A stretch of DNA of 46,575 nt. Source: Octopus sinensis (Eukaryota). The notes below the pieces were generated by a model. It did not search any database. It was given only the letters and a program-made list of their open reading frames with translations, and was not told where the DNA came from. The position numbers were made by a program, and so were the translations under genes. The stretch lies in the NCBI RefSeq assembly GCF_006345805.1, contig NW_021834690.1:1-46575 (forward strand), written 5' to 3'. Shown in pieces: positions 1 through 46,575 of this stretch. Each line of letters opens with the position of its first letter. The stretch's first letter is position 1.

Positions 1-688
1 TACAGGTTGTAGTGAGGGTGGTGATATTGATGGCGGTGGTGTATGGGTATTGGTAATGATAAGGGTGGAGGCGGTGATGGTTAGAGTGCTTTCAAACAAC
101 GACTTTAAATCACGGAATGTTAGAGAAAGAGAGAGAGAGAGAGTGTGTGTGTTTGTGTGCGTGTATATGTTTGTGTGTATATATGCTTGTGTATATATGT
201 GTGTATGTGAGCGAAATGATCAGCGAACAAGCGGGTGGAAAAGAAGGAAAGCGAGAACGAAAGAGAGCGTGACAGGTAGTCTGTTGCCGCCAAAACATCG
301 CATCCGACGTTTTGGCGGCGAGATTGGCCCTCAACCAACACTTCAACGCCAAACACGAAGGGTGTGCTGTCAGAACTAGGATGCGTGCTCTAAGGAACGA
401 AGGTGTTGGAGCCGCGAGAGAGGCCTGGGTGGCAGAGGCGCAACAGGGCAACAAATCCACCATTCGGGGTGCGCGAATTGCTCGAGCCAAGTAAAATGTG
501 TGAGTCCTTTCAACAGCATCTTGTCCGACTGTTCGGGACGAGTGGCGGGCAAGAACGTAGGGTGGACTTCAGTGCCTACCTACACAGCCTACCACGACTC
601 TCGACAAGAGAGGCAGTACGCTGCGAAGGTGCCATCACGGCGGCGGAAGTGCAGGACGCGATGGCAGAATGCTCAAGGGACAAATCGC

Positions 689-2055
689 GGATCTTTTCAT
701 TTGTGAAGCCAGCTTTTCCAAATTTTTCCTACTGAACCAAACAATTTGAAACTTCGTTTAACATTGTTTAATAATTAGAATTTTAACCAATGGTATTCCG
801 TCTTTCGGCTTCATATTATTTACTCCGTCTCGACCACCAATTTGGTGACGTAGTAAACATATGGTATGTAAACAAATGTAAACAAAACAATAACGATGAA
901 ATTTTTTACTCGGTGTATGTGTATATGTATGAATGTATGTATGTATGAATGTATGTATGTATGTGTGTATGTATCTATATATGTGTGTGTGTGTGTGTGT
1001 ATGTGTGTGTATGTGTGTGTATGTATGTATGTATGTATGTATGGCCGATTCGGTGATTAGTTTTTTCGAGTGAATACTCGGTGTATGTGTATCTGTATGT
1101 ATGTGTGTGCATGTGTGTGTGTGTGTATGTATCTATGTATGTGTGTGTGTGTGTATGTGTGTGTATGTATGTGTGTGTGTGTATGTATGTATGTATGGCC
1201 GATTCAGTGTTTAGTTTTTTCGAGTGAATACTCGGTGTATGTGTATCTGCATGTATGTGTGTGTGTGTGTGTGTATGTATCTATGTATGTATGTGTGTGT
1301 GTGTATGTATGTATGTATGGATCAAAACAGTTTGATTCAAATTCTGTGGTACTTATATATTCATACATACATATACATGTAGATGTATATAACATATATA
1401 TATATTGAATGTAAACATCTTTTATAAATATATATAATTCATGCATCTATAATACACACACATTATAAATATATACACATATATGCATATGCATTAGAAT
1501 ATGTGTGTATAGGTGTATATATATATATATATGCATATGTTTGTATACATGTGTGTGTGTGTGTATAAAAATAAATAATTTAACACTCATTTTATATATA
1601 CTCAGGATCTACACAAATTTTATATATACTCCACGAAGTTCAAAAGGTAAAAATCCGGTATTTTAAATTTTTGTTGCATTTCTAATCTTTCTGATGTCTA
1701 AGGATGGATATTTATGCGTATGAATCTTTTTCTTTTTATTTTGTTTCAAATATAATTCTAGGGAACTGAAAAACTCTGTACGATTACGATGAGCCAAGCC
1801 AATGTTTACATTTTGACAAAATTGCTTTCTACGTCACAGTTAACACTACGCAGATAAGTTCACATAAATACAGACAATACGATTGGCTAAAGTTCGCAGT
1901 TTTAATCTACGATTAAAGTCATAAAATAGATTTTTCTCAAATAAACTAGTTCCAAATTGTGTCTTGTTTTGAGACACTCTACGAGTACACGAAGTTTCAA
2001 ATTATTTAGTTAACTAGAAAGATCTGCGGTCCTGGCCACGATATTGAAAAGATCC
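689..2055. mobile_element. Non-autonomous TIR DNA transposon with 8-bp TSD, interior rich in microsatellites
   Basis: TIR GGATCTTTTCA (689-699) and TGAAAAGATCC (2045-2055). TSD CAAATCGC at 681-688 and 2056-2063. Removing it restores the LINE frame. Confidence 0.85.
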
Positions 2056-2068
2056 CAAATCGCCGGGT

Positions 2069-3454
2069 TTGGATGGTCTACCCTACAAGCTTTACAGTGG
2101 TATGCCAGACTTGTTTGGAGACGTCTTGGCAGCGGTGTACTGCAACTGGCAGCAAAACGGGAGCATTTCTGGTTTTGTGAGCCGAGGAGCCGTAACACTG
2201 CTGAAGAAAGATCTAAACAAGGGGAATGTAATAGATAACTTTAGGCCCATCACTCTGCTTAATGCAGACTTGAAAATTTTGGCCAAGGTGTTAGCCAAGA
2301 GGTTGGCGCTTGTCATCGAGAAACCGGTCGACAAGGCGCAAACGTGCGCCGTGCCGGGCCGGACCATCCATGACAACCTCCACCTGATGCGCTACATCAT
2401 AGACAGGGTAGTTAACGAACCTGGCATGGGTGGGGCGCTGATCAATTTGGATCAATCGAAAGCTTTCGATAGGGTAGACCATCGATACTTGGAGGCTGTC
2501 CTCAGAGCGGCTGGCTTTGCTCCCGTCTTCCGCGGTTGGATAGCCGCTTTGTACAGAGGCATCCGTCCGGTAATTCGCGTAAATGGACATCTATCGAGAC
2601 CTTTCGACATTGCACGTTCGGTTCGTCAGGGGTGCCCCCTCTCGTCGCTTCTATACGTATTGACTCTCGAGCCATTATTGCGGAAGCTGTCAACTCTGAG
2701 GGGCATCCCGCGAGAATTGGGATGCGGGACGAGCGTGTCTGCATACGCGGACGACGTCACCGTCATAGTGTCTAGCCACGAGCACATCGAGCAGGTCGGC
2801 GAGACATTAAAAAACTACGAAGCGGTGACAGGAGCGAAAATCAACCGGGAAAAGTCAGTGGGCTTGCGACTAGGCACCTGGAGAAGCAAGCCCATGCCGT
2901 CCACCAGCGCCTCCGTTGTGGGACGCTGGACCGACGGTCCGGACGAGTTGTTCGGGGTCTGGTTCGGTCCGGACCTCCAAATGGAGAAGAACTGGAACGA
3001 GATAACGAGTAGGGTGGTCACTCTCGCCCGGCAATGGGCCGAGAGGAAACTGTCCCTAAAAGGTCGGGCGGAGGTGGCGAACACGTACATCGCGTCCGTC
3101 ATCTACTACCGCCTGACCGTCGTACCTTGTCCCGACCCTACCATCATCAAACCAGAACGCATTCTCTTTCGCTTCTTGTGGAAAGGATGCGTCCCGATGG
3201 TCAGGCGATCCATTTGCTGTAAACACCCGTTAAAAGGAGGACTGGGCATGCCGTGGTTGATGATGCGCAGACACGCGCTGAGACTGCGACATCTCAGGCT
3301 CTATGTAGACGACGGTGAACAGGTGTGGTCGCCGTTTGTGAGGCACGCTTTCCCGCAGCTCGACTCCATGACCGAACTGCAGTCGTGGATCAAAAAGAGG
3401 TCGAGGAAGGGCGAATGGCACCGCGAGTGTCGCGTTGCTCTCAAGCAACTCTGA
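2069..3454 (+). CDS. LINE ORF2 reverse transcriptase domain (open fragment of a truncated element)
   Basis: Motifs DNFRPITLLNADLKILAK, LINLDQSKAFDRVDH, VRQGCPLS, YADD and YLG-like LFGVWF. Confidence 0.85.
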   Translation: MDGLPYKLYSGMPDLFGDVLAAVYCNWQQNGSISGFVSRGAVTLLKKDLNKGNVIDNFRPITLLNADLKILAKVLAKRLALVIEKPVDKAQTCAVPGRTIHDNLHLMRYIIDRVVNEPGMGGALINLDQSKAFDRVDHRYLEAVLRAAGFAPVFRGWIAALYRGIRPVIRVNGHLSRPFDIARSVRQGCPLSSLLYVLTLEPLLRKLSTLRGIPRELGCGTSVSAYADDVTVIVSSHEHIEQVGETLKNYEAVTGAKINREKSVGLRLGTWRSKPMPSTSASVVGRWTDGPDELFGVWFGPDLQMEKNWNEITSRVVTLARQWAERKLSLKGRAEVANTYIASVIYYRLTVVPCPDPTIIKPERILFRFLWKGCVPMVRRSICCKHPLKGGLGMPWLMMRRHALRLRHLRLYVDDGEQVWSPFVRHAFPQLDSMTELQSWIKKRSRKGEWHRECRVALKQL

Positions 3455-4127
3455 CGTCCCGGGTCGACATTGAGTGACTCCATCACAACCCAAACATTCT
3501 ATAGGGGATTAGTGGAGGAGAGATACGACGACGAGCTCGAGGCGAACCTGGACGTCGACGAGGAATACCTGACCCGCCTGTTCGGGACGACTTTCGGGCC
3601 AGGGCCCATGGACAACTTCCAGAGATCCCTGGCCTGGCAGTACTACCGAGAAGCACTACCCGTTCGGGATAAGCTCTACAGATACGGCTCGAGAAACGGG
3701 GCCGACCTGCCCGAGATGCGGTCAGAGCGACGAAATCGTTCTGCACGCAATCGTGCAGTGTCCAACAATTTCCGACCTGTGGGCTTACGTCGAACAACTG
3801 CTGTCACGTGTGGGACGAGTCGGTTTATCAGCTGAGTCTATCGTCAATATTGTCACGCCTCCTTCATTCAAACGGGAAGGAAGAGCTATTTTTATCATCC
3901 TTGTGGCTATGGCGAAATAATGTATCTGGTGGACGCGTCTGAAAGGATTGGAGACAAACACTTTCCTCTCTGGTCAACCTCTCATCAACTTCTTCAAGTA
4001 CCACTTGAAAAGGAAAGTGAGAGTAGAGAGGCAAGTTTTGTCTAGCGAATGTTTTAAAAAAAGAAGGGTGAATGTAGCAAGGATGGCACGTATGAATGAC
4101 GAAGCCACCTTGAGCATAATCCTATGA
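3455..4127 (+). pseudogene. Frameshifted ORF2 C-terminus with CCHC zinc finger
   Basis: Frames join to give YREALPVRDKLYRYG..PTCPRCGQSDEIVLHAIVQC; a stop and frameshifts are present. Confidence 0.8.
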
Positions 4128-4503
4128 ACCCAGAAATTGAAAACAGAGGGTTACCCACTTGCAAACAAATGTGGTAACATATAACAATATTGACCGAGGT
4201 TACCGTGGTCTTTTTCGTAGGCTTTTCTTCCCACGGATAAACCTTATCTGCTTCCCCCTTTACACCGTACATCATGACACTGTGATACACGATCCCTATT
4301 GATCGTTTTTTCCTCTTCCCTTTTTTTCTTCTTTTTTCTTTTTTTCTTTTCTTTTGTTTCTTTTCCTTTTTTCTTTTTTCCCTTTTACGATCCCTTTTGA
4401 TCGAAAACCTACGCCATTTTTTTTTTCATCCCCCAAAAGAAAAGCTCTACCTTGTAATTTGTCCTGTCTGTGTGCAGCCCTGTGTGGCTAGTAAAGAAAC
4501 ATA

Positions 4504-4504
4504 A

Positions 4505-4603
<99 letters not shown>

Positions 4604-4614
4604 ACTATCTATCT
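4504..4614 (+). repeat. (TATC)n tract between LINE copies B and C
   Basis: About 27 near-perfect CTAT units. Confidence 0.95.
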
Positions 4615-7600
4615 CTCTGGACAGACAGACGCAAGTCAAATGGGCTCCCAGTAAGTTGGTCATTTTATACGTCCAAAAGTATTTATTGTTAATTATTTTG
4701 TATTTAAAAGTTGTGCAACAACATCCGCTGCAAACTTTGACTAATATCCACACAAAATTTCGCCCTTTGTGGGCAAAATTTTTAAAATTCTCGTAAGCCT
4801 CGTGTTGTATTTTAGCCATTTTTATTTTCAAAAATGGCTACTGGTCACCACGAGGCGGAGGCGCAACTGAAGCATGACGCCAAAACAATAAAACAGGGTG
4901 CCCTGTCATCATGCGCAGAACTTGACTGTGTAAACATTACTTACACCACCACCATCAGCATCGACAACAGCAACAAATACAAAACAAAGGTCGCAAGGCC
5001 AAGCACCGACATCGCCACCAGTGATTCCACCACCATAGCAGCATCTGCTACTACAACTGCTATCGACACCGCTACCAATAACAATACCAACATCACCATC
5101 ACCGCCACCAAAGACCGTGCCGTCAATGCCTCCCTTGCTACCACCGCCGTCACCAAGAACGGCAATAACAACAACAATTCTCTTCAGCCACTGCTCACTC
5201 CATCACCAACAAGTGAAGTGAGGTAAAAATAACAACGACAATCAAACGAAGCGCCGAAATTTGCGCTAATGCAGGTCCAAATTACGCAGACAATTTTCCA
5301 CTCCTTGCTAGTTGCATAATCATCAACCACAAACCTAATACACCCACAACCCACACCCCTGCCATCAACACCACCGGCAGTAACAACAATAACAAAACAA
5401 CAACAAACTTCGCCGAGGCGATAAAAGAAAAAATGACAAAAGTATCTTTTACTGTACAGCAAATAAAAGACTGCAGAGCCCTAATCACGGAAGAAAACGG
5501 CAAAATACACTTACACATACCACAACACATACTGAATGAGGAAAAAAAGAAAACGGTTATTTATAAAATAACAAACAAAACAACTAAAAGTCCAGAAAAG
5601 GCAAGCACGGACAAAATAGAAAAGTGCCTACGCCCCATCTTGGGATACAAGGATTATGTGACTTGGGCGAACAAGTTCGCCCACGTACAGCTGGTTTTTC
5701 AGAATGAAGAATTGGCTAAGAAATTCTCAACGATAACCCTTCATTCTGATGAACTAACGATGACACCAAGTTACCTTGGCCAGAAGGTGACGAAGGTCAA
5801 TATCAATAATGTCCCCCAAGAAACAAACACACTATGGATAACATCCGCCATAACATCCGAAATGGAGGACTTAAACATCCTGGATATCGCTGTTTCGAAA
5901 CACAAGGACTGGCTGGGAAAGAGAATGGAGTTCCTCTTCCACATAAGCCAAGACGACATTAACAGAATTCCCACCCACGTACATCTTGCGGATGGCCGCA
6001 AGTTGTACGTAGTAGTTGAGGGCAGAAGGCCACGCTGCTATACATGTGGCAGTGAGGCACACCTCAAAAAGGAGTGCAAATCTGCCGCTAAATCACAACA
6101 ACAACAACAGCCACAGGAAAAACCACAAAAGCCAGCATTATTGCCCACACCACAATATGGACGGCTAGTCAAGTAGCTGTATGCAGAAATGCATGAAAAA
6201 CAACAAAGAACAGGCCAACCCAACCAAACAACACCAACACCAGCGCCAAGAACAGAATCATCACCACCAACAACAACTAAACCAATTCCAACACCGAGAA
6301 TGACAACGAAGAAGACAAGCACCAAGGATGTAGGAGAGACAACCACCACACCAAACCCCCCAGCAACACCCTCCACGCGCACCACAACAATATCTACAAC
6401 CGCACAAACAGACCCAGACGCTTTACCCTTACCCCCTGCTGATTCGTCAGACTTTTCATCTAACGATGAAAGTTCGACAGAATGGCAAATAGCCACCGGG
6501 GGTAAAAGAAAAAGATCAAAAAAGACCAAACAAGAAAACGCAACCAAAGCAGGGAGATACCTGAACCCTGAAAACCCCATACACAACCAAACAAGCACCA
6601 ACACCACAAAAACACACACAATGCTATCAGCGATAGACACAAAAGACTCCAAACTAATGGAGTACATCACAGCCCACACAAACATCTGTGAAGATGACTT
6701 CAAAACTAACAACCATCCACACACTACACCACCCAAACACATCAAAATACTACACATCACACAGACAGAACACCACACACTCAAAGCCCTCTTTCCAAAT
6801 GCTGTGGGGGGTTTCCAAAAATATCTATCTCAAAACCTCTACAAAAACATCCTCCAAGACACATCAAAGAACGAGGAAGCGGTGCTACCGAGAAGCGCTA
6901 CCCGTTCGGGATAAGCTCTACAGATACGGCTCGAGAAACGGGGCCGACCTGCCCGAGATGCGGTCAGAGCGACGAAATCGTTCTGCACGCAATCGTGCAG
7001 TGTCCAACAATTCCCGACCTGTGGGCTTACGTCGAACAACTGCTGTCACGTGTGGGACGAGTCGGTTTATCAGCTGAGTCTATCATTAATATCGTCACGC
7101 CTCCTTCCTTCAAACGGGAAGGAAGAGCTATTTTTATCATACTTGTGGCCATGGCGAAAGAATGTATCTGGTGGACGCGCCTGAAAGGATTAGAGACAAA
7201 CACTTTCCTCTCTGGTCAATCTCTCATCAACTTCCTCAAGTATCACTTGAAGAGGAAAGTGAGAGTAGAGAGGCAAGTTTTGTTTAGTGAATGTTTTAAA
7301 AAAAGATGGGTGAATGTAGCAAGGATGTTACGTATGAATGACGAAGCCACCTTGACTATGATTCTATGAACCGTGAAAATTAATAAAAAAGAAATATAAC
7401 ATGTGACTTCATTGACCGAGGTTACCGTGGTCTTTTCCGTAGGCTTTTCTTTCCACGGGTAAACCTCACCTGTCCTCCCCTTTACACTTCATATTGACAT
7501 TTCTGTGATAACGATCCCTATTGATCAATTTTTCCTCTCCCTTTTTTAATTTTTTAAAAATCCCCCCTATTTTGTCCTCTTTCTTTCCTTTTACGATCCC

Positions 7601-7706
7601 TTTTGATCGACCCCCCCTTTTTTTACCTCCAAAAGAAAAGCTCTACCTTGTAATTTGTTCTATCTGTGTGCAGCCCTGTGTGGCTAATAAAGAAACATAT
7701 CTATCT
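4615..7706 (+). mobile_element. Internally deleted Tx1-like element (copy C): 5' UTR, ORF1, last ~0.5 kb of ORF2, 3' UTR
   Basis: ORF1 homologous to copy D joins at about 6880 directly to the ORF2 CCHC region. It ends in GCCCTGTGTGGCTAATAAAGAAACATATCTATCT like the other copies. Confidence 0.85.
4834..6880 (+). pseudogene. ORF1 (gag-like) with CCHC zinc knuckle, disrupted
   Basis: RCYTCGSEAHLKKEC (CX2CX4HX4C) with Thr/Asn-rich and Pro/Thr-rich linkers. Frameshift between 5226 and 5433; in-frame TAG at 6174-6176. Confidence 0.8.
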
Positions 7707-7897
7707 ACGGACGTGCTGTCCGTTCGGCTCCGAAGGTAATCGTTTATTTTGACTATTTATAGCCCATATTTTGTGTACATTTTTGCAAATGTAAGGCACC
7801 CAACTTTCGTCTGAGTGCTTTTCCAAGGGAGGAATTCGCCCCTAGGGGCAGTTTCAACCCCATTTCATTTCTGTAATTTTCTTCTCGACATTAGAAA

Positions 7898-9736
7898 ATG
7901 TCGAGAAATTTTATTGTAGAACGCTGGTCGCGTTCCTTTATGGACCAGCATTTTCCTAGTTTGGAAACGCTAGGAGAAGAAAAAAAGATCTCATGCACGC
8001 AAAGTGCAAACATGAATAACGGTGGTATGAACGCTGCAACCACGTGCGGTAACAGCCCTGTCACCACCACTACCACCACCACCACCACTAACAACAACAA
8101 CAACGAAACTTCTACTGCTACCACCACCACCACCACTACCACCACAACCAAGATAAATGATAAAAATAAAACTCACGCGAATACTATTAAGAAAAACAAC
8201 AACAACAACAAGAAAAACAATAAAAATGAACTATCTAATAGTGAAGATGTTAATACAAAAAAATCAACAACACCAGTAAATTTCGCTGACACTCTGCGTC
8301 AGAAGAAAGAGATTGTAACATTTACAAATGAAGAGCTCATAGAAACGAGAGCTCTCTTTACAACCCATGGGCAAAATTTAGTGCTACATACACCTCAACA
8401 CATAAAGCAAGAAATAAAAAATAAGACAATTATATATAAAATTATAAGAAAAAACAAAAAAACTAAATGAACAGATTACAAAAACAGATGTAGAAAAATG
8501 CTTAAAAAACATAATGAAAGAAAAAGAATATATAAACTGGGGTCCTCAGTTTAACACAGTAGTGGTCCGCTTCCCTAACCAGGAAGTGGCAAAAGCTCAC
8601 TCTACTGAGTCTCTGGGAAATGATGAAATCATCATGGTCCCATACTATAAAAACCAGAGAGTGAGTCGAATCACTATTAAAAATGTACCTCCCGAGATTC
8701 CTAACAAATGGATAACAGGGGCAATCTGTTACCATTTAAAAAATATCAACATTTTGGAAACCGCCGTGTACCTTGGCGACAATTGGGGTGGGAAGACAAT
8801 AGTGGTGACCATACAGATTGAGGGGGCCTCTATCGAGAGCCTACCGGATAAGATCCACTTGGAAAATGGGCAATGCCTATATGTTGTAGCAGAAGGCAAA
8901 AAGCCTAGATGCTACAACTGTGGCAGCCCCGAACATTTAATTGCCAAGTGCGCTCAGGTACAGAAAAAACAAGAAAGAACAAATCAGAAAACAAATAAAA
9001 AACCCTTGTTGCCAACACCAACACCAACACACTCAATTATGGAACAATGCCAAGAAAAACAACAAACCAGCAAACAAACCCCAACAACATCACCAAGAAA
9101 AGAAACAGTACCAACACAATCACCGTTGACGTCATAACCAATTAAACATGTTGAATCAACAAAAAATAGACCAACACCCACACCGAGGACGACAATTAAA
9201 AAGACAGAAAACAGTGACGAGAAAGACAAATTCTACCCCTAACACGACAACAACACAAACACCGCACAAAACATCAACAATTTCTACAAGCATACATATG
9301 AACCCAAATGCTTTGCCTCTACCCCATACTGATACGTCGGACGACGAAAGTTCGACGGAATGGCAAATAGCCACAGGGGGTAAAAGGAAAAGATCCAAAA
9401 AATCCATCAAACAAGGACAACATCCCCCTAGACAATCAAAAAAGCAATGAACCCGTAAAACCACACACACAACTAACTGCAATAGACATAGACAATAAAG
9501 AATTAATGGACTACATCACATCCAACACGGACATCTGTGAAGATGACTTTAAGACAAACAATCATCCGCACACCACACCACCGAAACACATCAGAATTTT
9601 ACACATAACACAAGCACAACACCACATACTGAAAACAATATTTCCGAATGCGGTAGGCGGGTTTCAACGATACCTGTCGAAAAAACTATACAAACATCTC
9701 ATCAAAAACAATACAAAAGTAGAAGAAAAAAAATGA
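7898..9736 (+). pseudogene. ORF1 of copy D, zinc knuckle, frameshifted
   Basis: RCYNCGSPEHLIAKC. Shares SSTEWQIATGGKRKRSKK and the ICEDDFKTNNHPHTTPPKHI block with copy C. Split into four ORF pieces. Confidence 0.8.
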
Positions 9737-9811
9737 AACTTTTAAAATGAGTGACCTCCCCTCTTGCCTCTTGTCTCTTCTAATGTAGTGTGTAAAACAC
9801 AATTTTCGTAA

Positions 9812-12800
9812 ATGTCAAGTATGCTCAAATTAGGTTGTGTGAATGCGCGTGGCTTGGCGTCGGCTTGGAAGCAAGGTTACTTTCTAAACGACATCAAGTC
9901 ACTGAACGTGGATATAGTAGCTATCAGTGAAACCAGACTCAGTAAGCCGCGGGCCCTCGAGTCCATGTTTGGCAATCAATTTGACATTTATTTTTCTCCC
10001 TGTCTGCCGAACATGGGTGGTGGAGGTACCGCGGTGCTTTTTCGAAAGAGTCTAAATGTAAAAGTAAGAGCTATATTCCTAGACCCAAAATGTGTGTGCA
10101 TCCCGTCTGATGGCAGTTTATGCACCGTCCTTAACGGGTCGGGCGGATTTCTTCAGACGTCTAGAGGTTTTCCTGGGTACGTCTAGACCTTTACTGTTAG
10201 TAGGGGATTGGAACGCTACCTTAGACACGCATCTAGATTATGTGGGAAGGGATAGGAATAGAAGGGGGTGTGAGAGCCTCAAAGACCTGCTCAGACGTTT
10301 CCATTTGTCTGACAGGTTCCGACTCGACCATCCGAACGTGCCAACGTGGACTTGGACAAACCGCGTCGGATCGTCGAGATCTTATCTAGATAGAATTCTA
10401 TGCAGGACAGCGGATAGGGATAGTGTAGGATGTCCACAATTTAAAATAGTCAGCTACACAGATCACAAATTTGTTACGTGTACGCTCGACTTAGATAAAA
10501 CACATAGGCAGGGTCCCGGTTACTGGAAACTGAACACGTCGCTGTTAGCGCGACAGATTTACAGGAACCGGATTAGCGAGTTAATTAAGAGGGCGCTGAC
10601 GGGAGCCGTCGTTAACAACCGCTGGTGGTACGCCCTGAAAATGGCAATAAAATCGGAATCAATTAGGTTTAGCACGGAATTAGCGATAGAACGAAATAGA
10701 GTAGAGGGAGACTTGGTTAAGAAACTAGAAGAGGCACTTACCACTGGCAGCGCAACCAACGTGCTGGCTGCGAGGATGGCCCTCGACCAACACCTCAACG
10801 CCAAGCACGAAGGTTGCGTCGTCAGAGCTAAAATGCGTGCCTTAAGGAAGGAAGGGATCGAAGCTGCTCGAGAGGCCCGGGTAGCGGAGGCGCAGCGTGG
10901 CAACAGAGCCACATTTCGGTCTCTAATAGATCAACAGGGATGCAGTTTACTCGAACCCGAAAGGATGTGTGAGGCCTTTCAACAGCACTTTGCTCGACTG
11001 TTTGGTGCGAGTGGTGGGTCGGAACGCGGGATGGATTTCAGTGCCTACCTGACCGACCTGCCGCGGCTCTCGGCAAGAGAAGCGGAGTGTTGTGAAAGTC
11101 CCACCACAGCTGCTGACGTGTGGGATGCGATGGCGGGCTGCGCGGGGGATAAGTCGCCTGGATTGGATGGTTTACCCTACGAGCTGTATTGTCAAATGCC
11201 AGACTTGTTTGGCGACCTCTTGGCATCAGTCTACTGCAACTGGCAACAAAACGGGAGAATCCCCGGTTTCGTGAGCCGAGGTGCAGTGACGTTGCTGAAG
11301 AAAGTCCCAAACAAGGGGAATTTTATAGATAATTTCAGGCCCATCACTCTGCTCAACGCAGATTTGAAAATTTTGGCCAAAGTAATAGGCGAGAGGTTGG
11401 CGCTTGTCATTGGTAAACTGGTCGACAGGGCACAAACATGCGCCGTGCCGGTCAGAACCGTACATGACAACCTCCATCTGATGCGCTACATTGTGGACAG
11501 GGTAGTTAAGGATCCTGGCATGGGTGGGGCGCTGATAAATTTGGATCAGTCTAAAGCCTTCGATAGGGTCGACCATCGGTACTTGGCGGCCGTCCTCAGG
11601 GCGGCTGGCTTCGGTCCCGTCTTCCGCGGTTGGATCGCTGCCTTGTATAGCGGCATCCGATCGGTGATTCGGGTGAACGGTCACCTGTCGAAATCGTTTG
11701 ATATCACGCGTTCGGTCCGTCAGGGGTGTCCCCTGTCGGCGCTTCTGTATGTATTGACTCTCGAGCCGCTACTGCGGAAGCTGGCGACACTGAGGGGCAT
11801 CCCACGGGAACTGGGTTGCGGGACGATGTCACCGTCATAGTGTCGAGCGACAAACACATCCAGATGATAGGCGAGACACTAAGAAAATACGAAACGGTGA
11901 CGAGAGCAAAGATTAACCCGGAAAAGTCAGTGGGTTTGCTACTCGGCACCTGGAGAAGCAAGCCCATGCCGTCCGACTGCGGATCAGTAGTGGGACGCTG
12001 GACGGACGGACCGGTTAAATTGCTCGGGGTCTGGTTCAGTCCGGACCTCCAAATGGATAAGAACTGGGACAAGATCACGAGTAGAGTGGTCGCTCTCAGC
12101 CAAGCATGGGCCGAGAGAAAGTTGTCTCTAAAAGGCCGGGCGGAGGTGACAAACGCGTACATCGCATCCGTCATCGATTACCGCCTGACCGTCGTACCTT
12201 GTCCCGACGCCACCATCACCAAATTGGAACCCACACTCTTCCGCTTCAAGTGGAAGGGTGACGTTCCGATGGTGAGGAAGTCCATTTGCTGTCAACATCC
12301 GTTGAATGGAGGACTGGGCATGCCGTGGTTGATGATGCGCAGGCATGAGCTGAGACTGCGACATCTCTGGAACTTCATCGACGACGGTGAACAGGTGTGG
12401 GCGCCGTTTGTGAGGCGCGACTTCTCGCAGCTCGTCTCACTGACCGAACTGCAAACGTGGATCAAAAAGAGACCGAAACTGGGCGATTGGCACCGAGAGT
12501 GTCGCCAAGCTCTACAGCAGCTCTGCCGACCGGGGTCAAACTTGTGCAACTTACAAACGACTAAAGCGTTCTATTGAGGCTAGTGGAGGGGAGGTCCGAC
12601 GACACACTCGGGGCAAACCTGGGCGTCGACGAGAATTCCTAACCCGCCTGTTCAGGACGACGTTCGGGCCGGGGCCTATGGATAACTTCCAGAAATCCCT
12701 GGCTTGGCAGTGCTATCGAGACGCACTACCTGTTCGAGAGAAGAGCTACAGACACGGTTCGAAAACCATCACCGGACCGACCTGCCCGAGATTCGGTCAG

Positions 12801-13202
12801 AGCGACGAAACCGTTCTGCACGCACTCGTGTAGTGTCTAGATATTTCAGAGCTGTGGTCCTTCGTCGAACAGCTGTTGTCACGTGTAGGTCGGGCTCGCC
12901 TATCGGCCGAGTCTATCGTGAATATTGTTCCACCACCTTCCTTTAAACGGGAAGGGAAAACGGTTTTTGTTACGCTGATGGCTATGGCAAAAGAATGTGT
13001 GTGGTGGACGCGTTTGAAAGGACTGCAAACAAACACCTTCCTCTCTGGTCAGTCTCTCGTCAACTTTTTCAAGTACCACTTGAAAAGGAGGATGAGAATA
13101 GAGAGGAAGGCTTCGTCGACCGAATGTTTTAATAAAAAGTGGGTAAAAGTGGCAAAAATGGTCAGTATGAAAGACGACACTATTTTAAGCATAAATCTGT
13201 AA
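9812..13202 (+). pseudogene. ORF2: APE endonuclease, RT and CCHC, inactivated
   Basis: APE motifs CVNARGL, AISETRL, AVYAP, VGDWN, SYLDRI, YTDH. RT motifs DKSPGLDG, SKAFDRV, QGCPLS. YADD is deleted at about 11826; several frameshifts and stops. Confidence 0.9.
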
Positions 13203-13321
13203 CCAAAAAGACAACGAGAAGTAAGGCGACTTACTCATGTGTTCTTTTTCGAATGTCTGAGGTGACCTTGGTCTTTTTTGTAGGTTTTTCTTTCCAAGGC
13301 TACACCTGAACTGTGAACCTT

Positions 13322-13370
<49 letters not shown>

Positions 13371-13509
13371 TTATATAGAGGGCATTATACATACATGCCA
13401 GAAGGCATTATACATACATGCACACGCTAAGAGGGACAATTAGTCATTTCTACCAAAAATATTACTAATCCCACCGAATGCATTTTTCAAGTAAGACATT
13501 TAAAAATAT

Positions 13510-13557
13510 AGACCTGTATCACAGTGATTTCATACTTACGTATTCATCAGCAGGCCT
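13510..13557 (-). ncRNA. Type I hammerhead ribozyme (inverted copy)
   Basis: Reverse complement is identical to the two plus-strand copies: AGGCCUG CUGAUGA AUAC-GUAA-GUAU GAAA UCA-CUG-UGA UA CAGGUCU. Confidence 0.88.
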
Positions 13558-14214
13558 GATGCATTAAATAAACGACCCTGCCCCGCTTAAGCCGATCAGC
13601 TAACTGATCAATCAACGAAGCACATGGGTGAGTTTACATATATTACATCCGGATAAATGGCAAACTTTTACACGAATTCCATTTCGGGAGAGAAAAGTTT
13701 TTTCGGAATAAAATTTAGCAATTAAGGACAACTACTTAATAAGGAAAACTTAACAAGAATTGTCAGGTAGATAGCGTGAAAACCTCATACAGGTCTATAT
13801 TTTTTAAATGTCTTACTTTGAAAAATTGCATTCGGTGGATTAGTAATATTTTTGTAGAAATGACTAATTGTCCCTCTTAGCGTGTGGCATGTATGTATAA
13901 TGCCTTCTGGCATGTATGTATAATGCTCTATAATATATAATATGTTCAATAAGAATAATTATTTTCGAAATTTTTTCTCTTATGAGGTTTTCACGCTATC
14001 TACCTGACAATTTCTTGTTAAGTTTTCCTTATTAGTAGTTGTCCTTAATTGCTAAATTTTTATTCCGAAAAAACTTTTCTCTCCCGAAATGGATTCGTAA
14101 AAGTTTGCCATTTATCCGGATGTAAATATGTAAACTCACCCATGTGCTTCGTTGATGTTGATCAGTTAGCTGATCGGCTTAAGCGGGGCAGGGTCGTTTA
14201 TTTATAATGCATTC

Positions 14215-14262
14215 AGGCCTGCTGATGAATACGTAAGTATGAAATCACTGTGATACAGGTCT
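14215..14262 (+). ncRNA. Type I hammerhead ribozyme, predicted cleavage after AUA (14255/14256)
   Basis: Stem I AGGCCUG/CAGGUCU (7 bp, one G-U); core CUGAUGA at 14222-14228; stem II AUAC/GUAU with GUAA loop; GAAA at 14241-14244; stem III AUCA/UGAU with CUG loop. Confidence 0.9.
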
Positions 14263-14678
14263 ATATTTTTTAAATGTCTTACTTTGAAAAATTGCATTCG
14301 GTGGGATTAGTAATATTTTGGTAGAAATGACTAATTGTCCCTCTTAGCGTGTGGCATGTATGTATTGCCTTCTGGCATGTATGTATAATGCCCTCATATA
14401 TAATAATATGTTCAATAAGATATTATTTTCGAAATTTTCTCTTATGAGGTTTTCACACGCTACTACCTGACAATTTCTTGTTAAGTTTTCCTTATTAGTA
14501 GTTGTCCTTTTGCTAAATTTTTATTCCGAAAAAACTTTTCTCTCCCGAAATGGAATTCGAAAAGTTTGCCATTTATCCGGATGTAATATATGTAAACTCA
14601 CCCATGTGCTTCGTTGATGTTATCAGTTAGTAGCTGCTCGGCTTAAGCGGGGCAGGGTCGTTTATTTATAATGCATTC

Positions 14679-14726
14679 AGGCCTGCTGATGAATACGTAA
14701 GTATGAAATCACTGTGATACAGGTCT
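14679..14726 (+). ncRNA. Type I hammerhead ribozyme, predicted cleavage after 14719
   Basis: Identical 48-nt sequence to 14215-14262. Confidence 0.9.
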
Positions 14727-14988
14727 ATATTTTTTAAATGTCTTACTTTGAAAAATTGCATTCGGTGGGATTAGTAATATTTTTGTAGAATGACTATTGT
14801 CCCTCTTAAGCTGTGGCATGTATGTATATAATGCCTTCTGGCATGTATGTATAATGCCCTCTATATATAAATTAATAGGTTCAATAAGAATAATTATTTT
14901 CGAAATTTTTTCTCTTATGAGGTTTTCACGCTATCTACCTGACAATTTCTTGTTAAGTTTTCCTTATTAATTAGTTGTCCTTAATTGC

Positions 14989-15033
<45 letters not shown>

Positions 15034-15399
15034 TTTTTTTATACACCACACAACCCACAGATCCCTATTGATCAAACGTTTTTTTTTTGTGCCCCCCCAT
15101 CCACCTCGAAAAGAAAAAATTCTACATTGTATTTCGTCCATTTTTATTCTGTGTTTAGCCCTGTGTGGCTACAATAAAAAGTTATCTATCTATCTATCTA
15201 GCTATCTGACAGTCTATACATACATACATACATACATACATACATACATACATACAGACGGGGCTACGTGGTAAGAAGCTTGCCTCACTACCACATGATT
15301 TTGGGTTCAGTAAGCTAGATTGCTCTAACTGGGACCTCCTGGACTTGATATTGTACGTGCTTACCTCTAAGGATAGCGTGACTCGGTGGCAGAATTATG

Positions 15400-16110
15400 T
15401 TCTTCCATTTCACTCGCCTTATGAGGTCGATAATCTTTTCGAGCAGCATTTCTATGTAGAGCTTGTTTAATTGGTATGAACTGACATACTTTTGGCAGGT
15501 TAAGGACGGACCTGATTATCACCCTTAGCCCCATAGAACTCAAGATAACAATCAAGACCTACCTTACCACTGTAAAAAAGGGTATCTTTTTTTCTTCACA
15601 AATGTAAATAAACCCAATCTATTTCTTAAACGAGGGACATATTCATACGGCATAGAATGCTTTTTAACTCAATAGACGTCATTGATTGGTTGAAATTGCA
15701 GAAATTGAAGAAAAAAACAACAACTAATATCTTACAATCTATAAAGTTTTCTCAATAAAGCCAAGAGAAAAAGATGTTTTATAAACACATTCTACCAGTA
15801 TACGAAGTTTAAAATTTTTTAGTTACCTAGAAATTATTAAAAAAAACTGCCGTTCAAACCGAAAAGATCCGATAACAATCAAGACCTACCTTACCACTGT
15901 AAACCTTTCAGATGTTACATTAGACTAGGGCTCTTCAGACAGGCCCTACCGCAAACCAAACGAGAAGCCGTCATGTATCAACCCAACCTCCTATGAATGT
16001 GTGAAGTTTTTGTCTACCAGTCTTGTGACTACTTGGAGTTTTTTCAAACTTACACCAGATGACTTTAAGAAAAATGTAGTTCGGATGTAGTTTTGCATCC
16101 TGACGATAAA
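15400..16110 (+). pseudogene. Decayed Penelope-like reverse transcriptase fragment
   Basis: After removing 15577-15903 it reads ELKITIKTYLTTVNLSDVTLD*GSSDRPYRKPNEKPSCINPTS, resembling the PLE RT stretch LKITI..N...VNFLDVTLDL....PYRKPN..P.YIN..S. Confidence 0.55.
15577..15870 (+). mobile_element. One-ended partial copy of the MITE family at 16131-16551
   Basis: Matches about 16267-16551 including the right TIR. Flanked by a 33-bp direct repeat at 15544-15576 and 15871-15903. Confidence 0.8.
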
Positions 16111-16130
16111 AATCGCATTCTTTTTTCTAG

Positions 16131-16551
16131 GGATCTTTTCGGTTTGAACGGCAGTTTTTTCTAGCGGTGTCATATGAAATTGTTACCCATAATTATGACC
16201 CTAGAATCGATCTATTGCATTTCAATCTCTTTTAGAGTTAAGGCTAGTTAGGGTTAGGGGTGGGGGAAGGGTATCTTTTTTTCTTCACAAATGTAAATAA
16301 ACCCAATCTGTTTCTTAAACGAGGGACATATTCATACGACACAGAATGTTTTTACCTCAATAGACGTCATTGATTGGTTGAAATTGCAGAAATTGAAGAA
16401 AAAACAACAAATATCTTACAAACTATAGAATTTTCTCAATAAAGCCAAGAGAAAAAGATGTTTTATAAACACATTCTACCAGTATACGAAGTTTAAAATT
16501 TTTTAGTTACCTAGAAATTGTTAAAAACTGCCGTTCAAACCGAAAAGATCC
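16131..16551. mobile_element. MITE with ~29-bp TIRs and 8-bp TSD
   Basis: GGATCTTTTCGGTTTGAACGGCAGTTTTT and AAAAACTGCCGTTCAAACCGAAAAGATCC. TSD TTTTCTAG at 16123-16130 and 16552-16559. Confidence 0.9.
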
Positions 16552-17295
16552 TTTTCTAGAAATAAATAATAAAAAATTACAAATATTTAAAGTTATAATA
16601 TAATAAGAAGAGCGAAGTACTGTGCTATAGCGCAGTTTATTTCGTTGTAGACGAAGTTTGTTGATGGACAAACAATAGGTTACTCCCTGTTTCTTTTAAC
16701 CAATTCTTTCTCCACCACCAAGCTTTGTCTACAGTTTTCTAAGAAACACGAAAGTACATTTAATATCGGTCCGTGGTGTCCAGTAGTGCTTCGAGGAACC
16801 TGAGTTCGATAAACGATTGCATTCGTGGAGACAAACTTGAATTTAGAAGTTATTAATTACACTCAACAAGTGGCAATCACTTTGGCCTGCCTCAAGTGAG
16901 GAAACAAACGGAGCTGTGGCACAATGTTTCGCCCTTTTCGTGTATTTAAAACTTCATGATGTATTTTAAAGTCTAGAAACCACGTAAATGTTTCGAGTGT
17001 GCTGATCTGAAAGGCAATAGCGATCACCAGAAAGAATATGTCATTCACTTGGCTAAGATTACATAATTCTAAATGCCTGTGACTTCTTTATAATTAATTT
17101 CTAGAGAAATGAATACGATTTTCCTCACTAGCATGCAAAACTACATCAAAAGAAATTTTTTTTGGAAACAATCAGGTAAAAATTAGAAAAGGTAGTCCTA
17201 TTTTCCAATTTTTTCTTTCGTTGTTTGCGTATTTAACTCATTTGTTTTCGTACTTCATGTTGTTTACACAGTCAGTGACGTCCTGTACCCAAATA

Positions 17296-17327
<32 letters not shown>

Positions 17328-17329
17328 CG

Positions 17330-17482
17330 CATTCAAAATGTGACCGCGTGTGTACCGTTGGCGATTTTCTTTCTCTGTCTTCCCTTCCTTGGATCTTTCA
17401 TTTTCCTGTGTTTCTGGCGAAGAGCTCCGCTCGAAACGTGTCCTTGCGTTGTTGTGTTTTCTCTTTGTGTTTTCATGTTTGG

Positions 17483-17490
<8 letters not shown>
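17330..17490 (+). mobile_element. Short pLTR-like unit with degenerate minimal hammerhead, in (TA)n
   Basis: GTTT CTGGCGA A GAGC-TCC-GCTC GAAAC GTG; homologous to 18090-18300 and 34955-35130. Confidence 0.55.
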
Positions 17491-17531
<41 letters not shown>

Positions 17532-17532
17532 G

Positions 17533-17920
17533 CGCAGGAGTGGCTGTGTGGTAAGTAGCTTGCTAAACAACCACATTGTTCCGGGTTCAGTCCCACTGCG
17601 TGGCATCTTGGGCAAGTGTCTTCTGCTATAGCCCCGGGCCGACCAATGCCTTGTGAGTGGATTTGGAAACTGAAAGAAGCCCATTGTATATATGTATATA
17701 TATATGTATGTGTGTATATGTTTGTGTGTCTGTGTTTGTCCCCCTAGCATTGCTTGACAACCGATGCTGGTGTTTACGTCCCCGTTACTTAGCGGTTCGG
17801 CAAAAGAGACCGATAGAATAAGTACTGGGTTTACAAAGAATAAGTCCCGGGGTCGATTTGCTCGGCTAAAGGCGGTGCTCCAGCATGGCCGCAGTCAAAT
17901 GACTGAAACAACTAAAAGAG
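17533..17920 (+). mobile_element. tRNA-derived SINE, family 1
   Basis: A-box-like TGGCTGTGTGGTAAG, B-box-like GGTTCAGTCCC, internal (TA)/(TG) tract, tail GCATGGCCGCAGTCAAATGACTGAAAC; many copies in this window. Confidence 0.85.
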
Positions 17921-18089
17921 TATATATTATCGTTAAAAGCACGAAATAGGTAGTTGTGAAACAATCGACAACTATTGAGGAGTTATCTTCTTTTGGCATT
18001 TTTTCCTGTACTTATCTCTCGTGTCTTTACGTATTTTTCGCTCGTTGGTGATGCCCTGTACTTAATGTGTGTGTGTGTATATATATATA

Positions 18090-18300
18090 GTTAATCCAAA
18101 CATGAAAACACAAAGAGAAAACACAACAACGCGAGGACGTGGAACAAATATAGTATTATTGGACGCTCAGGAAAGAAGGAAAGAAGGAGGGTTTAACGTT
18201 TCGAGCGGACTGCTTCGTCGGAAACATAGGAGAAGGAAAGATCCAGAGAAGGGAAGACAGAGGAAAAAAATCGCCAACGGTACACACGAGGTCACATTAT
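18090..18300 (-). mobile_element. Short pLTR-like unit with minimal hammerhead variant (18191-18225)
   Basis: Reverse complement GTTT CCGACGA A GCAG-TCC-GCTC GAAAC GTT AAAC; stem II is disrupted. Confidence 0.6.
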
Positions 18301-18624
18301 ATATATAATTACATATGTACATCTATATGGTGTGTGTTTGTATTTGTCGTACACTACCGCTTGACAACCGTTGTTGACTTGTTTATGCCCCTGTAACTTA
18401 GCTGTTCAGGAAAAGAGACTGACAGATTAGATACTATGCTTTTAAAAATACTGGGTTCGATTTCTTCTACTAAAGTTTTCAAAGCGGTGCCTCAGCATGG
18501 CCGCAGTTGAATGACTGAAACAATTAAACAATAAATGATTTGGGACACTGTGAGAGTTGAGTTGGGGTGGCGCGCAACAGTTACACTTACAGCATTGTAT
18601 TCTACATATACTAATCTGCATTAC

Positions 18625-18991
18625 ACCACCACTACCACCACCGCCACTACCACCACCACCACTACCACTACCGCCACTACCACAACCACCACCACCATCA
18701 CCACCACCACTACAAGCACCACCACTACAAGCACCACCGCCACCACCACCACCACCACCGCCACCACCATCACCACCACCACAACCACCGCCATCATCAC
18801 CACCATCACAACTACCACTACTACAAACACCATCACCACCACCATCACCACCACCATCACCACCACCACCACCACCACCACCAGCATCACCACCACCAGC
18901 AGCACCACCACCACCACATCCACCACCACCACCATCACCACCATCACCACCACAACTACCACCACCACCACCACCACCACCACCACCACTA
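18625..18991 (+). repeat. Imperfect (ACC)n trinucleotide tract
   Basis: Source of the poly-Thr, poly-Pro and poly-Val ORFs in the track. Confidence 0.95.
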
Positions 18992-19387
18992 CTTTAGCCT
19001 CCACAATATATAAAGGTTGTCACAACATAATCTTCTAAAACACTACATCAACATCAGGCGTACTCCGTCTTTGTCTTCCAGAGTCTCAGGTCACATGATC
19101 AACATTTGGGATTCGGAAAAAGAGAGAGAGAAAGAAAGAAAGAAAGACAGAAAGAAAGGACAGAAAGAAAGAAAGAAGGAAGGAGGAGGCGGAGCTGTAA
19201 AAGATAGCGGAAGGTTGACCGACTTCAGGTTAATGTTACAAGAAAGAGGCGAACGGCACCAATTCCTTCTCATGAACCATTCTGCTTCTGCTGGCGACGA
19301 ACAGACATTGGGTGGGAGGCAAGCAAAAGAAGACAACAGCTAAATCTTTAAATAACGGCTGACACGAACAAAGACGCGATAAACAGT

Positions 19388-19710
19388 TATACATACATAC
19401 ATACATACATACATACATACATACATACATACATACATACATACATACATACATAGACGCATACATACATACATACATAGATACATACATAGATAGATAC
19501 ATACATACATAGACACATACATACATAAATACATACATACAAACATACATACATACATATATACATACATACATATATACATATATACATACACGCACAT
19601 ACATACCTACATACATGTATGTATGTATGTATGTATGTATGTATGTATGTATGTATGTATGTATGTGTGTATGTATGTATATATGTATATATGCATGTAT
19701 ATATGTATGT
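19388..19710. repeat. (ATAC)n then (GTAT)n inverted microsatellite pair
   Basis: The tract switches orientation near 19615. Confidence 0.9.
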
Positions 19711-19714
19711 CTAC

Positions 19715-20195
19715 AGGCGTGTCTTGCTTCCCAACTACATGATTCCGGGTTCAGTCCCACAGTGTGGCACCTAAAGCAAGTGTCGTCAACTATAGCTTCT
19801 GGCCGACCAAAACTTTGTGAGTGGACTTGGTAGACGGAAACTGAAAGAAGCCCATCGTATGTGTGTGCATACACACACACAACACACACACACACACACA
19901 TACACACACACACACACATTATATATATATATATACACACACACATATGTATGTATATATGTATGTATGTGTGTATGTATGTATCATGTATGTATGTGTC
20001 TGTGTTTGTCCCTCACCACCGCTTGACAACCGATGTTGGTTTGTTTACGTCTTCGTAAAGTAACGGTTCGACAAAATGCGTCCGATGAAATAAGTGACAA
20101 GCTTTTTAAAAAATGAGTACTGGGGTCGATTAGTTCGTCTAAAATTCTTCAGGACAGATACCCCAGCATGGCCACAATCTAATAAAAAGATAAAA
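19715..20195 (+). mobile_element. SINE family 1 copy
   Basis: Same head, body and tail motifs as 17533-17920. Confidence 0.8.
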
Positions 20196-20202
20196 GAATC
20201 TT

Positions 20203-20668
<466 letters not shown>

Positions 20669-20764
20669 TACATAGTTTCCCATCTCTTAAAATATAGAAC
20701 TATAAAAGAATGTTATTTGAATGAACACAACTTTGATACTCCATCGTCATATTTATTTTATTCT

Positions 20765-20978
20765 TTTGTTTGTTTCAGTCATTTGACTGTGGCCATACTG
20801 GAGCACCACTTTCAGTCGAACAAATCGATCCCGGACTCTTTGTAAGAATAATACTTATTCTATCAGTCTGTTTTGCCGAACCGCTAGGTTACAGGAACAT
20901 AAACACATAAACATCAGTTGGCAAGTGAAGGGAGTGGTGGTGATGGGGGGGGGGACAAACACACACACAAACATGCAC

Positions 20979-21009
<31 letters not shown>

Positions 21010-21172
21010 CGACGGGCTTCTTCCAGTTTCCGTCTACCAAATCCACTCACAAGGATTTTGTCGGCGCGAGGATATAGTAGGAGACACCTGCCCAGGATGT
21101 CACGCAGTGGGACTGAACCCGGAACCATGTGGCTGGTAAACAAGCTACTTACCACACAGCCACTCCTGCGCC
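20765..21172 (-). mobile_element. SINE family 1 copy
   Basis: Reverse complement of family 1 motifs. Confidence 0.85.
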
Positions 21173-21224
21173 TGTGTCTCAAAAGCATAGAAATTTATTC
21201 AAATTTCAAAACTGATAAACAGAT

Positions 21225-21635
21225 ACTCTTTTACTTGTTTCAGTCATTTGACTGCGGCCATGCTGGAGCACTGCCTTTAGTTGAGCAAATCGATCCCAGG
21301 ACTTATTCTTTGTAAGCCTTGTACTTATTCTATCGGTCTCTTTTGCCGAACCGCTAAGTTATGGGGACTAAACACACCAGCATCGGTTGTCAAGCGATGT
21401 TGGGGGGGGGGGCAAACACAGACACAGATACACACACACCCACACACACATATATATATATTACATATATATATATTTACATATATACGACGGGGTTCTT
21501 TCAGTTTCCGTCTGTCAAATCCACGCACAAGACTTTGGTCCGTCCGATGCTATAGTAGAAGACACTTGTAGTGGGACTGAACCTGAAACCATGTGGTTGG
21601 TAAGCAAACTACTTACCACACAGCTACTCCTGCGC

Positions 21636-21636
<1 letters not shown>
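21225..21636 (-). mobile_element. SINE family 1 copy
   Basis: Reverse complement of family 1 motifs. Confidence 0.85.
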
Positions 21637-21684
<48 letters not shown>

Positions 21685-21712
21685 ATATATATTATATATA
21701 TATATATTATAT

Positions 21713-21810
<98 letters not shown>

Positions 21811-21821
21811 ATATATATATA

Positions 21822-21865
<44 letters not shown>

Positions 21866-21867
21866 AC

Positions 21868-23482
21868 GGGAAGCTTTATGAAAATAGACAAAAGACGAAG
21901 GCAGGTGGGAACAAACAAGCAATTGTATTAGTATGGCGCTCAGGAAATATAAATAAAACGTCTTTAACCTTTCGAGCCTACGCTCTTCAACAGAAAGATA
22001 CACAGAGAGAAAAAAACACAGAAAGAAGGAGAGAAAAAATGCGTGCAGTAACTAACGAATCAACATGGCGATCTGATTTCGGCCCGAGGTCAAAGATCAA
22101 ACATGAGACGCGAGAGCAAAATAAGGGGAGATAATAGGGTTGATAATAGGGTTGAATGACCAGCTATTAGTGCGTAGGAGGGGTCGGACGTGTGTATGTA
22201 TAGGGTTGGTGTATGTATTAGTATGTATTAGTATGTATAAAGGGTGTGGTGTGTGTGTGTATGAGAGAGTATTAGTGCGTATGATAGGTCTGGACGTGCG
22301 TATGTATGGGGTTGGTGTATGTATTAGTATGTATTAGTACGTATTAGTATGTATAAGTGTGTGTGTGTGTGTATGAGAGAGTATAAGTGCGTATGAGAGG
22401 TCTGGACGTGTGTATGTATAGGGTTGGTGTATGTATTAGTATGTATTAGTACGTATTAGTATGTATTAGTTGGTGTATGTATTAGTATGGCACATCATAT
22501 ATGATGTGATGTATAAAGTCGTGTGGTGTAGTGTGGAGAGAGGAGAAGAGGGGAGGAGAGGGGGAGAAGGAAGTGGGAGGAGGAGGGGGAGAAGGGGGAA
22601 AGAGAGAAGGGGAGAGAGAAGGGGAGTGAGGGAGCAGAGGGAAGGGGAAGAAGGAAGGAGGAGAAAGAGGAAGAAGGGAAGGGGAGTGGGGGTGAAAGGA
22701 TGAAGGACTGAAGAAGTAGGGGTCGGATAGGTGAGGAGGGGGGAGAGGGGGGTTAGATGAGGAGGGGGGGAGAGTTGAGACCAAATGGCGTATAAGAGCG
22801 AAGAGAGAAGATTAATTCCTGTTCACGGCGCAAACGGGAATCCGGATGGCCTCTGTGTGAGGACAAACCGAACACAGATAGGTGTTGCAAGGAGTGACCG
22901 GTGGAGCGGAAATGGCGTGAGACCGGTGTGTCGTTCGCAAGGTGGATGTCACGAAGTGTTCCGCGAACCGGTCAGCCAAGCGGCGTCCCGTTTGTCCGAT
23001 GTACAAGGAATGGCAGAGAGAGCAAGAGACGCAATAGATAATATTGCTGGAGGTGCAGGTGAAGGAGTGGATGATGGGATAGGGTCGATGGTGGGTGCTA
23101 GTGAGGAGGGTGGTGTTGGAGAGGTAAGGGCAAGTGCGGCAACGTGGGCGGGAGCAGGGGAACGAGCCGGGTTGGGAGGTAGGGTCAGGAAGGAGCTATG
23201 GACCAAAAGGTCTCGAAGGTTGTGGGCTCGTTTGAAAGAGGGGAGGGTCGGTTAGGGAAGAGTGTGAAGTGGACGGGTCGGACTGGAGATGACGGAAAGC
23301 TCGAAGAATGGTGCGTTGGAGACGTAGGGTCGTGGGTGGTAAATGAGGGAAAAGGGAGGCGGGAGACTACAGGGCGGGTTCGGGGAGAGAGAGCAGATAC
23401 ACGGTCCACGGACCGTGCTCTGGCAAGGGCGGTGGGATAGTGGTGAGGGGGTATCCACGTAGGGTGAAGTGGTGAGCCATAC
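21868..23482 (-). mobile_element. 5'-truncated Penelope-like element (RT thumb/linker, GIY-YIG endonuclease, 3' pLTR-like region) in (TA)n
   Basis: Across frameshifts: HFTLRGYP...FKRAHNLRDLLVHS..GSFPCSRPRCRTCPY..SNIIYCVSCSLCHSLYIGQTGRRLADRFAEH..EQELIFSLRSYTPFGLN (23480 to 22772). (TA)n at 21637-21866 and 23483-23522. Confidence 0.88.
21961..21998 (-). ncRNA. Degenerate minimal type I hammerhead in the PLE 3' region
   Basis: UCUUU CUGUUGA A GAGC-GUAG-GCUC GAAA G GUU AAAGA: stems I and II pair, with two core substitutions. Confidence 0.6.
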
Positions 23483-23526
<44 letters not shown>

Positions 23527-23823
23527 TTATTTATTTATTTTAGAATAGAGCTATTTTAGAATAGAGCTAAAAGAAGAATAAAACTACAGAAAACTCTACA
23601 AAAAATGTTTCTTTTTCGTGTTAATTCAAAGAACATTAAACAAAATTACAAAACAGATAAAATAAATTTAAAAAAAAACGGATTGGGAAACGAACGAATT
23701 TATCTGACAGTATACTCGCGTATTTGAAAGGAATGTCTGATACGCACACACTTATATGGACAGGAAAGAAAATTTATGTCTTTGCGTCAGCGAGAGAGTA
23801 TGGTAGGGTGGGTGGGCAGGGAG

Positions 23824-23881
<58 letters not shown>

Positions 23882-24136
23882 GAGAGAGAGAAGTAACACG
23901 CGACAATTTAGAAGATAAGAGTCAGTGGTGGTCGGGTGGGGGAAGAGACAGACATAGACAGACAGACTGACGCACGGATAGGCAAACGGACAAAGAAAAA
24001 AAAGAAAGAGAGAGAGAGTAATTAGGATAGAATAAACAAGGTTTCGTTGATGTAGACATAGACAACGAGAGAGAAGAAAGAAATGATAAACTGAACGAGA
24101 AAGAAAAGGTGATAAGGAGTGAGAGAGAGGGTGAGA

Positions 24137-24173
<37 letters not shown>

Positions 24174-24377
24174 AAGTGTTAATAGTTGCGACTAGTTCCA
24201 AATATCTGGTTATCCTCCAAGACATGGTATCGTTTCTTTGCTACTTCCATTTCCATTGATATTATACTTGTTTTAATCATTGGACGGCAGTTAGCGAGGC
24301 GCAGAAGGAGGTGGGGGGAGCATCTGGAGGGCTTTAGTCAACTAAATTGACCCGATTATTTATATGTAATAATAAAT

Positions 24378-24628
24378 AAATGCGCCCTTTTAAAGCTTAG
24401 CCAGGCTCATGGGCCTTGTTCCCCGGTTTCTATGGTGTATGTGTTCCCAGCTGGACGGGACGCCACTCCATACCAGCGTTACTCATTTTTGCCAGCTGAG
24501 TGGACTGGAGCAACGTGTAATGAAGTGTTTTGCTCAAGAACACAACACGTCTCCCGGTCAAGGAATCGAAACCACAATCTTACGATCATGATGCTAACGC
24601 CCTAAACACTAAGCCACGCGTATCCACA
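24378..24628 (-). mobile_element. tRNA-derived SINE, family 3
   Basis: Reverse complement head GTGGCTTAGTGTTTAGGG...GGTTTCGATTCC; body TTCTTGAGCAAAACACTT...GGCGTCCCGTCCAG. Confidence 0.7.
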
Positions 24629-25070
24629 TTATTTATATGTGCATATTTTAAAGTCTGGTACTAATTCTATCGGACTCTCCTTTGCCGAACCGCTAAGTTA
24701 CAGAAGCGAACCAATAACGGTCATCAAGAATCGGGGGCAGAGAAATAAACTCAAACACAAACACACACACATACGACAGACTTCCATACAGTTTTCGTCT
24801 ACCAAAGCTGATACTATCTACATACACCCTCGGAAGAGCCCTTCCAGAAGAAAATATAGCCATCAATGGACCTTGTTAAAAGAATGAACTCACAAAACAT
24901 TTGTCTTCCCAGACTGAGTGCAGCAGTAAAGTTGTTGACAAGACTCACAAACACACCAGAACAATGGTTGACAAAATGTTTTGTGCAACTGGATACTAGT
25001 TAGCACAGTGGTTGACAAGCCTTCAGCGCAACTGGTACTTGACAAGACTTACAGCGCAGTAGGACTCAAC

Positions 25071-26058
25071 GCAGTAGGACAGTGGTGGTATGACTCACAG
25101 TGCAGTAAGACAGTGGTGGTATGACTCACAGTGCAGTAGGACAGTGGTGGTATGACTCACAGTGCAGTAGGACATTGGTGGTATGACTCACAGTGCAGTA
25201 AGACAGTGGTGGTATGACTCACAGTGCAGTAAGACAGTGGTGGTATGACTCACAGTGCAGTAAGACAGTGGTGGTATGACTCACAGTGCAGTAAGACAGT
25301 GGTGGTATGACTCACAGTGCAGTAAGACAGTGGTGGTATGGCTCACAGTGCAGTAAGACAGTGGTGGTATGACTCACAGTGCAGTAAGACAGTGGTGGTA
25401 TGACTCACAGTGCAGTAAGGCAGTGGTGGTATGACTCACAGTGCAGTAAGACAGTGGTAGTATGACTCACAGGGCAGTAAGATAGTGGTGGTATGACTCA
25501 CAGAGCAGTAGGACAGTGGTAGTATGACTCACAGGGCAGTAGGACAGTGGTGGTATGACTCACAGGGCAGTAAGACAGTGGTGGTATGACTCACAGAGCA
25601 GTAGGACAGTGGTAGTATGACTCACAGGGCAGTAAGATAGTGGTGGTATGACTCACAGTGCAGTAGGACAGTGGTGGTATGACTCACAGGGCAGTAAGAT
25701 AGTGGTGGTATGACTCACAGAGCAGTAGGACAGTGGTAGTATGACTCACAGGGCAGTAAGACAGTGGTGGTATGACTCACAGTGCAGTAGGACAGTGGTG
25801 GTATGACTCACAGGACAGTAGGACAGTGGTGGTATGACTCACAGTGCAGTAGGACAGTGGTGGTGTGACTCACAACGCAGTAGGTCAGTGGTAGTATGAC
25901 TCACAGGACAGTCGGATAGTGGTGGTATGACTCACAGCGCAGTAGGACAGTGGTGGTATGACTCACAGAGCAGTAGGACAGTGGTGGTATGACTCACAGC
26001 GCAGTAGGACATGGTGGTGTGACTCACAACGCAGTAGGACTGGTAGTATGATTCACAG
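25071..26058 (+). repeat. 31-bp minisatellite, about 32 units
   Basis: Consensus ACAGTGGTGGTATGACTCACAGTGCAGTAAG; period 31 (for example 25081 and 25112). Confidence 0.95.
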
Positions 26059-26067
26059 GGCACGCAT

Positions 26068-26098
<31 letters not shown>

Positions 26099-26408
26099 CA
26101 AATGCACACGTACACACACACAAATACACACGTACACACACGCACACAGACCTCGAGGCATTCCACCTGCCAAATTCACTCACAAGGTGAAGGTCGACAC
26201 TTCTCTAGTTGAAGACACTTGCCCGAAGTACCGGTGCAGTGGGATTGAACCCAAAACCTCATGCTGCAAATCGAGCTTCATAACCACTCAGCCATACTTC
26301 GGTCTGCACTTTACACTGTATGTCAGGAGCCAACAGCTGTTCCGAGATCTACTGTGAAGTTAGTAAGGGGCCAAAAGGTAACCGGTTTACATGTCGGAGG
26401 AAGAGGGT

Positions 26409-26510
26409 CTGCTAACAAAGGGGGTTTACACTCTAGGTCAGTGGTTCCCAAAGTGGGCAGTACTGCCCTCTTGGGGGCGGTGGAAAGATCCGGGTGGCGG
26501 GGTCGTTGAA
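26409..26510 (+). mobile_element. Possible hAT (Charlie-type) MITE terminus
   Basis: CAGTGGTTCCCAAAGTGGG; similar ends on the minus strand near 30138 and 38967. No matching partner TIR found. Confidence 0.4.
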
Positions 26511-26577
26511 GAAAAGTGGGATAATAATAGGGTAGCCAAAATGGGGTGATAAATGTAAAAAAAATATTAATAGATTG

Positions 26578-29965
<3,388 letters not shown>

Positions 29966-30293
29966 GTAAAAGAGAGAGAGAGAGAGATTAATTAGGTTTA
30001 AGTTTTATTTGTGAAATACAGTTGTTTGAACTTGCTGCAGAAAGTGGTCTATATCAGTGGTGGGGAGGGTGAGGGGGCGCTAGGAATGTGGCCTGGGTGC
30101 CAAGGGGGCGGCAGCCTGGTAAAGTTTGGGAGCTACTGCACTAGGTTATATTCTGTTTCATCGCATGCGTCGGGTCGGCCAGCATTGACCCCGGGGAGAT
30201 GTAAGCATTGCATGCAGGCAGACATTAGCAACATACATATTTGTATTACCGCCAGGTGTCCCACAATCATCACCGATTGGTCAGTCTGTATTA

Positions 30294-30527
30294 AGGCGGC
30301 GAGCTGGCAGAACTGTTAGCACGCCGGGCGAAATGCTTTGCAGTATTTCGTCCGGCGCTGCATTCTGAGTTCAAATTCCGCCGAGGTCGACTTTGCCTTT
30401 CATCCTTTCGGGGTCGAGAAATTAAGTACCAGTTACGCACTAGGGTCGATGTATCCGACTTAATCCGTTTGTCTGTCCTTGTTTGTCCCCTCTGTGTTTA
30501 GCCCCTTGTGGGCAATAAAGAAATAGA
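30294..30527 (+). mobile_element. tRNA-derived SINE, family 2
   Basis: Head GGCGGCGAGCTGGCAGAA...GAGTTCAAATTCCGCC; body GTCGACTTTGCCTTTCATCCTTTCGGGGTCGA. Confidence 0.85.
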
Positions 30528-31205
30528 TTGGTCAGTCTGTATTGTGGGTGATAAGATGATGTTGATGATGATGATGATGGTGTCTCTAGGGTCGTATGAG
30601 TGAGTGAATGACGATGTAGATACATTAATACACATACACACGCGCGCACACAAGCACAAATACATATACACGCACACACACAAGTACACACACACACACG
30701 TGCACATGCATACATACATAAATACATACATACATACATACATACATACATACACATCCACTAAGATACATATACATTGACACACTGTTTCTTACACACG
30801 CATTCGCTAACTCGTAGACTCACTCACACACATCCCCCAATACGATGACACACGCACACGCATACACATTCGCACACATATACACATTCCCACACACACA
30901 TGCGCACTATCACTCTCTCTCTGTTTCTCTCTCCTTTTCTCTCTCTCTTTCTCTCTATGTCTATCTCCTTTTCTCTCTCCCTCTCCCGCCTCTCTCTCTC
31001 TCGTACACACACATACACATTCATACATATGTATGTTTATATGTGTGTGTATGGGGGTGTCTGTGGAAGCGTTTGTGCGTATGTGCGTTTATGTATGTGT
31101 GTGTGCGTGTATGGCGGTGTTTGTAGAAGTCTTTGTGTGTATGTGTCCTTATAAAAGTGTATGTACAAGAGTTTGTGCCTACATATGCATGCATGTGTTC
31201 GTGCG

Positions 31206-31278
<73 letters not shown>

Positions 31279-31446
31279 ATATGTATGTGTGTGTGTGTGT
31301 GATTCGTGCGTGTGTAAAACCTTGTTTTCTTAGTTCTGTCTGAATAAGTCGTAAGTCACCCCGAAGTAGCGTCTGACACACATTGCTAAAACTAAGAGAA
31401 CAATAACAGATTATTCTCTAGAAACGGTGTGACCACCACCACAGAA

Positions 31447-31497
<51 letters not shown>

Positions 31498-31716
31498 GAT
31501 GGGGTGACAGACAGACGGACAGGCAAACAAAGGTAGAGAGCGGGGTGAAGAGAGAAAGAAATACAATCTGTTTATCACAAGGAAAACAAGATATCTTCGA
31601 CTTGATAATAGACAACTATGAGGTGGAGATCACACACACACACACACACAAACACTTGCACATACACATGCATACACATATATACACACTGACATATACA
31701 TACATATATGTATGTA

Positions 31717-33175
31717 TTGGATCATCCTATATGTAATGCGGTTTTTTATACTTCTTTTATTTTTCAAAATTAAGATAAAGTTCTTTTTTAATCTTAAATA
31801 TACCATAAATCCTCAAGTATAATCCGCATTTTCCCCCAAAATTTAAAGATCAAAATCCCTAGTGCGTACTATTTACGAGGTTTAAAATGAAAAATATTTT
31901 CTAAGCAATGACCGAGTCTACTTGCTGTCCGGCAATGTTTATTCAGACACAATTTGTGATGTCGGGCGCGAAAATACCTTAAGCTAAGCCTGAAAGCAAT
32001 GAAGTCAATAAAGAATCATCCATAACTTGCAGTAAGCAACATTTATTAAAATAAAATTATTCAGAACACAGAATAACATGTAGGAAAAACAATTTGCAAA
32101 CATATTTACATTCCCATATAACAGTTAAAAACATCACCATTATTGCATAACGCATGCGTGGAAGTGTTTGTTCGACTAGATGCTGCTGGCTTAATTACGC
32201 ACGACTTAAGTTAGAGAAGGAGTGCGTATTATACACAAGGTTTAGATTTTTCAGAAGTACAGTCCCCTAAAAATCCCCTGCGTATTATACTCAAGGGCGG
32301 ACTATACTCGAGGATTTACGGTACTCTGTTTCATTCCCTACAATGCTCTTCGGTCTAGTTGGTAGACTTGCAAGGCCCCTCTTCCAAAATTCACTTGTCT
32401 GTGACGAAAAATACTCCTCCAGTACTGTTCTGACATTCTCTTCAAAATTCATATTTTTTCCATCCAAATAGTTTTGAAGACTTCGGAATAAATGATAATC
32501 AGCTGGGGCAATGTCCGGCAAATATGGTGGGTGGGGCATCGTTTCCCATTCAAACTGCTCCAGCTTTTGGAATGTCATCCTCGCTGTGTGTGGCTGAGCA
32601 TTAACCAAAGATGGTCGTTTTTTCTTATAGCGCTGACTTAAGCCACTCAAGCTGCTTTGTTATTGTTATTGTTTGGTTTGGGTTTAAAAGTTCAAAGTGG
32701 ACTACAACACCTTAAGTGGGTGAAGACCTTCTTTAGCCTAAGGTGCCGGTGTTTCTCCTTTCCCTACCAACTGTCTTCGGCGCTTGACATTTTTATAGAG
32801 AACTCATTTCTCGTCACTACTCACCATTCAGTCCAAAACAGGTTTATTCTTGAGACGTTACAGCAAAGGAGAGAGAGCACGCGTTCACTTTCTGCGTGCG
32901 AGTAGACACAATTTGCTGACTTTTCCGATGGCACGCTGGTGTCGGTGAATGGTTGAATGCCGAAATCCAAGCTTCCCTTGTAGATCCCCATCAGTTACGA
33001 TGAGATTTTGTTCCACTAGGTTTTGTAGGATGTCCTCGTCGAGCTCTACAGATCTTCCAGGACGAGGCTCGTCTCCTAGGTTGTAGTTTCCGGTTCGGAA
33101 TTTCTGGAACCATCGTTGACACTGGCTTACGCTTATTATCCGATCCACATATATTGCATTAATATATATTATCAG
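31717..33175 (-). mobile_element. Decayed mariner transposon with nested MITE
   Basis: HTH region QCQRWFQKFRTGNYNLGDEPRPGRS, SDEK and PHPPYLPDIAPADYHLFRSLQN. Mariner-type TIR TTGGATCATCCTATATGTAATGCGGTTTTT after TA at 31715-31716. Confidence 0.85.
31803..32321. mobile_element. Tc1/mariner-superfamily MITE with TA TSD
   Basis: TIRs CCATAAATCCTCAAGTATAATCCGC and GCGGACTATACTCGAGGATTTACGG. TA at 31801-31802 and 32322-32323. Confidence 0.85.
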
Positions 33176-33224
33176 CCATTGAAAAGAACAACCTCGGATT
33201 TTACCACGCCCTACACACACACAC

Positions 33225-33302
<78 letters not shown>

Positions 33303-33809
33303 GTAAATGAGTGGACAAATGAAAAGGAAGGCACTCAACACATTTAGTTGTAGTTGCATGTATAATCTAAAACAATTTGATTCGGTTCCATGCAACTTAA
33401 ATTTTCGCAGGCTTCTTACGGCAACCTAGTTCATTCATAAATAACAATATACATACAGACATATAAATATAACAAAAATGCGTACGAAGAAAATCACATC
33501 GTTAATTGTAGAATTCACCTCACGAAGCCAATAATCGTTTCTGTTGTATTAACATATTTAGATACAGACAATATGATTGAAATTAATATTTCCGAAAATA
33601 TAGCATTTTCAAGGCAAATCAAAATTACTAGATATATTATTAATAGTTATCGCCAAGCTAACATGGCAGTCCAGGGAAATAGGACGAATGCTACCGTTGA
33701 TTAGCTCCAAGAATCCATCGCCTCTAGCTAGCTATGTGACACACAAACCTGTGTCCATTATAACCTTCGAACAGGGGAGGTCAGCAGCTTCCCCTTGCTG
33801 GTTCGGCAC

Positions 33810-33850
33810 CCACAGACTAGTTTCGAAGTAGTTGCCTCTTATCAATGTGG
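33810..33850 (-). ncRNA. Type I hammerhead, U3-A8 core variant, apparently intact
   Basis: CCACA UUGAUAA GAGG-CAACUA-CUUC GAAAC UA GUC UGUGG: 5-bp stem I, 4-bp stem II, palindromic ACUAGU stem III, GUC site. Confidence 0.78.
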
Positions 33851-34107
33851 AATAGCCGACCCCAGCAGGCGTCGCTGCTGACCGACTTGGAGCTAATCAA
33901 CGGCAGCATTCGTCCTATTTTCCTGGACTGCCATGTTAGCCTGGCGATAACTATTAATATCCAGTACTGCTGCCGTAGTCTCCTTTAGAGCGAATTAGAA
34001 ATAATCATATTTCTATTTTTGAAAACCAGTGGATGTATTCCACTGAATTTAGCTAAACAATACTTCGAACAGTCAGTCAGCAGCGAAGTCTGATGAGTTC
34101 GGCTACT

Positions 34108-34148
34108 CCACATTGATAAGAGGCAACAACCTCGAAACTAGCCTGTGG
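34108..34148 (+). ncRNA. U3-A8 hammerhead, cleavage triplet mutated to GCC
   Basis: CCACA UUGAUAA GAGG-CAACAA-CCUC GAAAC UA GCC UGUGG. Confidence 0.65.
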
Positions 34149-34552
34149 TGCCAAACCAGCATGGGGAAACTGCTGACCTCCCCTGTTCGAAGGTTATAAT
34201 GCACACAGGTTCGTGTGTCACATAGCTAGTTAGAGGCGATGGCTTCTTGGAGCTAATCAACGGCAGCATTCGTCCTATTTTCCTGGACTGCCGCTTTAGC
34301 TTGACGATAACTATTAATATACAGTACCACTGCCGTAGTCTCCTTTAGAGAGAATTAGAAATAATGATATTTCTAAGTATATATATGTTCTTTTATTCTT
34401 TAACTTGTTTCCGTTATTTTGCTACGGCCATACTGGAGCGTGCTTATCAGTGTGTTTTGTAGAAGCGCTAAGTTATGAGGGACGTAAGCATAGCAGCACT
34501 GGTTGTGAAGAGGCAGGAGAATAAACACACACACGCATGTACATACACACAC

Positions 34553-34647
<95 letters not shown>

Positions 34648-34897
34648 CAGGCTTCCATGCATTTGCCCAAGATGCTGCGCAGCTGGACTGAATCTCATTC
34701 GACGTAGTTGCAAATCAAATTTCTTAACTATGCACCCATCTATATGAACGTTTAAAATATGTATAATACGTGTCTATAATTATAAGCAATTAAAAAAAAA
34801 TCATAGCATATGTATATATATAGGTACATACATCGTACATACATAGTAATGCTATATATATGCATATATATATGCATATATATATATATATATATAT

Positions 34898-34949
<52 letters not shown>

Positions 34950-34954
34950 TTGGT

Positions 34955-35130
34955 TGGCGATTATTTTCCTCTGTCTTCCCTTCAGGATCTTTCCTTCTCC
35001 TATGTTTCCGACGAAGAGCTCCGCTCGAAACGTTAAACCCTCCTTCTTCCCTTTTTCCTGAGCGTCCAATAATACTATATTTGTTCCACGTCCTCGCGTT
35101 GTTGTTTTTTTTTTGTGTTTTCTTGTTTGG
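34955..35130 (+). mobile_element. Short pLTR-like unit with minimal hammerhead variant (35004-35038), in (TA)n
   Basis: GUUU CCGACGA A GAGC-UCC-GCUC GAAAC GUU AAAC; stems I and II fully paired. Confidence 0.68.
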
Positions 35131-35274
35131 ATTAACTATATATATATATATAATTATATAGTATATATATGTGTGTGTGGTGTGTGTGTGTGTTGTGTGT
35201 GGTGTGTGTGTTGTGTGTGTGTGTGTGTGTGTGTATGTGTGTGTGTGTGTGTGTGTATGTGAGTATATATGTAT

Positions 35275-35763
35275 AGGTGCAGGAGTGGCTGTGTGGTAAA
35301 AAGCTTGCTTCCCAACCATTTGGTTCAGGTTCAATCCTACTACGAGGCATCTTGGACTAGTGTTTTCTACGATAGCCTCGGCCGACCAAAACCTTGTGAG
35401 TGGATTTGAAACTGAAATAAGCCCGTCATATATATATATTGTGTGGTGGTGAGGGTGGGGGTTTGTGTGTCCATGTTCCTCCCCACCACCATCACTTGAC
35501 CACCAATGTTGGTGTAAACGTCCTCGTAAATTGCGGTTTGGCAAAAGAGACCGATAGAATAAGTACTAGGCTTACAAAGAATATGTCCGGGGGGTCGATT
35601 TGTTTGATTAAAGGCGGTGCTCTAGCATGGGCGCATCAAATGACTAAAACAAGAAAAAGACTAAAAGAATATATATATATATATATATATGTGTAGATAC
35701 CACACACACACACACACACACACACATTATATATACACGCACACATATATATACATATATATA

Positions 35764-35802
<39 letters not shown>

Positions 35803-35831
35803 TGGTGTGTGTGTTGTGTGTGTGTGTGTGT

Positions 35832-35869
<38 letters not shown>

Positions 35870-36285
35870 ATGTATATATGTATAGGTGCAGGAGTGGCTG
35901 TGTGGTAAAAAGCTTGCTTCCCAACCATTTGGTTCCAGGTTCAATCCTACTACGAGGCATCTTGGACTAGTGTTTTCTACGATAGCCTCGGGCCGACCAA
36001 AACCTTGTGAGTGGATTTGAAACTGAAATAAGCCCGTCATATATATATATGTGTGTGGTGTGAGGGTGGGGGTGTTTGTGTGTCCATGTTCCCCCCCCCA
36101 CCATCACTTGACAACCAATGTTGGTGTATTAACGTCCTCGTAAATTGCGGTTCGGCAAAAGAGACCGATAGAATAAGTACTAGGCTTACAAAGAATATGT
36201 CCGTGGGGTCGATTTGTTCGATTAAAGGCGGTGCTCTAGCATGGGCGCATCAAATGACTAAAACAAGAAAAAGACTAAAAGAATA
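35275..36285 (+). mobile_element. Two tandem SINE family 1 copies (local duplication, ~610-bp period)
   Basis: Both share private variants such as ATCCTACTACGAGGCATCTTGGACTAG and GCGCATCAAATGACTAAAAC. Confidence 0.85.
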
Positions 36286-36404
36286 TATATATATATATAT
36301 ATATGTGTAGATACACACACCCACACACACACACACACACACAACACACTATATATATATATAATATATACATACACACATATATATAATACATATATAT
36401 ATAT

Positions 36405-36448
<44 letters not shown>

Positions 36449-37139
36449 TAATATGTATACATGTTCTTGTATACGCAAACACACAAGCATATACACAAAC
36501 ACACACACATATATACTCCCACAAGTACATAGGCATACAAATATGTATAATAAACAAAATTCTCTTTTCCAATTAACAATACCGCCATCTAATTACTGTT
36601 TGCGAGACATCTGATATAACAACATCTCCGGTTAACTTAATATGTGAACATCTGTGGACATGAGTCAAATATTTGAAACACGAGGATGGAATCCTAAATT
36701 TTAAACTCTTAACTTTGATAGAAATCTAATGGAACTACAAATGCCTATTGTCTCGTTCCCCATCGCTCTCTCTCTCCCCATCTCTCTCTCTTCTTTTATG
36801 TATGTATGTAAGTGTGTATATGTTTGCAAGAATATACGTATGCGTGTATGTATGTATATTTATGTATGTATGTATATAAGTGTATTTGTATATCTATATT
36901 ATATTATACTTATATACAAGCACTCTAAATACATGCGCGCACACACACTTACACAAACACACACACACACACACACATTCACAAACACGTGTATATATGT
37001 ATGCTTATATTATATATATATGTATACATACGCACACACACATACACTTATATATATACATATATATATATATATATAATATATATATATATTATATATA
37101 TATATATATATTATATATTTATTTCACATATATATTTAT

Positions 37140-37237
<98 letters not shown>

Positions 37238-37238
<1 letters not shown>

Positions 37239-37466
37239 GGGCGATACTGGTAGAAACGTTAGCACGCCGGGCGAAATTCGTAGCCGTATTTCGTCTGTCG
37301 TTACGTTCCGAGTTCAAATTCCGCCGAGGTCGACTTTGCCTTTCATCCTTTCAGGGTCGATAAATTAAGTACCAATTACGCACTGGGGTCGATGTAGTCG
37401 ACTTAATCCCTTTGTCTGTCCTTGTTTGTCCCCTCTGTGTTTAGCCCCTTGTGGGTAGTAAAGAAA
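37238..37466 (+). mobile_element. SINE family 2 copy
   Basis: Family 2 head and body motifs. Confidence 0.85.
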
Positions 37467-37904
37467 TATATATATATATATACATAGAAAGAGAGACGCG
37501 TGTGTGTAATGTCGGTGTGTATGTGTGTGTATATGTGTGTGTGTGCGTGCGTGTGTATGGGTGTATGTGCGTTTGTGTGCGAGTGTGTGCGCGCGTGCGT
37601 TTGTGTGTATTTGGATGTGTGTTTGAGCGTATTTGTGTGTGTGTGTGTGTGTGTGGTCAGGCATCCAGAGACAAAGGCGATTAACAAGTGTTGAAAAGCA
37701 GTGGCTGTTTTCTTTCGGCATTTTTATATTTATTTAGCGAACCGTTGATGTTTTCGCTGATAAAGTTATGCTGCAATTACACTGCTTCAATCTGATTCAG
37801 CAAACGGATAAAAAAATTCTTGCCTTGACCTACATTTGCAACAGAAAATAATAAAAATAAGCGGAACAATAACAATAATAATAATCTTTTTTTCTCTACG
37901 AACA

Positions 37905-38860
37905 AGGCACGAAATTTTTGGGGAGGTGGAGGCAGTCGATTAAATCAACCCCAGTACGCAACCGGTTCTTGATTTATCGACCACTAAAGGATGAAAGGCA
38001 AAGTTTACCTCGGCGGAATTTGAACTCAGAACGTAGTTGGCAGATGAAATACCTATTTCTTTACTACCCACAAGGGGCTAAACACAGAAGGGACAAACAA
38101 GGACAGACAAACGGATTAAGTCGATTATATCGACCCCAGTGTGTAACTGGTACATATTTAATCGACCTCGAAAGGATGAAAGGAAATGTCGACTTTGGCG
38201 GAATTTGAACTCAGAACGTAGCGGCAGATGAAATGCCTATTTCTATTTCTTTACTACCCACAGAGAGAACAACAAGAACAGATAAACGGATTAAGTCGAT
38301 CATATCGACCCCAGTGCGTAACTGGTACTTATTTAATCGACCCCGAAGGATGAAAGGCAAAGTCGACCTCGGCGGAATTTGAACTTAGAACGTAGTGGCA
38401 GATTAAATAAGTACCAGTTACGCACTGGGGTCGATATAATCGACTTAATCCGTTTGTTTGTCTTTGCTTATCCTCTCTGTATTTAGTCCCTTGTGGGTAG
38501 TAAAGAAATGGTTATTTCGTTCTGAGTTCAAATCCGCTGGAGTCGACTTTGCCTTTCATCCTTTAGTGGTCGATAAATTAAGTACCAGTTACGCACTGGG
38601 GTCGATGTTATCGACTTAATACCTTTGTCTGTCCTTGTTTGTCCCCTCTCTGTTTAGCTCCTTGTGGGGAATAAAGAAATAAGAATCGTTAGCACGCCGG
38701 GAAAAATGCTTTGCGTCATTTCGTCCGTCTTTACGCTCTGAGTTCAAATGTCACCGAGGTCGATGGAAATCCATTCTGGTTGGTAAAATAGGTACCAGTT
38801 GAATACTGGGGTCGATATAATCGACTTACTCCTCCCTCCGAAATTGCTGGCCTTGTGCAT
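37905..38860. mobile_element. Cluster of about 6 SINE family 2 bodies: three minus-strand then three plus-strand
   Basis: Repeated ~180-bp bodies with an orientation switch near 38403. Confidence 0.8.
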
Positions 38861-39519
38861 AGAAGTATAGAAGTATAAACAATTTTGTAGATAAATTTTA
38901 ACAGCAAAATCTTATACGGACCATGAAGGGTCATATGACCCCTGGTTGAAAACCATTGGCTTAGAGTAATAGGTTTTTTATATCTTAAAAATAGTGTTTT
39001 TTCGTGAAGGTTTTTCAGCTTTCTGAGTGTGAAAGCTGTTAAAAAATACTAGCTAACTAATGAGACCACCAGCTATACGTGTTCGTGTTAGCGTGACTCT
39101 CAGTCAAGAAGAAGCGTCAACGCCGTCTCTGCATGTGTTTATACTTATTGAAAGAGAAGTATTCAACTCCGTGAATGCTTGTATCTATATAGAAAAATCT
39201 AACGCTTCACTGAGCAACTATTTAACAAGCATCATAAAATATACCGTAACAAAAGGCTTTCAAATATTTAATATTTGCTCGTTGAAATTGTTATATAGCT
39301 ATGGCTTCTATTTATTTAGAGCGTATCCACAATACCCGGTCGCTTTCTATGTAACTTATTGCAGTATTTAATGCGTTTCGCTCACATAATCAAATTTGCT
39401 TGTCACTTTTCATTTCATAACTCGTATCTACTCTTGCTTTCATTTTATTTCATAGAAGTAAATGTTTTATTTTATTTTATTTTTTTATATACCTGTAGGC
39501 ATGGGTATTGCTGCAGATA

Positions 39520-39905
39520 TTGCCGTGTGGTTAGAAAGCTCACTTTGCAACCACATGGTTTCGGGTTCATTCCCACTGCGCTGCACCTTTGGAAAAGTCT
39601 TCTATTATAACCTCAGGTCGACCGAAACCAATACTTTGCGAGTGAATTCGGTAGATAGAAACTATATAAAGGCGGCGAACTGGCAGAATCGTTAGCACGC
39701 CGGGCGAAATGCTTAGCGGTATTTCGTCTGCCGCTACGTTCTGAGTTCAAATTCCGCCGAGATTGACTTTGCCTTTCATCCTTTCGGGGTCGATTAAATA
39801 AGTACCAGTTACGCACTGGGGTCGATATAATCGACTTAATACGTTTGTCTGTCCTTGTTTGTCCTTTCTGTGTTTAGCCCCTTGTGGGTAGTAAAGAAAC
39901 AGGTA
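39520..39905 (+). mobile_element. SINE family 1 5' fragment followed by a SINE family 2 copy (39669-39905)
   Basis: Family motifs as above. Confidence 0.75.
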
Positions 39906-39906
39906 T

Positions 39907-40979
39907 GTTCGATGGGTTGGTGCCTTCCTCTCAGATCGCTCCTTCCAAGTCCAAGTTAATGGTTCGCGGTCCGACGTCTCCAGTTCGAGCAGTGGCGTGC
40001 CTCAAGGTTCAGTGCTTGGGCCCTTATTGTTCTTAGTCTTCATAAATGACTTGCCCGACGACCTCACGCAACACACCCTTCTATTTGCCGACGATATCAA
40101 ACTGGTCGCTTCTCGCGGTGATATAGAGGATCTTCGTCGATGCCTCCACCAAATTTGGAGGTGGTCTAACGAATGGGACCTGTGTCTGAACGTGTCAAAG
40201 TGCTATCATCTGCCTGTTGGCTCTCCTCCTGCAACTCAACTTGATTTCGAGCCGGGTCGTCTGCTGCTGGAGAGGACCGATCAGGTAAAGGACCTGGGTA
40301 TCTTGGTGGATTCCTCCTTTTCGCCTTCGGTCCAGTGCGTCCATGCTGCCAACAAAGCACGCGGAATTCTGTTCTTGATTCGACGGTCATTCGGAATGCT
40401 CACAGCAACCATATTCCTACCGCTCTATGTCACGCTGGTGAGACCCATATTGGAGTACGGGATTCAAGCCTCTTCTCCTTATCTCCTCAAAGACATACAG
40501 CATCTCGAAAGAGTCCAGAAGCTGGCTACCCGCATGGTTCATGGTCTCAAGAATTTGTCTTATGAAGAAAGGCTGAAGACGCTCGATCTTTATTCTCTAG
40601 AGAAACGCCGCCGCCGTGGTGATCTCATTCTCGCTCACAACATCATAAGCGGAAAGTGTAACCTCTCGAAAGAGCTGTTCTTCACTCCTGCTCCAGAGCG
40701 TCGGCTGCGGGGTCATTCCGAAAAGCTCTATCTGCGACGATTTCATCTCAATCGAAGGAGAGGGGCTTTCTCCGTCCGGGTTGCGGATCCGTGGAACAAG
40801 CTGCCAGACGAGATGGTGAAGATGCCGACGACCGCTTTGTTCAAAGTGCCCTTGACCTCAAGTGGCCTGAACTCTTTACATGAACACCACCCTGTACATA
40901 AACTCTATGTCCCCCTACATGGCCTTGCTTTTTGCTTTTTGAGCCAAAAAATTAACTAACTAACTAACTAACTAACTAA
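39907..40979 (+). mobile_element. 5'-truncated CR1/L2-group LINE with (TAAC)n tail
   Basis: ORF 39997-40959: VPQGSVLGPLLFLVFINDLP, LLFADDIKL, VKDLGI, LVRPILEY, LERVQK, RRRRGDLI, RLRGH. Tail AACTAACTAAC. Confidence 0.9.
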
Positions 40980-41265
40980 TTTCGTCTGCCGCCACGTTCT
41001 GAGTTCAAATTTCGCCGAGGTCGACTTTGCCTTTCATCTTTTAATCTTTAATCTAAGGTGTACCTGTTGAAGAAGATTTCACCTAGTGGATATTATTTAT
41101 TTGCTAAACTAAAATCAGAAACCAATTGGTCCAGGAATGTAGAAGGTATATCGAATTTTATCCCTAATTTTGTGGTTATAGAACCTAGCTGTTCTTTCTA
41201 GCGTGTTGAATCCAACGAGTGGATTCCTTATGTGTTTAAATGTACACTGTATTTTATATGTATGC

Positions 41266-41300
<35 letters not shown>

Positions 41301-41469
41301 ATGATTCAAATAAACAGATAAAACTTTGGGTTTTAATGTACAAAACATATATTCATGTATACATGTAAAAAGAGAAGGATGATTCGATACATATAGTGTT
41401 TACAGAGCAAACAGGTGGCCGGATGGAGAAATGTGGAGAGTTAGATTCTCTCGATCTCATTTGTTGACC

Positions 41470-41521
<52 letters not shown>

Positions 41522-41770
41522 CGTATGTGTGTGTGTGTGTATGTGTGTGTGTGTGTGTGCCGTTCAAGCCAAAGGTTAAGAAACTGTTTCATTTCTTTGA
41601 TGATCTTTGTCCCTTTTCTTGGTGATTACGGTGTTTTTCATCCCAAGCTCAGTGTCTTGGATATGAATTTAAACCATTTTTTCTTCACATGAACAATTGT
41701 CGGTACCATCAACAAACTTAAACCAAAAGCACGTGCTATCACTACCATTTAAAAAAAAAATTATCACACC

Positions 41771-42163
41771 ACTAGCAGTATCGCCCGGCGTTGCTCGGGT
41801 TTGTTTCGACCCTTTAGAATTTGAATTTTTGAAAAGTAAACATTTTGCATTATGTAGCTTGTTATTGTCTTTAAGTGAATATTTTTATGGTTGAAATACA
41901 CCGAAAAATGGCGATACAGCAGTCAAAAAAATCGTAAAAAATAGGGATTTTCATAGAATAAAAGCACCTTTTTGGTGTAAATAATGTTTGGTCATAACAT
42001 GGTTCGATTTGAATTTTATCGCATACGGAATGAAGAACAAGCCTTCTTCTACCACACTTTCAATTTTGGTCAACTTGCGCCGCAGGGTCTCGGAGGAGAT
42101 AGTGTTAGTTGAAGGTTACCAAAGCTGCCACACACAGACAACTTCAGCTTTATATATATGGAT
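41771..42163 (+). mobile_element. Possible non-autonomous Helitron-like element
   Basis: Starts ACTAGCAGTATCGCCCGGCGTTGCTCGGG (5' hairpin) and ends CACACAGACAACTTCAGCTTTATATATATGGAT. The layout resembles invertebrate non-autonomous Helitrons; no TSD seen. Confidence 0.45.
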
Positions 42164-42472
42164 TTGCTCATTGCCAACTTATCGTCCAAACCATAGCATA
42201 GCGTTAGAGCCACCAGAACTAGATTTATCAGAAGCAGCTTTTTTCATGGATGTGGCCTACGGAAAACAGTATAAATTTATACACAATAAACACAAACACG
42301 CGAGTGAATTTTCTGATGCGAGCGATGTCACTATCTCGAGAAAGGAATGCTGGAACTATTGGTCCCTGAAAGGTGTGTAAATAACTCTAAACATTGTAAT
42401 TAGTTACATTTCTGTTTTAATAAAGGGTTTGTACAGACGAGTGAGTGTGTGTGTGAGTATCTATCTATCTAT

Positions 42473-42503
42473 GTTCAGCCCTGTGTGGCTAATAAAGAAA
42501 CAT
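42473..42503 (+). mobile_element. ~30-bp extreme 3' end of the Tx1-like LINE embedded in (TATC)n
   Basis: GTTCAGCCCTGTGTGGCTAATAAAGAAACATA with TATC repeats on both sides (42458-42472 and 42503-42590). Confidence 0.8.
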
Positions 42504-42544
42504 ATCTATCAATCCATCTATCTATCTATCTCTATCTATCTATC

Positions 42545-42575
<31 letters not shown>

Positions 42576-42594
42576 CTATCTCTATCTATCTCCC

Positions 42595-42651
<57 letters not shown>

Positions 42652-42742
42652 CATACCTACACACACATGCACACCACACACACACACAATATACATGTGT
42701 GTGAATGTGCACATACATACATACATATACATATATATATAT

Positions 42743-42922
42743 ATTTCTTTACTACCCACAAGGGGCTAAACATAGAGGGGACAAACAAGGACAGACAAAC
42801 GGATTAAGTCGATGACATCGACCCAGTGCGAAACTGGTACTTTATTTATCGACCCAGAGAGGATGAAAGGCAAAGTCGACCTCGGCGGAATTTGAACTCA
42901 GAACGTAACGACAGACGAAAAT
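42743..42922 (-). mobile_element. SINE family 2 body
   Basis: Reverse complement of family 2 motifs. Confidence 0.85.
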
Positions 42923-43192
42923 ACATATATATATATACATATATATAGTTAATCGAATATATTCAATGAGAATACAGTATACTGAATTTCTAATAAGTGC
43001 TCTTGGTAGGGAAATGCCTGAAACATTAAAGGTATTTAGACATTTAATAAGAGTGATTATATATTATAAAATAAAAACAGGAAAAATTACACCCAAAGAT
43101 CACAGAAGATGCACGTCCAAAATCATATTGTATTAAGAGATAGATGTATAAATATATAAAGTATGATTATTTAAAATGTTTAAAAGTTTAAA

Positions 43193-43243
<51 letters not shown>

Positions 43244-43268
43244 GTCTATCTGTCTATCTGTCTATTTG

Positions 43269-43326
<58 letters not shown>

Positions 43327-43329
43327 AAT

Positions 43330-43533
43330 ATATACTCTTTTACTCTTTTACTTATTTCAGTCATTTGACTGCGGCCATGCTGGAGCACCGCCTTTAATCG
43401 AGCAACTCGACCCCAGGACTTATTCTTTGTAAGCCAGTCACTTTTGCCGAACCGCTAAGTGACGGGAACATAAACACACCAGCATCGGTTGTCAAGCATG
43501 CTAGGGGGACAAACAGACACACAAACATACACG

Positions 43534-43576
<43 letters not shown>

Positions 43577-43577
43577 T

Positions 43578-43619
<42 letters not shown>

Positions 43620-43662
43620 TACGACGGCTTCTTTCAGTTTCCGTTTGCCAAATCCACTCACA
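43330..43662 (-). mobile_element. SINE family 1 copy
   Basis: Reverse complement of family 1 motifs. Confidence 0.8.
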
Positions 43663-44283
43663 TGAGTGCTTACCGTTAGAACATGGAGTTTGAAGAAATT
43701 AAACGGGAAATAGAAGACCCAACGGACAGACAAAACTCTCAGTGGGAAAGATGGATGGACGATAGCATCGTGTTTGAGACGGGAAGTGAGTCAACAAGAG
43801 CGTCTTAAAGAAGGAAAGACCGAGTCATTATAAAGCACTAGAAATAAAGTGGAATTTTTTTAAAACGTAAAATATAAGAAATAATAGTTGTAATTGAAGA
43901 AGCCGAGACAAAGGGTGACAGGAAAGGCAGTTGAGATAAAAATGAATATTTTTCAAAATTATAAGAAGAGATTGTTTGAAGTGCCGGATGCAGAGAGAAG
44001 CTGAAAGTTTTGGAGTGATGTATGAACAAGAAAAGTTATCCAGAACGAAGAGACAAAGTGAATAGAAGTAGATGAGCTGAGACCAGTAAAACAATGTAAT
44101 AATTACTTCGAAGCTCATTACGAAACGAGTTTCAAAATTACGTAATTGAGACGCATCCGTGCCCGCAAACATTCTAGTTGAAGGGAATTAAAACGCCCAG
44201 AGAATATCTAAGTTATTAAATGTGAAAAAGTGTGTGTGCGTGTGTATGTGTGTGTTTTTTGGGGGATATATTATCCGGGCGGA

Positions 44284-44706
44284 TACCTATTTCTTTACTA
44301 CCCACAAGGGGACAAACATAGAGTGGACAAACAAGGACAGACAAGGGGATTAAAGTCGATTACATCGACCCCAGTGCGTAACTGGTACTTAATTTATCGA
44401 CCCCGAAAGGATGAAAGACAAAGTCGACCTCGGCGGAATTTGAACTCACAACGTAACGGCAGACGAAATACCTATTTCTTTACTACCCACAAGGGGCCAA
44501 ACACAGAAGGGACAAACAAGGACAGACAAACGGATTAAGTCGATTATATCGACCCCAGTGCGTAACTGGTACTTATTTAATCGATCCCGAAAGGATGAAA
44601 GGCAAAGTCGACCTCGGTGGAATTTGAACTCAGAACGTAGCGGCGGGCGAAATACCACAAAGCATTTCGCCCGGCGTGCTAACGATTCTGCCAGCTTGCC
44701 GCCTTA
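44284..44706 (-). mobile_element. SINE family 2 with one head and a tandemly duplicated body
   Basis: Head at about 44640-44706; bodies at about 44284-44468 and 44469-44650. Confidence 0.85.
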
Positions 44707-45860
44707 TATGGTATCCGGGCGGATACCGTATTAGCTTTCGGTTAAGTTCCGGTTAACGGATAACCACTAAGATCGGTATTTAACATCTGTGACTACAGTT
44801 TGTTCTTAGTCACTCCGTGAATTCATTCGAAGGATAACTACTTGAACTCTTCGCTGGACGGTAAAAGATGTCTGGAGTATACATTATTATTAATAATATA
44901 GAGTATGGAGATTTCTACATCCGCGAAATTTATTTTATAGTTATATACAACATATTATAATGATCTACGGGTGTTTCCGCAGCGGTGGCGCAAAAACAAC
45001 CTTGCATTATTGTCGGGGCAGCTTCATCAGAGCCCGTCCATTTAGTCATCCTCAAAGTGAACTGACTGAAGTATTTTTTTTATTTAGTGTTCTGTGTGTG
45101 TGTGTGTGTGTGTGTGGGGGTGCTTGTTATTTATAGGCACGTGCTGCTGAGCTCAAATTTACACTAGGTCAGCATCACACACATATGTATATATGAATGA
45201 CTGTTGGCTTACTCCTGAGTTCCTCCACCCTTTGACGGATCTTTTTTTTCCTCCTGCGCAATGTCCAACAATGTCACCCTCCTCACCAAGCAAGCTCAGT
45301 GGGGTTACCAGTTTAGTCGTTGACGACCTGACCATGCAACAAGTTGTAAGGGCTTCACTATAAATCTACGCATGCGGAAAAGGAATAAACAGCCGTTTAG
45401 ACAGCGAGATGGGAGTGTCGATCAATTTTGGAGATTTTCATAAAAAATTTGAAATTAAGATTTTTTCCCCCTTATCTCCGTATTTTTCCACGTATATTAA
45501 AAGAAAAAGTACTCGAGAGCGACCTGACATATATATTGGTCAGTAGTTCAAAGGTAATCAAATACCGAGTGAATTTCGTTGTTTTTCCTCTCTGTCTATG
45601 TGGGTTGTTTTGAGTATTTGTTGTCCGGGAGTTTCTTCTTATAGTAGAAGAAATAGCTAAGGTTATTTGGCTGTTATTTCTAAAATTCGGCATGTGGTGA
45701 AGCAAATTTTGCTGGACCCTAATTATAATCATACTCATAGTTATAAAATATTGTTTTAAGTTTACCGAAAATGGCCCTTTTAACAAGCCGAATACTACTT
45801 TGTGGAATTATTAATTACTAGTTAATTAATTAATTTTACCCTTTATTATTATTGATTATA

Positions 45861-45947
<87 letters not shown>

Positions 45948-45959
45948 GTGTGGGTGTGA

Positions 45960-46013
<54 letters not shown>

Positions 46014-46068
46014 ATATATATATATATATGTTGTGTGTGTGTGTGTGTGATGTGTGTGTGTGTGGTGT

Positions 46069-46102
<34 letters not shown>

Positions 46103-46257
46103 CACGACGGGCTTCTTTCAGTTTCCGCCTACAAAATCCACTCATAAGGCTTTGGTGATCTCGCGGCTATAGTAGACGACACTTGTCAAAGGTGTCATGC
46201 AGTGGGACTGAACTCGGAAACCATGTTGTTGGGAAACAAGTTTCTTACCACACAGCG
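46103..46257 (-). mobile_element. SINE family 1 5' part
   Basis: Reverse complement of the family 1 head. Confidence 0.75.
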
Positions 46258-46575
46258 CCCAAAGGGGTCGAAATCAAAGTCAGTCGGAGCGATTAAGAGA
46301 CAATATGTCTTTAAAAGATGTCAGCTGTTGTGTTTTACTTTTTTCAATATGGCTGTTTCAGAAATGCATTAGTCAAGAAAGAAAATCCTAAAAATGTTGT
46401 GATATTTATCTAACAGAAAATGAAATCGGGGCAACGTAGACCGAGCCTTTGCTGCCCCTACTTCTGCCCTAGATTAGAGCCGGCGCTAAGGTTGCTGGTG
46501 TCTCGCGCATGTTAGGTTTTAGTGACCTTGAAAGTAGAATTCTAAACAATTTTCACATGGAGGAAAACTGCAAAT

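What the first reader, a model, noticed from the sequence alone, without database searches (positions are those of the whole stretch)
13366..14992. Retrozyme-like tandem array: ~465-nt non-coding unit with a perfect type I hammerhead in every complete copy
Seen: a ~465-bp unit occurs as one inverted partial copy and about 2.6 direct copies. It carries AGGCCUG CUGAUGA AUAC-GUAA-GUAU GAAA UCA-CUG-UGA UA/CAGGUCU, with all core nucleotides, three paired stems, a GNRA loop and an AUA site. This 48-mer is identical in the three copies, while the rest of the units differ by indels. Known: tandem hammerhead-bearing non-coding repeats (newt satellite 2, schistosome SM-alpha, metazoan non-LTR retrozymes) are cut into monomers that can circularise. 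Inference: this is an octopus-type retrozyme making a ~465-nt linear or circular RNA. It has a full stem III, unlike the minimal PLE hammerheads elsewhere in the window, so it should cleave as a monomer. I cannot tell whether the family is already catalogued.
Basis: partly seen in the sequence, partly recalled or inferred. Interest (0 to 1): 0.93.

Follow-up and report, generated by a model that had tools for sequence, protein, structure and literature searches.

The report
Hammerhead-ribozyme tandem repeat inserted in a LINE
A 465-base non-coding repeat carrying a self-cutting "hammerhead" RNA motif sits as one inverted plus 2.6 tandem copies inside another mobile element; it looks like a new member of the known animal "retrozyme" class, not a new kind of thing.

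Summary
A 464-466-nt unit forms 2.6 head-to-tail copies (13790-14993), preceded by one inverted, 5'-truncated copy (13378-13789). An identical 48-nt type I hammerhead motif occurs three times. A motif this good was never seen in 400 random windows. Three corrections apply. (1) No Rfam hammerhead model matches it, even at E<=10; it has an atypical A10.1-U11.1 pair. (2) Its identity across copies is not evidence of selection (P=0.31); copies differ by 0-1.2% substitutions plus many small indels. (3) Stem III is marginal (-0.2 kcal/mol), and a two-ribozyme dimer is predicted to be much more stable, so "cleaves as a monomer" is doubtful. New findings: the composite interrupts the 3'UTR of a LINE and is bounded by (TA)n on both sides. 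The direct array begins, within 3 nt, at the predicted cleavage site. The layout (inverted truncated copy, tandem copies, (TA)n target) is the published insertion signature of Penelope-like elements. The circular monomer folds far better than shuffles (z about -5). Best reading: a metazoan non-LTR retrozyme mobilised by Penelope-type machinery. Catalysis, circular RNA, dispersed copies and host species could not be tested here.

The parts
13321..13377 (.). (TA)n microsatellite, left flank; presumed half of the split target
   Evidence: TRF period 2, 29 copies. It mirrors the right-flank (AT)n (I15).
13378..13789 (-). Inverted, 5'-truncated copy of the unit (412 nt). In its own orientation it runs from unit position ~192 (TATGAGG) through the hammerhead to unit position ~140-150, then meets (TA)n.
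   Evidence: Alignment of copies; blastn of the unit against the window, 95.7% identity; 0 substitutions against the direct copies.
13510..13557 (-). Hammerhead motif of the inverted copy; predicted cleavage between 13517 and 13516 on the minus strand
   Evidence: Exact 48-mer match; descriptor hit with helices 7/4/4 bp.
13787..13789 (.). ATA microhomology at the junction between the inverted copy and the direct array
   Evidence: Read directly. ATA belongs either to rc(TATGAGG) or to the ...GAUA end of the hammerhead. Neither copy can extend further.
13790..14255 (+). Monomer 1 (466 nt), starting at C1.1, the first base after the predicted cleavage site
14215..14262 (+). Hammerhead 1: AGGCCUG / CUGAUGA / AUAC-GUAA-GUAU / GAAA / (A)UCA-CUG-UGA(U) / A | CAGGUCU; predicted cleavage between 14255 and 14256
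   Evidence: helices I and II form in the minimum-energy fold.
14256..14719 (+). Monomer 2 (464 nt)
   Evidence: 3 substitutions and 16 gap events against monomer 1.
14679..14726 (+). Hammerhead 2; predicted cleavage between 14719 and 14720
14720..14993 (+). Partial monomer 3 (274 nt), ending at ...TTGCTAAAT next to (AT)n
14992..15031 (.). (AT)n microsatellite, right flank; presumed other half of the split target
   Evidence: TRF period 2, 20 copies, 100% matches.
9812..13320 (+). Host LINE copy B: ORF2 (AP-endonuclease plus reverse transcriptase, stop at 13202) and the proximal 3'UTR up to the (TA)n
   Evidence: Pfam Exo_endo_phos and RVT_1; alignment with LINE copy A.
15032..15205 (+). Distal 3'UTR and 3' end of the same LINE (GATCCCTATTGATCAA ... 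AGCCCTGTGTGGCTA ... AATAAA ... (TATC)n), resuming after the insertion
   Evidence: Joined flanks align with the copy A 3'UTR at 7370-7706.

Best explanation
This is a genomic copy of a non-autonomous, non-coding retroelement of the metazoan non-LTR retrozyme kind.

Shown by the sequence:
- A 465-nt AT-rich unit with one complete type I hammerhead per unit.
- Arrangement as an inverted 5'-truncated copy plus 2.6 tandem copies.
- Insertion into a (TA)n tract inside the 3'UTR of a LINE, in the sense orientation of that LINE.

Inferred mechanism:
- A multimeric transcript, possibly read through from the LINE, is cut by the hammerhead after ...GAUA, between A17 and C1.1. Cutting probably works best when two neighbouring ribozymes pair through their near-palindromic helix III/loop 3.
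- A reverse transcriptase of a Penelope-like element, primed at both nicks of a (TA)n target, copies the RNA. One cDNA ran for 2.6 units and stopped at the RNA 5' end made by self-cleavage. The other gave the inverted truncated copy.
- The two cDNAs were joined at a 3-nt microhomology.
For: Repeat anatomy.

Hammerhead: every core position and three helices are present, and a match this good was never seen by chance (0 of 400 random windows; 0.0075 per window at the looser 5/3/2 level).

Non-coding: the longest ORF is 57 aa, and a concatenated six-frame query found no protein relative. GC is 33%.

RNA structure: the circular monomers fold at -114.9 and -120.3 kcal/mol against -88 and -91.5 for dinucleotide shuffles (z = -5.1 and -5.7). 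Hammerhead helices I and II are formed and the core is not blocked. The opposite polarity gives only -75.6 (z = -2.1).

Mobility: the composite splits an otherwise collinear LINE 3'UTR.

Integration signature: an inverted 5'-truncated copy next to partial tandem copies, with a (TA)n insertion bias, is the published hallmark of Penelope-like element insertions (PMC8557442). Retrozymes have been proposed, and in vertebrates shown phylogenetically, to derive from Penelope-like elements (PMC7229834; bioRxiv 10.64898/2026.07.22.740005).

Cleavage site: the direct array starts within 0-3 nt of the predicted site. Under a uniformly placed break this has a chance of about 4/465, or 0.9%.

Single event: the copies are nearly identical in substitutions, 0-1.2%.

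Penelope-type presence: a minimal Penelope-type hammerhead pair elsewhere in the window shows that such elements exist in this genome.
Against: No Rfam hammerhead model matches, even at E<=10 on a 91-nt slice.

The 10.1-11.1 pair is A-U, whereas G-C is described as highly conserved. The 15.2-16.2 pair is U-A.

Helix III is thermodynamically marginal, and a competing UGAU/AUCA pairing dominates the predicted ensemble of the isolated 48-mer.

Only one locus is visible. There are no other copies in the 46.6-kb window and none in the public collections that could be scanned, none of which is known to hold the source genome.

There are no expression or cleavage data. No Penelope reverse transcriptase or GIY-YIG ORF was found among the eight long ORFs scanned against Pfam; the three that matched a reverse transcriptase are LINE-type, one with an AP endonuclease.

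The 5:1 to 15:1 excess of indels over substitutions between copies suggests assembly noise, so fine details of the sequence may be unreliable.

The cleavage-site junction is a single observation.
Confidence: 0.72

Rival explanations
1. An ordinary local tandem or inverted duplication (small satellite-like repeat) whose unit happens to contain a hammerhead-like string. No self-cleavage occurs and there is no RNA-mediated life cycle.
For: Rfam finds no hammerhead. The A10.1-U11.1 pair is atypical. Helix III is marginal and a misfold is favoured. Conservation within the array is uninformative. No second locus was found.
Against: A complete core with 7/4/4-bp helices was never seen in 400 random windows. 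By my scaling from that simulation, about 3 would be expected per 2.8-Gb genome. It would also have to fall by chance in a 465-nt tandem unit, on the strand with the strongly non-random fold (z about -5), with the array starting at its predicted cleavage site, and in a composite that is plainly an insertion into a LINE 3'UTR.
Confidence: 0.13
2. These are the terminal (pseudo-LTR) parts of a heavily truncated or internally deleted autonomous Penelope-like element, not an independent retrozyme family.
For: The architecture (tandem plus inverted 5'-truncated copy, (TA)n target) is that of Penelope-like insertions. Hammerheads sit in their pseudo-LTRs. Retrozymes and pseudo-LTRs are related in Xenopus.
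Against: The period is 464-466 nt through 2.6 units with no ORF remnant. A truncated autonomous element would repeat with a period of kilobases. Animal Penelope hammerheads are described as minimal, with long helix II, a bulged base and no helix III, unlike this one. In practice an internally deleted derivative that amplifies as a 465-nt unit is what the 2026 preprint calls a retrozyme, so this is more a nuance than a true rival.
Confidence: 0.1
3. A retrozyme-like element that was mobilised by a LINE (twin priming, as in L1 5' inversions) rather than by a Penelope-like element.
For: Twin priming also yields inverted-plus-direct structures. LINEs with intact-looking reverse transcriptase domains are abundant in the window. 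The NAR 2020 paper leaves LINEs open as mobilisers.
Against: The unit shares no sequence with the LINE 3' ends in the window. It lacks their AATAAA...(TATC)n tail. Tandem multimers and a (TA)n target are Penelope-like traits.
Confidence: 0.04
4. An assembly artefact, such as a chimeric palindromic long read or a collapsed or expanded repeat.
For: The indel-to-substitution ratio of 5-15:1 between copies points to long-read noise. Penelope-type tandem/inverted structures are known to trouble assemblies.
Against: The inverted arm and the direct array do not meet at mirror-image positions (unit position ~192 against position 1), unlike a missed-adapter palindrome. Both flanks continue the same LINE 3'UTR in the same orientation.
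Confidence: 0.03

Closest known systems
Metazoan non-LTR retrozymes (coral Acropora, mussel Mytilus, axolotl; Cervera & de la Pena 2020, PMC7229834)
   Same: Short head-to-tail non-coding repeats with one type I hammerhead per unit. GC is below 50%. There are no LTR, PBS or PPT features. The predicted circle is stable and highly self-paired, with the hammerhead left free. Like the mussel family, it lacks the archetypal loop1-loop2 nucleotides.
   Different: At 465 nt the unit is at or above the quoted 150-450-bp range, though within the 51-972 bp of the 2026 preprint. The hammerhead has A10.1-U11.1, a GUAA loop 2 and a 4-bp helix III with a 3-nt loop. No expression, cleavage or copy-number data exist. 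None of the papers searched or checked here describes a cephalopod or related example.
Penelope-like element insertions (Craig et al. 2021, PMC8557442)
   Same: Partial tandem copies, an adjacent inverted 5'-truncated copy at the 5' side, insertion into a (TA)n microsatellite that obscures target-site duplications, and a hammerhead in the repeated part.
   Different: There is no reverse transcriptase or GIY-YIG ORF. The period is 465 nt rather than about 3 kb. No 30-40-bp tail is recognisable. The hammerhead is not of the minimal Penelope type.
Newt satellite 2, Schistosoma SM-alpha and cave-cricket pDo500 hammerhead repeats
   Same: Tandem non-coding repeats that carry type I hammerheads. A weak helix III means a double-hammerhead dimer is the likely active form.
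   Different: Those are large, high-copy families with G10.1-C11.1 and are the kind of sequence the Rfam type I model recognises. Here only 2.6+1 copies are seen and Rfam does not match.
Minimal Penelope-type hammerheads (Cervera & de la Pena 2014, PMC4209133); one example lies in this window at 20568-20613
   Same: Type I topology, a CUGANGA...GAAA core, and a predicted need for dimerisation.
   Different: The minimal form has a 6-8-bp helix II with a bulged base, a 4-5-bp helix I and no helix III. The array motif has 7/4/4-bp helices and no bulge.

Membership tests
Metazoan non-LTR retrozyme | Type I hammerhead with a complete catalytic core (C3-A9, G12-A14, A15.1-U16.1, H17) and helices I-III, once per unit | tested here: met
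   Descriptor hits at 14215-14262, 14679-14726 and 13510-13557 with helices of 7/4/4 bp. No equally good match in 400 random windows.
Metazoan non-LTR retrozyme | [quoted passage not shown] | tested here: met
   Period 464, 2.6 copies; monomers of 466 and 464 nt.
Metazoan non-LTR retrozyme | Non-coding; no LTR, PBS or PPT; GC below 50% | tested here: met
   ORFs of at most 57 aa. No protein relatives for any frame. GC 33%. The non-coding and GC parts were computed; no LTR-type layout is visible in the copy alignment, but PBS and PPT were not specifically searched.
Metazoan non-LTR retrozyme | Monomeric circular RNA predicted to be stable and highly self-paired, with the hammerhead not blocked | tested here: met
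   Circular minimum free energy of -114.9 and -120.3 kcal/mol, z = -5.1 and -5.7, 64-67% of bases paired, helices I and II formed. Minus polarity gives z = -2.1.
Metazoan non-LTR retrozyme | Self-cleavage of transcripts and accumulation of linear and circular monomers in tissues | not testable with these tools
   No RNA data are available. The only indirect hint is that the array 5' end coincides with the predicted cleavage site.
Metazoan non-LTR retrozyme | Multi-copy family dispersed in the genome | not testable with these tools
   No other copy in the window. No hits in viral, metagenome, prokaryote-genome or protein collections. None of these collections is known to contain the source genome.
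Metazoan non-LTR retrozyme | Co-occurrence with Penelope-like elements in the same genome | tested here: inconclusive
   No Penelope-type RT or GIY-YIG ORF among the eight long ORFs scanned against Pfam. However, an inverted pair of about 159-nt fragments with a minimal Penelope-type hammerhead lies at 20193-20678. Penelope-like elements are reported in Octopus vulgaris (PMC13282606), if the host is an octopus.
Penelope-like-element-type insertion | Partial tandem copies with an adjacent inverted 5'-truncated copy at the 5' side | tested here: met
   Inverted copy 13378-13789, truncated at unit position ~192, abuts the direct array 13790-14993. Feature as described in PMC8557442.
Penelope-like-element-type insertion | Insertion bias for microsatellites, notably (TA)n | tested here: met
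   (TA)29 at 13321-13377 and (AT)20 at 14992-15031 bound the composite, inside a LINE 3'UTR.
Penelope-like-element-type insertion | 30-40-bp extension (tail) at one end | tested here: not met
   Both ends pass directly from unit sequence (UAAAU[U]) into (AT)n. The feature is described as frequent, not obligatory.
Rfam hammerhead families (Hammerhead_1 RF00163 and relatives) | Score at or above the family gathering threshold | tested here: not met
   No hammerhead match at gathering score, nor at E<=10 on 1.8 kb or 91 nt.
Canonical metazoan type I hammerhead | G10.1-C11.1 pair and conserved loop1-loop2 tertiary-contact nucleotides | tested here: not met
   The sequence shows A10.1-U11.1. Loop 2 is GUAA, and helix I (7 bp) is followed by an unpaired AUAUUUUU rather than a recognisable loop 1. 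Conservation is stated in PMC4209133. Mussel retrozyme hammerheads also lack the contacts yet cleave.

The most novel reading that the evidence does not exclude
The locus may be a nearly undecayed record of a single retrozyme integration. It shows cDNA synthesis primed from both sides of a (TA)n target, one cDNA running off exactly at the ribozyme's self-cleavage site after 2.6 rounds, and an inverted truncated partner. That would be direct structural evidence that non-LTR retrozymes are integrated by Penelope-type machinery from a hammerhead-processed template. It would also imply that a hammerhead variant with A10.1-U11.1, invisible to Rfam, is active in vivo, in an animal lineage where retrozymes have not been described.
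Probability: 0.35. Interest if true: 0.6.

Novelty: new member of a known kind. Interest (0 to 1): 0.42.

Why it matters
Retrozymes are a ribozyme-based route to abundant circular RNAs in animals. How they integrate is still argued mostly from co-occurrence with Penelope-like elements; a 2020 review states that the repeats show no motif that reveals their mobiliser (PMC7761336).

This single locus offers insertion-site anatomy that points to Penelope-type integration: an inverted copy plus tandem copies, a (TA)n target, and a 5' end at the cleavage site. It also adds a hammerhead variant that the standard covariance models miss, which suggests that such elements are under-counted in genome annotations.

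If the family proves single-copy or inactive, it is only a curiosity.

Tried and rejected
- **Rfam:** searched the whole window at gathering score, then 1.8 kb and 91 nt at E<=10. No hammerhead or other ribozyme family appeared, only noise from AT-rich miRNA and snoRNA models.
- **Exact-protein look-ups:** tried two spurious ORFs of the unit and a LINE ORF to locate the source contig or other copies. Nothing was on record.
- **Concatenated six-frame query:** searched a 1069-aa query made of all stop-free segments of the array against 5.8 billion proteins, hoping to catch miscalled ORFs on other copies. No hit.
- **Exact DNA scans:**
  - The hammerhead core pattern found nothing in viral contigs and one match in metagenomes (L001). 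That match has no helix I or III and is a chance hit.
  - Two other conserved unit segments found nothing in viral contigs, and one of them nothing in prokaryote genomes.
- **LINE C-terminus search:** intended to fetch empty-site 3'UTRs. It returned only two contigs under 1 kb from ENA metagenomes, without a usable 3'UTR.
- **Other copies in the window:** blastn with word size 7 found none.
- **tRNA or pol III-like parts:** ARAGORN found none.
- **Conservation argument from the three copies:** rejected, P=0.31.
- **Palindromic-read artefact:** rejected because the junction is not mirror-symmetric.
- **Literature:** none of the papers searched or checked describes a hammerhead or retrozyme in cephalopods.
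Full report
**1. What is there**

- Tandem Repeats Finder reports an array at 13787-14993 with period 464, 2.6 copies and 93% matches. It is flanked by (TA)29 at 13321-13377 and (AT)20 at 14992-15031.
None is expected in shuffles.
- Cutting at the predicted ribozyme site gives monomers 13790-14255 (466 nt) and 14256-14719 (464 nt), and a partial unit 14720-14993 (274 nt).
- The stretch 13378-13789 is a reverse-complement copy of 412 nt. In its own orientation it runs from unit position ~192 (TATGAGG) through the hammerhead to position ~140-150.
- No other fragment of the unit exists in the 46.6-kb window.

**2. Is the hammerhead real as a motif?**

- Read against the standard numbering, the RNA has all the required elements:
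  - helix I of 7 bp (AGGCCUG/CAGGUCU, with one G-U pair);
  - C3-A9 = CUGAUGA;
  - helix II of 4 bp (AUAC/GUAU) capped by GUAA;
  - G12-A14 = GAA;
  - A15.1-U16.1 closing a 4-bp helix III with a CUG loop;
  - H17 = A, giving an AUA|C cleavage site.
- My descriptor finds these three sites. The only other hit in the window is a single minimal, helix III-less motif at 20568-20613, found with a looser descriptor.
- In 400 random windows with the same dinucleotide statistics, motifs with helices of at least 5/3/2 bp occurred 0.0075 times per window (3 hits). Motifs as good as 7/4/4 bp never occurred.
- Scaling by base-pair probability (my inference) gives a few chance motifs of this quality per 2.8-Gb genome. 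One landing in a 465-nt tandem unit by accident is very unlikely.

**3. Why 'perfect' is too strong**

- No Rfam hammerhead family matches at gathering score, nor at E<=10 on 1.8 kb or on 91 nt.
- The 10.1-11.1 pair is A-U, whereas G10.1-C11.1 is described as highly conserved (PMC4209133). The 15.2-16.2 pair is U-A.
- No recognisable loop 1 faces the GUAA loop 2.
- The isolated 48-mer prefers a misfold in which UGAU of the core pairs with AUCA of helix III. That fold scores -12.1 kcal/mol against -9.7 for the catalytic fold, and helix III pair probability is about 3%.
- The helix III hairpin alone is worth -0.2 kcal/mol.
- AUCACUGUGAU is a near-palindrome. Two motifs are predicted to form the classic double hammerhead, with a 10-bp helix III and one U-U mismatch, at -31.1 kcal/mol against 2 x -12.1.
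- This is the behaviour described for most metazoan type I hammerheads (PMC7761336).
Activity as a dimer within multimeric transcripts is the better guess.

**4. Conservation within the array says nothing**

- Among the three copies that cover the ribozyme, the longest invariant run is 53 nt and includes the hammerhead. Random placement of the 30 variable events gives a mean longest run of 48.6 nt (P=0.31).
- The copies differ by only 0-1.2% substitutions but by 10-21 gap events per pair.
- Such an indel excess is not a normal mutational spectrum. It suggests long-read assembly noise or polymerase slippage in an AT-rich repeat.
- The copies are effectively identical, as expected if they arose in one event.

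**5. It is an insertion, and its layout is informative**

- Upstream lies a LINE (ORF2 with AP-endonuclease and reverse transcriptase domains, stop at 13202).
- Its 3'UTR aligns with that of a second copy (7370-7706) up to about 13320. It resumes at about 15057, after a short unaligned stretch that follows the (AT)n, and runs to the LINE's own end (AGCCCTGTGTGGCTA...AATAAA...(TATC)n at about 15205).
- The composite and its two (TA)n flanks therefore interrupt the LINE 3'UTR. The direct copies are in the LINE's sense orientation.
- The direct array begins at 13790, the first base after the predicted cleavage site. It is joined to the truncated end of the inverted copy through a 3-nt ATA microhomology, and neither copy can be extended further.
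- A break placed at random would fall in that 4-position window with a probability of about 0.9%.
- Both outer (3') ends leave the unit at a UAAAU(U) motif and pass into (AT)n (I15). With only two ends this is noted, not interpreted.

**6. Comparison with what is known**

- Metazoan non-LTR retrozymes are defined as tandem repeats of 150-450 bp with type I hammerheads, low GC, and no LTR, PBS or PPT. [quoted passage not shown] A 2026 survey found consensus lengths of 51-972 bp and mostly 7 or fewer units per array.
- This unit meets every sequence-level criterion:
  - GC is 33%.
  - ORFs are at most 57 aa, and a concatenated six-frame query found no protein relatives.
  - The circular fold has z = -5.1 and -5.7 on the ribozyme strand, against -2.1 on the other strand. 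Helices I and II are formed and the core is unblocked.
- Insertions of Penelope-like elements are characterised by partial tandems, an adjacent inverted 5'-truncated copy, and a microsatellite target bias that includes (TA)n (PMC8557442). That is the layout seen here.
- Retrozymes have been proposed to depend on Penelope-like elements. In Xenopus they are related to Penelope pseudo-LTRs.
- A 2020 review noted that the repeats themselves carry no motif that reveals the mobiliser. The insertion anatomy of this locus speaks to that point.
- The unit shares nothing with the LINE 3' ends nearby, which argues against LINE mobilisation by 3'-end mimicry.

**7. Most likely mechanism**

The anatomy above is shown. 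The following steps are inferred:
- A multimeric transcript is made.
- It self-cleaves after GAUA, probably through paired neighbouring ribozymes.
- Host ligase circularises the monomers.
- Reverse transcription is primed from both nicks of a (TA)n target.
- One cDNA covers 2.6 units and runs off at a hammerhead-generated 5' end. The template was either a linear multimer or a circle that re-cleaved.
- A second cDNA gives the inverted truncated copy.
- The two are joined by microhomology.

**8. What could not be done**

- No available tool reaches the source genome. Dispersed copies, covariation, the related autonomous element and the host species were not tested.
- The searches that failed to reach them are: exact-protein look-ups, the six-frame protein trick, DNA pattern scans of viral, metagenome and prokaryote collections, and a LINE-based route.
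- None of the papers searched or checked mentions a hammerhead or retrozyme in cephalopods.
- Penelope-like elements are annotated in Octopus vulgaris.

**9. Verdict**

- This is a real feature, correctly spotted. It is best classed as a new member of the known non-LTR retrozyme kind, with an atypical hammerhead that is probably dimer-dependent.
- Its main added value is the clean Penelope-type insertion signature and the array boundary at the predicted cleavage site.
- Confidence in the retrozyme reading is about 0.7. Whether the ribozyme is active is my own rough estimate of about 0.6.

Noticed in passing
window 20193-20351 and 20520-20678 (motif at 20568-20613, +): A 159-nt inverted repeat, 91% complementary, flanks an (AAT)n(GAT)n microsatellite. 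The right arm holds a minimal Penelope-type hammerhead-like motif: GACAC CUGAAGA A GGCUGG-loop-CCAGCC GAAA AG U U|GUGUU. The left-arm counterpart has CUGAUGA, but G12 is mutated to A. The arms also contain a tRNA T-arm-like GGTTCGAAAT. Rfam does not match it.
   Followed up: partly
window 9812-13320 and 15032-15205, compared with 6990-7706: Two diverged copies (about 75% identical) of an AP-endonuclease/RT LINE share a 3'UTR that ends in AGCCCTGTGTGGCTA..AATAAA..(TATC)n. The retrozyme array is nested in the 3'UTR of the second copy, in sense orientation. An active hammerhead there would cut off that LINE transcript's 3' end.
   Followed up: yes
window 403-7369: The first LINE region looks rearranged. 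An RT-bearing part (2069-3835) and a later ORF1-like part with a zinc knuckle (5433-6914) both run into the same C-terminal segment (...EALPVRDKLYRYGSRNGADLPEMRSERRNRSARNRAVSNN..., at 3470-3835 and 6688-7077). This suggests an internally deleted or nested element.
   Followed up: no
window 13790-14993 compared with 13378-13789: Copies differ by 0-1.2% substitutions but by 10-21 small indel events per pair. This suggests uncorrected long-read assembly errors or polymerase slippage. The frameshifts in neighbouring LINE ORFs (overlapping frames at 10092-11840 and 11726-12577) may have the same cause.
   Followed up: partly
window 37934-38409 and 44283-44656: 184-185-bp tandem units (2-2.7 copies, 81-91% matches) of a SINE-like sequence (AGTCGATTA[CT]ATCGACCCCAGTGCGTAACTGGTACTTA...GGAATTTGAACTCAGAAC). 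Related fragments appear elsewhere in the window as short ORF translations (for example ...[16 protein letters not shown]...).
   Followed up: no
window 25071-26062: A 31-bp minisatellite, 32 copies, 92% matches (GCAGTAGGACAGTGGTGGTATGACTCACAGT).
   Followed up: no
window 32291-33334 (-): ORF fragments that, by eye, resemble a mariner/Tc1-type transposase (...HPPYLPDIAPADYHLFRSLQNYL...). Pfam gave no hit for the 119-aa piece at E<=0.01.
   Followed up: partly
window 13376-13421, 13887-13932, 14814-14862: Inside each unit a 23-nt segment (GGCATGTATGTATAATGCC[TC]TC[T-]) is tandemly duplicated. The two copies pair with each other and form a long hairpin in the predicted circular RNA fold.
   Followed up: partly
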